Below the pieces are notes generated by a model that saw only the letters and a program-made list of their open reading frames with translations, had not been told where the DNA came from and searched no databases. A DNA stretch of 64,000 bases from Bacteroidales bacterium (GTDB taxonomy: Bacteria > Bacteroidota > Bacteroidia > Bacteroidales > VadinHA17), in assembly GCA_036261255.1 (NCBI GenBank), contig DATALD010000035.1:683-64682 (forward strand), given 5' to 3'. Position 1 is the stretch's first letter; each line of letters begins with the position of its first letter. The position numbers were made by a program, and so were the translations under genes. This document shows, one piece after another, positions 1 through 64,000 of the stretch.

Positions 1-48
1 TGTCATTATTAATGAAGACAAAATAATAAAATAAGCTTTTCTTCTCAT
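1..48 (-). CDS. First 16 codons of an ORF directly downstream of the Rhs toxin gene; candidate cognate immunity protein (continues beyond the window)
   Basis: Minus-strand ATG at 46-48, 9 nt after the Rhs stop codon (58-60). Reads MRRKAYFIILSSLIMT, a hydrophobic signal/TM-like start. The call rests on position only. Confidence 0.3.
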   Translation of the reverse strand, partial: MRRKAYFIILSSLIMT

Positions 49-57
49 ATTGAATCT

Positions 58-3000
58 TTAAGGATTATAAAACTTAAGACCCCTGGGAATAACAAAATCG
101 TCATTTGAGAATGGGAAATCATTTTCCAATGCCTTGATAATTCCTAATCTAATTTTGGTCCAACCAGCCGAGTTATTTATATATGGAACATTTCGTAGAA
201 ACAATCTCCCATCTTCATATGCAGCATTATCCGAATATGATTTAAAATTTGGGTAAATTTTGTCCAATCCTAGAAAATAATGAAATGCATGAATCAGCTC
301 ATGTCGAGCAACATAATGAAGTGAAAGATCATTCATTGTAGAATTCGGAGAAATTGATATTTTCACTCCACCAAAATAAGCAGGTTTTGTTACTCCACCA
401 ACGTATACTCGCTCTCCATCCTTAATCCGGTACCAAGCTCCTTTTAACCTATCAAGCATTAAGTATCCGGGCTTTTTCAGGTTTATATCTCTAATGTCCC
501 AGTCGCCTTCTCCATAACCAACTTCATTCTTTATATACGATTCGACATAACTTTCCGACTTCATTGTCCCTGCACTATTTGGGATTCTTTCAGCTTCAGA
601 AATACTTTGTGTTCTAATCAAGCTGGATAAGCCAAATGCAATTGCTCCTGAAAAAGCGGATGCTTTCCAATTTACATTAAAATCGTTTTGATAAGCATAG
701 GAATTAATTCCTGAGTTTATTGCTGTTGACAAGAAAGCTGATGTGCCATCTTTTAATGCGCTTATAAATGGACTGCTCCCTATCGGTATTACATTAACAA
801 GACTACCTACTCCAAGAGTGATTCCAACTTGTATTGCTGAAACACCAATACTTTTGCCAAAACCACACCAATAATTACCACCATCATTTTTTGCAGCATT
901 TCCAGCAATATCAGCTTGCATTAAAGCAAACCCAATAGCCATCCACCAGAATTCTCCACTAGGATCAGTATATTTAAGGGGATTGTTTATACAATAACTA
1001 TACCTGTTAAAGCTCTGAGAGAGATCGGGCATCTGGACATAGGGATCGGGAGAGAGAAATCTTCCCAGGGCAGGATCATATACCCTGCCATTCATGTTTA
1101 TAAGCTCAAACTCCTCGAGGTGCTCGTGGCCTGTAAAACCCCTGTCTGCAAAGAGGTTGTATGTCGCAGGGATTGTCCAGTCAGAAACATCGCGCTTATT
1201 GCCCCAGGCATCGAAGCTTTGCCGTGTTACTGCGCCTGTTGAAGCATCAACAAGCTCTGTCAAAGAACCTAAATGATCAGTAAAGGTATAATATAATTTG
1301 CCTGGATTGGCGCCTTCAATAAAGTAAATTGCACAGATGCCTGTTGGCGAGCTTACAAAAAAGTACTTGTTTGTCGTACTGCCATTGTTTACTTCTTCGT
1401 AGTCGCCAAAAAAGTACTTTGTTATTGTTGTTGAGTTATGTGTATATACTGTTTTCTTCCTTTGTTCATCAATACCATAAGTAAGGACAAGGTTTCTTAA
1501 TGAATTATCAGGAAGTGTGTCGGTTATTGAAAATATCTTGTTAAATGGGGTATATGTAATTAATTGTCTTAAAGGATAGTAGCTTGCATTATCTATTGAT
1601 GTTAGTGCATGAGGCCCATAATTTTCCTCCCCGTAGTTAATATCACCCTGCGACGCTATTTTTGTTTTTCCGGTTATGTTGCCCAGATTATCGTAGTACA
1701 TTGTCCTATCACCGGAGGAGTTATGTGAATTATTGTGATAATATTCAATTGTTGTTAGCCTGTTCAGATTATCGTAAATAAAGACTTCCTTTTGATTTGT
1801 GAGGTTATCAAACCTGAAATTCAGGTTTTTAAGATCATCAAAACCATAGGACATGTTTCTGACACCCGCTGTTGACATACCCTGTAAATCTCCAAATTCA
1901 TTATAAGCCACCGAAGTGTTATATGACCCCTGGTTGAATGATGTGATCTGTCCTAATGCATTCTCAGCAGTTGCCTCCCAAAGGGTATGGCCGGAATCGC
2001 TGATCTTTGTCAGATAACCCTTGTCGTTGTAAGTTTTTGATACCTGGTAGCCGGTAGACCAGTTTTGGTTTTTCATTCTTCCAAATGCATCGTATGTGTA
2101 CCATGTTGTCAGCGCTTTGCTTACTCCGTTTTGCTGTGTTGTCTCCGTCTGGCTTAATAATTGTCCGGTGCCACTATCGTAATTAAAATATATAGTATTA
2201 GATCCATTGTTGTAATTAACAGAATTAGTAACACCCAATAGTGATTGATCGTATGCATATACAGTTGAGACGCCATTAATCTGTTCAGATGTTACTCGTC
2301 CTGCAAGATCGTATTCGTAAGTTGTTACCTGGTTTTTATTATCCTTTGTACTTTTAAGATTGCCCAAAGCCGTATAAACATTAACTATTTTTCCGGCATC
2401 CGGATCATTAATTGTATCGCGATTACCATAGATATCGTACGTAAACTGGGTCTTAAATGTAGATCCATCTATCTGCATCTCTTTTGGCAAACCCGAGGCA
2501 TAATACCTTGTTATAACTTTATTTAAGCCATTGTCAATGCTCTCAATTGTTTCTCCCAGAGAATTTGTCTTCTTTGAAGTTTTCTGGGTATGACCAGTCT
2601 TACCGCTTGTTACTGAAACTTCTCTTACACCATAGCTATATGTTGCAAAACTGCCATCTGCATTCTGCAAACTTGAAACCCTGTTGTAAGCATCATATTC
2701 TGTTGTGTTCCAAAGGGGAGTGGATCCGGAGAAATATGGCAATGATTCCCTCCATGGTCTTTGGGCAAAATCATATAGTTTATCCTGGTTCACGATATTT
2801 CCGGTCAGTCCGATTGTTGAGGTTCTTAGCACTTTACCGAATTTATCATAGTAAGTAGTTACAGGAGCGCTTCCTGATGCTTGTTTTACAGAATAATAAG
2901 TTGATCCCGAAGGTGCAGAAGGATTGTCCCCGGTCCAGAACAGACTCGCCATTTCCTCCATTTTGTCATGATAGATTGTCTTCTTCAATCTGCCGAAACC

Positions 3001-6000
3001 ATCATAGTAGTAATTAGTTACAAAACCATTAATATCAGTCTGACTCTGCAACAAACCTGTCTCATCAGAATAAACGAAAGATTCTGTGTTTTGCAGAACA
3101 TCTGTTTTTGTCAGAGGAAATCTCCCATCTGCAGTGTATATAACTCCTGATGTCCTGGACCGATTATCATATTGATCAAATGAAGCTACTGTTGTAATGG
3201 AAGTGACATTGCCATAATTATCATAAACATAACTTTTCTTCACTTCCTTGGCAGTTCCTCTCTGGGTATATTCATCTTTCAAGGCTCCATTGGTTGAGAA
3301 GTACTCAAAATCAAATTTTCTTGCATAATCACTGACACCTGGTCGAATCTGCCTGGTTCTTTTCTGAGTTAACTGACCAATAAACCATCTTCCATTTGAA
3401 GTGTTATGGGAGTAAGTCAAACTGTCAATTGTTTCAGCTTCCTTAGAATAATGCGACCAGTTTTGTGTGATTATTCTTTCAGGAAGCAAGTAATTCGAGT
3501 ATGACAGTAATTTTTTTACCTGTCGAGTATCGTTTAAAATATCAGTTGATACTATAGAATCAACTAATACATTATAAGTGTTATTTAGGGATTTACTTGA
3601 ATAGTAGTTAATACTGCTTGATACTGCATTATTGTTAATTGACATTGTAAGAGTGTCTGGAAGAAGCTTACATTTTGACCCTTCCAAAAAAATGCTAAAG
3701 TGTTGTCTTGATTGACTTTTTACAGCAACTGTACTATCAATAGTATTGATAGATGAAAAACCTAAAAAACCCTGTCCATTTGTATGCATCAAAGGTTTGT
3801 TAAAACTATAGAAAGTATAATTATTATCTTCTTGGACTTTAGAAATGGTTTTGTTAAAAGTGGAAAGAATAGTGATATTCCTTGAACCATCTGGCAGTTC
3901 CTTTAAAGACTCTTTTCCAATTGGGTAAAAAGCTTTTTCATAAGAAATATCAATATATCTACCTGTACCATTTGTAATGTTATTTATTTGATTAAATCCA
4001 AAACCCTTTGAAACTGAATAAAAGAATGGGTTGCCAATACCAGCAAAACAATCCAAAGTGAAATCTTTATCCGCTTCCCCACAGTATCTCAAATAGTGAT
4101 TGGGGACATTGCTCTGAGTTAATTTCAAGTCAAAACTGGTCCCTTTTGAAATAAATAACATAATTTCCTTGGATGTACTAACACCATTATTCCAAATATT
4201 TCTGGCTTCTAAAATGTCTGATTTGCCATCTTGATTAAAATCAGCTATAGAGTAATCATGTTTGCTTGATAAGTAAGTATTAAGAGATGGAGGCACAATA
4301 GTACTTGTAAATAAAGTATTTCCATTTGATGCAAGTATGTACCAAGTAGTTTGGGAAGTATCAAGGAATAGAATATCATCATTCCCATCCCCATTAAAAT
4401 CCCCAACGAAAAAATTATCAGTTTGATTAGCACCATAGTAAATATATTTACAGTTAAATTTGGCATTGCTCTTTTCGTATTCCCAGAATTCAATTTTATT
4501 TGTTTTCAAGAAAACAAGCTCTTGCTTTGAATTGCCATTTATATCTGAAATAAGATAACTTAGTGAAGAGCCAAAGACAGTGCTGGAACAACCGAAATTA
4601 AACTGCAGACTATTTTCATACGACATATCATTTTTCAATAATAAAAGATCAGGTTTGCCATCTCCTTCAAAATCGGTGTGAACTAAATTTACATCATTAT
4701 AATTGGAATTCCATAGCCTTATTTTTATATCAAGATCAGTTTGCCTTGAAAAGGCACCATTATTATACTCATATCCCCCAAATTTAACATATGGATAACC
4801 CCATGACATTGTAGAATCCTCATTATAAGTGTACTCTGTATGTTCATATTGGAAGTATAATTCGGATTTGCCATCAAGATCATTATCGAATATGTAGTAT
4901 TTTCTATTATCTGGTATGGCTCCTTCTGCCAGAACTGGAAGATTGCTACTTACTGAACCAGGATTAAGAAAAACGGCCCAATTATACTTAATTGAACCAG
5001 TTTTGTAGTAGCCATAAGTAACAAAAAAATCAGTAATACCATCTCCATTGAAATCTCCCGGCGAATGAACAAGATTTGGATAACCATATCCTTCAGCGAT
5101 CCTTTGTGCCAAATGATTTGGATTTTGAAAACTGTATGCATCTGACTTGTTATATGTATAATTTTCTTCAGACCAGTCAAAAACAGTATAATTATATTTT
5201 TCATTGTTTTTGCCTGTAAGCTGGACTTTTTCCAACCTTGAATATGAATCGTTTGTATAAATAAGCGAATATTCTCTTAAGGTTGAGAGTGCACCTCCAA
5301 TATAATTTACTTTTATTGTAGATAGTCTTTTAGTTGTTTTTAATTCCTCTCCAAAGATGTATCCGACAATTAGATCATTCCGATTTTCATAACCAAATTC
5401 AATTTTATAATCACCACCGGCATAAACTATTTCTTTTAAACGATGATTAATTCTTGTGTTCGTTGAGGTTGTCGTTATATTACAGTAATAATCGAATCCT
5501 CGGGATACATCTCCGCTATAAATTGGAGACTGAAAACCGGGATCGTTCCAGTTATAAAATAAAGAATCACCAACATATTGTGTGCCTCCGATCAATTCTG
5601 ATTCGTAAACAAAACTTATCTGGTTACTAAATGGATCGCTTACAGAAGTGAGCATCCATCCCAGCGTTCTAGTCCTGGTTATTGTGGTACTTGAATTCCA
5701 ATTAACATTAGGGTATGGCGTACATAAGTAATAATCTGTACTTTCTTCATTGATAGACATATCCATTCTTGAAGCATAAGTATACTTTTTGCCATCACCA
5801 GTCCACACCTTAAAACTTTCTGGTCCATTCTCATCGAAATTATATGCCATTATTTTTGTTGTATAATCCGATTCTTTGGCATATTCTATACTATCAGCAT
5901 TTGCCTGTGTGGAACCATAAGGATACTTTGTTTTTATGAATAATCTTGCCCCATCGATTGCAAAGACATCTGATTCATCCCATTTGATCTCTTTGGCTTC

Positions 6001-6498
6001 TGAATCATTATAAACAGTTTTTTGGGTTCTGGTGATTGAGGAAAATCCTGCAATATTCCATCCCCATCCTGCAACACCATTTCCAGCCTGGCTGTTATAA
6101 ACAAGAGACACTGATGGAGTCATGCCATTAATACCAGCAGGACATTCGATAGGTATTGAATAAGTGGCAGCACCTGTAGGACTTACATTAAACTGCCCTG
6201 GTATTGCTCCAACCACACCATTGTTATCAACTATTTCACCAACAGTTCCTCCAGGATCACCAGTAATGTTTCCGACTGGCTCAAATAACAACCTTGGATT
6301 AATACTTGCTTTAAAGTTGTTTCCCTGGGTTGCTGAGTATGAAAATCCAGGTTTAAGAGAAATATAATCTCTTGCAATGTATTCCTGTGTGCCGGATTGT
6401 GCTGTGTTAAGGATGTAATGTTCTTGTTGGCCGTTTGCTATGGTGTTTGTCGCAATAAATACAACAATCATAAAAGCTTTTTTGAGATTTTTGAACAT
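58..6498 (-). CDS. Giant secreted SpvB/TcB-like + FG-GAP propeller + YD/Rhs-repeat shell protein with Rhs core and C-terminal HExxH toxin domain (polymorphic toxin, Tc BC-fusion-like)
   Basis: 2146-aa ORF with signal peptide MFKNLKKAFMIVVFIATNTIANG. SpvB-type motif GAATYSIPIECPAGINGMTPSVSLVYNSQAGNGVAGWGWNI. FG-GAP motifs DFNGDG, DFEGDG and DFNQDG. More than 10 YD repeats (YVYDNYGN, YYYDGFGR, FTYDIYGN, YEYDLAGR, YTYDAFGR...). Rhs core GRVYDPALGRFLSPDPY...NNPLKYTDPSGEF, with the DPSGE Asp codon at 964-966. HELIH at 289-303. Confidence 0.92.
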   Translation of the reverse strand: MFKNLKKAFMIVVFIATNTIANGQQEHYILNTAQSGTQEYIARDYISLKPGFSYSATQGNNFKASINPRLLFEPVGNITGDPGGTVGEIVDNNGVVGAIPGQFNVSPTGAATYSIPIECPAGINGMTPSVSLVYNSQAGNGVAGWGWNIAGFSSITRTQKTVYNDSEAKEIKWDESDVFAIDGARLFIKTKYPYGSTQANADSIEYAKESDYTTKIMAYNFDENGPESFKVWTGDGKKYTYASRMDMSINEESTDYYLCTPYPNVNWNSSTTITRTRTLGWMLTSVSDPFSNQISFVYESELIGGTQYVGDSLFYNWNDPGFQSPIYSGDVSRGFDYYCNITTTSTNTRINHRLKEIVYAGGDYKIEFGYENRNDLIVGYIFGEELKTTKRLSTIKVNYIGGALSTLREYSLIYTNDSYSRLEKVQLTGKNNEKYNYTVFDWSEENYTYNKSDAYSFQNPNHLAQRIAEGYGYPNLVHSPGDFNGDGITDFFVTYGYYKTGSIKYNWAVFLNPGSVSSNLPVLAEGAIPDNRKYYIFDNDLDGKSELYFQYEHTEYTYNEDSTMSWGYPYVKFGGYEYNNGAFSRQTDLDIKIRLWNSNYNDVNLVHTDFEGDGKPDLLLLKNDMSYENSLQFNFGCSSTVFGSSLSYLISDINGNSKQELVFLKTNKIEFWEYEKSNAKFNCKYIYYGANQTDNFFVGDFNGDGNDDILFLDTSQTTWYILASNGNTLFTSTIVPPSLNTYLSSKHDYSIADFNQDGKSDILEARNIWNNGVSTSKEIMLFISKGTSFDLKLTQSNVPNHYLRYCGEADKDFTLDCFAGIGNPFFYSVSKGFGFNQINNITNGTGRYIDISYEKAFYPIGKESLKELPDGSRNITILSTFNKTISKVQEDNNYTFYSFNKPLMHTNGQGFLGFSSINTIDSTVAVKSQSRQHFSIFLEGSKCKLLPDTLTMSINNNAVSSSINYYSSKSLNNTYNVLVDSIVSTDILNDTRQVKKLLSYSNYLLPERIITQNWSHYSKEAETIDSLTYSHNTSNGRWFIGQLTQKRTRQIRPGVSDYARKFDFEYFSTNGALKDEYTQRGTAKEVKKSYVYDNYGNVTSITTVASFDQYDNRSRTSGVIYTADGRFPLTKTDVLQNTESFVYSDETGLLQSQTDINGFVTNYYYDGFGRLKKTIYHDKMEEMASLFWTGDNPSAPSGSTYYSVKQASGSAPVTTYYDKFGKVLRTSTIGLTGNIVNQDKLYDFAQRPWRESLPYFSGSTPLWNTTEYDAYNRVSSLQNADGSFATYSYGVREVSVTSGKTGHTQKTSKKTNSLGETIESIDNGLNKVITRYYASGLPKEMQIDGSTFKTQFTYDIYGNRDTINDPDAGKIVNVYTALGNLKSTKDNKNQVTTYEYDLAGRVTSEQINGVSTVYAYDQSLLGVTNSVNYNNGSNTIYFNYDSGTGQLLSQTETTQQNGVSKALTTWYTYDAFGRMKNQNWSTGYQVSKTYNDKGYLTKISDSGHTLWEATAENALGQITSFNQGSYNTSVAYNEFGDLQGMSTAGVRNMSYGFDDLKNLNFRFDNLTNQKEVFIYDNLNRLTTIEYYHNNSHNSSGDRTMYYDNLGNITGKTKIASQGDINYGEENYGPHALTSIDNASYYPLRQLITYTPFNKIFSITDTLPDNSLRNLVLTYGIDEQRKKTVYTHNSTTITKYFFGDYEEVNNGSTTNKYFFVSSPTGICAIYFIEGANPGKLYYTFTDHLGSLTELVDASTGAVTRQSFDAWGNKRDVSDWTIPATYNLFADRGFTGHEHLEEFELINMNGRVYDPALGRFLSPDPYVQMPDLSQSFNRYSYCINNPLKYTDPSGEFWWMAIGFALMQADIAGNAAKNDGGNYWCGFGKSIGVSAIQVGITLGVGSLVNVIPIGSSPFISALKDGTSAFLSTAINSGINSYAYQNDFNVNWKASAFSGAIAFGLSSLIRTQSISEAERIPNSAGTMKSESYVESYIKNEVGYGEGDWDIRDINLKKPGYLMLDRLKGAWYRIKDGERVYVGGVTKPAYFGGVKISISPNSTMNDLSLHYVARHELIHAFHYFLGLDKIYPNFKSYSDNAAYEDGRLFLRNVPYINNSAGWTKIRLGIIKALENDFPFSNDDFVIPRGLKFYNP

Positions 6499-6533
6499 GG
6501 CTTCTGGATATGGATGGGTTAGGTTATTTCTTA

Positions 6534-7004
6534 TTAATTTTTTACAATCCTGTAGTTATAAATACTGCCATTAATCCCGATAATAAGTATATATACACCA
6601 TTGCTCAGATCGGTGAGATTGAGCTCGGTTTCAGGCAGAATTGCTTTTACTTCTTTTAATTGTGTACCGCCAAGATTAAAAACCTGGCATCGTCCATTGG
6701 AGGAAAGAGAAAATTTCTCAAATACTATTTTCAACATTCCGCTTGTAGGGTTTGGGTATATCTTAATGCTCTCCGCTTCAGGTATTGCAAGCTCCTGCTC
6801 ATCCTCCTGTGTTTTTATTTCTTTTTCATCAAGAGGAAAACTTACTTCACCTTTTGGCATGTCAGTGACAGAAAGAACCCTCGACTCTCTGTTTCCGTTA
6901 TCATCGTAGGTATAAGTGATCCTGTTGCTCTGAGCAATGAGGTTATTGCCAATAAAGATTGCCAGGATCACTGTTGTCAGGTAAGTAGATAGGTTAGTTT
7001 TCAT
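6534..7004 (-). CDS. Small secreted protein: signal peptide + single YD repeat + acidic linker + T9SS (Por) C-terminal sorting domain
   Basis: 156 aa. Signal-like N-terminus LTTVILAIFIGNNLIAQ. YD repeat ITYTYDDNGNRESR. C-terminal IKIYPNPTSGMLKI...LSNGVYILIIGINGSIYNYRIVKN matches the T9SS CTD pattern (YPNP, G.Y motif, basic end). Confidence 0.8.
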   Translation of the reverse strand: MKTNLSTYLTTVILAIFIGNNLIAQSNRITYTYDDNGNRESRVLSVTDMPKGEVSFPLDEKEIKTQEDEQELAIPEAESIKIYPNPTSGMLKIVFEKFSLSSNGRCQVFNLGGTQLKEVKAILPETELNLTDLSNGVYILIIGINGSIYNYRIVKN

Positions 7005-7005
7005 A

Positions 7006-7335
7006 TCAGTTGTTTTTTTCGGCTTCGAGTATTTCGATTTTTTTGTTCAGTTCGATTATGTATAGGGTTAGTTCTTCAATTTTCTGCAGCATTTTTGTCT
7101 GCATCTCGCTAACACTCATTCCATCTGTCTGCATTTCATATGCTGATGCAACATCAGGAAGATGTTTGTTTTCTTCAATGTATTTCTCAACTTCAGCCAG
7201 TTCGGGGAGGTTGTATCCGGGATCGAAGACAAAATCGGCGCCGGAGGTGTTTACGACTATTTCGTCAGCGCGGATTTTACCAGAAACGTTTAACCTGTAG
7301 TTACCAGGATCTGTTGTTCCAATACCAACATTCCC
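7006..7335 (-). repeat. Copy 1 of the conserved 3' coding module of the fibre-like family
   Basis: Last 109 codons of P1, from GNVGIGTTDP to the stop. Clear nucleotide-level similarity to the other four copies. Confidence 0.85.
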
Positions 7336-7833
7336 ATCATCCGTTATTCTCAATCTTTCAGAGTACCCCCCCGTATGGAATGCAAAATATCCATTACGTG
7401 TATAGAATCTGGTGTTAACAGAAGCCTGTGTATTATATCTATCAATAAACTCAAAATAATTATCTGTCCCAGGATGATATTCCATACCTCCTCCAGAGGC
7501 ATATACATGAAATTTGGTATTTGGGGAGCTGGTACCTATCCCAACATTTCCATTCGACTGTATCGCGAATTTTATATCCTGATAATCACCTTTACTAACT
7601 ATCCAGTCCTGGAGAAGATTACCAAAAAACCAGTTATCACTACCATCAAGAAACTTTGTTTGTATTCCCTGTATAAAACCTCCTACGTTGGTGTTTCTCT
7701 GCAAAATCAGGTTTGGTGACCAATCTGCAATTCTAACTGGACCGGCCAGAGGATAGTCGTTATTCAATTGAGCAGCCAGGGCAGCAGGCAGGATCATAAA
7801 CAAAACGAGTAGGTATTTTTTCATATAAGTCAT
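7006..7833 (-). CDS. Secreted fibre-like paralog P1 (GNVGIGT repeats + conserved C-terminal coiled-coil module); function unknown
   Basis: 275 aa with a signal peptide. Two GNVGIGT(S/T)xP motifs. C-terminal IRADEIVVNTSGADFVFDPGYNLPELAEVEKYIEENKHLPDV...MQTKMLQKIEELTLYIIE is shared with four neighbours. Its start overlaps the P2 stop by 4 nt if M1 is used. Confidence 0.8.
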   Translation of the reverse strand: MTYMKKYLLVLFMILPAALAAQLNNDYPLAGPVRIADWSPNLILQRNTNVGGFIQGIQTKFLDGSDNWFFGNLLQDWIVSKGDYQDIKFAIQSNGNVGIGTSSPNTKFHVYASGGGMEYHPGTDNYFEFIDRYNTQASVNTRFYTRNGYFAFHTGGYSERLRITDDGNVGIGTTDPGNYRLNVSGKIRADEIVVNTSGADFVFDPGYNLPELAEVEKYIEENKHLPDVASAYEMQTDGMSVSEMQTKMLQKIEELTLYIIELNKKIEILEAEKNN

Positions 7834-8177
7834 GGATTAACCGGTTCGTATTCTTTCAATTTTTCTTCAAGAAGCTTTATTCTCTTTTCCTGATCGATTA
7901 TGTAAAGAGTCATTTCTTCCATTTTCTGCAGGAGCTTTGTCTGCATCTCGCTCACATTCATCCCTTCTGACTGCATTTCAGAGGCATGCGCAACATCAGG
8001 AAGGCGTCTGTTTTCTTTTATGAAGTTTTCAACTTCAGCCAGATCTGGGAGGTTGTATTCTGGATCGAAGACGAAATCGGCGCCGGAGGTGTTTACAATG
8101 ATTTCATTAGCACGGATATTACCGGAGACGTTTAGTTTATATACACCAGGATCAGAGGTTCCAATTCCAACATTGCC
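7830..8177 (-). repeat. Copy 2 of the conserved 3' module
   Basis: Last 115 codons of P2. Confidence 0.85.
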
Positions 8178-8978
8178 AACAGTGTTTATTCTGAGTCTCT
8201 CAGTCCCATTAGTACCAAGTGTTAGAAATCCTCCATCAACACTTCCTCCCCGATAAAAACTAATAAATCCATTATTACGATTGTCATAGAACTGTTGTGT
8301 TATTCTAAAAGTTTCACAATTAGCTGGTGAAGTTGAACCACTACTAAAAATCAATTTATTATCTTCGGAGCTTGTTGCAAGGATGGCTGCATCAGAATTT
8401 GGCCCATTATTTATATGGAGTTTTGTTATGGGTGTTGTTGTACCAATCCCCACCTTCCCATCATAATTCCATAATCCATTTCCGGGAAGATTAACAACAC
8501 CGGCAAAATTGTTCTGATAATCAACTGTAATAGTGTTGTTACCATAAACTTGTTCGTCAACAATAGACCAACCTTCAAACCATGCAGGTAATTCGGAAAA
8601 CCCACTTGCAAATACTCTTACATTGAATCGTTGAAAATATCCCCTTTCATCAATGAAAATAACTACTTTGCCTTCTTCTGTTGTAAGCTTGACAGTAGGT
8701 GTCCAACCACCCCAGGAGGATAGTTTTGGCGCATAGAAGATATTATCATATGTATAATAATTTAAGGTTAATCCAATTGAAGATTGACCCCCATAATTAT
8801 AACCTTCAAAAATTATAGTAGGCATCTGGCTTGAATTAATAAAAGGCAGGTTTGTTTTAATCTTAACGCCATATGAAGGTGTTCCATTATACGCATAACT
8901 TACCGGATTGTATACCTGTGAGAGGGAGATCGCATAAGAAATTTGAATTGCAATGAGGAATGAAATAATCTTTTTCAT
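7830..8978 (-). CDS. Secreted fibre-like paralog P2
   Basis: 382 aa with a signal peptide. Unique N-terminal ~170 aa, then GKVGIGTTTP and GNVGIGTSDP motifs and the shared C-terminal module. Confidence 0.8.
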   Translation of the reverse strand: MKKIISFLIAIQISYAISLSQVYNPVSYAYNGTPSYGVKIKTNLPFINSSQMPTIIFEGYNYGGQSSIGLTLNYYTYDNIFYAPKLSSWGGWTPTVKLTTEEGKVVIFIDERGYFQRFNVRVFASGFSELPAWFEGWSIVDEQVYGNNTITVDYQNNFAGVVNLPGNGLWNYDGKVGIGTTTPITKLHINNGPNSDAAILATSSEDNKLIFSSGSTSPANCETFRITQQFYDNRNNGFISFYRGGSVDGGFLTLGTNGTERLRINTVGNVGIGTSDPGVYKLNVSGNIRANEIIVNTSGADFVFDPEYNLPDLAEVENFIKENRRLPDVAHASEMQSEGMNVSEMQTKLLQKMEEMTLYIIDQEKRIKLLEEKLKEYEPVNP

Positions 8979-8986
8979 GGTAGCTC

Positions 8987-9325
8987 TTATAATTCAGTTT
9001 GGTTGTGTTTCATCTCAAGATCGTTAATCCTTTTATCCTGTTCAATGATGTAAAGTGTAAGTTCCTCAATCTTCTGCAACAGCTTTGTCTGCATCTCACT
9101 CATGCTCATGCCATCTGTCTTCATTTCTTCAGCCGAAGGAATATCTGGAAGATGATCGTTTTCATTTATGTATTTCTCTACTTCAGAGAGATCGGATAGT
9201 TTATATTCCGGCTGAAATACAAAATCAGCGCCTTCAGTATTTACAACGATTTCATCGGCACGGATTTTTCCGGAAACATTAAGTCTGTAATTTCCGGGAG
9301 CTGTGTTACCTATTCCAATGTTTCC
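8987..9325 (-). repeat. Copy 3 of the conserved 3' module
   Basis: Last 112 codons of P3. The most diverged copy. Confidence 0.85.
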
Positions 9326-16690: not shown

Positions 16691-17476
16691 ATGAGCAACG
16701 ATATACTTTCAAACCGGGAATTACGTAGATATAACAGGCAGATTATGATTCCGGAAATTGGAATCGAAGGTCAGGAAAAACTTAAAAAATCTAAGGTTCT
16801 TGTTATTGGCGCAGGTGGGTTAGGATGCCCTGTGCTTCAATACCTTTCAGCCTGTGGTATCGGGAACATTGCAATTATCGATTTCGACATCGTTGATGAG
16901 ACTAACCTAGCACGCCAGGCTCTTTACGGAGCATCTGACCTGGGCAAGCTCAAGTCAATAATTGCAAAGAACAGACTTGAATATCTGAATCCTCTTTGTG
17001 AGTATACCGTTATTAATAAGAAGCTTGATAGCTCAACAAGTGCAGACTTCATAAAGAACTATGATGTTATTGTTGATGCCACAGATCATCCTGAAGCAAG
17101 ATATCTGATTAACGATGCCTGCCTGGTTACAGGCAAACCTATGGTTCATGGCGCAATTTTCAAGTACGAAAGCATTGTTTCAGTATTCAACTATAACGGA
17201 GGACCATCGTACCGCAAATTCAACCCTGAAACAATCAAAAACGATTATCTTAATCCTTTACCTTCACATGTAGGCTTCTTCGGTGTTTTACCGGGAATAA
17301 CAGGAACATACATGGCCAATGAGGTGATAAAAATAATTACCGGCTCAGGCGAAGTCCTCAGTGGAAAAATATTATTAATAAATATCTTTAGCAATACTTT
17401 CACTACCTTCACATTTGAAGAAAAGAAAGAAAAAGAAAGGGTCATGCAACCTGATGATTCAATGGTAACTGTTTAA
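16691..17476 (+). CDS. HesA/MoeB/ThiF-family adenylyltransferase
   Basis: YNRQIMIPEIGIEGQEKLKKSKVLVIGAGGLGCPVLQYLSACGIGNIAIIDFDIVDETNLARQ, the Rossmann GxGxxG fold of E1-like enzymes. Confidence 0.85.
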   Translation: MSNDILSNRELRRYNRQIMIPEIGIEGQEKLKKSKVLVIGAGGLGCPVLQYLSACGIGNIAIIDFDIVDETNLARQALYGASDLGKLKSIIAKNRLEYLNPLCEYTVINKKLDSSTSADFIKNYDVIVDATDHPEARYLINDACLVTGKPMVHGAIFKYESIVSVFNYNGGPSYRKFNPETIKNDYLNPLPSHVGFFGVLPGITGTYMANEVIKIITGSGEVLSGKILLINIFSNTFTTFTFEEKKEKERVMQPDDSMVTV

Positions 17477-17486
17477 ATTCACTTCA

Positions 17487-18197
17487 ATGAAGCTTTTGCT
17501 AATAAGCAATTCAACAAATCCCGGTGAACCATACCTCGATTATCCAAAAAACAGCATTAAAAAATTCCTTGGTGTAAAACCTTTAAAGGCATTGTTCATA
17601 CCTTATGCTGCAGTCACATTCTCCTTTGACGATTATGAACGCAAGGTTATGGAGCGCTTCAATGAGATAGGTCACGATGTAGTTTCAATCCATCATTTTG
17701 ACGATCCGGTAAAAGCTGTAAAAGAAAGCAATGCGATCGTAATCGGAGGTGGTAATACCTGGAAGCTGCTAAAGCTTATTCATGATAATAACCTCATTGA
17801 TATAATAAAAGCAAAAGTGCTCAATGGTACACCATATATAGGATGGAGTGCGGGCTCGAATGTTGCATGCCCAACTCTCCGTACGACAAATGATATGCCT
17901 GTTATTTACCCCGGTTCATTTGATGCTCTTAACCTTATACCCTTCCAGATAAATCCTCATTATCTTGATGCCAATCCGGCAGGTCATGCCGGCGAGACAA
18001 GGGAACAAAGGATTGAAGAGTTCATTGAGATAAACCCATCTGTAACTGTTGCCGGCTTAAGAGAAGGCACAATGCTACTCCTTGAAAACGGGACTTTGAA
18101 ACTCATTGGACCACGATCAATGAGAGTATTCAAAAAAGGATCACAGCCACAGGAACTTACATCAACTGATGATTTGACTTTTCTGCTTCAGCATTAA
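17487..18197 (+). CDS. pepE: Dipeptidase E (peptidase S51, alpha-aspartyl dipeptidase)
   Basis: MKLLLISNST...IGWSAGSNVACPTLRTTNDMPVIYPGSFDALNLIPFQINPHY...GETREQRIEEF matches E. coli PepE closely along its whole length. Confidence 0.9.
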   Translation: MKLLLISNSTNPGEPYLDYPKNSIKKFLGVKPLKALFIPYAAVTFSFDDYERKVMERFNEIGHDVVSIHHFDDPVKAVKESNAIVIGGGNTWKLLKLIHDNNLIDIIKAKVLNGTPYIGWSAGSNVACPTLRTTNDMPVIYPGSFDALNLIPFQINPHYLDANPAGHAGETREQRIEEFIEINPSVTVAGLREGTMLLLENGTLKLIGPRSMRVFKKGSQPQELTSTDDLTFLLQH

Positions 18198-18286
18198 GAG
18201 TTTTATTTCCTGAAAAAATTACCTTTGGCTTTTAGAAATTGAATGTCACGGCAACCCAAAACATTTTTGGTGCTACCTGACAATTA

Positions 18287-20863
18287 ATGTCAAATGACCC
18301 TTATAAATTAAGATGTTTGATGCGTTATCTTCCTAAAATACTAAAGCTGTTTCTTTTTTCTATTTTAATCATAATCATCCTTGCCATCTCTGCAACTTTT
18401 CTTTTCAGGGATACAATTACCGGCATATTGATCAATTCAATAAACAGTAGCATTTCAACAACAATAAAAGCAGAAAAGGTCAAGCTTTCTTTTCTCAGAA
18501 GTTTTCCGAAGGGTTCAGTTGAGCTTAGAAATGTGGTTATAGGCTCTTCCCCTGATTTGATAAAAAGTGATTTTGAAGGACAATTTGCCGATACCCTTCT
18601 TTTTGCAAAGTCTATATTCCTCAGATTCAGGATTTCTGAAATTGTAAAGGGAAACTACAAGGTTGAAACGATCAGTGTAAAAGACGGGAAAGCTAACCTT
18701 CTTTCTGACAGATCCGGCAATACTAATTACAAAATCAGGTCAGGGAATCCAACAACTGGATCAGATAACATTAATGTTGATCTTGACAAAATATTACTTT
18801 CTGAGATAGTAACTTCGTACATCGATTTAAAGAATAAATTCATTCTTTCAGGCGATATTGACAATGCAAAACTGAAGAGCAGAATTTTTGGTGAGAAAGT
18901 TGAATTAACTGCAAAAGCTGACCTTGAGATAATCAACTTAACAATTTCAAAGACAAAGTTTAATCATCTTGGATTTGCTTCAGTTGATTTAAATATGCTT
19001 AGTTCTGAAAACGGAATAACCTTTGATGAAAGCAAGATTGATTTTGGGGTCGTCCAACTTGGAATTAATGGATCAATAGATCATGATAACGTACCAGACC
19101 TCAAAATCACAACAAGTAGAATTGGCCTTTCGAATCTTGAAAACTTTCTTCCTGTTGGTTATAGTCTTGAGAAAAAAGGATTCAAAGCAGATGGTTTACT
19201 CGAACTGACTTGCTTTGTTACTGGTCCACTGCAAGTTTCTGGAATGCCTCATCTTGAAATAGATTTCAATGTGGCAAATGGAAAAGCTTATAAGGAAAAT
19301 ACCTCGATTTTTAAAAGTGTCAATCTCTTTGGACAGTTCTCAAATGGTATAAAAAACAGTGCTTCTACAAGTTCTTTGAAACTCCGGGACCTTGAAATAA
19401 CCATGGCACAATCAGGTATCAGAGGCTCACTAATAATTTCAGATTTTATCGGGATGCCAACTGAAGCTACTTTATCAGGAAAGGTCTTCCCAAATGAGAT
19501 CCTGGAATTATTTAATCAGAAGGATGTATCTGATGTTAGTGGCTTTGCAGATGTTGATCTTAAACTCAAAACTCTATTAAAAACAGGAGATACATCTTTA
19601 ACAGAAAGAATGCTTAGGATAGAGCCAGTTGGAAAGGTAAGTCTTAATTCATTTTCATTTTACAATAATAAAAAAGATTTCGGGATAAATGATTGCAATG
19701 GCAACATCTGGTTCTCAGATATTATTCAGGCTGAAAACCTGAGATTTAACTTTAAAGATCAGAATATTAAAATAGATGGAAAATTCAACAATTTGCCCGC
19801 CTGGCTTGCAGGTAAACCTGTAATGCTTTTAGCAGATGTCGACATTGATTTCGACAGCTTTCTTCCTGGAAATGTAATCAGTGATGATAATAATTCACCG
19901 AATGGCAAAAAAGAGATCAGCTTCCCGGAGAACATCCAGTTGAACCTGAACTTTTCAGCAGGTAAAGTGATATATAAAACATTTTCTTCTTCAGATGTAA
20001 AATCATCGCTTAATTACAAATCAAAGCTTCTCACTTTTAACTCTTTGTCAATGAAATCGCTTGAAGGGGACATCTCAGGTGAAGGTTTCATTGTTAAAAA
20101 TGCTAACAGATCAATAATTTCTAGAGGTGACTTTACTTTAAAAAAGATAGATGTAAATAAGGCATTCACGACATTTGGAAATTTCGGACAGAAATTCATT
20201 GTTGCAGAAAATCTTTCAGGAAAACTTTCAGGCACGGTGTCGGTTTTATTGCCAATGGATTCATTATTCCGGATAAACACCAAAACAATTACTGCAGATG
20301 GAACATTCAATCTCGAAGAAGGTGCGCTTATCAACTTCGAACCTGTTAAACAGCTTTCTGACTTCATTGAACTCTCAGAACTTGAGAATATTCATTTCCA
20401 AAATCTTGAAAACGATTTTTATATAAGGAACAATGTACTTTTTATTCCTTCAATGGATGTAAAGTCATCTGCAGCTGATCTTACCGTTAATGGCAAACAC
20501 AGCTTCGACAATCAATATGAATATCATGTTAAGGTTTTGCTTTCCCAGATATTAAGTAAAAAAAGAAAAACAGTAAGAAAGCCTGTTACCGAGTTCGGTA
20601 CCGTTCAGGATGATGGTCTTGGAAGAACTTCACTTCTTCTTAAAATAGAAAACAAAGGAGATGATGTTAAAGTAGGATATGATATGAAGGCAGTTGGCTC
20701 GGGAGTGAAAGAAAGTATAAAAAATGAAAAACAAACAATAAAAACAATATTGAACGAGGAATACGGTTGGTATAATAATCAAGCAAAACAGGTGACAAAA
20801 ACTCCTGAACCAAAGAAGAAAAAATTCAATATCAGCTGGTCAGAAACTGACAGTATTCAATAA
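18287..20863 (+). CDS. AsmA-family / large envelope-assembly protein (N-terminal TM anchor)
   Basis: 858 aa. One N-terminal TM segment (LFLFSILIIIILAISATFLF), a long beta-rich body and a basic C-terminus. The family call rests on architecture only. Confidence 0.5.
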   Translation: MSNDPYKLRCLMRYLPKILKLFLFSILIIIILAISATFLFRDTITGILINSINSSISTTIKAEKVKLSFLRSFPKGSVELRNVVIGSSPDLIKSDFEGQFADTLLFAKSIFLRFRISEIVKGNYKVETISVKDGKANLLSDRSGNTNYKIRSGNPTTGSDNINVDLDKILLSEIVTSYIDLKNKFILSGDIDNAKLKSRIFGEKVELTAKADLEIINLTISKTKFNHLGFASVDLNMLSSENGITFDESKIDFGVVQLGINGSIDHDNVPDLKITTSRIGLSNLENFLPVGYSLEKKGFKADGLLELTCFVTGPLQVSGMPHLEIDFNVANGKAYKENTSIFKSVNLFGQFSNGIKNSASTSSLKLRDLEITMAQSGIRGSLIISDFIGMPTEATLSGKVFPNEILELFNQKDVSDVSGFADVDLKLKTLLKTGDTSLTERMLRIEPVGKVSLNSFSFYNNKKDFGINDCNGNIWFSDIIQAENLRFNFKDQNIKIDGKFNNLPAWLAGKPVMLLADVDIDFDSFLPGNVISDDNNSPNGKKEISFPENIQLNLNFSAGKVIYKTFSSSDVKSSLNYKSKLLTFNSLSMKSLEGDISGEGFIVKNANRSIISRGDFTLKKIDVNKAFTTFGNFGQKFIVAENLSGKLSGTVSVLLPMDSLFRINTKTITADGTFNLEEGALINFEPVKQLSDFIELSELENIHFQNLENDFYIRNNVLFIPSMDVKSSAADLTVNGKHSFDNQYEYHVKVLLSQILSKKRKTVRKPVTEFGTVQDDGLGRTSLLLKIENKGDDVKVGYDMKAVGSGVKESIKNEKQTIKTILNEEYGWYNNQAKQVTKTPEPKKKKFNISWSETDSIQ

Positions 20864-20918
20864 AAACAAGGATAACTGAAGATTGATAAACAAAGAATCG
20901 ACTTTAAAACTAAGTTAA

Positions 20919-22073
20919 TTGAGACTGTTCCGTCGTAAATATTTTGGTACACTATTTCTGCTGATTTTTTCAGTTGCTATAGGAATGGGTTCGCTGATCT
21001 ATACAAACGCTCTTGTCAGAGACCTGAAAGCGCAGGAAAGAAAGAACGTAGAATTATGGGCTGAAGCAACAATAAGAATATTTAACCAGACAGATCCCTC
21101 AAAGGATATAGATCTTCTCCTGACGTCAATAATTGAGAATAACAATACGGTTCCGGTTATACTTACTGATGAAAATGACAGCATTATTTCAGCAAGGAAT
21201 TTTAACCAGGCAAAAATAAATAACAACGGGTATCTTCAAAAAAAGCTGGAAGTTTTTAAGGAAAACAATGATCCTATAATAATAAATCTTGATGAAGAAC
21301 ATTTTAACCGTATCTACTATACCGATAGTACCATTCTTACAATGCTTATCTATTACCCGTATGTGCAGTTAGGGATAATTCTGATGTTCATCCTTGTATC
21401 GTATCTTGCTTTCAGTTCATCACGCAAGGCTGAACAAAACCAGGTATGGGTTTCATTGTCACGCGAGACAGCCCATCAGCTGGGCACTCCCACCTCATCA
21501 CTTGCAGGCTGGGTTGAAGTATTACAGCAGAAGTATCCGGAAAATGACTTCACTAAGGAATTATCGCTGGATGTATTAAGGCTTGAAAAGGTTACAGAGA
21601 GGTTTTCACGAATAGGTTCAAAACCTGCTCTGGTCAAAGAAAACATTAATCAGATAGTTGCAAATGCAGTTGGGTATCTGAAGAACCGCACCTCATCAAA
21701 AATCAAATTCCAGTACGATAAAAGAACTATCAAAGATGTAACCGCTCCTGTTAACTCAGCGCTGTTCGAGTGGGTTATAGAAAATGTCTGCAAAAATGCA
21801 ATCGATGCAATGGAAGGAAGTGGTACCCTGACAATTCTTATTTCGGAGAATGAACGAAATGCATTCATTGATATATCCGATACAGGAAAAGGAATACCAA
21901 AATCAGCATTTAAGAAGATCTTCAATCCAGGCTTTACAACAAAGCAGAGAGGATGGGGTGTTGGACTATCACTTGCAAGGAGGATCATTGAAGAATATCA
22001 TCATGGAAAAATTTTCGTCAGGAGCTCGGAGTTAGGAAAGGGATCGAGCATAAGGATAGTGATGAACAAGTAA
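20919..22073 (+). CDS. Sensor histidine kinase (two TM segments, HisKA-like H-box, HATPase_c)
   Basis: H-box SRETAHQLGTPTSSL. G-boxes ISDTGKGIP and GWGVGLSLARRIIE. The ORF apparently starts with TTG. Confidence 0.8.
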   Translation: MRLFRRKYFGTLFLLIFSVAIGMGSLIYTNALVRDLKAQERKNVELWAEATIRIFNQTDPSKDIDLLLTSIIENNNTVPVILTDENDSIISARNFNQAKINNNGYLQKKLEVFKENNDPIIINLDEEHFNRIYYTDSTILTMLIYYPYVQLGIILMFILVSYLAFSSSRKAEQNQVWVSLSRETAHQLGTPTSSLAGWVEVLQQKYPENDFTKELSLDVLRLEKVTERFSRIGSKPALVKENINQIVANAVGYLKNRTSSKIKFQYDKRTIKDVTAPVNSALFEWVIENVCKNAIDAMEGSGTLTILISENERNAFIDISDTGKGIPKSAFKKIFNPGFTTKQRGWGVGLSLARRIIEEYHHGKIFVRSSELGKGSSIRIVMNK

Positions 22074-22085
22074 TTGCATTTTTTA

Positions 22086-22093
22086 TATCTTTG
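22086..22093 (+). promoter_or_regulatory. Bacteroidota -7 box TAnnTTTG
   Basis: tatctttg, 8 nt before the ATG at 22102, so any leader would be very short. Confidence 0.35.
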
Positions 22094-22101
22094 CGAACTT
22101 C

Positions 22102-23364
22102 ATGAAAAGAAATGATATAGAAATAATGGCGCCGGCAGGCTCCAGGGAGTCGCTGATAGCCGCTATTCAGGGAGGTGCTGATTCAGTATATTTCGGTGTG
22201 GGTCAGCTAAATATGAGAGCTGCTTCAAGTAATAATTTTACTCTGGATGATCTTCGGTATATAGCTCGTATTTGCAGGGAGAATGGCCTTAAAAGCTATC
22301 TAGCAGTCAACGTTGTAGTATACGATAACGAGATTGAAGAAATGCACAGGATTGTTGATTCTGCCGTTGAAAGTGGCATCTCTGCAATTATAGCTTCAGA
22401 TCTTTCGGTTATCAATTATGCTTTTTCAAAAGGTATTGAGATACATCTCTCAACCCAGCTTAACATATCAAATGTTGAGGCATTAAAGTTCTATTCTCAA
22501 TGGGCCGATGTTGTTGTACTTGCAAGAGAGCTTAATGTTGAACAGGTAAAACATATAAGTGAAGCCATCAAAAAACAGAATATAAGGGGGCCAAAAGGAG
22601 ATCTGGTAAGGATTGAGATGTTCGCCCATGGAGCGCTTTGCATGGCAATTTCAGGAAAGTGTTACCTAAGTCTCCATGAAAATAACAAGTCTGCCAACAG
22701 GGGTGAATGCTACCAGACCTGCAGAAAATCTTATACAGTTACAGGAAAAGAATCGGGTTACCAGCTTGACATCGAGAATGAATATATAATGTCGCCCAAG
22801 GATCTTTGCACGATAGGATTCCTTGATAAACTTATTGATGCCAGGGTAACGGTGCTCAAGATAGAAGGCAGGGCAAGGTCGGCCGAGTATGTCAAAACTG
22901 TTTCCGAATGTTATAATGATGCCCTTGTTGCAATTGAAAACGGAACTTACGATGATTCAGTAATAGCAATACTCCGAGAAAAGCTTGCAACAGTATTTAA
23001 CAGGGGTTTCTGGGATGGCTATTACCTCGGACAGAAGCTAGGTGAATGGAATAATACTTATGGATCAAATGCTACCAAAAGGAAGCTCTATATAGGCAAG
23101 ATAACCAATTATTTCACAAAGATTAATGTTGCCGAGATAAAGCTTGAGAATGGGGATCTTAAAACTGGCGATACAATACTTATTACAGGCCCGACAACCG
23201 GGGTGATTGAATATGTTGTGGAAGAAATAAGGGTTGAGCTGAGGGCCACTAATGCAGCTCATAAAGGCGATTTCTGTTCAATCAGGATATCAGACTTTCT
23301 CCGTCGTTCAGACAAAGTTTATAAGTGGGTTGATACTAAGGATGTTATTAAGGGAAGGCTGTAG
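22102..23364 (+). CDS. Peptidase U32 family protein (TrhP/RlhA/UbiU-type hydroxylation factor family)
   Basis: U32 signature EMFAHGALCMAISGKCYLS. 420 aa. Confidence 0.85.
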   Translation: MKRNDIEIMAPAGSRESLIAAIQGGADSVYFGVGQLNMRAASSNNFTLDDLRYIARICRENGLKSYLAVNVVVYDNEIEEMHRIVDSAVESGISAIIASDLSVINYAFSKGIEIHLSTQLNISNVEALKFYSQWADVVVLARELNVEQVKHISEAIKKQNIRGPKGDLVRIEMFAHGALCMAISGKCYLSLHENNKSANRGECYQTCRKSYTVTGKESGYQLDIENEYIMSPKDLCTIGFLDKLIDARVTVLKIEGRARSAEYVKTVSECYNDALVAIENGTYDDSVIAILREKLATVFNRGFWDGYYLGQKLGEWNNTYGSNATKRKLYIGKITNYFTKINVAEIKLENGDLKTGDTILITGPTTGVIEYVVEEIRVELRATNAAHKGDFCSIRISDFLRRSDKVYKWVDTKDVIKGRL

Positions 23365-23394
23365 CGCTTAGAGGCTTTAGAGGTCATTAAAAGC

Positions 23395-24417
23395 TTAGGA
23401 TAATCCTGCTGCTTCAATCACCTTGGCACTGTTAATTTCAATATCATCAGTGTCGGTTTCAACATAGGTTATATCGGTAGTGGGTTTCTCTTTAAGCGAA
23501 TACAGGTAAGCTTTATCGTAGTATCTTAATGAGATCTCGACAGCTTTTGCAATCTCACCACGTTCTATGGCATCAATTGCTTCTTTTGTGTTATCTCCCC
23601 CAAGCCTTTTGCTGATTTTATTAACAGATGCACTCAGTAAACTACTGTCGAAAGTGGAATACTCCTTAAGGAGCCTTGGCATACGAGTCGCAATCGCCAT
23701 TTTCAGGACAACTGTTTTTGACTTCTGCATATTAAGATAAAAGCCATCAGGAATGAATACTGTTCCGATATTATGACTCTCATCTTCAAGCCATATCGGT
23801 TTTGCAGGGTCCAACCGGCTCCACTCAGTGAAAAGGTTATTTGCAAATTGTTCTGTTGAGGGTTGGGGTAACTGGCCAAGGCTTCCGAAAGCAGATCCTT
23901 TATGATTTGCAAGGCCTTCAAGATCAATTATCTGTAATCCCTTGTTCTTGAGAAAATGCAAAATATGAGTCTTGCTGCTTCCGGTCATTCCGCCAAGGAT
24001 TATCAGATTTCGTTTTTCCGATAATGAAGACAGAATATGGTTCCGATAAACCTTATAACCGCCTTCGAGTACACTGCATTCGATTCCTCCAAGAGAAAAC
24101 AACCAGGCCATTGCTTCTGAACGCATACCCCCACGCCAGCAATGAACTAGCAGTTTCCTATTTTTCGCATGTTTTAACGCTTTCTCAAACTTAATATGCA
24201 TTGAAGGACCTGTAAGTCTTAAACCTTCTGATATGGCCGCAGTTCTCCCTTCTTTTTTATATTTGGCGCCTACAATTGCCCTTTCTGAATCATCGAACAG
24301 TGGAATGTTGACAGCGCCTGGTATATGACCATTAGTAAATTCAGCAGGTGACCTTACATCAATTACAGGTATTTCAGCCGAGAGTTCAAGGAATTGTAAG
24401 ATGCTTATTTTGTTCAT
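23395..24417 (-). CDS. mnmH: tRNA 2-selenouridine synthase
   Basis: Rhodanese domain with VHCWRGGMRSEAMAWL, then P-loop GGMTGSSKT. Length and order match SelU/YbbB. Confidence 0.88.
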   Translation of the reverse strand: MNKISILQFLELSAEIPVIDVRSPAEFTNGHIPGAVNIPLFDDSERAIVGAKYKKEGRTAAISEGLRLTGPSMHIKFEKALKHAKNRKLLVHCWRGGMRSEAMAWLFSLGGIECSVLEGGYKVYRNHILSSLSEKRNLIILGGMTGSSKTHILHFLKNKGLQIIDLEGLANHKGSAFGSLGQLPQPSTEQFANNLFTEWSRLDPAKPIWLEDESHNIGTVFIPDGFYLNMQKSKTVVLKMAIATRMPRLLKEYSTFDSSLLSASVNKISKRLGGDNTKEAIDAIERGEIAKAVEISLRYYDKAYLYSLKEKPTTDITYVETDTDDIEINSAKVIEAAGLS

Positions 24418-27215
24418 TTGAAGTGCCTCGAAAACATTTTTTTAAGATCATCCTGGCGAATTGGCTTTGTTATGAAGTCACTTATCCCCGCAAGCTCTGC
24501 TTTCTTTCTCGTATCGGGAAGGTTATCTGCTGTGATTGCAACTATTACGGGTGATCTTCCTGCGCCAAGAATTTTTTGAGTAGCTTCAAATCCATCTATT
24601 TCAGGAAGAAAAAGGTCCATAAGTATCAGGTCATACTTCTTTGCCTTAGCTTGTAAAAATGCTGAATAACCATCTTCAGCAATATCGAATGAATATCCCA
24701 TGTTTTTCAACATTGTCCCTATCGCTATCTGGTTAAGCTTATTATCTTCAACAAACAGTATCTTCAATGAAGCAGCATCTTTACTTTTTTCCAGAGGTGC
24801 GTTTTTATCTGTTGACGGAAAGCATTCCCTTATTTTATCTTCGAGTTCTTCGATAGTAAATGGTTTAACAAGATAACAATCTATTCCCAACTCAATGCAC
24901 TTAAGGTAATTGCCTTTATGGTCATTTGTGGTGATCATCATTATTTTGAAGCCCTCGGTTAACTTGTTGTCCCATATAGACTTGGCAACTTCAAAGCCAT
25001 CAAGACCAGGAGTATCTGTAATGATTATAAGGTGATATCTTCCCTCGCCGGGGATCTTGATATTCGCCTTTAGTTGATTGATTGTTAGTTTCATATATGT
25101 TGTCACCGACAATGAAAGCTTGAGCTGGTGAAGTCCCGCAATGACATCTTCATCCCTGTTAGGACCTGTGATTACAAGGGTACTAATACCATCAAACGAA
25201 GTTATGTTATCAGTATCTACTTTTTTGATTGTTTTTTCTGCTGAGTGAACAACAAGACTAAATGATATTTTAAGTCCTTTCGTTCCGTCGAGTCCTGAAG
25301 GACTTTCAGCAGAGAATGATCCTCCCATAAAACTGATTAGCTTCCTTGAAAGTACTATTCCAAATGCGGGATCATCATTTATGAATGCTGTGCTATCTGG
25401 ATTCTGGCTGAATTTTTTATTTAATGCAACATTGTCAAAGCTCAGTCCTGTGTCAGCAATCTCGAAAAAAATTGTCAATACATTATCATGGCAAGTCTTG
25501 AGGAAGCATTTCAGGTCAATTCTCCCCGATTCTGTAAACCTGAGTGAATGGTTCATGAAGCTTGTAATAACCTGCCTGATCCTTGCAGGATCGCCAACAA
25601 TGCTCGCAGGTATTTTGTCATCGATTGAACACGTTATGCTTACGTTTTCATTGTCGCAATTAGTCCTTGCAACATCAATACAGTATTCAATCTCTTCCTT
25701 CAGGTTAAAAACAACTTCATCAATTACGAGGCTCCCCGATTCTATCTTTGAAAAATCAAGTATGTTTTCAACAATACCTGAAAGAGCCTCCGATGAACGT
25801 TGCATAAGGTTTACAATTTCTTTTATTTCTTCGGAGAGATCATTTTGAGACAAGACATCAGTCATACTAACAATGCCATTCAATGGTGTCCTTAACTCAT
25901 AACTCATCCTGGCAAGAAACTCTGATTTTGCTGCGTTCTTCTTTGCTTCAAGCTTTCTGGCTGATTCCAGTATTGTAACATCCATAAGGATATCCATAGT
26001 TGCTTCAGATTCATGAATGACAATTGGGATACTCTTCCTGAAAAGTACAATCTCACCTTCGGGCTTCTTAAGCAATAAGAACTGGTCTGAAAACACCCGG
26101 GAATCAGTGTCTGTAGAATCAGTTTCAGGGTAAAAAAATTGTGGTAACTGCATTCCTGGTATCAATGACTGTTCCGGCAAACAGAAGGTGGAAGCAGTCT
26201 GATTAGCGCTTATTATCTGCTTCTCCTTACCATAGATTACAACTCCTACAGGCATTTCATTAAAAATCTTCATGAACATCTCCTCCGAAGCTTTCATCTT
26301 TGCTTTTTCGTCCTTTATACCTTTTATATGCTTCCAGAAGATGGAAATTATAACCTGCACAAGCAAAAGTGTCAGAAGCACAATCAATAATGAATTCCTG
26401 ATTATGTATTTCTGAAAAAATGTTGTCGGCGCTGAGAAAACAAGTCCAAGACCTCTCTGAAGCAATTGTGTTGAATAGTATGACGAAATAATTTCGACAG
26501 TCTCGCCTTCAATAAATGCTTTGTGAATCGTATTTTCAACCGACCCTTCAGCCAATCTTGATACAATCTTGTCAAGCCCCTGGTATTGAATTGGCTTATC
26601 GAAGTTATTGTAAATTATTTCACCCGAATCACTTACAACCCATTGCCATTGATAGTCCTGAAGATTAAATGTTGTGAACACCTCCCTGAAGTATTTCTGA
26701 AAATCAATAGTCACAACAATATTCCCTATTGTTTCATTTTTTTCATTATACACTGGCAGGTAATAATTATATCTTTTGTTCTCCTGAATAAGATCTTCCA
26801 TACTATGAATATTTGCCTGTATATGAAGAACAAACGATTGCTCAAGCCATTCGCCGGAATTACTCTCGGTATCTTTCTTCAGAGTGAATTCATTCTTGTT
26901 TTTATCATAAAACTTTATTCCTGTTACAAAGTCTTCATACTTTGAATAGAAAAGTTTCATCCTGTCAATTGCTCTCCTATAATTTTCAGGATTATCAAAA
27001 AAAGCCGTAAGGTCTTCCGAGAAGTTGATTTGGTTAAGGTCACTCAGAAATGAGTTATTTATCTTATCAACCTCGAGCCCGACAATCTGAACCTGGCGAT
27101 CGAGTAATTCGAAGATATAGTTAATCTGTTTGTTATAGAGGCTCCGATAATAGAAGTAATTCACAAGCATTATTATCGCAAAAGCACTATAGACAACTGT
27201 ATATATCTTTTTCAT
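24414..27215 (-). CDS. Hybrid sensor kinase-like protein with degenerate kinase core and two receiver domains
   Basis: 933 aa. TM, extracytoplasmic domain, TM, PAS-like region, HisKA-like box FLARMSYELRTPLNG (Tyr where the phospho-His is expected, codon 25899-25901) and a degenerate HATPase. REC1 is a partial motif set (IIITDTPGLDG...LVKP). REC2 is canonical (FVEDN...LMDLFLPEIDG...TKP). Confidence 0.8.
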   Translation of the reverse strand: MKKIYTVVYSAFAIIMLVNYFYYRSLYNKQINYIFELLDRQVQIVGLEVDKINNSFLSDLNQINFSEDLTAFFDNPENYRRAIDRMKLFYSKYEDFVTGIKFYDKNKNEFTLKKDTESNSGEWLEQSFVLHIQANIHSMEDLIQENKRYNYYLPVYNEKNETIGNIVVTIDFQKYFREVFTTFNLQDYQWQWVVSDSGEIIYNNFDKPIQYQGLDKIVSRLAEGSVENTIHKAFIEGETVEIISSYYSTQLLQRGLGLVFSAPTTFFQKYIIRNSLLIVLLTLLLVQVIISIFWKHIKGIKDEKAKMKASEEMFMKIFNEMPVGVVIYGKEKQIISANQTASTFCLPEQSLIPGMQLPQFFYPETDSTDTDSRVFSDQFLLLKKPEGEIVLFRKSIPIVIHESEATMDILMDVTILESARKLEAKKNAAKSEFLARMSYELRTPLNGIVSMTDVLSQNDLSEEIKEIVNLMQRSSEALSGIVENILDFSKIESGSLVIDEVVFNLKEEIEYCIDVARTNCDNENVSITCSIDDKIPASIVGDPARIRQVITSFMNHSLRFTESGRIDLKCFLKTCHDNVLTIFFEIADTGLSFDNVALNKKFSQNPDSTAFINDDPAFGIVLSRKLISFMGGSFSAESPSGLDGTKGLKISFSLVVHSAEKTIKKVDTDNITSFDGISTLVITGPNRDEDVIAGLHQLKLSLSVTTYMKLTINQLKANIKIPGEGRYHLIIITDTPGLDGFEVAKSIWDNKLTEGFKIMMITTNDHKGNYLKCIELGIDCYLVKPFTIEELEDKIRECFPSTDKNAPLEKSKDAASLKILFVEDNKLNQIAIGTMLKNMGYSFDIAEDGYSAFLQAKAKKYDLILMDLFLPEIDGFEATQKILGAGRSPVIVAITADNLPDTRKKAELAGISDFITKPIRQDDLKKMFSRHFK

Positions 27216-27266
27216 GTTGATTTCATTGGAGAGTATAAAGATATTTAAAGAAATTAAACTGGAGTA

Positions 27267-28193
27267 TTACCTGTATTTTCTGTCATCTCCTTCGAGAATG
27301 TTAAGGTAACTTTTATACCTCAGCAGATCAATTTCTCCGTTTTTCAAAGCTTCCATCACGGCACATCCGGGCTCGTCGAGGTGGAGACAGTTATAATATT
27401 TGCATCCTTTGGAGATTCTGAAGATCTCCGGAAAGAAATGATAGATCTCATTTCTATCCATATCTACCATACCGAAACCTCTTATTCCGGGTGTATCTAT
27501 AACAAAGCCACCAAAAGGCATTTTATGCATTTCCGGAAAAGTTGTTGCATGTTTACCCTGCTTATGGTAGTCTGATATTTCTTCAGTCTTCAGAGTTAAC
27601 AACGGATTCAATGAATTCAGAAGCGATGTTTTACCAACGCCCGAATTACCCGAAATCAGACTGATTTTGTCTTTCATCTTCTCGCGAAGGAACTCGATAT
27701 TTTCACCTTGTTTAATTGAAAGCCTAATTGTCTCATATCCTATCTTGCCATACATGTTGTCGAGGTACTCCATCTTTGCTACCGCCTCCTCATCGTAAAG
27801 ATCAGTTTTATTTATTAGTATTATTGAAGGAATACGATATGCTTCAGCTGTGACAAGGAACCTGTCGATAAATTCAACAGCTGTTTCAGGCAGGATGATT
27901 GTTATCATCAGAAAGGCCTGATCGATGTTGGCGGCAATTATCTGAGACTGTCTTGAAAGGTTGGTTGATTTTCTAAGGATATAATTTCGTCTATCAAGTA
28001 CTTCAGTGATGATTCCAGATCCATCTTTTGCTTTTTCGAACATTACATTATCTCCAACAGCAACAGGATTCGTGATCTCGAACTCCCTCGTACGTAGCTT
28101 TCCCCTGATAGTGCAATCGGTAACTACGCCTGAACTATCGAGAACCTTGTAATGACGACCGGTCGATTTTAGTACTATACCTTTTTCCACCAT
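27267..28193 (-). CDS. rsgA: Ribosome small-subunit-dependent GTPase A
   Basis: OB-fold N-terminus, GTPase motifs NKTDL and GNSGVGKTSLLN, and zinc knuckle CKYYNCLHLDEPGCAV. Confidence 0.9.
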   Translation of the reverse strand: MVEKGIVLKSTGRHYKVLDSSGVVTDCTIRGKLRTREFEITNPVAVGDNVMFEKAKDGSGIITEVLDRRNYILRKSTNLSRQSQIIAANIDQAFLMITIILPETAVEFIDRFLVTAEAYRIPSIILINKTDLYDEEAVAKMEYLDNMYGKIGYETIRLSIKQGENIEFLREKMKDKISLISGNSGVGKTSLLNSLNPLLTLKTEEISDYHKQGKHATTFPEMHKMPFGGFVIDTPGIRGFGMVDMDRNEIYHFFPEIFRISKGCKYYNCLHLDEPGCAVMEALKNGEIDLLRYKSYLNILEGDDRKYR

Positions 28194-28281
28194 GCAAAGG
28201 TAGGCAAAAAGCTGTAGAGACTATAGAGGCAGTAGAGATTACTAAGGCTTTCTTTGCGTCTTGCGCGAATCAAACATTTTT

Positions 28282-28311
28282 AAAAAAAAGGTGGCTCTAA
28301 ACCACCTTTTT
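28282..28311 (-). terminator. Rho-independent terminator downstream of the GH43 gene
   Basis: aaaggtgg / ccaccttt stem with a 7-nt loop. On the minus strand it is followed by a run of 8 T. A T-run also follows on the plus strand. Confidence 0.7.
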
Positions 28312-28358
28312 ATATATCATGGAGATACTAAACTCCCCTCTGGGGATTTAGGAGTGAA

Positions 28359-29684
28359 TCAGTTCGCAAACTTCACCCAGTCAATTTCAACAGGATTATC
28401 CCCTTTCTGAACTATTACAAGGTTGTTAATTCCTTTTTGAAATTTCTTAACCTTTGCATTTGTTACTGCCATTCCTGAGCCAGCTGGAATTTTCACTTCA
28501 GCAAGAAGCAAACCTTGAGGGCTTTCAAGTCTGATTTCAACTACACCGGACTTTGAAGCTGCAGCCTGAACCTGAACAGTCTTAAATTTCGTGCTTCCGA
28601 AATCAACTGTATTGTATTTTATCCATGAGCCTTTAGTCTGAAGAAGGGTTTTCCAGCCCTTAAAAGTATCAACAGTATCAATAAGGGCAATTGAAGCACC
28701 TTTATCACTGATTGCAGAATATCGGTCGACTTCAATATTTTTAAGTGCACTTGACACACCAACACCTCTTAATGTTGGAATAACTTTATTTATTGATCCA
28801 TCGGCATTAAAAGAAAGGCTGTCAACTCTTGCTGCTCTGTTTTTATCAAACTTTGGTGAATAGTCGTTATGATGATAGAAAAGATACCACTGGTTATTAT
28901 ACTGTACAAGAGAATGGTGATTTGTCCAGCAGCCAGTAGGTGATTCATCCATTAGCACTCCGCCAAATGTAAATGGCCCCATTGGACTGCTTGAAGTTGC
29001 ATACTCGAGTCTTTCTACTATTTTATCATTTACATGTGGGTATGTCATATAGTAAATTCCGTTGCGTTCAAAAACGAATGGCCCTTCAATAAGTCCTTTT
29101 GTAGGGAAGCCTGGAAGTGTCTGAGGTTTACCATCAAGTTCTACCATATTTTCTTTTAGCTTGGCAACAATAAACCGTCCCTGAGATGTATAGATATAGG
29201 CCTGACCATCTTTGTCGATAATAACACAGGGATCAATACCACTCATACCAACGACAGGTTTTTCAAGAACAGTGTATGGACCCTCCGGCTTATCTGCAGT
29301 GGCAACGCCAATCTTGCCATTTACAGGGAAATAAAAATAGTACTTGCCATTTCTGAAAACACAATCAGGGGCCCACATATCGTATCCTATCCGGCTTATC
29401 CATGGTACCTTTGTCTGAGTAACAATAACTCCATGATCGGTCCAGTCGGTAAGATTCTCAGATGAAAACACATGATAATCTTCCATGCAGAACCAGTCTT
29501 TCCGTGCAAAATCTGCAGGTGCAGGAATATCATGTGATGGAAAGAGGTAAATTTTTCCATTAAAAACCCTGGCGGTAGGGTCGGCAGTGAACTGGTTTCT
29601 GATAATCGGGTTCTGAGCAACGATATCGGGTAAGAATAATAGAACTACTGCAGATAACAGCATCAGTTTTTTAAGTTTTCCCAT
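28359..29684 (-). CDS. Glycoside hydrolase family 43 (xylosidase/arabinofuranosidase type) with C-terminal CBM6-like domain
   Basis: Signal peptide. NPIIRNQFTADPTARVFNGKIYLFPSHD and later WAPD and EGP motifs typical of the GH43 five-bladed propeller. A beta-sandwich tail follows (IEVDRYS...VEIDWVKF). Confidence 0.85.
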   Translation of the reverse strand: MGKLKKLMLLSAVVLLFLPDIVAQNPIIRNQFTADPTARVFNGKIYLFPSHDIPAPADFARKDWFCMEDYHVFSSENLTDWTDHGVIVTQTKVPWISRIGYDMWAPDCVFRNGKYYFYFPVNGKIGVATADKPEGPYTVLEKPVVGMSGIDPCVIIDKDGQAYIYTSQGRFIVAKLKENMVELDGKPQTLPGFPTKGLIEGPFVFERNGIYYMTYPHVNDKIVERLEYATSSSPMGPFTFGGVLMDESPTGCWTNHHSLVQYNNQWYLFYHHNDYSPKFDKNRAARVDSLSFNADGSINKVIPTLRGVGVSSALKNIEVDRYSAISDKGASIALIDTVDTFKGWKTLLQTKGSWIKYNTVDFGSTKFKTVQVQAAASKSGVVEIRLESPQGLLLAEVKIPAGSGMAVTNAKVKKFQKGINNLVIVQKGDNPVEIDWVKFAN

Positions 29685-29880
29685 AATAAAAAGGTTTAAG
29701 TTTATTGTAAATCAATTAATGCATTAAAACAATTCGCGGCAAAAACATCGCGAAAATTAATCAAAAATAGTCTTTATTTCAGAACTAATCTTTGCGACTC
29801 TGCGCTAAACAAAAAACTTCTCGCAAAGTCTTTAAGACAAACCTCTTTGTTTCTCCGTCCTCCCTGTGTCGCCGTGGTAT

Positions 29881-29918
29881 AAAAAAACCCTCTCTTCATT
29901 GCAGAAAAAAGGGTTTTA
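29881..29918 (-). terminator. Terminator hairpin downstream of the PFK gene
   Basis: ccctctcttc (29888-29897) pairs with gaaaaaaggg (29904-29913) with 2 mismatches. Flanked by an A7 run (T7 on the minus strand). Confidence 0.5.
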
Positions 29919-29939
29919 TTAGATTATAATATATCGATA

Positions 29940-31145
29940 TTACTGATCGTCGGAAGCCATAAGAAGGAATGGTTTCATCTCAAAGCTGTGATAGTAAGGT
30001 CTAAGTCTTTCTGTATTGTAGTCTGAAAGTTTTACGATTTTCTTAGATGCAGTTACAACATCGATTGGCAGGTTGTCATATCTTCCGTTCTTAAGAACTA
30101 CCAGCCTGCCATGGACCCTGCTAAGGATAAGGTCGAGTGCAAGATTTCCGTAAGCCATCGGCACTATTGAATCGAGTGCATCGGGATCACCACCACGTAC
30201 CATATAACCAAGCTTCTGGTTAATGACGTTGACTGTTTTACCGTTGTTATATCTTCCTGAAAAGTCTTTAAGCTTTGCAGAAACAAAATCTCCTATTCCA
30301 CCTAGTTTGGCATGTCCATAAGCATCTTTCTCACTATCTGAGAATATCATCTCTCCTCCTTTGAACATTGCACCCTCAGAAACCAGGACTATTGAATACT
30401 TACTTGGATTATTATTCCTGTCATGAACAAGCAGTTCAGTGAGCTGTTCAATTTCGAATTCATATTCAGGAATTACGCAACGGTTTGCTGCGCCTGCCAT
30501 TGTAGGTAACATGGCTGTAAAACCTGCATAACGACCAAATACTTCAAGAACAAGCAGTCTTTCATGAGAACCTGCGGATGTCCTGAGACTGTTAACCATC
30601 TGTATTGTACGGGTTACACAAGTGCTGAAACCAATGCAATAGTCAGTACCGGGTACGTCGTTATCCATTGTTTTTGGGATAGCCACAACATTTACACCTT
30701 TTTTATAGAGATGGACTCCATAACTGAGTGTATCATCACCTCCGATTGGAATCAGGTAATCTACTCCGAGCCACTCGAGGTTCTTGATTATTTCAGGTGT
30801 TATATCATTAATTTCTGCATTGTACTTGCTACGAAGATGCTCAGGAACATCAGCCTTTCTCATGTGACTTGGACGGGTTCTTGAAGTATGAAGGAATGTC
30901 CCTCCAGTTCTTCCTGCTTTGTTAACAATGTCATCAGTAAGAACAAGGAAATTGGCGCTGTTATCAGCTTTCGGATCCCTGATGATCTCTGAGATTCCGG
31001 CCCATCCCCTGCGAAGACCAATTACTTTATAGCCTTCCCTGTTAGCGCGAATTGTCACCGCACGAATAGCGGGGTTAAGTCCTGGAACGTCACCACCTCC
31101 TGTAAGGATTGCAATTATACCTTTTGTTTTTTTAACTACTGCCAT
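29940..31145 (-). CDS. pfp: 6-phosphofructokinase, with PPi-dependent-type active-site signature
   Basis: ILTGGGDVPGLN, IGGDDTLS (Asp where ATP-PFKs have Gly) and PKTMDNDV (Lys where ATP-PFKs have Gly). Confidence 0.85.
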   Translation of the reverse strand: MAVVKKTKGIIAILTGGGDVPGLNPAIRAVTIRANREGYKVIGLRRGWAGISEIIRDPKADNSANFLVLTDDIVNKAGRTGGTFLHTSRTRPSHMRKADVPEHLRSKYNAEINDITPEIIKNLEWLGVDYLIPIGGDDTLSYGVHLYKKGVNVVAIPKTMDNDVPGTDYCIGFSTCVTRTIQMVNSLRTSAGSHERLLVLEVFGRYAGFTAMLPTMAGAANRCVIPEYEFEIEQLTELLVHDRNNNPSKYSIVLVSEGAMFKGGEMIFSDSEKDAYGHAKLGGIGDFVSAKLKDFSGRYNNGKTVNVINQKLGYMVRGGDPDALDSIVPMAYGNLALDLILSRVHGRLVVLKNGRYDNLPIDVVTASKKIVKLSDYNTERLRPYYHSFEMKPFLLMASDDQ

Positions 31146-31184
31146 GATTGCTTGAATTTGATTTATTTAGTTTTGTTGCGAGAC

Positions 31185-31192
31185 CAAAAATA
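31185..31192 (-). promoter_or_regulatory. Bacteroidota -7 box (TATTTTTG on the minus strand)
   Basis: caaaaata on the plus strand, 40 nt upstream of the PFK start. Confidence 0.4.
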
Positions 31193-31289
31193 TGATTTTT
31201 TAGATTTATTGCAAAAAAAGTCATGCAAGTCGCGAAAGTCATGTAGGTAGTGACCTCTACAGCTTTAAAGCCTTTACAGCTTTAATCGA

Positions 31290-31985
31290 TTAGCCCCTTT
31301 TTGAGATAATCTCAAGTTTTTCAATGTTGAGGATCTCAATTGTTTTGCCATAGATCCCGATTAGTTCTTCGCGTTTGAAATCGGACATAGTCCTGATAAC
31401 ATTAGCAGTGCTCATACCAATATAATCAGCAATCTCTTTTCTCGATACAGGAAGATCGAATACTTTTGATTTGTAGATATCTTTTGAGAAATAAAGGAGT
31501 ACATAGGCAACCCGCCCAACAAGGTTCTTCTGCCGGATGTCAAGGGTCTGGGTTATAATCTTATCGTTTATTTTTGATATCTTATTAAGCAGTCCGATAG
31601 CAAAAGCGCCGTTTTTCACAAAAAGTTCTTTTATGAAATCGAGCTTTATTATACATATTACTGAATCTTCGAGAGCAGAGACCGAATACTGATACCGTTC
31701 TTCGGAGAAAATGCTCATATTACTAACAAACTCAAATGGACGGGTAATAGTAATAATCTGTTCCTCTCCCGAGGAAAGTCTTCTGTAAAGCTTAACAAGT
31801 CCGCTTTGCAGATATTTGAAGTTATTGATCTTTTCGCCCTCATGATTAATGATCTCACCCTTTTTGAAGAACTGTTCTTCTTTTACATTGCATAATGCAG
31901 TGATGCTTTCATCATCAAGATTACCAAATGCTATATTCCTGAAATCACAATCCTGACACAGGCACGATCTTTTATTTTCGTCCAC
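31290..31985 (-). CDS. Crp/Fnr-family transcriptional regulator
   Basis: cNMP-binding-like barrel followed by C-terminal HTH RKEIADYIGMSTANVIRTMSDFKRE. N-terminal Cys cluster CLCQDC. Confidence 0.85.
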   Translation of the reverse strand: MDENKRSCLCQDCDFRNIAFGNLDDESITALCNVKEEQFFKKGEIINHEGEKINNFKYLQSGLVKLYRRLSSGEEQIITITRPFEFVSNMSIFSEERYQYSVSALEDSVICIIKLDFIKELFVKNGAFAIGLLNKISKINDKIITQTLDIRQKNLVGRVAYVLLYFSKDIYKSKVFDLPVSRKEIADYIGMSTANVIRTMSDFKREELIGIYGKTIEILNIEKLEIISKRG

Positions 31986-32002
31986 GCTAATTTAAATTTT
32001 AA

Positions 32003-32010
32003 CAAATTTA
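32003..32010 (-). promoter_or_regulatory. Bacteroidota -7 box (TAAATTTG on the minus strand)
   Basis: caaattta on the plus strand, 18 nt upstream of the Crp/Fnr start. Confidence 0.45.
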
Positions 32011-32064
32011 CCAATTTAAGATCAATTTATGACAACCTGCCTCATAATGCACATTAAAAACCAG

Positions 32065-32072
32065 TAAATTTG
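32065..32072 (+). promoter_or_regulatory. Bacteroidota -7 box TAnnTTTG
   Basis: taaatttg, 22 nt upstream of the ATG at 32094. It overlaps the TTG start of the ORF-track model, which argues for the downstream ATG. Confidence 0.45.
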
Positions 32073-32093
32073 TATTTTCCATTGCATTCTTTC

Positions 32094-32879
32094 ATGATAT
32101 ATAGGACAGACTACCATGTACACACCACATTCAGTGATGGTCGTGCAAAACCCGAAGAATATGTTATTCCTGCAATTAATGCTGGTCTCAGCGAAATCGG
32201 CTTCTCAGATCATATTACACTTTTTCTCGAGAAACAACCATGGAACATGGATCCCGGCCAGATCCATTCTTACATAGACTATATGCTTACTCTTAAGGAG
32301 AAGACAAAAGATATCAAAGTAAAAATAGGTCTTGAAGTTGACTATTTCCCTTGCCGGGATGAAGAAATACGTGAATATCTTGATCCTCTACCCCTTGACT
32401 ATGTGATAGGTTCAGTACATTATCAGGGTAAGATTTCTGTTGATGAATGTCGTGAATACTATGAGAATGGAAATCTTGACAACATTTTTGAGCTTTATTT
32501 TAAAACTGTGGGAAAGGCGGCAGAATCAGGTCTTTTCAATATAATTGGTCATTTGGATCTTGTAAGGATTTATGGTTTCAGACCATTATCTTATCCGGAA
32601 CATCTATACCGGGAACTTGCAAAAACATTGAAAAGCAATGATGTCGTCTTTGAGGTGAATACTAATGGGAGGAACCGTCCAATTGCTGATTTTTACCCCG
32701 ACAGAAGGTTTTTAAAAGCTTTTATTAATGAGAATGCTGGGGTTTGTGTGAATTCCGATGCGCACATGCCCTCAAGGCTGGCACAGTATTTTGATGAGGC
32801 GTATGACCTGTTGAGATATACCGGTTTCAGCGAAATGGCAACTTTTGAAGGCAGAAAAAGGACGATGATACCTTTTTAA
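32094..32879 (+). CDS. Histidinol-phosphatase HisJ-family PHP-domain protein
   Basis: DYHVHTTFSDG..., GFSDH, SVHY, GHLD and NSDAH metal-binding motifs of the PHP fold. I moved the start to the ATG at 32094 (MIYRTDYHVH). Confidence 0.8.
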   Translation: MIYRTDYHVHTTFSDGRAKPEEYVIPAINAGLSEIGFSDHITLFLEKQPWNMDPGQIHSYIDYMLTLKEKTKDIKVKIGLEVDYFPCRDEEIREYLDPLPLDYVIGSVHYQGKISVDECREYYENGNLDNIFELYFKTVGKAAESGLFNIIGHLDLVRIYGFRPLSYPEHLYRELAKTLKSNDVVFEVNTNGRNRPIADFYPDRRFLKAFINENAGVCVNSDAHMPSRLAQYFDEAYDLLRYTGFSEMATFEGRKRTMIPF

Positions 32880-32888
32880 ATCAGAAAC

Positions 32889-33446
32889 TCATGCAATCAG
32901 ATGCTGAAGCAGTATTTTGAGTCCGATAAGAATTAAAATCACACCTCCGAGAATCTCAATTCTGTATCCAAGCTTTTCTCCGGCTGATTTCCCGATCCTG
33001 ATTGCAATCATTGAGGCTAAAAAGGTAACAGCAGAAATAAGAAAACCTGATTTCCATATTTCAACACTAAGGAAAGCAAAGCTGATTCCTACTGCAAAAG
33101 CATCTATACTAGTGGCTATTGCTACGCTGCAGATCAACAAAGGATTACTGTAATCTTTAACATCATCACCTTTTTCTTTCAGACTTTCTAATATCATCTT
33201 CACTCCAAGGAAGACAAGTACACCAAAAGCAATCCAGTGGTCAGAGTTATTTAAGGCGTTAGAAACAAATGAACCCAGGAAATAACCGGCAACAGTAAGT
33301 CCGCCTTGGAAGACAGCAAAGACAAAAGCTACCCGTGTAGCCTGCCTGAAAATAATACTGTTCCTGACTACACCGTAGGATAATGAGACTGCGAATGTAT
33401 CGAACGAAAGTCCCAGCGCTATTGCAATTACTGTTATAAGATCCAT
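32889..33446 (-). CDS. mntP: Manganese efflux pump MntP (two DUF204 repeats)
   Basis: 185 aa with 6 TM segments. The motif SxDxFAVG/S is duplicated (LSFDTFAVSLSYG and TSIDAFAVGISFA). Confidence 0.8.
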   Translation of the reverse strand: MDLITVIAIALGLSFDTFAVSLSYGVVRNSIIFRQATRVAFVFAVFQGGLTVAGYFLGSFVSNALNNSDHWIAFGVLVFLGVKMILESLKEKGDDVKDYSNPLLICSVAIATSIDAFAVGISFAFLSVEIWKSGFLISAVTFLASMIAIRIGKSAGEKLGYRIEILGGVILILIGLKILLQHLIA

Positions 33447-33464
33447 CCTTTAAAATATGGGTGG

Positions 33465-33472
33465 CAAATATA
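33465..33472 (-). promoter_or_regulatory. Bacteroidota -7 box (TATATTTG on the minus strand)
   Basis: caaatata on the plus strand, 19 nt upstream of the mntP start. Confidence 0.45.
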
Positions 33473-33507
33473 AATAACTTCCAAAGTAAATTAAAATTTG
33501 ATTGTAT

Positions 33508-33515
33508 TATATTTG
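33508..33515 (+). promoter_or_regulatory. Bacteroidota -7 box TAnnTTTG
   Basis: tatatttg, 18 nt upstream of the ATG at 33534. Confidence 0.45.
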
Positions 33516-33533
33516 CAATCCTATAAATCTTGC

Positions 33534-33986
33534 ATGAGAGTTGTTATTCAACGTGTTACAAAGGCTTCTGTAATAGTTAACGGAAGAGTTAAATCGGAGA
33601 TCAGCAAAGGACTTCTTATCCTTGCCGGGATTGAAACGTCCGACAACAAAGAGGACGTTGTATGGTTATCAAATAAGATAGTCAATCTCAGGATCTTCAA
33701 TGATACAAATGATGTTATGAATCTTTCAGTACTTGAAAGTGGCGGAGATATTCTTGTTGTAAGCCAATTCACTCTTCATGCAAAGACAAAAAAGGGGAAC
33801 AGGCCTTCATACATAAGGGCTGCAAACCCCGGGATAGCCATTCCGGTTTATAACAGTTTTGTTTCGCAGCTTGAGCTTTTGCTTGGCAAAAAAATTAAAA
33901 CAGGTGAATTTGGCGCCATGATGCTCGTAGAATCAGTCAATGACGGACCTGTAACTATACTGATCGATACGAAGGAGAAAGAATGA
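33534..33986 (+). CDS. dtd: D-aminoacyl-tRNA deacylase
   Basis: MRVVIQRVTKASV...GLLILAGI...VVSQFTLHA...NDGPVTILID aligns with E. coli Dtd end to end. I moved the start from the TTG at 33498 to the ATG at 33534. Confidence 0.9.
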   Translation: MRVVIQRVTKASVIVNGRVKSEISKGLLILAGIETSDNKEDVVWLSNKIVNLRIFNDTNDVMNLSVLESGGDILVVSQFTLHAKTKKGNRPSYIRAANPGIAIPVYNSFVSQLELLLGKKIKTGEFGAMMLVESVNDGPVTILIDTKEKE

Positions 33987-35377
33987 AAACAGAAAAGACA
34001 GAAAATCAGGTTTCGAAAGGATCGGTATTGTTAGTAGCTACTTTTGCAGCATTCCTGACCCCTTTCCTTGGCTCTGCAATAAACCTCGCACTTCCAGCTA
34101 TTGGAAAGGACATGAATGCATCAGCAATATCTTTAAGCTGGGTTGTGAGCAGCTTTATACTTTCATCTGCAGTTTTCCTGCTGCCTTTTGGGCATCTTGC
34201 TGATATCAAAGGAAGAAAAAAGATATTCAGTCTTGGCATTCTTCTTTTCACTGTTACAACTTTTTTCATTGCTTTCTCAGGAAGCATTACAAGCCTGTTA
34301 ATTCTCAGAATTATCCAGGGACTATCAAGCGCAATGATTTTTGGTACAAGCCTGGCAATAATAACTTCTGTGTTCCCGGCTGGTGAGAGGGGAAGGGCTA
34401 TGGGTATAAACATTACAGCTGTTTACCTTGGCCTTTCCTTAGGTCCCGTAATCGGAGGATTGATGACTCAGTACTTTGGTTGGAGAAGCATCTTTGTTTT
34501 CCTTGTTCCATTCGGAATAATCTCTCTTGTTCTTATAAGGAGTAAAATAAAGACAGAATGGGCTGAAGCCTCGAATGAAAAGTTTGACTGGCCCGGGTCT
34601 GTTGTTTATGGCATATCACTTGCATCTTTTACCTACGGTTTTTCTAAACTGCCGTCGTCAGTTGGATGGATATTACTTTCAATCGGAATAGTAATGGCTG
34701 CTGTATTCATTCTGATAGAAAGAAAAATAACGCATCCTGTATTTGATATCAAATTGATGCTTGAGAACCGGGTTTTCGCATTTTCAGGCCTCGCAGCATT
34801 AATCAACTATTCAGCAACAAGCGCAATCAGTTTTTTCATCAGTCTCTACCTCCAATACATTAAAGGTCTTGATGCAAGGAGCGCAGGAATGATTATGATA
34901 GCACAACCAATTGCGATGACTCTCCTCTCACCAGTTGCAGGAAAATTATCTGATAAAAAAAACCCGGGGGTAATAGCATCTGTTGGCATGGGGATAACAG
35001 CAGCCGGGCTCCTTTTTCTCTGCTTTGTTAATGAGCTTACTCCTTCGTGGATGATTATCTTTTTAATGTTCCTTCTCGGTATCGGCTTCGGGTTGTTTTC
35101 TTCCCCAAATTCAAATGCAATTATGAGCTCTGTTGAGAAACGTTACCTTGGAGTTGCATCCGGCATCGTTGGGACTATGCGTATGATTGGACAGATGATG
35201 AGCATGGGAATTGCCATGATGCTTGTGGCACTCTACCTGGGAGATAAACAAATAATTCCTGATTACTACCCCAATCTTATCGCTTCAATGAGAACAGGTT
35301 TTATCATTTTCTCCCTTCTCTCGGTGTTTGGAATTTTCGCTTCTCTTGCCCGGAATAAAAAACTCAGAAAATCCTGA
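33983..35377 (+). CDS. MFS transporter (14-TM DHA2-like)
   Basis: 464 aa of repeated hydrophobic helices. MFS motif LADIKGRKK. ATGA overlap with dtd. Confidence 0.8.
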   Translation: MKTEKTENQVSKGSVLLVATFAAFLTPFLGSAINLALPAIGKDMNASAISLSWVVSSFILSSAVFLLPFGHLADIKGRKKIFSLGILLFTVTTFFIAFSGSITSLLILRIIQGLSSAMIFGTSLAIITSVFPAGERGRAMGINITAVYLGLSLGPVIGGLMTQYFGWRSIFVFLVPFGIISLVLIRSKIKTEWAEASNEKFDWPGSVVYGISLASFTYGFSKLPSSVGWILLSIGIVMAAVFILIERKITHPVFDIKLMLENRVFAFSGLAALINYSATSAISFFISLYLQYIKGLDARSAGMIMIAQPIAMTLLSPVAGKLSDKKNPGVIASVGMGITAAGLLFLCFVNELTPSWMIIFLMFLLGIGFGLFSSPNSNAIMSSVEKRYLGVASGIVGTMRMIGQMMSMGIAMMLVALYLGDKQIIPDYYPNLIASMRTGFIIFSLLSVFGIFASLARNKKLRKS

Positions 35378-35556
35378 CCACTGACCCTGCCCTGAGCCTG
35401 AAAGTCACTCCAGTCACTTCTTCCTAACGCTAAATACTTTAGGCACTCTAGTGCACTCTAGTGCACTTTAACTACTATTATTAGCTTCCGTTATTCAAAA
35501 AATACTATATTGACCCCGATTTGAAATGCTGGAATTAAGGGCTAATTTATTATTTT

Positions 35557-36429
35557 ATGACCAAACTGTACGAAAAACTTACAAAAGCCGCACCATCGGA
35601 TTCTGAAGTAAACAAGGGTATTAAGAAGGTTTTGACTGCCTCACAAAAAGATACCGATAAGCATCAGCTTATGAGCATTTTAAATATGATAGATCTCACA
35701 AGTTTGAATGCAACTGACAATAAGAGTACTATCCTGAGGTTAACAGGGAATGTAAACAGTTTTTCAGGAAGGTATTCGAACATCCCCAATGTGGCTGCAA
35801 TATGCGTTTATCCCAATTTTGTTTCAGTTGTCAGGGAAAGGCTTACTGCCCGTAACATAAAAATAGCAGCTGTTGCCGGTGGGTTTCCGGCATCACAGAC
35901 ATTTCGGGCAATTAAGATAGCAGAATCAAAAATGGCAGTGGAAGCAGGCGCCGATGAGATAGATATTGTTATTCCTGTTGGCACTTTTCTGGCGAACGAT
36001 TTTGAACGTGTTGCAGATGAGATTAGGGAGATAAAGGGCGCAATCGGCGAAAAACAATTGAAAGTAATTCTCGAAACAGGCCTGCTCTCCGAATTTGATA
36101 AGATCTTTAAGGCTGCAATGGTCGCAATGGATGCTGGGGCAGATTTCATTAAAACATCAACAGGAAAAACACCTGTATCAGCCACCCCTGAAGCTGCTTA
36201 TGTAATGTGCATGGCAATTTCAGAGTTCTATTCAGAAACAGGCATTAAAGTAGGGTTAAAAGCCGCTGGTGGCATCGTAACCGCAGCTGATGCAATCGTT
36301 TACTATAACATCGTGTCAACCTGCCTTGGCAAGGGCTGGTTGAACAATGGACTTTTCAGGATTGGAGCAAGCAGGCTGGCAAATAATATACTTACTGAAA
36401 TATCAGGATGCCCTGCCACTCATTTCTGA
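35557..36429 (+). CDS. deoC: Deoxyribose-phosphate aldolase (long form)
   Basis: IDLTSLN..., VAAICVYP, and the Schiff-base lysine context DFIKTSTGK. Confidence 0.88.
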   Translation: MTKLYEKLTKAAPSDSEVNKGIKKVLTASQKDTDKHQLMSILNMIDLTSLNATDNKSTILRLTGNVNSFSGRYSNIPNVAAICVYPNFVSVVRERLTARNIKIAAVAGGFPASQTFRAIKIAESKMAVEAGADEIDIVIPVGTFLANDFERVADEIREIKGAIGEKQLKVILETGLLSEFDKIFKAAMVAMDAGADFIKTSTGKTPVSATPEAAYVMCMAISEFYSETGIKVGLKAAGGIVTAADAIVYYNIVSTCLGKGWLNNGLFRIGASRLANNILTEISGCPATHF

Positions 36430-36547
36430 AAAAAATCACTACCCTGAAGACCTTAAGTATTTGATTTAATTGATTTTCTTTGTTTTACCCCGACTCCAAG
36501 GGGTCCAAAGAACCGAGTCCAGCTTTGCTGGCTAGCTCGGCGAAGCC

Positions 36548-36593
36548 AAAATCAATTTACTCCCCTTGGGGGCTGGGTAAGTAAATTGATTTT
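36548..36593. other. Perfect 13-bp inverted repeat with a GC-rich 20-nt loop, inside a structured intergenic element
   Basis: aaaatcaatttac (36548-36560) pairs with gtaaattgatttt (36581-36593). The loop tccccttgggggctgggtaa can itself pair (cccc/gggg). Confidence 0.6.
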
Positions 36594-36647
36594 CGAGTTT
36601 ATGGTCCGATTATATAGATTCTACAGCACAACAAATGTAAATATCAC

Positions 36648-36655
36648 TATTTTTG
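36648..36655 (+). promoter_or_regulatory. Bacteroidota -7 box TAnnTTTG
   Basis: tatttttg, 22 nt upstream of the ATG at 36678. Confidence 0.45.
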
Positions 36656-36677
36656 CAGCGTTTGAATCCATTTTTTC

Positions 36678-37691
36678 ATGGCTGAATTCCCTCGGAATAT
36701 TATACAGGATACCACTGGCTTTGTTAGGGTTTCCAACGACAGTGCATTTAGTACTAGCACAACAAGGGTTTCCATTGACAGTGTGAGTAATCTACCTGAA
36801 GTACCATATAGAATTGTCAGGGAACAAGTTTCAGTACCTGTAGTGGTAGACACAACACTCGTATGTCAGCGAAACAGTATTGCTGATGTTACGCTTTCAG
36901 ATTCTGCCGGGTTTATTCATTACCTGAATACACCGAAAAATGATAAAACAATATATCTTCTTGCATCAAATACACGAAAAGTATTCACAGAAAAACGAGA
37001 GGCGCTCACACAACAGCTCAAAGATGGAAAAGAAATTGCCACTCTCGCCCCTGGATATGATTGGATTATTTTCGTTCTCGTTATTTCAGCTTTTCTTATT
37101 TCCGTAATAGGATCTGTTTCAAACAGCTTTAAATCTGCTTTAAGGTTTTTGTCATTCAGAAGATTAATAGATCCTGATTATGGTGAGACCGGTTCTCTTT
37201 TCCACTGGCAGTCAACACTGCAGAATATAGTTTCATTTGCTGTTATTGGACTTTTCATTTACAATTCAGCAGCATTTTATAACAGTATACCATCCATGTT
37301 TAATGGATTTGTTTTCTGGGCGATAATCATGACTTCAATTATTATTGCATTTACCCTGCGGTATGCAATTTGTGCAATTACAGGAAGCTTGAGTAACCAG
37401 AGAGAAGCCTTCAATGAATACATGTCAGTCATCTGTCAAACATATCATATAGGAGCTCTGTTGCTTTTCATACTCACAATATTCATTGCTTATATAACTA
37501 TTATACCTGTTAAGGCATTAATTATTTCAGGTTTTGTGATCCTGGGATTAATGTATGTTCTGCGTGTGCTAAGGCTTTTGATTATTTTTATGAACAGGAA
37601 TATTTCCTTTTTCTATTTGATTTTATACCTTTGTGCGCTGGAAATTCTGCCTGTTGCCGTTGCTATCAGGTACTTTTCTGGCCCTAATTGA
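36678..37691 (+). CDS. Multi-pass membrane protein (DUF4271-like, commonly found upstream of hemD in Bacteroidota)
   Basis: 337 aa. Soluble N-terminal third, then about 6 TM helices. The family call comes from recalled synteny and architecture. Confidence 0.55.
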   Translation: MAEFPRNIIQDTTGFVRVSNDSAFSTSTTRVSIDSVSNLPEVPYRIVREQVSVPVVVDTTLVCQRNSIADVTLSDSAGFIHYLNTPKNDKTIYLLASNTRKVFTEKREALTQQLKDGKEIATLAPGYDWIIFVLVISAFLISVIGSVSNSFKSALRFLSFRRLIDPDYGETGSLFHWQSTLQNIVSFAVIGLFIYNSAAFYNSIPSMFNGFVFWAIIMTSIIIAFTLRYAICAITGSLSNQREAFNEYMSVICQTYHIGALLLFILTIFIAYITIIPVKALIISGFVILGLMYVLRVLRLLIIFMNRNISFFYLILYLCALEILPVAVAIRYFSGPN

Positions 37692-37736
37692 AGTAATTTT
37701 GATGTTTTCAGTGTTCATTAACTAAAAGTTAAAAAA

Positions 37737-38489
37737 TTGAAAATAAAGAAGATATTAGTATCACAGCCAGAACCTCAAAACCCGAAATCGCCCTACAATG
37801 AGCTGGCAAAAAAATATAATCTCAAAGTAGAATTTAAACCCTTTGTTGAAATTGAAGGATTATCTGCTAAAGATTTCAGGCAACAAAAAATAAATATTCT
37901 TGATTATAGCGCTGTAATTTTTACAAGTAAAACAGGGATTGATCATTTTTTCAGGATTTGCAATGAGTTAAGAGCGGTGGTTCCTGATACAATGAAGTAC
38001 TTCTGCATAACTGAGAATGTTGCCTTCTACCTGCAAAAATATATCGTTTACCGGAAAAGAAAGATATTCCACGGGAATGCCAAATTCCAGGATCTTATTG
38101 ATATTATTGTCAAGCACAAGGAAGACAATTTCTTCGTTCCTTTGTCAGAGCCTCATAATGCTGAAATCCCTGATCTTCTCGATAAGAATGGAATTAAATA
38201 CACTGTAGGAACACTATACAGAACAATAAGTACTCATTTCAATAACATGGAAGAATTCGATTATGATATAATCGTTTTCTACAGTCCTTCCGGGATCAAA
38301 TCACTAAAAGAAAATTTCCCGAATTTTATCCAGGGAGATATTAAGATTGCAGCATTTGGCCCTACCACAGCATGTGCCGTTGAAAGTGAAGGTTTAAGGC
38401 TCGACATTAATGCTCCTAATCCCAAAGCTCCTTCAATGACAATGGCACTTGATGAGTTCCTGAAGGATTTTAACAAGAGTCTTAAGTAA
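37737..38489 (+). CDS. hemD: Uroporphyrinogen-III synthase
   Basis: 250 aa. KILVSQPEP start and IFTSKTG / VFYSPSG half-domain motifs typical of HemD. Apparent TTG start. Confidence 0.7.
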   Translation: MKIKKILVSQPEPQNPKSPYNELAKKYNLKVEFKPFVEIEGLSAKDFRQQKINILDYSAVIFTSKTGIDHFFRICNELRAVVPDTMKYFCITENVAFYLQKYIVYRKRKIFHGNAKFQDLIDIIVKHKEDNFFVPLSEPHNAEIPDLLDKNGIKYTVGTLYRTISTHFNNMEEFDYDIIVFYSPSGIKSLKENFPNFIQGDIKIAAFGPTTACAVESEGLRLDINAPNPKAPSMTMALDEFLKDFNKSLK

Positions 38490-38490
38490 T

Positions 38491-38928
38491 TTGTGTTTAT
38501 TCCGCGTCAAACCGGAAAACCTGCCAAAATTGGATAGAATCCGTCATACCTTCGGCAAAGAAGAAAGACTTTGCAGCACCAGGATAATAACTGAACTTTT
38601 TGATGATGGCAACATCTTTCATTATTCCATTTTCAAGGTAGTATGGAAGATCAGCACATCTAAACTCCCTTCTCCTGCACAGGTGGCGTTCAGCGTATCA
38701 AAAAGAAGTTTCAGGAAAGCTGTTGACAGGAATCTGATTAAAAGGAGAATGCGCGAAGCTTACAGGAAGAACAAACATATTCTTTATCAGAAACTTGAAG
38801 ATTCAGGTAACCAGATTGCTTTTATTATAATTATGAGAAGTAATGAAATACCTGATTACATCACTGTTGAAACAACAATGAGAAGTATAATTAACAAGCT
38901 TGCAGGCTCATTGAATAAAACTGATTAA
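38491..38928 (+). CDS. rnpA: Ribonuclease P protein component
   Basis: FGKEERLCSTRIITELF...VAFSVSKRSFRKAVDRNLIKRRMREAYR, the RNR motif region. The start is uncertain: TTG at 38491 or in-frame TTG at 38530. Confidence 0.85.
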   Translation: MCLFRVKPENLPKLDRIRHTFGKEERLCSTRIITELFDDGNIFHYSIFKVVWKISTSKLPSPAQVAFSVSKRSFRKAVDRNLIKRRMREAYRKNKHILYQKLEDSGNQIAFIIIMRSNEIPDYITVETTMRSIINKLAGSLNKTD

Positions 38929-39020
38929 ATGTTAAATTTTTTTTAATTAGTTGCATTACAGCTCTATTGCTTCAATTTCTTATTATTTTCGTCGTTTAAA
39001 AACATAATATTCAGATTTAA

Positions 39021-40775
39021 ATGAAAAAACTACATAAAGGGAAAATCATCCTTATCATCCTGGTGCTGTTTACTGCAGCCATCAGCACAGGTTTTCTCGT
39101 CAGCAAGGAGACAAGAGATTTCAAAATAGCAAAAAACCTTGATATTTTCTTTACTCTTTTCAGGGAGCTCAATACTTTTTATGTTGATGAAATTGACCCT
39201 GATAAGGTTGTAAAATCGGGAATAGATAATATGTTGCAGACTCTTGATCCATATACAGTTTATTTTCCTGAATCAGATGCTAATGAATTCAGGATATTAA
39301 CAACAGGCAAATATGGTGGTATAGGTTCTTTGATAAGAATGAGCGGAGATTATACTGTTGTAAGTGAAGTTTATAAGAACTTCCCTGCTGACCTTGCCGG
39401 GATTAAAGCCGGAGATCTTCTGAAGAAGGTCGACGGCTCAAGCATCAAAGGTTTTTCAACTGACCAGGTTAGCGAAAAGCTCAAAGGTGTTCCCGGGACA
39501 ACAATAAAGCTTACTATCGAAAGGAACGGCCAAGAATCAGACCTGAATCTGAAAAGAGAGAAGATAGCGATCCCTGCAGTGCCTTATTTTGGTATAATAG
39601 GCAAGGAAACAGGATACATAAGGTTCACCTCCTTCACACAGAACTGCGTTGATGAGGTAAAAAATGCTCTTTTAAGTCTTAAGAAAAACGGTGCAAAACA
39701 TATCATTCTTGATCTGCGCGGAAACCCTGGCGGCCTTCTAACCGAGGCAGTTGAAATAATTAATCTTTTTGTTGGACCAGGGAACGAAGTTGTTTCCACA
39801 AAAGGGAAAGTAAAACAGTTCGACGAAGTATTCAAAACAACAAAGGCTGCTATCGATGAAACAATTCCCCTTGCAATTATAATCAATCGTGGTTCTGCAT
39901 CAGCAAGTGAGATAGTAGCGGGAGCTATACAGGATCTTGACAGGGGGATAGTTGTTGGGCAACGTTCTTACGGGAAAGGTCTGGTGCAGGTTACAAGACC
40001 ACTTAGCTATAATACCCAGCTGAAAGTGACTACTGCAAAGTATTATATTCCCAGCGGTAGATGCATCCAGGCAATCGATTTCGCACACAGAAATGAAGAT
40101 GGGAGTGTTGGTATGATTCCTGACTCGCTCATATCGGAGTTCAAAACAAGGAATGGAAGGCTTGTTAAAGATGGAGGTGGCATATTGCCAGATATTGATA
40201 TTGCCCCTGAAAACCTATCCCAGATTGCAACAGAACTATATTTAAGGAACTTCATATTTGATTATGCAACAAAATATTACTGGCAAAAACCTGTACTTAC
40301 GTCGCCAGAACAATTTACTTTCACTGACGATGATTATGCCGATTTCAGTAGGATGCTTACAGATAAAAAGTTCGATTATTCAACTGAAACAGAGGAGAGC
40401 TTTAAGGAGCTGATAGCTAATGCCAAGAAAGAGAAATATTATGACCTTCATAAAGATCTTTTGACCTCACTTCAGAAAGATCTGTCTCACAGCCTTGACA
40501 GTGATCTGAAGATTTTCAGGCAAGAAATAGTTAACTTGCTTGAAGATGAAATCATCAGCAGGTATTTTTATGAAGAAGGTGCACTTGCATGGGCAGTCAA
40601 AAAGGATAACCAGGTGCTGAAAGCAATTGACCTTTTAAGTGATAAAGAACAATATAGCTCAATCCTTCAGGGGAAGTCTGGTGCAATAATGCTTACAGGA
40701 AGTATTCAGGATACCCAAAATAATCCTAATCAGTATTTTCCCGGGAAAAAATTCGCTTCTCTGGAAAATATCTGA
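39021..40775 (+). CDS. S41-family carboxy-terminal processing peptidase with PDZ domain
   Basis: PDZ region (GIKAGDLLKKVDG). Catalytic region LDLRGNPGGLL...GSASASEI...GQRSYGKG. Confidence 0.9.
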   Translation: MKKLHKGKIILIILVLFTAAISTGFLVSKETRDFKIAKNLDIFFTLFRELNTFYVDEIDPDKVVKSGIDNMLQTLDPYTVYFPESDANEFRILTTGKYGGIGSLIRMSGDYTVVSEVYKNFPADLAGIKAGDLLKKVDGSSIKGFSTDQVSEKLKGVPGTTIKLTIERNGQESDLNLKREKIAIPAVPYFGIIGKETGYIRFTSFTQNCVDEVKNALLSLKKNGAKHIILDLRGNPGGLLTEAVEIINLFVGPGNEVVSTKGKVKQFDEVFKTTKAAIDETIPLAIIINRGSASASEIVAGAIQDLDRGIVVGQRSYGKGLVQVTRPLSYNTQLKVTTAKYYIPSGRCIQAIDFAHRNEDGSVGMIPDSLISEFKTRNGRLVKDGGGILPDIDIAPENLSQIATELYLRNFIFDYATKYYWQKPVLTSPEQFTFTDDDYADFSRMLTDKKFDYSTETEESFKELIANAKKEKYYDLHKDLLTSLQKDLSHSLDSDLKIFRQEIVNLLEDEIISRYFYEEGALAWAVKKDNQVLKAIDLLSDKEQYSSILQGKSGAIMLTGSIQDTQNNPNQYFPGKKFASLENI

Positions 40776-40805
40776 TCCTTGAAGCCGGGTATGTTTTTTA
40801 GAGAA

Positions 40806-41039
40806 CTATCCCCCATAAAAAGGAGGAAGAAGAGCAATCTCATCACCATCATGTAAAGAGGGATCATTCTCTATAAGTATCCTGTTATGACTTATCCTGA
40901 ATTTGTAGTGCGAGATCGGTGGGAAATCATCTCTGATTCTCATCATCAGGTCATTATATGAAGCAACCTGCAAATAAGTTCTGAAGCTGGTTCCTGTCAT
41001 ATCTGCCAGAATGCCGAAAAACAAAACATTGATCTCCAA
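40806..41039 (-). CDS. moaD: MoaD/ThiS-family sulfur-carrier protein (MoaD-like)
   Basis: 77 aa. MEINVLFFGILADMTG...DGDEIALLPPFYGG with a C-terminal Gly-Gly. Confidence 0.75.
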   Translation of the reverse strand: MEINVLFFGILADMTGTSFRTYLQVASYNDLMMRIRDDFPPISHYKFRISHNRILIENDPSLHDGDEIALLPPFYGG

Positions 41040-41057
41040 GATTTTTGTTTTTATAAA

Positions 41058-43793
41058 TTAATGAGCTTCAAACCAGTTCTTACCCTTTCCCCATTCCACA
41101 GCCAATGGAACTCTTAGAACGGCTGCATTTGACATCTCATATACAACCATTTCTTTTAATTTTTCAAACTCATTTTCAGGAACTTCAAAAATAAGCTCGT
41201 CATGTACCTGAAGTATCATTTTCGATTTGAAATTTTCAGAATGCAATCTTCTGAATATTCTTACCATGGCAAGTTTTATGATATCAGCAGCGCTGCCCTG
41301 AATAGGAGCATTTATTGCATTTCGTTCTGCCATCCCTCTTACAACCTGGTTTCTTGAATGAATATCAGGCAGGTATCGGCGTCTTCCAAACATTGTTTTT
41401 ACGTAACCCAGCTCTCTTGCAGCGTTTATACTTTCATCCATATATAACTTAACACCAGGGTATGAGCTGAAATACCCGTCAATAAGCTCCTTGGCTTCTT
41501 TTCTGCCTATTGTAAGCCTTTCTGAAAGACCAAAAGTTGAGATGCCATATATAATCCCAAAATTAGCTGTTTTGGCCCTGCTGCGCATTTCCCTTGTGAC
41601 CTCGCTGATGTCAACTCCAAATATTTTTGATGCTGTTGCCGCATGAATATCATTCCCAGAAAGAAAATCCGAAATCATGCTGCTATCCTGACTTAGGTGT
41701 GCCATCAGCCTTAGTTCTATCTGCGAATAATCAACTGAAAGCATTATTTGCCCTTCTTCAGGGACAAAAGCTTTTCTCAGCTGCCTTCCACGTTCATCCC
41801 TCACTGGAATATTCTGCAGATTAGGATTTACAGAGCTTAATCTTCCTGTTGCTGCTACAGCTTGGTTAAAGCTTGTATGGATTCTTCCGGTCTTTTTGTC
41901 AACCAGATGGGGCAATGCTTCAACATAAGTTGTCAAGAGCTTTTTAAGACCCCTGTACTCAAGAACCTTCTCAACAATAGGATGCTTGCTGACAAGACGC
42001 TGAAGTATTTCTTCACTTGTGACAAACTGCTTTGTCTTTGTCATCTTGGCCTTTTCATCAAGCTTGAGCTTTATGAAGAGTATATCTCCGAGTTGTTTTG
42101 GGGATGATATGTTAAACTCTGTTCCGGCAAGGTTAAAAATCTCTTTTTCAAGATTTATAATATCTTCACGGAGGGTCCCCATGATATTTGAAAGATCCGA
42201 CAGATCAAGCTTTACTCCATATATCTCCATTGCCGCAAGAACGTTGACGAGCGGCATTTCGATTTCAGTTGAAAGCTTCATCAGTCCCTGCTCCTTCAGC
42301 TTTGGTTCAAGAATATTTTTAAGCTGAAAAGCAATATCGGTTTGTTCCGTAAGAAAATCCCTTTGTCTTTCCAGGGTATTTGTATTCAGCTCATTTGAAA
42401 TTGTCTTGTATGAGAGGTACAATTCGGCAAGCCTTGAAAGGTCATGCCCCATCTCCGGTTCAATAAGGTAATGGGCCAGAAGAGTATCGAAAACCGGACC
42501 ATTCACTTCAATTCCCAGGCCAGCAAGATTCCTGATATCAGTTTTGACATCATGCCCTATCTTTATTATTGATTGACTTGAGAACAATGTTTTGAGGATT
42601 TCAATCTTTGCATCTATATCATTGTTAAGTATGATAAGGCTTCCAGCGCCCCTCTCCCACGAGAATGAAATTGCCTTTGTTGCATCTGGAGAGTCCTGGA
42701 TTAATGTCTTGAAGCTGAATTTCTTCGGATCATTCAGTTTTATAATAAGTGAAGATAGTTCTTCTATCCCTTCAACAATATCATACTGATGGGTTACAGT
42801 TTCAAGTGAATTGATAGTCTTCGTTTCTATTTCCTGGGCGGCATCGAATAAAGTTCCCTGTAAAGAATCAGGGGGTGCAGCAGGTTCAAACTTACTCTCA
42901 ATTGATTGTTTACCGTCAAGAACTTTTGATATCAATGATTTGAACTCAAGCTCTTCAAAGAGGGGCTTGAGCCTTGCCGAATCAGGTTCGCGTCTCTTGA
43001 TTGCTTCTTCGTTGAGTTCAATAGGAGCAAACTGATCAATAATTACAAGCTTTTTCGAAAATTCAATTTGTTCCCTGTTTTTTTCAAGTATATCACGGCA
43101 CTTACCTGCTACTTTTGGGGTATTCTGCATAAGCTCCTCAACTGACTTGAATTCACTTATTAGCTTCATCGCAGTCTTTGGACCAATACCCGGCGCTCCT
43201 GGTATATTGTCCGAAGAATCACCCATCAAAGCAAGTACGTCAATTACCTGGCAGGGATTATCTACATGGAATTCCCTTTTGATATCATCTACTCCCCAAA
43301 TAATTGATTCAACTCCGTTTCTTGCGGGCTTAATTATAAAAATATTTTCGGAAACTAGCTGGGCAAAATCCTTATCAGGCGTCATCATGTAGGTTTTATA
43401 TCCTTTCTCGGATGCTTTTCTGGCAAGTGTGCCGATTACATCATCCGCTTCAAAGCCCGGACAATCGTAAACAGGAATCCTGTAACCTTCAAGGAGTTTT
43501 TTGATATATGGTATTGATGTCTTTATGTCTTCTGGAGTTTCATTACGGGTTGACTTATACGCAGCATACATTTCATGCCTGAATGTTGGCGACGGATGGT
43601 CGAAAACAATAGCCATGTGCGTGGGCTTTTGAGTGCGAATCACTTCTTCAAGTGCAAGCAGGAAACCGAATATTGCTGATGTGTTTAAACCTTTGGAGGT
43701 TATTCTTGGATTTTTAATAAATGCATAATATGCACGGAAGATCAATGCATAAGCATCTAACAATAAAAGCTTTTTCTCCTGGTTCTCAGACAT
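41058..43793 (-). CDS. polA: DNA polymerase I
   Basis: 911 aa. 5'-nuclease domain (LLDAYALIFRAYYA), a 3'-5' exo-like domain, and polymerase motifs A (DYSQIELR), B (RSRAKTANFGIIYG) and C (QVHDEL). Confidence 0.97.
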   Translation of the reverse strand: MSENQEKKLLLLDAYALIFRAYYAFIKNPRITSKGLNTSAIFGFLLALEEVIRTQKPTHMAIVFDHPSPTFRHEMYAAYKSTRNETPEDIKTSIPYIKKLLEGYRIPVYDCPGFEADDVIGTLARKASEKGYKTYMMTPDKDFAQLVSENIFIIKPARNGVESIIWGVDDIKREFHVDNPCQVIDVLALMGDSSDNIPGAPGIGPKTAMKLISEFKSVEELMQNTPKVAGKCRDILEKNREQIEFSKKLVIIDQFAPIELNEEAIKRREPDSARLKPLFEELEFKSLISKVLDGKQSIESKFEPAAPPDSLQGTLFDAAQEIETKTINSLETVTHQYDIVEGIEELSSLIIKLNDPKKFSFKTLIQDSPDATKAISFSWERGAGSLIILNNDIDAKIEILKTLFSSQSIIKIGHDVKTDIRNLAGLGIEVNGPVFDTLLAHYLIEPEMGHDLSRLAELYLSYKTISNELNTNTLERQRDFLTEQTDIAFQLKNILEPKLKEQGLMKLSTEIEMPLVNVLAAMEIYGVKLDLSDLSNIMGTLREDIINLEKEIFNLAGTEFNISSPKQLGDILFIKLKLDEKAKMTKTKQFVTSEEILQRLVSKHPIVEKVLEYRGLKKLLTTYVEALPHLVDKKTGRIHTSFNQAVAATGRLSSVNPNLQNIPVRDERGRQLRKAFVPEEGQIMLSVDYSQIELRLMAHLSQDSSMISDFLSGNDIHAATASKIFGVDISEVTREMRSRAKTANFGIIYGISTFGLSERLTIGRKEAKELIDGYFSSYPGVKLYMDESINAARELGYVKTMFGRRRYLPDIHSRNQVVRGMAERNAINAPIQGSAADIIKLAMVRIFRRLHSENFKSKMILQVHDELIFEVPENEFEKLKEMVVYEMSNAAVLRVPLAVEWGKGKNWFEAH

Positions 43794-43799
43794 TATTTC

Positions 43800-44252
43800 T
43801 TATTTGTTATCATCAGCAAACCATTCAGCGTAGGAGGTTGCTGTTTCATATAGCTTAAGGCAGAATAATCTTGTACCTGCAGGCAGTTGAACAGAGATCC
43901 TGTTGGCAAAATCTGCCACCAGGTTTTCACATGTTGGCTGATAATCAACAGCAACAACATTCCCGAAAAGTGTAGAAAAAACCTCAAGTTTATGCTTTTC
44001 ATACCTGTTGTTAATCACTACTGAGTGATCGAAAACAGCTACAATTTCCTTTCTTACAATTTTTTTAAGATCTGCAAAATCTATAACCATGCCATCTTTG
44101 GGATTGTCGGGATTGTCAACCGGAGTTCCGGCAATTGTTACAAAAAGCCTGTAAGAATGACCATGCACATTTCTGCAGGGCCCATCATAATTCCACAGGA
44201 CATGAGCCATCTCAAAATGAAATTCCTTGGTTACCCTTATCAGAGGAGTCAT
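43800..44252 (-). CDS. queD: 6-carboxytetrahydropterin synthase
   Basis: FEMAHVL...CRNVHGHSYRL, the zinc-binding His and catalytic Cys pattern of PTPS/QueD. Confidence 0.88.
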   Translation of the reverse strand: MTPLIRVTKEFHFEMAHVLWNYDGPCRNVHGHSYRLFVTIAGTPVDNPDNPKDGMVIDFADLKKIVRKEIVAVFDHSVVINNRYEKHKLEVFSTLFGNVVAVDYQPTCENLVADFANRISVQLPAGTRLFCLKLYETATSYAEWFADDNK

Positions 44253-44269
44253 AATCTAAAAGGTTTCTG

Positions 44270-44277
44270 CAAAATTA
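44270..44277 (-). promoter_or_regulatory. Bacteroidota -7 box (TAATTTTG on the minus strand)
   Basis: caaaatta on the plus strand, 18 nt upstream of the queD start. Confidence 0.45.
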
Positions 44278-44363
44278 ACTATTCAACTGATAATGCATTA
44301 ATAATTAATATACTTATTAAAGATTATTAAGGAAATATTAACATGCCACACTTATTAATTGAC

Positions 44364-44371
44364 TACATTTG
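44364..44371 (+). promoter_or_regulatory. Bacteroidota -7 box TAnnTTTG
   Basis: tacatttg, 19 nt upstream of the ATG at 44391. Confidence 0.45.
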
Positions 44372-44390
44372 TTGCTTTAATGGGATATAA

Positions 44391-46025
44391 ATGTCAAATG
44401 AAATTCAGAAGCTGACCTTCCCCTCTTTATTTAATGAAACAGTGAGGAAATTCGGCAACAGGGATGCGTATGCATTTGCAGGTGAGGATAGTATTACTTT
44501 TGACAGAGCGAATGTCAGGATCGGTTCGCTCATTGCTTTTCTTGAAAAAAACGGTATTGCACCTGGTGATAAAGTAGCTATTCTTAGCCTCAATATGCCT
44601 AACTGGGCAATTTCGTACTTTTCAATAACTTTTATGGGTGCAGTTGTTGTACCTGTTCTCCCCGACTTTTCACAACTGGAAGTCAGCAATGTTCTCAGCC
44701 ATTCAGGAGCAAAAGCTGTATTTGTTTCATCTTCTCTTGTTCAGAAGGTTACCGGATTCAATCCAGAAGATCTTAAAATGATAATCTCTATTGAAGATTT
44801 TTCGGTTATCTCTCATTCTGATCAGATTTCTGAATATAATCCTTCAGATATACCAGCAAAAACATACAACGTTGAGGAAGAAGATATTGCATCAATAATC
44901 TATACTTCTGGCACAACCGGTAAATCGAAAGGAGTTATGCTCACTCATAAGAACATTGTTTTCAATGCTTCAAAAGGAAGACGTATTCAATGGATTGATG
45001 AGAATGACAGGTTTCTTTCAGTACTGCCTTTATCTCATACTTATGAGAACACACTTGGATTAATTTTACCACTTCTTGGCGGTTCCTGTGTTTATTATCT
45101 CCGGAAACCTCCCACTCCTTCAGTTTTGCTTCCTGCACTTGAGATAGTTAAGCCTACAATGATGCTTACAGTACCTCTGATAATCGAGAAGATCTATTTT
45201 AATAAGATACTTCCGACTTTCAGAGAAAACAAGATATTGTGGATGCTTTATAAGGTTCCTGCATTCAGAAAACTTTTAAATGCTGCTGCAGGCAAAAAAC
45301 TCAGAAAAACATTTGGTGGACATCTTAGGTTTTTCGGAATAGGAGGCGCCAAAGTGAACAAGACAGTTGAAAAATTTCTTGTTGAAGCCAAATTTCCTTA
45401 TGCTATCGGCTATGGATTAACTGAAACGGCTCCGCTTCTTGCAGGGGCAAATCCAAAATTGACAGTATTCGAATCAACAGGACCTGCAATTGAAGATATC
45501 GAGCTTATCATAAATAAACCCGATCCGGTTACAGGCGAAGGGGAAATATGGGCAAGGGGACCAAACGTAATGAAAGGTTATTACAAAGAACCTGAACTGA
45601 CTAAAGAAGTACTCACTGAAGATGGATGGTTCAAGACTGGTGATCTTGGTGTTCTCGATTCAAAGAATAATCTTTATATAAAAGGCAGGCTTAAGAATAT
45701 GATTCTTGGATCCAGCGGTGAAAACATTTACCCTGAAGAGATAGAATCTGTTATTAACTCTTTCCGCTTTGTTGTAGAATCATTAGTACTTGAACAAAAA
45801 GGCAAGCTTGTTGCTCTTGTTCATCTTAACATGGAAGAGTATGAAAAAAAATACCAGACTTTCAAAGAGGATTTAAGCACTAAAAAAGAAGAAATCCTAA
45901 ATGAGATTAAGGCTTATGTTAACGCTAATGTAAATAAATTCAGCCAGATTCAGAAGATAATAGTTCATCCCGAGCCGTTTCAGAAGACGGCTACTCTTAA
46001 GATCAAAAGATTTCTCTACGTATAA
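44391..46025 (+). CDS. AMP-dependent synthetase / long-chain-fatty-acid--CoA ligase
   Basis: AMP-binding motif IIYTSGTTGKSKGVMLTHKN, plus later GYGLTE and WFKTGDLG motifs. Confidence 0.88.
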   Translation: MSNEIQKLTFPSLFNETVRKFGNRDAYAFAGEDSITFDRANVRIGSLIAFLEKNGIAPGDKVAILSLNMPNWAISYFSITFMGAVVVPVLPDFSQLEVSNVLSHSGAKAVFVSSSLVQKVTGFNPEDLKMIISIEDFSVISHSDQISEYNPSDIPAKTYNVEEEDIASIIYTSGTTGKSKGVMLTHKNIVFNASKGRRIQWIDENDRFLSVLPLSHTYENTLGLILPLLGGSCVYYLRKPPTPSVLLPALEIVKPTMMLTVPLIIEKIYFNKILPTFRENKILWMLYKVPAFRKLLNAAAGKKLRKTFGGHLRFFGIGGAKVNKTVEKFLVEAKFPYAIGYGLTETAPLLAGANPKLTVFESTGPAIEDIELIINKPDPVTGEGEIWARGPNVMKGYYKEPELTKEVLTEDGWFKTGDLGVLDSKNNLYIKGRLKNMILGSSGENIYPEEIESVINSFRFVVESLVLEQKGKLVALVHLNMEEYEKKYQTFKEDLSTKKEEILNEIKAYVNANVNKFSQIQKIIVHPEPFQKTATLKIKRFLYV

Positions 46026-46028
46026 TTT

Positions 46029-46059
46029 AAAAAAAACGGAGTATGAACTCCGTTTTTTT
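46029..46059. terminator. Bidirectional rho-independent terminator between convergent genes
   Basis: 10-bp stem aaaacggagt / actccgtttt with loop atga, flanked by an A-run and a T-run. Confidence 0.8.
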
Positions 46060-46069
46060 AATATTTCCC

Positions 46070-46807
46070 CTAAGCTTTCAGAGCCTGTTCATATCTCCTG
46101 TTTACTTCCTCCCAGTTAACAACATTCCAGAAAGCATCAACGTATTCGGGTCTCCTGTTTTGATATTTCAGATAATAAGCATGCTCCCATACATCAAGTG
46201 TGAGAAGCGGAGTCCCTTTCAATGATGAGATGTCCATTATTGGACTATCCTGGTTTGGCGTACTGCCAACAGCAAGTAATTTGTCTTGTTTCAGAACAAG
46301 CCATGCCCAACCACTTCCAAACCTGGTTTTTGCAGCATTGCCAAATGCTTCTTTGAATTTATCGAAGGATCCAAATGCTTTGTCAATCTCTTTTGAAAGA
46401 ACATCCGACGGTTTGCCTGATTTCTTTGAGAGGTTGTTCCAGAAAATCAAATGATTATAATAACCTCCCCCATTGTTTCTGACAGCATCAGGAAGTTTCG
46501 AAACAGATGCAAATATCTCTTCAACAGTTTGCTTTGCTGCCGGGGTATCCTTAATTGCATTTAAAAAATTAGTATGATAAGCACGATGATGCTTATCGTA
46601 ATGAATTTCCATTGTCCTTGCATCAATGTATGGCTCAAGAGCATCATAAGAATAAGGTAATGGCGGGAAAACAGACTCTATCGCTGATCCCTGCGGTGCA
46701 AATGTGACACCTCCTCCTGCAGTTTCAGGCATAGCAAACATTCTTGGTGAAAATGAAGCGGCTGCTGTAAATAATCCTGCGGATTTAACAAAAGTTCGTC
46801 TTTTCAT
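46070..46807 (-). CDS. Fe/Mn superoxide dismutase with twin-arginine (Tat) signal peptide
   Basis: [19 protein letters not shown] followed by the SOD fold. Motifs [15 protein letters not shown] and [19 protein letters not shown]. Confidence 0.9.
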
Positions 46808-46987
46808 AGTTCAAAGTTTATGCATTAACACCCGCCTGCTCTGTTTTGTTCATTCTATCAAGATCAACAATTGTGAACTCTTTTATCTTCAATCTATTGG
46901 ATCAATCAGGAAAATATATTAAATTTAGAGAATATTAACTCTTCTTAGGTTAATCGGGGGATCAACAAGGAACCTAAAATTACTACC

Positions 46988-47368
46988 ATGAATAATGTCA
47001 CCGCTATTGGAAGAATACTCTATGCTTTACCTTTTGCTATTTTCGGGATAAATCATTTCCTGATGACTGATTATTATATAGGGATGCTCACATCTTTTAT
47101 TCCTGGTGGAGCCTATACAATTATTCTTGTCGGAATATTACTGATTGTTACGAGCATAAGCATAATCTTTAAGAAATTTGTGATAGTAGCAACACTAACA
47201 TTGGCAGGGCTTCTGCTTCTATTCATTTTGACAATCCACATACCACATCTTTTCAGCGATTCAGATAAAACAACAACTATAATTGCCCTCTTTAAAGATA
47301 TTTCGTTAATGGGTGGATCGCTGATGATTTCAGGAATTAGTTCGGTTGAAAAAAAAATAAAGTTGTGA
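46988..47368 (+). CDS. DoxX-like small integral membrane protein
   Basis: 126 aa with 4 predicted TM helices. The family assignment is tentative. Confidence 0.45.
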   Translation: MNNVTAIGRILYALPFAIFGINHFLMTDYYIGMLTSFIPGGAYTIILVGILLIVTSISIIFKKFVIVATLTLAGLLLLFILTIHIPHLFSDSDKTTTIIALFKDISLMGGSLMISGISSVEKKIKL

Positions 47369-47463
47369 AGAATGCTTTTTACTGATTAATATTCTCATTT
47401 TATGCGGAATTCAGGATAATATTCGCTATCTTTAAATGTAATCCCTAACTTATAGCAGATGCA

Positions 47464-48240
47464 ATGAAAAAAAAGAGTCTTCTTCTTGCAGTAACCGCTT
47501 TCCTGAGTGTCATGGTGCTTCCACAAAATGCTTTGTTTGACAGACAAATGCAGGTTGGTTTCGAAGAGAAACAGGGTCAATATGTAAACCTTGAGACAAA
47601 GCTCATCAATGAAAATGGGGATACGGTACGGCTTAAAGATGTCATTACAAAACCTACGATACTAAGTATGGTTTATTACAGGTGTCCCGGAACGTGCAGC
47701 CCGTTAATGTGGGGTATGTCGAAGTTCATCGATGAAATGGATCTTAAACCCGGCAGGGATTACCAGGTTCTAACAATTAGTTTCGACCATACCGAGAATA
47801 TAGAACTCGGTAAAAAAAAGAAGGCGAGCTATATTAATAACATGAATAACAAGGAGGCCGCACAGGAATGGCAGTTTTTTGTTGCTGACAGTTCGCAGAT
47901 TGCAGCACTCTCCAAGTCTGTTGGCTTTCATTTCAGGGAAGTAAATGGACAATATGTTCATCCAACAGGTCTAGTTGCACTCGCATCTGATGGTAAAATA
48001 ACACGGTATCTCAGGGGAATTGACTTCCTCCCATTTGACATAAAGATTACAATGATCGAAGCTGCCGACGGAAAGGTAGGACCAAGCATTAACAGGCTGC
48101 TTGCCATTTGTTATTCTTATGACTCAACAGGCAACCAGTATGTCTTTAACGTTACAAGGGTATCAGCAATATTGATTTCATTCTTTATTGCAATGTTTTT
48201 GGGATACCTCATTCTTCGTCCAAGATTGAAAAGAGCTTGA
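47464..48240 (+). CDS. SCO1/SenC-family copper chaperone for cytochrome oxidase assembly
   Basis: Thioredoxin-like fold with CPGTC (CxxxC) and a downstream His. C-terminal TM segment. Confidence 0.8.
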   Translation: MKKKSLLLAVTAFLSVMVLPQNALFDRQMQVGFEEKQGQYVNLETKLINENGDTVRLKDVITKPTILSMVYYRCPGTCSPLMWGMSKFIDEMDLKPGRDYQVLTISFDHTENIELGKKKKASYINNMNNKEAAQEWQFFVADSSQIAALSKSVGFHFREVNGQYVHPTGLVALASDGKITRYLRGIDFLPFDIKITMIEAADGKVGPSINRLLAICYSYDSTGNQYVFNVTRVSAILISFFIAMFLGYLILRPRLKRA

Positions 48241-48267
48241 TTTTTTAAATTTCACACATACATATAT

Positions 48268-49875
48268 ATGAATGTTCAGGAAACAAATATGGAGCCTGAT
48301 TATCTCCATTACGAGGGAAAACACAAAGGTATTTTTGCCTGGATACTCTCAACCGACCATAAAAGGATAGGTTTATTGTATCTGTTCTCCTTTCTTGTCT
48401 TTTTCTCCGTAGCAGCGACACTCGGCCTGCTTATGAAGTTTGAGCTTATTGCACCCGGAAAAACAGTGATGGATCCTCAGACCTACAATGCATTTTTTAC
48501 ATTGCATGGCATAATAATGATCTTTGCAATAGTAATACCCGGAATACCTGCTGTTTTCGGAAATTTTTTTCTACCAATTATTATAGGCGCAAAGGATGTT
48601 GCATTTCCCCGTCTTAATCTTTTGTCCTGGTACCTGTACATCAGTGGTATCACGCTTGTCATGATCTCGCAGTTTGCAGGTGCGGCTGCACCTGATACAG
48701 GCTGGACATTCTATGCCCCATACAGTTTCAGGACAGCAGGAAACATGCTTCCTGCTGTAGCGGGGGCATTCGTTCTTGGTTTCTCAACGATCATAACGGG
48801 GATCAACTTCATTGTTACAATGCACAGGATGAGGGCGCCGGGGATGACCTGGACAAAAATGCCCCTTTTCGCCTGGTCATTATATGCTACAGGTTGGATA
48901 CAGCTTCTTGCCACACCTGTAATAGGAATAACACTGCTTCTAATAATTGCTGAAAAGGTTTTCAATATCGGATTTTTTGACCCGACTCTTGGAGGCGACC
49001 CGGTTCTTTACCAGCATCTTTTCTGGACTTACAGTCACCCTGCAGTATATATTATGATACTGCCGGCTATGGGCGCAATCTCTGAAGTTATTTCGACACT
49101 GGCACATAAAACGGTATTCGGATATAAATTTATGATAGGCTCACTGATGGCGATAGCTGTAGTAGGATATTTTGTATGGGGACATCACATGTTCACTTCG
49201 GGAATGAGCAATGTTTCAATGTATACTTTCTCTTTGCTCACCTTTCTTGTGGCCATTCCAAGTGCTGTAAAAGTATTCAATTGGATCTCAACAATGCATA
49301 AAGGCTCAATTGATCTGAGAACTCCCTTCTACTGGGCGCTTGCTTTCATATTCGTGTTCATGATAGGAGGTTTTTCGGGCCTTATGCTTGGCTCCCTGGC
49401 TGCTAATGTTCACCTTCATAATACTCACTTTGTTGTTGCCCACTTCCATTACATCGTCTTTGGAGGAACCGGCTACGCTTTCTTTGCAGCTGTTCACTAC
49501 TGGTACCCTAAAATGACTGGAAGAATGTACGATGAACGATGGGCCAACATCGGATTGATCATGTTCTTTATCGGATTTAACCTGCTTTATGGTCTTATGT
49601 TCTACCTGGGATATGAAGGTATGCCAAGGAGGTACTTTGATTATGACGAATCATTTCATCTTGGAAACATTTATTCTACTATGGGTTCGTGGATTATGTA
49701 CGCCGGCCTGGCAGTAATTATAATCAACCTTCTTGTTTCATTAAGGAACAAGGTCCCGGTTTCATCAAATCCCTGGGGAGGAGTAACTCTCGAATGGACT
49801 ATTCCTTCGCCTCCACCGACTGAAAACTTTAAAGAGATACCGGTTATAACAAAAAAAATATACGAATACGAATGA
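48268..49875 (+). CDS. ctaD: Cytochrome c oxidase subunit I
   Basis: 535 aa, 12 TM. Canonical TDHKRIG, WFFGHPEVY-like FWTYSHPAVYIMILP and HHMF motifs. Confidence 0.96.
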   Translation: MNVQETNMEPDYLHYEGKHKGIFAWILSTDHKRIGLLYLFSFLVFFSVAATLGLLMKFELIAPGKTVMDPQTYNAFFTLHGIIMIFAIVIPGIPAVFGNFFLPIIIGAKDVAFPRLNLLSWYLYISGITLVMISQFAGAAAPDTGWTFYAPYSFRTAGNMLPAVAGAFVLGFSTIITGINFIVTMHRMRAPGMTWTKMPLFAWSLYATGWIQLLATPVIGITLLLIIAEKVFNIGFFDPTLGGDPVLYQHLFWTYSHPAVYIMILPAMGAISEVISTLAHKTVFGYKFMIGSLMAIAVVGYFVWGHHMFTSGMSNVSMYTFSLLTFLVAIPSAVKVFNWISTMHKGSIDLRTPFYWALAFIFVFMIGGFSGLMLGSLAANVHLHNTHFVVAHFHYIVFGGTGYAFFAAVHYWYPKMTGRMYDERWANIGLIMFFIGFNLLYGLMFYLGYEGMPRRYFDYDESFHLGNIYSTMGSWIMYAGLAVIIINLLVSLRNKVPVSSNPWGGVTLEWTIPSPPPTENFKEIPVITKKIYEYE

Positions 49876-50480
49876 GCCAGACAGTTGAATTGCACAGGGA
49901 CGATCTTGCGTCAAAGACAGGAATGTGGCTTTTTCTCTTTACTGAGATGCTTCTGTTCGGAACATTGTTTGTTGTCTACTCGGTATACAGGTACCGCAAT
50001 CCTGAAGCTTTCCACCTCGCGGCCACAGAACTTGATGTTACAATTGGAACAATAAACACTATCATCCTCCTCATCAGCAGTGCAACAATTGCCATGTCGA
50101 TAACAGCCATCCAGGAGAAAAGAAAAAAACTTGCTCTGGGGCTCTTATCTATAACTGCAATCCTGGGCCTTGTCTTCCTTGTAAACAAATATTTCGAATG
50201 GGGACATCATATTCATGATAAGATCTACCCGGGTTCGGATGTCCTATTCCAGAGAGGATATGGAGATATCATGTTTTATGGGTTATATTACTTTATGACA
50301 GGCCTTCATGCTTTGCACATAATAATCGGGCTTGTTTTCATAAGCTTTATTATTGTTTACATCATGAGGGATAAAATCAAACACGATGATTTTGTTTTAC
50401 AAGAGAACGGAGGCCTTTACTGGCATCTCGTTGACCTGATTTGGATCTTTTTATTTCCCCTCTTCTACCTCATAACTTAA
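49872..50480 (+). CDS. ctaE: Cytochrome c oxidase subunit III
   Basis: 202 aa, 5 TM. LFLFTEMLLFG and YWHLVDLIW motifs. ATGA overlap with ctaD. Confidence 0.88.
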   Translation: MSQTVELHRDDLASKTGMWLFLFTEMLLFGTLFVVYSVYRYRNPEAFHLAATELDVTIGTINTIILLISSATIAMSITAIQEKRKKLALGLLSITAILGLVFLVNKYFEWGHHIHDKIYPGSDVLFQRGYGDIMFYGLYYFMTGLHALHIIIGLVFISFIIVYIMRDKIKHDDFVLQENGGLYWHLVDLIWIFLFPLFYLIT

Positions 50481-50490
50481 CAGGCGAAAA

Positions 50491-50775
50491 ATGGAGAACG
50501 GACATAATCACATAATTCCATACAAGACAATATTAGTTGTCCTGGCAGCGCTAATAACACTTACGCTTATCTCTGTTGCTGTTACAAGCATTTACCTTGG
50601 AGCCTTCACAGTGCTCGTGGCTTTGCTTATTGCTGTAGCAAAATCGATACTGGTGCTTCGGATCTTTATGCATCTGAAACTTGAAAGCAGGATGTTTACA
50701 ATCCTTACAATTGGTGTCGCAACTTTGATTGGTTTTGTAATTATTGGAACAATAACAGACTATATTTTCAGATAG
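50491..50775 (+). CDS. Cytochrome c oxidase subunit IV (bacterial caa3/aa3 small subunit)
   Basis: 94 aa, 3 TM. Positioned after subunit III. The KSILVLRIFMHL motif is typical of the family. Confidence 0.7.
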   Translation: MENGHNHIIPYKTILVVLAALITLTLISVAVTSIYLGAFTVLVALLIAVAKSILVLRIFMHLKLESRMFTILTIGVATLIGFVIIGTITDYIFR

Positions 50776-50777
50776 AT

Positions 50778-51728
50778 ATGTATTCAACAACAGGGTTTGA
50801 AGCTTCTAACTTTGTGACCAGTTTCAATACATCATTTAATATGATACTCTGGGTATCGATAGCCTTCATACTGTTTTTGACAGGTCTGATGGTGTATTTT
50901 GTATTCCGGTATAACAGGAAGAAGCATAAGAAAGCAGAGCAGATTGAAGGTAACAATGCTCTTGAAATCACCTGGACAATCATTCCGATAATGTTGGCTC
51001 TTGTGATGTTCCATTTTGGATGGAAAGGATGGACACCTATGAATAAACCACCAAAAGATGCCATCAATGTCACAACGATGGCCCGTATGTGGAGCTTTAC
51101 TTTCCTTTATGAAAACGGGAAACAAAGTCCCGATCTTGTAATTCCTGTAAGTCAGGCTGTGAACATAAAGCTTGTTTCTCTTGATGTGCTCCATAGTCTC
51201 TATATCCCGGAATTCAGGGTCAAGTCCGATATCGTTCCGGGGCGTGAAAAGTACATGTGGTTCAGGTCGGACCGCGAAGGTGAGTATGATCTCTATTGTG
51301 CTGAATACTGTGGCTTAAGACACTCGTATATGAATGCAACTGTACGTGTACTTCCCAGGGAAGAGTTTGACAAATGGTATGCAGAGACAGCAGTTGCTGT
51401 AGATAGTACCGCGGCAGGGAAACCCGGGTCTGAAGGCGCTGAGCTTATTAAAACAAATGGCTGCCTGGCCTGTCATTCATCTGATGGCAGTAAGATAGTT
51501 GGACCAACTTTCCTTGGATTATTCGGCCATGAACAGTCAGTTCTAAAAGATGGTCAGCGTATTTCCGTAACAGCAGATGAGGAATATATAACAAGGTCTA
51601 TTTATGAACCTAACGCTGAAATTGTCGAGGGCTACCAGGAAGGACTTATGCAACCTTACAAAGGAGTCCTAAATGATGAACAGGTGGCTTCAATAATAGA
51701 ATACCTGAAAACTCTTAATGATAAATAA
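50778..51728 (+). CDS. ctaC: Cytochrome c oxidase subunit II fused to a C-terminal cytochrome c domain (caa3 type)
   Basis: Two TM segments. CuA motif HSLYIPEF...CAEYCGLRHSYM. C-terminal heme c site GCLACHS. Confidence 0.92.
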   Translation: MYSTTGFEASNFVTSFNTSFNMILWVSIAFILFLTGLMVYFVFRYNRKKHKKAEQIEGNNALEITWTIIPIMLALVMFHFGWKGWTPMNKPPKDAINVTTMARMWSFTFLYENGKQSPDLVIPVSQAVNIKLVSLDVLHSLYIPEFRVKSDIVPGREKYMWFRSDREGEYDLYCAEYCGLRHSYMNATVRVLPREEFDKWYAETAVAVDSTAAGKPGSEGAELIKTNGCLACHSSDGSKIVGPTFLGLFGHEQSVLKDGQRISVTADEEYITRSIYEPNAEIVEGYQEGLMQPYKGVLNDEQVASIIEYLKTLNDK

Positions 51729-52593
51729 TAACAGATTTCGCCTCTACCTTGAGATGTTCAAATTAAAGATAGTATTGCCGGTAAGTCTGACAGGCTTTAC
51801 CGGTTTTTTTCTCATTGATCCTTCATTTTCAGCAAAAAGCTTTCTTGTTACTACGGGAATAATTTTTATGGCTATAGCTGCGTCAGTAATTAACCAGCTA
51901 CAGGAGATAGAGACTGATAAAAAAATGGAGAGAACAATGAGCAGACCCCTCCCATCGGGGAAAATTAGTGTTGTCTCAGCCTGGTTAGTTGCAATAATCT
52001 TCCTTATCGCAGGTTCAATAATCATCAGGTACAACGGGAATAACGCGGCAATGATTGTAAGTCTCTTTACTGTTTTCTGGTATAATGGGGTTTATACGGT
52101 CTTAAAAAGAGTGACTTCACTTGCAGTAATTCCCGGGGCTCTTACAGGGGCAATGCCACCACTTATCGGCTGGCTCGCAGCAGGGGGAGACCCATTTGAC
52201 CCACGAATAACAATTATCCAGCTCTTCTTCTTTACAGGCCAGATACCGCACTTCTGGCTTTTGCTGCTAAAATATGGTGATCAATATAAAAAAGCAGATT
52301 TCCCGGTACTTACAGCTTTCTTATCTTATCATAGTGTTAAAAGGCTAATCTTCATTACGCTTTTAATAAGTGTATTATCCGCTATACTGATGAGCATTGG
52401 GGGTATTATCATCAATAATATGATGATATCATTGATAATCGTACTTTCCGCAGGATTGATGATTGTTTTTTATATTTTCCTGAAAGAAAACAACGATCAA
52501 AAAAAGATAAGCAGGTACTCTGCCATACTTAATTCGTATTACCTTGTAATAATGTTTTTACTTATCTCTGACAGGGTGATTGCTTCGATTTAA
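51718..52593 (+). CDS. ctaB: Protoheme IX farnesyltransferase (heme O synthase)
   Basis: UbiA-fold motif NQLQEIETDKKMERTMSRPLPSG. 291 aa, multi-TM. Overlaps the ctaC end by 11 nt. Confidence 0.88.
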   Translation: MINNNRFRLYLEMFKLKIVLPVSLTGFTGFFLIDPSFSAKSFLVTTGIIFMAIAASVINQLQEIETDKKMERTMSRPLPSGKISVVSAWLVAIIFLIAGSIIIRYNGNNAAMIVSLFTVFWYNGVYTVLKRVTSLAVIPGALTGAMPPLIGWLAAGGDPFDPRITIIQLFFFTGQIPHFWLLLLKYGDQYKKADFPVLTAFLSYHSVKRLIFITLLISVLSAILMSIGGIIINNMMISLIIVLSAGLMIVFYIFLKENNDQKKISRYSAILNSYYLVIMFLLISDRVIASI

Positions 52594-52598
52594 TAACA

Positions 52599-53783
52599 TT
52601 ATTCGAACTCATGCTCCAGGCTTTCAACGAGATATGGATGATTTTTCTGAATAAGAGGAGCTCTTGATAATGCTCTTACCACAACAAAAGTAAACAGACC
52701 TGCAAAACCAAGGAATATACCTGCTTCAATCAAACCATAGTGTGGAATGCCTGTTATATTTGGCATTATCTGAACAAACAAATCAATGTACTGACCTATA
52801 ATCAGCATTATTATGACTCCGAAGATAACAGTAATATTCCTACTTGTCTTTACTGGTAAAAGGAAAAGGAAAGGTACTCCCCAGTTTAGAGCGATCTGAA
52901 GCCAGAAGAATATCTTCCAACCCTGCTGCCACCTGTCATAATAATAAGCCGTTTCTTCCGGTATATTACCATACCAGATTATCATGAACTGTGCAAACCA
53001 CATATAACCCCAAATGATAGAAAGAATAAAAATGTACCTGGCAAAATCGTGAAGGTGGTAAACATTCAGAAAGCTGAAATATCCTCTTCTGTAAAGGATT
53101 AACACTATTAAAGCAATTATTGAGACACCATGAAGGAAAGCCCCAACAAAATTTTTAAAAGCAAAAATGCTGCTGAACCAATGAGACTCAATTGACATTA
53201 TCAAGTCGAAGGCAGCTATTGAAAATGTTAAGGCAAGTACGAATATGAAGACTCCGGAATAGATCTCCGTTTTCCTGAATATTCTTAGGATTTTGCCAGT
53301 ATCGGAGGGATCAAAAGTATCCTGCTTCAATGATAATCTTCGAAGATACAAGGCAAGGATCGACCAGGCAACAAAGCTAATAATCAGCCTTGTAAAAAAG
53401 AATGTTACATTCAGGTAAGGTGATTTATGGATGAGTATCTGCTCTCCTTCAGAAGATTCTGGTTGCGACCAGTGATAAAGATGTTCTGATCCGAAATAGA
53501 GAAGGATAAAAAAGACAAATGAAACGGGTATCCACATTATCATTGCTTCTGGTACTCTTTTAAATGCAGACGACCAACCCGACTGGGTGATATTCTGGAT
53601 TGAAAGGAAAAATGCTGCGCCTATCGCTAAGGACAAAAAATAATAAATAGCAACAAGATAAGAGCCCCAAGTTGATGCCGGATCACTGAACAGCCCGGAT
53701 ACAAATGCTGCTATCCCAATAAGAACAAGAGCTAAAGCAACAATCCTGAAGGTCTTTGATATATTTAACCGGTCTTTATTCAT
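52599..53783 (-). CDS. actF: Alternative complex III subunit ActF (NrfD-like membrane subunit 2)
   Basis: 394 aa, about 10 TM. Last gene of the act operon. Confidence 0.75.
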   Translation of the reverse strand: MNKDRLNISKTFRIVALALVLIGIAAFVSGLFSDPASTWGSYLVAIYYFLSLAIGAAFFLSIQNITQSGWSSAFKRVPEAMIMWIPVSFVFFILLYFGSEHLYHWSQPESSEGEQILIHKSPYLNVTFFFTRLIISFVAWSILALYLRRLSLKQDTFDPSDTGKILRIFRKTEIYSGVFIFVLALTFSIAAFDLIMSIESHWFSSIFAFKNFVGAFLHGVSIIALIVLILYRRGYFSFLNVYHLHDFARYIFILSIIWGYMWFAQFMIIWYGNIPEETAYYYDRWQQGWKIFFWLQIALNWGVPFLFLLPVKTSRNITVIFGVIIMLIIGQYIDLFVQIMPNITGIPHYGLIEAGIFLGFAGLFTFVVVRALSRAPLIQKNHPYLVESLEHEFE

Positions 53784-53794
53784 AATTTCATTAA

Positions 53795-54352
53795 TTATCT
53801 CTCTTTTGCCTCAATCTGCATTTGCCTTATATAATTGATTATTTTCCAACGGTCGTCAGGCCTTACTTGCGAACCATGAGGTCCCATTGAACCTAATCCG
53901 AGCGTTATTGTGTGATATATCTCTCCATCCTTAAGTGCAGCTGCCATATTACCCGAAATGGGTCGTGGTTTTAATGGGTAGAGTCCTGATTTAAACAGAT
54001 TTCCATCTCCTTCCCCGGAAACACCATGGCACCCTATGCAGAATATCTCGTAAGCTTCTTTCCCCCGCTGAATGTTAGCTTCTGTTAATTCAAAAGGGTT
54101 CTTTATTTCATTACCAGCCTTAGCTCTCGATTCAGGGTTAATAGTATATTCAAAAGGCAGATGACCGCGGGCAATAGAACCCTCTGGGGGTACCCGCATA
54201 GTCATGCTGTCAGAAAAATTAGGATTTTCCGTATATGATTCATAGGCTGTCGAATAGAACATATCAGGAAAATAGTCCCATCCGGGATGATTCCTGTCCC
54301 TGTCGCATCCAGCAAGGCTCATAAGAATGGCTAAAAACAGCAACTTTCTCAT
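53795..54352 (-). CDS. actE: Alternative complex III subunit ActE (monoheme cytochrome c lipoprotein)
   Basis: Lipobox LAGC and a single CIGCH heme site. Confidence 0.8.
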   Translation of the reverse strand: MRKLLFLAILMSLAGCDRDRNHPGWDYFPDMFYSTAYESYTENPNFSDSMTMRVPPEGSIARGHLPFEYTINPESRAKAGNEIKNPFELTEANIQRGKEAYEIFCIGCHGVSGEGDGNLFKSGLYPLKPRPISGNMAAALKDGEIYHTITLGLGSMGPHGSQVRPDDRWKIINYIRQMQIEAKER

Positions 54353-54870
54353 TCAAATATTCTTTCAAATTTTTTTTCAGATACTTCTACTGCACCATTA
54401 CTTTGCATTATTTCTACAGGATTAATCAACCCTTCATCTTTTTCAACTACAATGATAAACTTGTCGTCTGTAGCCCGCAGATCGAAAACAGTATTGTCCC
54501 TTCCAGGCACAAGCTTCGAGCGAATCGAGAATAAACCCAGGCTAAGTATCGTGACAGTAAAGATTGTTACAACTATAGTTACTACAATGAACGAAGGAAA
54601 TGAATTAAAAGGCTTACCTCCATAGTTAATGGGCCAGCTTATCACTGAAGTATAATAAAGAAATGCCAGGGTTAATACAACCCCCAGAAGCCCGAAAAGA
54701 TAAGCAGCAAGAGGTAATCTTGATTTCCTCTTCAGTAAATGAAATACCTCATGGATCGGATATGGTGAAAAAACATCATGAATGAGGACTTTCTTTTCAT
54801 TTAGCTGCCTGATTGCAGAAATGAACTTCTCCTCATTATCAAATACCCCTATTTCAAATATTTTAATCAT
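54349..54870 (-). CDS. actD: Alternative complex III subunit ActD (DUF3341-like)
   Basis: 173 aa. Soluble N-terminal domain plus 2 TM segments. Sits between actC and actE. Confidence 0.75.
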   Translation of the reverse strand: MIKIFEIGVFDNEEKFISAIRQLNEKKVLIHDVFSPYPIHEVFHLLKRKSRLPLAAYLFGLLGVVLTLAFLYYTSVISWPINYGGKPFNSFPSFIVVTIVVTIFTVTILSLGLFSIRSKLVPGRDNTVFDLRATDDKFIIVVEKDEGLINPVEIMQSNGAVEVSEKKFERIFE

Positions 54871-54881
54871 GATCAGCCAGA

Positions 54882-56243
54882 TTAATCAGATTTCTTTTTC
54901 CCAATGTCAATTACACCCTTTAATTCACTAATAGCCATCATTGGAATATAACGCATGAACATAAGGACACCTGCAGAAAAAAGTCCGACTGTTCCAAGGA
55001 AAAAACCTATATCAATGTAAGTTGGATGATAATCAGCCCAGTTCGCTGGGAGAAAATCGCGACTCAATGGAGGTATAACAATGTTGTACCTCTCAAACCA
55101 CATACCCACGTTGATACACAGGGAAATCAAAAGAAGTGCAATCCAGTTCCTTCTGAACTTTTTGAACCAGAAGAGTTGAGGTATCAAAGCATTGCAAGCA
55201 ATCATAATCCAGAACTGTATTGTATAATTACCTGTAAGCCTGTTCTTCAGCAGAACAGACATTTCATACTCGTTACCGGAATACCATGCAATAAAAAGCT
55301 CAGTTGCATAAGCAGTTGCCATAATGATTGAAACGAAGATCAGTATCCTCGCAATTGCGTCCATGTGGTTGTCGGTGATGTAATCTGTTAGTTTGTATAT
55401 TTTCCTGATCATCACCATTAGCGTCATTACCATTGCAAATCCTGAGAAGATAGCGCCGACAACAAAGAATGGTGGGAATATTGTTGCATGCCACCCGGGT
55501 ACAACCCCCACAGCGAAGTCGGTTGATACAATTGAATGCACTGAAACAACAAGGACAGCCGCTATTCCTCCCAGGATAAAAGCAAGCGACTCAAATCGTA
55601 TCCATTGCCTGCTTGAACCTGTCCAGCCCATGCTGAAGAAACCGTAAACTGCCTTCTTTATCTTTGAAGTTGTTCTATCACGGATTGTTCCAAAGTCAGG
55701 TAGCATTCCAAGGTACCAGAAAGAAGCTGAGATAAGAAGGTAAGCCGTTATTGCTGTGAAATCCCAGAAAAGCGGTGAATTGAAATTGACCCAGAGAGGC
55801 CCTCTTGTGTTGGGATATGGGAAGACAAAGAATACTAACCAGACCCTTCCCATATGCAACAGGGGAAATAAGGCTGCGGCTAACACAGCAAACACTGTCA
55901 TTGCTTCGGCAGATCTGTTTATTGATGTTCTCCATCTCTGTCTCAAAATAAGCAGGAAAATGGAAAATGCAGTACCTGCATGCCCGATACCTATCCACCA
56001 GACAAAGTTAACAATCTCCCATCCCCAGGCAACGGAGTTATTAACTCCCCATGTTCCTATTCCCTGCGACACAGTTATGTATATCGCATAAGCTCCGTAA
56101 AGGAGCAGCATTGTAGAAACAGTCATACCGGCATACCACCATAATCCCGGGGAAGCTTCCATGGGAGTAAGCACATCCCTGGTAACGGTCGATATCGATT
56201 TGTTACCTTCTATCAGGGGCCCTCTTACTTTCCTGTTATACAT
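54882..56243 (-). CDS. actC: Alternative complex III subunit ActC (NrfD/PsrC-family quinol-interacting membrane subunit)
   Basis: 453 aa, about 10 TM. Follows the Mo-oxidoreductase-like subunit. Confidence 0.85.
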   Translation of the reverse strand: MYNRKVRGPLIEGNKSISTVTRDVLTPMEASPGLWWYAGMTVSTMLLLYGAYAIYITVSQGIGTWGVNNSVAWGWEIVNFVWWIGIGHAGTAFSIFLLILRQRWRTSINRSAEAMTVFAVLAAALFPLLHMGRVWLVFFVFPYPNTRGPLWVNFNSPLFWDFTAITAYLLISASFWYLGMLPDFGTIRDRTTSKIKKAVYGFFSMGWTGSSRQWIRFESLAFILGGIAAVLVVSVHSIVSTDFAVGVVPGWHATIFPPFFVVGAIFSGFAMVMTLMVMIRKIYKLTDYITDNHMDAIARILIFVSIIMATAYATELFIAWYSGNEYEMSVLLKNRLTGNYTIQFWIMIACNALIPQLFWFKKFRRNWIALLLISLCINVGMWFERYNIVIPPLSRDFLPANWADYHPTYIDIGFFLGTVGLFSAGVLMFMRYIPMMAISELKGVIDIGKKKSD

Positions 56244-56258
56244 GCTCAGTAGTGATTA

Positions 56259-59189
56259 TCAAGATATTTCTTCGTCGTTCCGTATTTTTGTCAAAAATCC
56301 AACTGAAGGCAGTGTATGCAGCTCCTCAAGCAGGTGATATCTTCTTGGATCGCTGAAAAGCTGTGAAACACGACTTCCAGTATCTTTAATGTTTCCGAAA
56401 ACTATTGCCCCAGCTGGACAAGCCTGCATGCATGCCGGTTTGATCTCCAGATCATTGAGTACCCTTCCTTCAAGCTTTGCTTCAAGTTTCTTTGCCTGTA
56501 TTCGCTGAACACAAAAAGAACATTTCTCAACAACTCCCCTCTCCCGTACCGTAACATCCGGATTAAGGACCATCTTACCAAGATCTGAAGCAGAGTTATA
56601 ATTGAATTTCTCATTGCTGGTGTACCTGAACCAGTTAAAACGCCGGACTTTGTAAGGACAGTTATTCATGCAGTACTTTGTTCCAACACATCTGTTGTAA
56701 GCCATCTGGTTCAACCCTTCATTGCTGTGGTTTGTAGCCGAAACGGGACAAACATTTTCACATGGAGCATCATCGCAATGCTGGCAGAAAACCGGCTGGA
56801 AATAAACTTTTGGATTGCTGTTGTCGTCTGAATAATACCTGTGAACTTTGATCCATTGCATTATCCTGTTTTTCAATACTTCATTTTTACCAACTGTCGG
56901 GCTATTGTTCTCAGCCTGACAGGCAATAACACATGTATTGCAACCAATACAGGCATTAAGGTCTATTGCCATTGCCCAATGAAAGCCATCGAAAGGCGCA
57001 TCAGGATAAAGGCTTTTGTGCATTTTCTCGAACTCGGAATGAGATTCGTTACCCGCCTCCGGGTTATTTCGCCAATCAGTCAATGTCGCTTCCCTGATCA
57101 AAGGTCTGCCTTCCATTGAATCATGGGTCTGAACAAGTGCAACCTGCCTGTTCTGTCCTGTCTTTTTTATCTCATCAGTTGAATACACGTAGGAACGATT
57201 TCCATTATTGTAAGTTGTAAGAGGGAACACATTAACTCCATTTCCATTAGAAACAGGTCCGGAGTTTTCATGCCCATACCCTAATGAAATTGAAATAGTT
57301 CCTTCAGCCTGGCCCGGTTGAACAAGAGCTGGTATTGTGATCTCCTGTCCAATTTTAATCATATCTCCTGTTACTACTCCCATGCTAACGGCATCAGTGG
57401 GAGAAATACCCGCAACATTCTCCCAGGTTTGACGGGAAACAGGGTCAGGCAGTTCCATCAGCCAGGGATTATTTGAATGTATCCCGTTTCCTATTGAAAT
57501 CGATTCTGCAAAAACTATTTCAAATATTCTTTTATCCGATTTAGTTTCTGACTTTTGAACATCGTCTAAAGCCTTGCTATTGAATAATGAAGCAGGTTTG
57601 CCTCTGGTTTGTTTATAGTTAAATACTCCGTTACTAAGCGATTTATTCCAGAAGTCCCTGAATTGTCCTGAGCCAGAAAACGGAAAATATTCTTTTTCCC
57701 AGGACGATGACAGAAGCTGCTGCCAGCTTGTTGTTTTTCCCGACCATCTTAAAAGAGAGTCCTGGAAAGATCGCGTATTAAACAGGGGATTGATACAAGG
57801 CTGCGATAGCGATAATGAGCCAGGCATTATTTCCGCATCGTTCCAGGACTCAAGAAAATGATTGACAGGACATTCATATTTTGCTTTCCCAACACTTTCA
57901 TTCTGCTTAACAGCCATGTTTATTGTAACAGGAACTTTTTCGAGTCCGGCAATAAAGAGACCCGGATCAGAATAATCATACACCGGGTTCACATCGCACA
58001 TAATCAAAGCTTTTATATTGCCGCGATACATGTCATTTACAAGTGCCTGCATTTCACTATCCCTGCCTGATGATATGTTTAATTGGTTCTCAAGGTCAAT
58101 ACACCCCGAATAATTTCCGAGCATTGAATTAATGCTATTTACAATTACCTGTATTTCCCTGTCGTTTGTTCCTGATACTACAATTGATCTTCCTTTGGCT
58201 TCAAGTAATTTCCTTGTTAAGACAGACAGATCTTCGCGGAATTTTTCTGTTGAATATACTGTCATACCAATGGCCTCTGCAATGTTATTGTAAAGGTTCA
58301 GAAGAAACGTCTTTTCTTCAGAGGGTTTGATCTTTATCCTTTTATCTGCATTGCTCCCAGTAAGAGTAAGGGAAGATTCAACCTGAATATGAAGCAGCAT
58401 ATCCTTTCTTCCGTCATTTAACTTTCGTCTTTCAATATAACCGGGAATGAAGTGAACAGGAGCCAGCCATGTTCCAAGGAAATCGCAATTTATGCCAACA
58501 ACAACTTTTGCCTGTGCAAAATTGTAGTCAGGGATAACTGCTTTGTCAAAACACAATTCATTGGCTTCAAGTATTGCAGAATAAGAGATCGTGTCGTATT
58601 CTACCCATCTGAATTTACTCATGCCCGCTCCGAAAGAATTGATGAGCTTCCTAGTAGTTGGAGAGATAATTGTTGGGGTAAGAAGGACTATTTCACCACC
58701 TTCATTATTCACATTTTCAAGGTCTTTTTCTACCTCTTCATCAATTGTTCCCCATTCAGCTTTTTTGCCATTTATTGTTGGATATTTAAGCCTTGAATCA
58801 TCATATAAACTCAGCACGGATGCCTGTATTCTTGCTGAATTACCTTCTCCATTAAAATTTGAGAGAGGATTACCTTCGATCTTTATCGGTCTACCATCCA
58901 TATTCTTTACAAGGATAGAGCAATACTCATGTCCGTCAAAGTATGTTGACGCATAGTAAAGAGGTTTCCTCGGGATCAGTTCAGGAGGCTGATTGACATA
59001 GGGGACAGCCATCCTCAACGGTTTTCTGCAAGCAGAAAGTAATGCTGCTGAAGCCAAGCTATAGCCAAAGACTTTCAGAAAATTTCTTCGTGAAGAATGG
59101 AGCTTTGGGAAATCCTCTCCAATCAACTTCAGAAGATCGTGTTCAACATTTTCTGCGTCAGGCAGAGTTGATATTTTTCGTTTCTTCAT
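56259..59189 (-). CDS. actB: Alternative complex III subunit ActB (molybdopterin-oxidoreductase-like domain fused to 4Fe-4S ferredoxin domain, Tat signal)
   Basis: Tat motif SRRNFLK. The C-terminal third carries several CxxCxxCxxxC(P) clusters (CIGCNTCVIAC, CQHCDDAPCENVCP, CVGTKYCMNNCP, CSFCVQ...CMQACP). Confidence 0.9.
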   Translation of the reverse strand: MKKRKISTLPDAENVEHDLLKLIGEDFPKLHSSRRNFLKVFGYSLASAALLSACRKPLRMAVPYVNQPPELIPRKPLYYASTYFDGHEYCSILVKNMDGRPIKIEGNPLSNFNGEGNSARIQASVLSLYDDSRLKYPTINGKKAEWGTIDEEVEKDLENVNNEGGEIVLLTPTIISPTTRKLINSFGAGMSKFRWVEYDTISYSAILEANELCFDKAVIPDYNFAQAKVVVGINCDFLGTWLAPVHFIPGYIERRKLNDGRKDMLLHIQVESSLTLTGSNADKRIKIKPSEEKTFLLNLYNNIAEAIGMTVYSTEKFREDLSVLTRKLLEAKGRSIVVSGTNDREIQVIVNSINSMLGNYSGCIDLENQLNISSGRDSEMQALVNDMYRGNIKALIMCDVNPVYDYSDPGLFIAGLEKVPVTINMAVKQNESVGKAKYECPVNHFLESWNDAEIMPGSLSLSQPCINPLFNTRSFQDSLLRWSGKTTSWQQLLSSSWEKEYFPFSGSGQFRDFWNKSLSNGVFNYKQTRGKPASLFNSKALDDVQKSETKSDKRIFEIVFAESISIGNGIHSNNPWLMELPDPVSRQTWENVAGISPTDAVSMGVVTGDMIKIGQEITIPALVQPGQAEGTISISLGYGHENSGPVSNGNGVNVFPLTTYNNGNRSYVYSTDEIKKTGQNRQVALVQTHDSMEGRPLIREATLTDWRNNPEAGNESHSEFEKMHKSLYPDAPFDGFHWAMAIDLNACIGCNTCVIACQAENNSPTVGKNEVLKNRIMQWIKVHRYYSDDNSNPKVYFQPVFCQHCDDAPCENVCPVSATNHSNEGLNQMAYNRCVGTKYCMNNCPYKVRRFNWFRYTSNEKFNYNSASDLGKMVLNPDVTVRERGVVEKCSFCVQRIQAKKLEAKLEGRVLNDLEIKPACMQACPAGAIVFGNIKDTGSRVSQLFSDPRRYHLLEELHTLPSVGFLTKIRNDEEIS

Positions 59190-59190
59190 A

Positions 59191-60345
59191 TCAATAATGG
59201 CATCTCATGCATTCATTTCCACCCTGCGCCTCAACAACAACCTTGTCAAGTTCTCCTTTTAAAACTTTTTCAGAGAGTAATTTATATTGTGAGTAAAACT
59301 CATTTTCATTGAAATTAACCTGCTCTGTCCTGTGGCAGTTTATACACCAACCCATTGAGAGATCTGAATATTGTCCTATCCTGTCCATCGTTTCAACAGG
59401 ACCATGACATTTTGTGCATTCGATACCCCCAGCATTAACATGTTGTGAGTGATTGTAATATACATGATCGGGGAGGTTGTGTACCTGTATCCACCTGATT
59501 GGCTCCTTATCCTCAAAAGATGATACTACCTTTGCAATTTCAAACATTCCCGAGCGGGTTCCGTTTCTTACTATAAGGTGACAATTCATGCAAACATTAC
59601 TCTGAGTAATCCCTGATACTTTCGAATAAGGGGCAAAATTGTGACAGTAGATACAGTCAGTTTTATTCTGACCGGCATGAACTGCGTGTGAGAATTTAAT
59701 GGGCTGATCAGGGGAATAACCGGGAGAGCGGCCTATCAGTATTGCATTTACAACAAGAACGTATATGATGTAAATTGATGTTGCTGAAAGTACAGCCAGG
59801 TTGATCCATTGTCTCTTAAGCTTCTTTGTAACTACAAGATCTGTCAGGGATATAAGGAAGAATACTAAGGCAATTATGAACAAAGCAAGGTTTGTTATAA
59901 CTGGTTTTTGCTCTTTTAATCCCTTATCCGGGAAACTTTCCATAAAACCTTTGAGCTGTACAATTTCAGCATCTGAAAATTTGAAATTGGAATGAGCTTG
60001 TGACATTTTAACACCCGAAGGATTATTTAAAACCCTGCCAAGATCTTCCACACTGCGATCGAGGTATTTGAGTGAGATGTCAAGTGCATTAGGATTCCAG
60101 TTAACCGAGTCAATGGAGGAGGCAGCAAAAGTACTGTGGCAGCCTGAACATTTTTGCGCCTTGTTTTCAAGGTAAACAAGTCCATGAAAGAGTCTTTCAC
60201 CCCTTATAATATCCTCATAAACAAGTGTATCATTTTGTATTGCCGTAGCTTCTTGCATAGAACCTGCGAAAGCAGGTCCCTGGAATAAGATTACAAAGAG
60301 ATATGTGAAGAGTCCTGTCGAAAAGAATCCTGATAGGTTAATCAT
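59191..60345 (-). CDS. actA: Alternative complex III subunit ActA (multiheme cytochrome c; six CxxCH sites here)
   Basis: CSGCH, CIYCH, CMNCH, CTKCH, CINCH and CMRCH. Two internal TM helices separate the first site from the other five. Confidence 0.85.
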   Translation of the reverse strand: MINLSGFFSTGLFTYLFVILFQGPAFAGSMQEATAIQNDTLVYEDIIRGERLFHGLVYLENKAQKCSGCHSTFAASSIDSVNWNPNALDISLKYLDRSVEDLGRVLNNPSGVKMSQAHSNFKFSDAEIVQLKGFMESFPDKGLKEQKPVITNLALFIIALVFFLISLTDLVVTKKLKRQWINLAVLSATSIYIIYVLVVNAILIGRSPGYSPDQPIKFSHAVHAGQNKTDCIYCHNFAPYSKVSGITQSNVCMNCHLIVRNGTRSGMFEIAKVVSSFEDKEPIRWIQVHNLPDHVYYNHSQHVNAGGIECTKCHGPVETMDRIGQYSDLSMGWCINCHRTEQVNFNENEFYSQYKLLSEKVLKGELDKVVVEAQGGNECMRCHY

Positions 60346-60492
60346 GAATACTTATTAATGATAAAAGTCCAGGAACTAAATTTAATAAAAAAATGGCAAA
60401 CAACGAACTAAATTATATGATAATTAAGGAAATAGACAGGTCAAGAAAGTGCCATATACATATATTTATATATCGAATTATTTTATATTTCA

Positions 60493-60500
60493 TATATTTG
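60493..60500 (+). promoter_or_regulatory. Bacteroidota -7 box TAnnTTTG
   Basis: tatatttg, 57 nt upstream of the ATG at 60557. Confidence 0.4.
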
Positions 60501-60556
60501 TTATCTGGCTGAAATTTTTGACTTATATTGACGTTAATTCTTTCAAACATTATTCT

Positions 60557-61351
60557 ATGAAGAAACTATTAATACTTTGCCTTGTCATAGTTCCATTTCT
60601 AGCAAGTTGCAAAAAGGATAAGGGAGATCCGCCTGTTCTGCCCCCACTGAAATCGATGACAATCGATTTCAGCAACTTCATGATTGCTTCAAAATCAGAT
60701 GTCTCCAAATCTTCTAAAGGCGAGAATAATGCAAGCTGGGAATTTGCTGCTAAAACATCAAAGTTGTGGATAGATATCATTAACGTATTGTATGTACCCG
60801 TATCTGGTTTCCAGGGTACAATTGATCAAAACCCTGGCTTTGTTACGGAAAAAACATGGGAATGGAAATATTCAACAACCGAATATGACACAAGACTCAA
60901 AGGTTATATTGGAGCTACTGAAGTAGAATGGGAACTGTACATATCAAAGAAAACCGGCACAAATACATTCTCTGATTTCCTGTGGATTGAGGGTACTTCT
61001 GCTTTTGACGGTAAAAGCGGGCAATGGACCATAAATGAGAGCAATTCATCAGCATCTGCACTGATAACTATCGATTGGGAAGATCTTGAAGGTTCGATCG
61101 AGAAAGTGACATATACGTACGTGAAAAATGATGTTCATAAGGACGATAAAATTGAATATGGCCATGTAACCTCCGGATCATATAATGCATATATTAAGAA
61201 TCAATATTATGATGCTAATGATGAAAAAGATTATACTGTAGATATCGAATGGAACACAACAGAAAAAAACGGCAGGGTTAAAAGCGCTCAATGGATTGGC
61301 CCGGAATGGTATTGCTGGAATTCAAATAAGATTAATGTTACGTGTGACTAG
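60557..61351 (+). CDS. Hypothetical lipoprotein
   Basis: MKKLLILCLVIVPFLASCKKD (lipobox LASC). I moved the start from the GTG at 60449 to the ATG at 60557. No family recognised. Confidence 0.7.
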   Translation: MKKLLILCLVIVPFLASCKKDKGDPPVLPPLKSMTIDFSNFMIASKSDVSKSSKGENNASWEFAAKTSKLWIDIINVLYVPVSGFQGTIDQNPGFVTEKTWEWKYSTTEYDTRLKGYIGATEVEWELYISKKTGTNTFSDFLWIEGTSAFDGKSGQWTINESNSSASALITIDWEDLEGSIEKVTYTYVKNDVHKDDKIEYGHVTSGSYNAYIKNQYYDANDEKDYTVDIEWNTTEKNGRVKSAQWIGPEWYCWNSNKINVTCD

Positions 61352-61373
61352 GGTATAAAATATAAATAAAAGG

Positions 61374-61405
61374 AGACGCTTTTTATTAGGCGTCTTTTTT
61401 TTTTT
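61374..61405 (+). terminator. Rho-independent terminator after the lipoprotein gene
   Basis: agacgc / gcgtct stem followed by a T-run of about 11. Confidence 0.65.
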
Positions 61406-61419
61406 ATAAAAATTAATTT

Positions 61420-61427
61420 TAACTTTG
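61420..61427 (+). promoter_or_regulatory. Bacteroidota -7 box TAnnTTTG
   Basis: taactttg, 19 nt upstream of the ATG at 61447. Confidence 0.45.
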
Positions 61428-61446
61428 CGTATCAAAGTACTTTTAT

Positions 61447-62034
61447 ATGAAAAGCATTAATAAGCCACTGGAAGACCTGAACGCTATTAAAACAATAATG
61501 GACAGGTCAACAAGGTTTTTATCATTCAGCGGATTGTCGGGTGTTTTTGCAGGTTTTTCCGCCCTTGCAGGAGCAACCTATGCTTTCACAGTATTAAAGA
61601 ATCAACCTGAAAACATAATTACGAAGCTGTTCACTGCAGCAATTGCTGTGTTATTATTTGCAGTCTCAGTTGCCGTGTTCCTATCGTATAAAAAAGCAAG
61701 AAAAAAGGGTCTGCCGCTATGGACTCCCGTATCAAAGAGGCTTGTTGTGAGTATGGCAATACCGCTTGTCACCGGTGGACTCTTTATTCTGATCCTCATA
61801 AATAAAGAGGTTTTTTCGCTCATCATACCTGTAATGCTAATTTTTTACGGGTTTTCGCTTGTCAACGCAGGGAAGATCACATTCAACGAAGTCTTTTATC
61901 TTGGCTTATGCCAGGTCCTTGCCGGCCTTATCTCTGCAATTCTGCCCGAGTATTCACTTTATTTCTGGGCATTAGGATTTGGGATACTTCATATCTTTTA
62001 TGGATTGTTAATGTACAGGAAATACGATAGATGA
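61447..62034 (+). CDS. Hypothetical integral membrane protein (about 5 TM)
   Basis: 195 aa of hydrophobic helices. ATGA overlap with the downstream HTH gene. Confidence 0.65.
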   Translation: MKSINKPLEDLNAIKTIMDRSTRFLSFSGLSGVFAGFSALAGATYAFTVLKNQPENIITKLFTAAIAVLLFAVSVAVFLSYKKARKKGLPLWTPVSKRLVVSMAIPLVTGGLFILILINKEVFSLIIPVMLIFYGFSLVNAGKITFNEVFYLGLCQVLAGLISAILPEYSLYFWALGFGILHIFYGLLMYRKYDR

Positions 62035-62327
62035 AAGTTGATATTTCAAAACTTAACAAACTTTTTGAGAATAGGGTAAGGCTCGGAATCATGTCTATCC
62101 TTGTCGTTAATGAATCGTATGACTTTAACAGTCTCAAGGAGACACTTGATGTTACAGATGGCAACCTTGCAAGTCATCTTAAAGGTCTTGAAGAAAATGG
62201 CCTTATAACTGTTATCAAACAGTTCCAGGGCAAGAAACCAAACACAAGCTATTCAGCAACCGAAAAGGGCATTTCAATGTTCAGTGACCATCTTAAAGCT
62301 CTTGAAGACATAATCAAACCCAAATAA
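62031..62327 (+). CDS. Winged-helix transcriptional regulator (small ArsR/HTH_34-like)
   Basis: 98 aa. FENRVRLGIMSILVVNESYDFNSLKETLDVTDGNLASHLKGLEENGLI fits a wHTH. Confidence 0.6.
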   Translation: MKVDISKLNKLFENRVRLGIMSILVVNESYDFNSLKETLDVTDGNLASHLKGLEENGLITVIKQFQGKKPNTSYSATEKGISMFSDHLKALEDIIKPK

Positions 62328-62378
62328 TTTTTTTATTTATCCACTTTGTTTCCCAAAGTACTTTCTAAATATGAAACT

Positions 62379-63671
62379 ATGAAAATTGAAATCAACGAAA
62401 CCGGAAAATGGCAAAACTCTCTTACTATAAAGATGGTATTGCTTGCAGTAACAGGACTGTTCCTTCTTATACCGCTGCAATTAATAAAGGAAATGATCCT
62501 TGAGCGACAGCAAAACTCAGAAATAATAAAGGATGAAATATCCTCACAATGGTCTGGAAAACAGCTAATATCCGGACCTGTCCTCAATATACCGATTATT
62601 AAATATCCATCAAAAAAGGATGCCGAGCCATACAAAATTGTTTTTCATTTAATGCCCGAAAAATTGAATATCAAATCAGATATCAGCGCTGAAACAAGGC
62701 ACAGGGGAATCTATAAAACTGTAGTATATTCATCACCGGTAAACATTGATGGAATATTTCTTATTCCGGAACTAAGCTTCTCTGAAAAAACAGATGTTCT
62801 ATGGCAGGAAGCTTATTTTTCAATAGGTATCAGTGATAACCGTGGAATCAAAGGAAGTATTTCACTTGTGGCGAATGATAAAGCATTCGAAGCAATCCCG
62901 GGGGTAAAAGACTTTGATCTATATAAGACAGGAATAACTTTCCCGGCTTTTGTCGATCCTGTTACAAAACAAATCTCTTTTTCAGTGTTAATGCAGGTGG
63001 CTGGCTCTGAAAGTCTTAGTTTTACTCCTCTGGGAAAAGAAACAAAGGTGAATATGGTTTCGTCGTGGAATTCACCCGGATTTACTGGAAACTTTTTGCC
63101 CGTGGAAAGAAATATAACGAACTCAGGGTTTAAAGCGAGCTGGCTTGTAACTAACCTTAACAGGAATTTTCCACAATCGTGGATTGGAGATGAATATAAG
63201 ACCGAACAAGATTCATTTGGCACAGCATTTATTCTGGAGGCTGATCATTACCAGAAATCGGTTCGCAGCGCAAAATATGGTATCCTGTTCATTGCCCTTA
63301 CCTTTCTCGCATTGATCTTTACGGAAATGACACAAAAAGAAAAGATCAATATTTTTCATTATCTGTTAATGGCACTTGGACTGGTATTGTTTTTTTCGCT
63401 CCTCAATGCCTTAAGTGAACATACCGGATTCAGCATTGCTTATGTTGTTTCAGCAGTCTCAACAATAGCGCTCATTGGATCATTCCTTAAAGCCCTCATG
63501 AAAAGTTCCCGCCCTGTTTTACTTACAACAGGATTGCTCGTATTTTTATACTCATTCATTTTCATATTGCTTTCACTAAAAGACTATGCATATCTGGCTG
63601 GAAATTTAGGATTGTTCATATTGCTTGCAATAACCATGAAACTTTCGTTAAAGCTAAAGGATCTTTCTTAG
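62379..63671 (+). CDS. creD: Cell-envelope integrity inner-membrane protein CreD
   Basis: N-terminal TM with LLIPLQLIKEMILERQQ (the CreD signature LIP....I..L..ER), a large periplasmic domain and a C-terminal 5-TM bundle. I moved the start from the TTG at 62346 to the ATG at 62379. Confidence 0.75.
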   Translation: MKIEINETGKWQNSLTIKMVLLAVTGLFLLIPLQLIKEMILERQQNSEIIKDEISSQWSGKQLISGPVLNIPIIKYPSKKDAEPYKIVFHLMPEKLNIKSDISAETRHRGIYKTVVYSSPVNIDGIFLIPELSFSEKTDVLWQEAYFSIGISDNRGIKGSISLVANDKAFEAIPGVKDFDLYKTGITFPAFVDPVTKQISFSVLMQVAGSESLSFTPLGKETKVNMVSSWNSPGFTGNFLPVERNITNSGFKASWLVTNLNRNFPQSWIGDEYKTEQDSFGTAFILEADHYQKSVRSAKYGILFIALTFLALIFTEMTQKEKINIFHYLLMALGLVLFFSLLNALSEHTGFSIAYVVSAVSTIALIGSFLKALMKSSRPVLLTTGLLVFLYSFIFILLSLKDYAYLAGNLGLFILLAITMKLSLKLKDLS

Positions 63672-63699
63672 CAGCCTGACTTATCTACTACTGTTGAAC

Positions 63700-63731
63700 A
63701 AACCTCTGAGAATTTGTGATCAGAGGTTTTT
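63700..63731 (+). terminator. Rho-independent terminator after creD
   Basis: aacctctga / tcagaggtt stem followed by a T-run. Confidence 0.7.
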
Positions 63732-63787
63732 CATATTTCGGAGTCTTGGATTTTTTTGCTATTTTCGGCCCAAAATTCTGAACATCA

Positions 63788-64000
63788 ATGTCAACAGGAA
63801 AAAAATCAATAGCATTCATAATAATCATCCTGACTCTTGACCAGATCCTTAAGATCTGGGTTAAGACCCATATGCAGATTGGTGATGAGATCCATTTATT
63901 CGGCAATTGGGGCATCCTTCATTTCATAGAGAATAATGGAATGGCATTCGGTATGGAAATGGGAGGAAGACCCGGGAAATTCATTCTTAGCATTTTCCGG
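63788..64000 (+). CDS. lspA: Lipoprotein signal peptidase II (N-terminal 71 codons; truncated by the window end)
   Basis: Absent from the ORF track because it is open-ended. MSTGKKSIAFIIIILTLDQILKIWVKTHMQIGDEIHLFGNWGILHFIENNGMAFGMEMGG matches the LspA pattern (LDQ..K, V.N.G.AFG). Confidence 0.85.
   Translation, partial: MSTGKKSIAFIIIILTLDQILKIWVKTHMQIGDEIHLFGNWGILHFIENNGMAFGMEMGGRPGKFILSIFR

Follow-up and report, generated by a model that had tools for sequence, protein, structure and literature searches.

At this locus, a gene for a protein of only 156 residues stands between a run of fibre genes and a giant Rhs gene. Its product (P0001, here called the mini-protein) combines a signal peptide, a YD-type hairpin and a linker with a T9SS sorting domain. 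What could such a protein do for the toxin encoded next to it? The window, that is the whole stretch of Bacteroidales DNA that was analysed (64,000 nt), contains the following features of interest:

6534..7004, minus strand: mini-gene P0001, 156 aa, with signal peptide, YD-type hairpin, linker and T9SS type A sorting domain
6933..7004, minus strand: signal peptide, residues 1-24, with a hydrophobic helix at 4-23 in the model
6870..6923, minus strand: beta-hairpin, residues 28-45, with invariant Y33, D34, G37, N38 and R39 and near-invariant R42
6768..6869, minus strand: polar acidic linker, residues 46-79, predicted to be disordered and variable in length across the family
6537..6767, minus strand: T9SS type A C-terminal sorting domain, residues 80-156 (PF18962, TIGR04183, fold match)
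7006..13375, minus strand: five tandem paralogous fibre genes of 275, 382, 508, 413 and 468 aa, with signal peptides and a shared C-terminal domain
58..6498, minus strand: partner toxin P0002, 2146 aa, with Sec signal, N-terminal motif, SpvB, FG-GAP, RHS repeats, Rhs core and tip

The initial annotation had described the architecture and the gene spacing accurately, and its statement that the Rhs giant is devoid of a sorting domain also holds, as neither Pfam nor NCBIfam detects one in P0002. The stop codon of the nearest fibre gene (7006-7008) is 1 nt away from the mini-gene start at 7004, and 35 nt separate the mini-gene stop (6534-6536) from the Rhs start at 6498. Both gaps suggest that the mini-gene would be co-expressed with its neighbours. 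The genes of this run, from the five fibre genes through the mini-gene to Rhs, are not separated by any terminator-like site. A search for expression data on this locus found none, and the only runs containing it are soil-metagenome DNA runs.

The sorting domain of P0001 scored well over both cut-offs, with 39.2 bits for PF18962 (cut-off 27; residues 82-146) and 39.4 bits for TIGR04183 (cut-off 23), the latter match covering residues 82-156 of 156 and thus reaching the extreme C-terminus. No further domain was found in the protein by Pfam, NCBIfam or PHROGs. The N-terminus has the features of a Sec signal peptide, with a basic K2, the hydrophobic helix and then A-Q. Since signal peptides of Bacteroidota are cleaved before Q according to the published 'Q-rule', cleavage is likely to take place before the near-invariant Q25. 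An AF2 (AlphaFold2) model built on 73 homologues placed the signal helix at residues 4-23, the hairpin strands at 28-33 and 39-45 (pLDDT about 95), a low-confidence linker after these and a beta-sandwich at 80-155 (pLDDT 92-98). When this sandwich was compared to solved structures with Foldseek, the best match was the NucA CTD in the T9SS translocon (8glk_D; TM 0.90 by target, rmsd 1.6), followed by the mirolase CTD (8qb1_A; TM 0.76). The same genome encodes the T9SS machinery, including SprA (2651 bits) and the PorU sortase (1223 bits).

The mature part in front of the sorting domain consists of the hairpin region (ITYTYDDNGNRESR, residues 29-42) and the disordered linker, of which KTQEDEQELAIPEAE (residues 64-78) is a section. 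It had been called one YD repeat. A YDxxG core (Y33-D34-x-x-G37) is indeed present and sits in a predicted beta-hairpin, but it is not an ordinary RHS repeat: PF05593 (RHS_repeat) stayed below its threshold of 22 bits with a score of 14 (E 0.069), TIGR01643 gave no reported match in NCBIfam, and the hairpin carries the specialised sequence YDxxGNRxxR. The unit occurs as a single copy and is not part of a tandem shell array.

A word-based homologue search with P0001 as single query returned only the protein itself. Six-frame searches of related genomes revealed small ORFs of identical layout, and a profile of eight members recovered more than 120 full-length small ORFs among 401 genomes of the order. 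With a profile of 73 sequences, which was searched against 1.84 billion proteins, at least 636 cluster representatives (50% identity) were found at E ≤ 1e-30, nearly all of them 137-195 aa long. P0001 matches the 73-sequence profile over its full length (3.5e-35) and contains all invariant residues. We define the family by a signal peptide, the motif [FY]xYDxxGNRxxR no more than a few residues from the cleavage site, a polar linker and a sorting domain, by a length of 137-195 aa and by its position beside an Rhs gene. It spans many families of the order as well as other orders of the class, and a related cluster with RHS_repeat plus tag is recorded for Rhodothermota. Where the sources name the members at all, they are called 'hypothetical protein' or 'T9SS type A sorting domain-containing protein'.

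Among the 73 aligned members, Y33, D34, G37, N38 and R39 are invariant, as is PNP in the sorting domain, and Q25 and R42 are conserved in at least 90%. The open frame is intact in every one of these members. The linker is 21-58 aa long across the family (median 35), and 75% of its residues are polar or small. We compared the motif with 515 YDxxG shell repeats from 48 Rhs proteins of the partner type. YDxxGNRxxR was present in 67 of the 73 minis and in none of the shell repeats, of which 3.1% have GNR and none GNRxxR. Position +3 of the motif is small in the minis, whereas it is aromatic or hydrophobic in the shell repeats; position +2 is small in the minis too. By this comparison, the hairpin of P0001 is a specialised variant of the YD motif and not a typical shell repeat. 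An invariant motif that has no counterpart in the shell indicates selection on the hairpin itself, and this constraint points to a specific binding role, which we would assign to the hairpin.

The initial annotation had asked if Rhs genes in related genomes are regularly accompanied by such a mini-gene, and they are. We examined 70 loci, one per genome, that were picked by profile score only. In 40 of these, an SpvB/Rhs gene in the same orientation starts at most 300 nt downstream of the mini-gene (median gap 37 nt), and in another 11 one or two genes lie in between, so that the mini-gene is upstream in 51 of the 70. The opposite order was found at ten loci, where it comes just downstream of an Rhs core gene and a small (immunity) gene. 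In total, 61/70 loci pair the mini-gene with an Rhs gene, while two end at a contig edge and seven have no Rhs gene within reach. Conversely, all nine SpvB-Rhs genes of five near-complete genomes have a mini-gene, seven upstream and two downstream. When all 401 genomes were scored, 76 contained both genes, 10 only the mini-gene, 32 only SpvB and 283 neither, a distribution for which the Fisher value overstates the significance because the genomes are related.

We inspected 20 of the loci scored as SpvB only, from 19 genomes. Divergent mini-genes were found in three genomes, and one locus encodes a protein with the hairpin, PKD-like and Ig-like domains and the tag; the other loci have Rhs genes that are cut by contig ends or belong to other SpvB classes. 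Mini-genes also occur in arrays of displaced Rhs cores and toxin tips (L066 and L067; genomes G110 and G240), in which each unit consists of a mini-gene, a truncated tip and a small gene. In G240, at least six such units follow each other within 16 kb. On the evidence of gene order, the mini family is functionally tied to Rhs toxins.

The partner toxin P0002 begins with a Sec signal and a conserved N-terminal motif, which are followed by SpvB (residues 106-301), an FG-GAP propeller, RHS repeats (PF05593, E 1.1e-19), the Rhs-associated core (TIGR03696, 64.3 bits, residues 1763-1848) and the tip. The tip (residues ~1850-2146, positions 58-950 of the window on the minus strand) contains a HELIH motif of the HExxH type. 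It has no Pfam match at E ≤ 0.1 and no significant sequence match in the PDB (best E 0.11), and might represent a metallopeptidase-like toxin domain that has not yet been described. Beyond the left edge of the window (L141, contig C15:1-760), the Rhs stop is followed after 10 nt by an ORF of 118 aa whose N-terminus contains a hydrophobic segment and which is likely to be an immunity gene. After it comes a 43-aa remnant that matches the Rhs core region (…VTRQSFDAWGNKRD…) and looks like a displaced toxin-tip relic. With repeats, core, variable tip and small downstream gene, P0002 is, as far as its predicted domains go, laid out like an Rhs polymorphic toxin. Residues 34-68 harbour a motif, ARDxIxLxxGF…FxAxI, that is common to the partner Rhs proteins. 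It matches the 3-coathanger stack domain NF045639 only weakly and below threshold (20.4 bits against 26), and we consider it a candidate docking or sorting element.

Several family members carry additional domains. In the variant L093:5146-6432 (plus strand), which lies directly upstream of an Rhs gene, a full Endonuclease I domain (E 2.8e-36) precedes hairpin, linker and tag. In L097, a region with a weak F5/8 type C match (lectin-like) lies before the hairpin, and the N-terminal domains found at this place in L092 and L095 have no Pfam annotation. All of these variants retain hairpin, linker and tag, and an Rhs gene follows downstream in all but L092. In one further member, the hairpin is N-terminal and PKD-like and Ig-like domains replace the linker. 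In other genomes (L136, L137 and L138), an SpvB class of ~3200 aa is preceded by a tag-bearing protein of 500-590 aa that has no YD motif. Pfam detects only the sorting domain in these 500-590-aa partners and leaves their N-terminal region unannotated; a LamG label for them was dropped, as it is unconfirmed and the sorting domain is their only Pfam match. As the tagged partners at SpvB loci vary in this way, the common element is a separate protein bearing a T9SS tag, and the YD hairpin is, on present comparisons, the module specific to the Rhs class of ~2100 aa.

Two further types of tagged protein were observed. In the same genus (L013, L015 and L016), proteins of ~165 aa with GGxAxGxGGSVSYTVGQV and a sorting domain are encoded directly upstream of large repeat proteins, and this family may be another mini-partner system. 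In addition, L099:1920-3380 and L100:4252-5721 encode T9SS cargo of ~490 aa with about nine YD-style repeats of ~25 residues (WQNNAWVN…TYTYDANGN) and a sorting domain; these genes have no adjoining Rhs gene.

A role of the mini-protein as a T9SS-linked partner of Rhs is likely. More specifically, we propose that in Bacteroidota with a T9SS the mini-gene product is an accessory dedicated to Sec-exported SpvB/FG-GAP/Rhs toxins and consists of a hook, a tether and an anchor, and we give this proposal an even chance of being correct. Sec export and cleavage of the signal peptide would leave the YD-type beta-hairpin ([FY]xYDxxGNRxxR) at the N-terminus. The disordered linker of 21-58 residues would connect it to the type A sorting domain and give it reach. 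The T9SS would recognise the sorting domain, move the mini-protein across the outer membrane and probably swap the tag for a surface anchor, and the Rhs protein is the proposed binding partner of the hairpin. The toxin cocoon would thereby be held on the surface of the producer, or on vesicles, beside the co-encoded fibres; less likely, it would be pulled through the T9SS. A separate anchor would make sense for Rhs: with the encapsulated toxin forming its C-terminus, the protein presumably has no place for a tag at this end.

Of this proposal, the domain layout, the existence of the family, the motif constraint, the linkage to Rhs genes and the T9SS genes are observed, whereas we infer the binding to Rhs, the chemistry of anchoring and the route of export. 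That the hairpin docks on the Rhs protein and tethers it, as the initial annotation had suggested, is plausible and well supported by the association of the genes. Since the hairpin is unlike the shell repeats, its addition to the shell as one more repeat is not implied, and its target could be another surface of the Rhs protein, for example the propeller or the N-terminal motif. The seven of 70 loci that lack an Rhs gene within reach and the ten genomes with a mini-gene and no detected SpvB speak against the proposal.

The same gene linkage would be expected if binding of the mini-protein to Rhs took place in the periplasm and the entire toxin, which has no tag, were then carried by the sorting domain of the mini-protein through the SprA translocon, as a T9SS counterpart of Tat co-translocation. 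Such true hitchhiking is further in line with the Sec signal and the missing tag of the Rhs protein and with the co-expression suggested by the 1-nt and 35-nt gaps. However, the folded cocoon of ~2100 aa is large in relation to the SprA lumen: a folded Tc-type cocoon is wider than the lumen published for SprA. We also found no precedent in the literature, and know of none, for a tag-less toxin hitchhiking through the T9SS. We regard this explanation as unlikely. Because passage of the cocoon through SprA is sterically improbable, tethering to the surface or to vesicles is favoured over hitchhiking. A broader idea sees in the mini-protein the first T9SS export adaptor that acts in trans; its hairpin would clip the tag-less Rhs cocoon, and its sorting domain would either export the cocoon or anchor it beside the machinery. 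This idea is a tentative one that we are inclined to doubt.

The mini-protein might also be an accessory of the Rhs system that does not bind the shell and instead regulates or gates the propeller, serves as a kin or self marker, or contacts a ligand on the target cell or envelope by means of its two arginines. The difference between its motif and the shell repeats and the conservation of both arginines would fit such a function, and the nuclease and lectin-like passengers of the variants suggest that the module can display other activities on the surface. The strict one-to-one pairing with Rhs and the YD-type motif are, however, best explained by a direct partner, and we consider an accessory of this kind improbable, a little more so than hitchhiking.

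Finally, the hairpin could dock on the co-encoded trimeric fibres and not on Rhs, thereby anchoring the fibres to the surface. The fibres resemble both phage tail-fibre PHROGs, with E values as low as 3e-11, and Bdellovibrio fibre proteins of known structure (8ond, 8oml and 8ol4; E 3e-5 to 1e-4). Their conserved C-terminal domain of ~100 aa (…DFVF…NKHLP…LLQKIEELTLY…) has no Pfam or NCBIfam model. Like the Rhs protein, the fibres have signal peptides and, according to Pfam and NCBIfam, no sorting domain; five fibre genes precede the mini-gene in the window, and homologues with the shared C-terminal domain adjoin the mini-gene in 26/70 loci. Yet Rhs is present in nearly all of the 70 loci, and no more than 26 of them were found to contain such fibre genes. 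A predicted complex of three P0003 copies with residues 24-81 of the mini-protein reached an ipSAE of 0.00 against a mark of 0.32, which lends no support to such docking, although a low score of this kind is not evidence against binding. We judge docking on the fibres to be very unlikely. Judging by their position beside the mini-gene in 26 of the loci, the fibres could form the targeting component of the toxin module.

That the mini-gene encodes unrelated small T9SS cargo, or is a decayed fragment of a larger YD protein as the initial annotation had considered, and merely travels with Rhs loci is hardly credible, despite the subthreshold RHS_repeat match and the mini-genes in arrays of displaced toxin tips (L066, L067), as all 73 sampled members are intact, the motif is invariant and atypical of the shell, and the pairing is kept across many families and in two gene orders; decay of a shell fragment in particular is ruled out by the invariant non-shell motif in an intact, widespread family of at least 636 clusters.

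With one hairpin, two conserved arginines and one tag, the family offers a simple genetic handle on the deployment of Sec-exported SpvB/Rhs toxins without T6SS parts. In P0001 to P0005, no PAAR, VgrG or EagR/DUF1795 match was found with Pfam and NCBIfam. The members of the mini family are present at nearly every SpvB/Rhs toxin locus of this kind, and they also bear on a possible involvement of the T9SS in bacterial warfare. Binding of the hairpin to the cocoon, if it occurs, would mean that cargo can be coupled to the T9SS in a new way, and it would give a general annotation rule for hundreds of 'hypothetical T9SS sorting-domain proteins'. If the mini-protein were an export adaptor, the T9SS would serve throughout Bacteroidota as a route by which Rhs toxins are delivered in contact-dependent warfare.

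The adjacency of such genes has already been published. In P. gingivalis 381/ATCC 33277, the T9SS cargo gene PGN_1817 lies upstream of PGN_1818, the largest Rhs (Moradali et al. 2019, PMC6775972), and most SpvB/TcdB-type rhs genes of Apibacter adjoin genes for type A sorting-domain proteins (Steele & Moran 2021, PMC8125069). A link between Rhs and T9SS is suggested in both papers, a mechanistic one in that on P. gingivalis. Like the mini locus, the loci described there have a T9SS-tagged gene beside a Sec-type SpvB/Rhs gene. The sections of the two papers that deal with these loci report adjacency only and define no family, lone hairpin, hook-tether-anchor layout or variants. Our literature search found no paper that defines the mini family, its motif or its mode of action. 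A comparable situation is known from the TANFOR toxins, which have a Sec signal, no sorting domain and neighbourhoods enriched in T9SS cargo, and for which T9SS dependence was hypothesised (Jana et al. 2020, PMC7073777). There, however, the scaffold is TANFOR and not SpvB/Rhs, and the neighbours are large SprB, Fn3 or PKD cargo and not a hairpin mini-protein.

The Rhs adaptors of the T6SS (PAAR, VgrG and EagR chaperones) and the Tat 'hitchhiker' co-export share the concept of a separate protein that couples a signal-less toxin or passenger to a secretion machine. No sequence relationship was found, and neither the secretion machine nor the step at the envelope is shared; the analogy would be functional only. 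With the RHS/YD shell repeats (PF05593, TIGR01643) of Rhs and Tc BC cocoons, the mini-protein has the YDxxG core and the hairpin in common; it differs from them in its single copy, its score below the Pfam cut-off, the invariant GNR and the R at +9. Ordinary T9SS type A cargo such as RgpB, mirolase and NucA likewise combines a Sec signal with a C-terminal beta-sandwich sorting domain. Compared to these proteins, the passenger of the mini-protein is a hairpin of ~18 residues with a disordered linker in place of an enzyme or adhesin domain, and the mini-gene is linked to a single partner gene.
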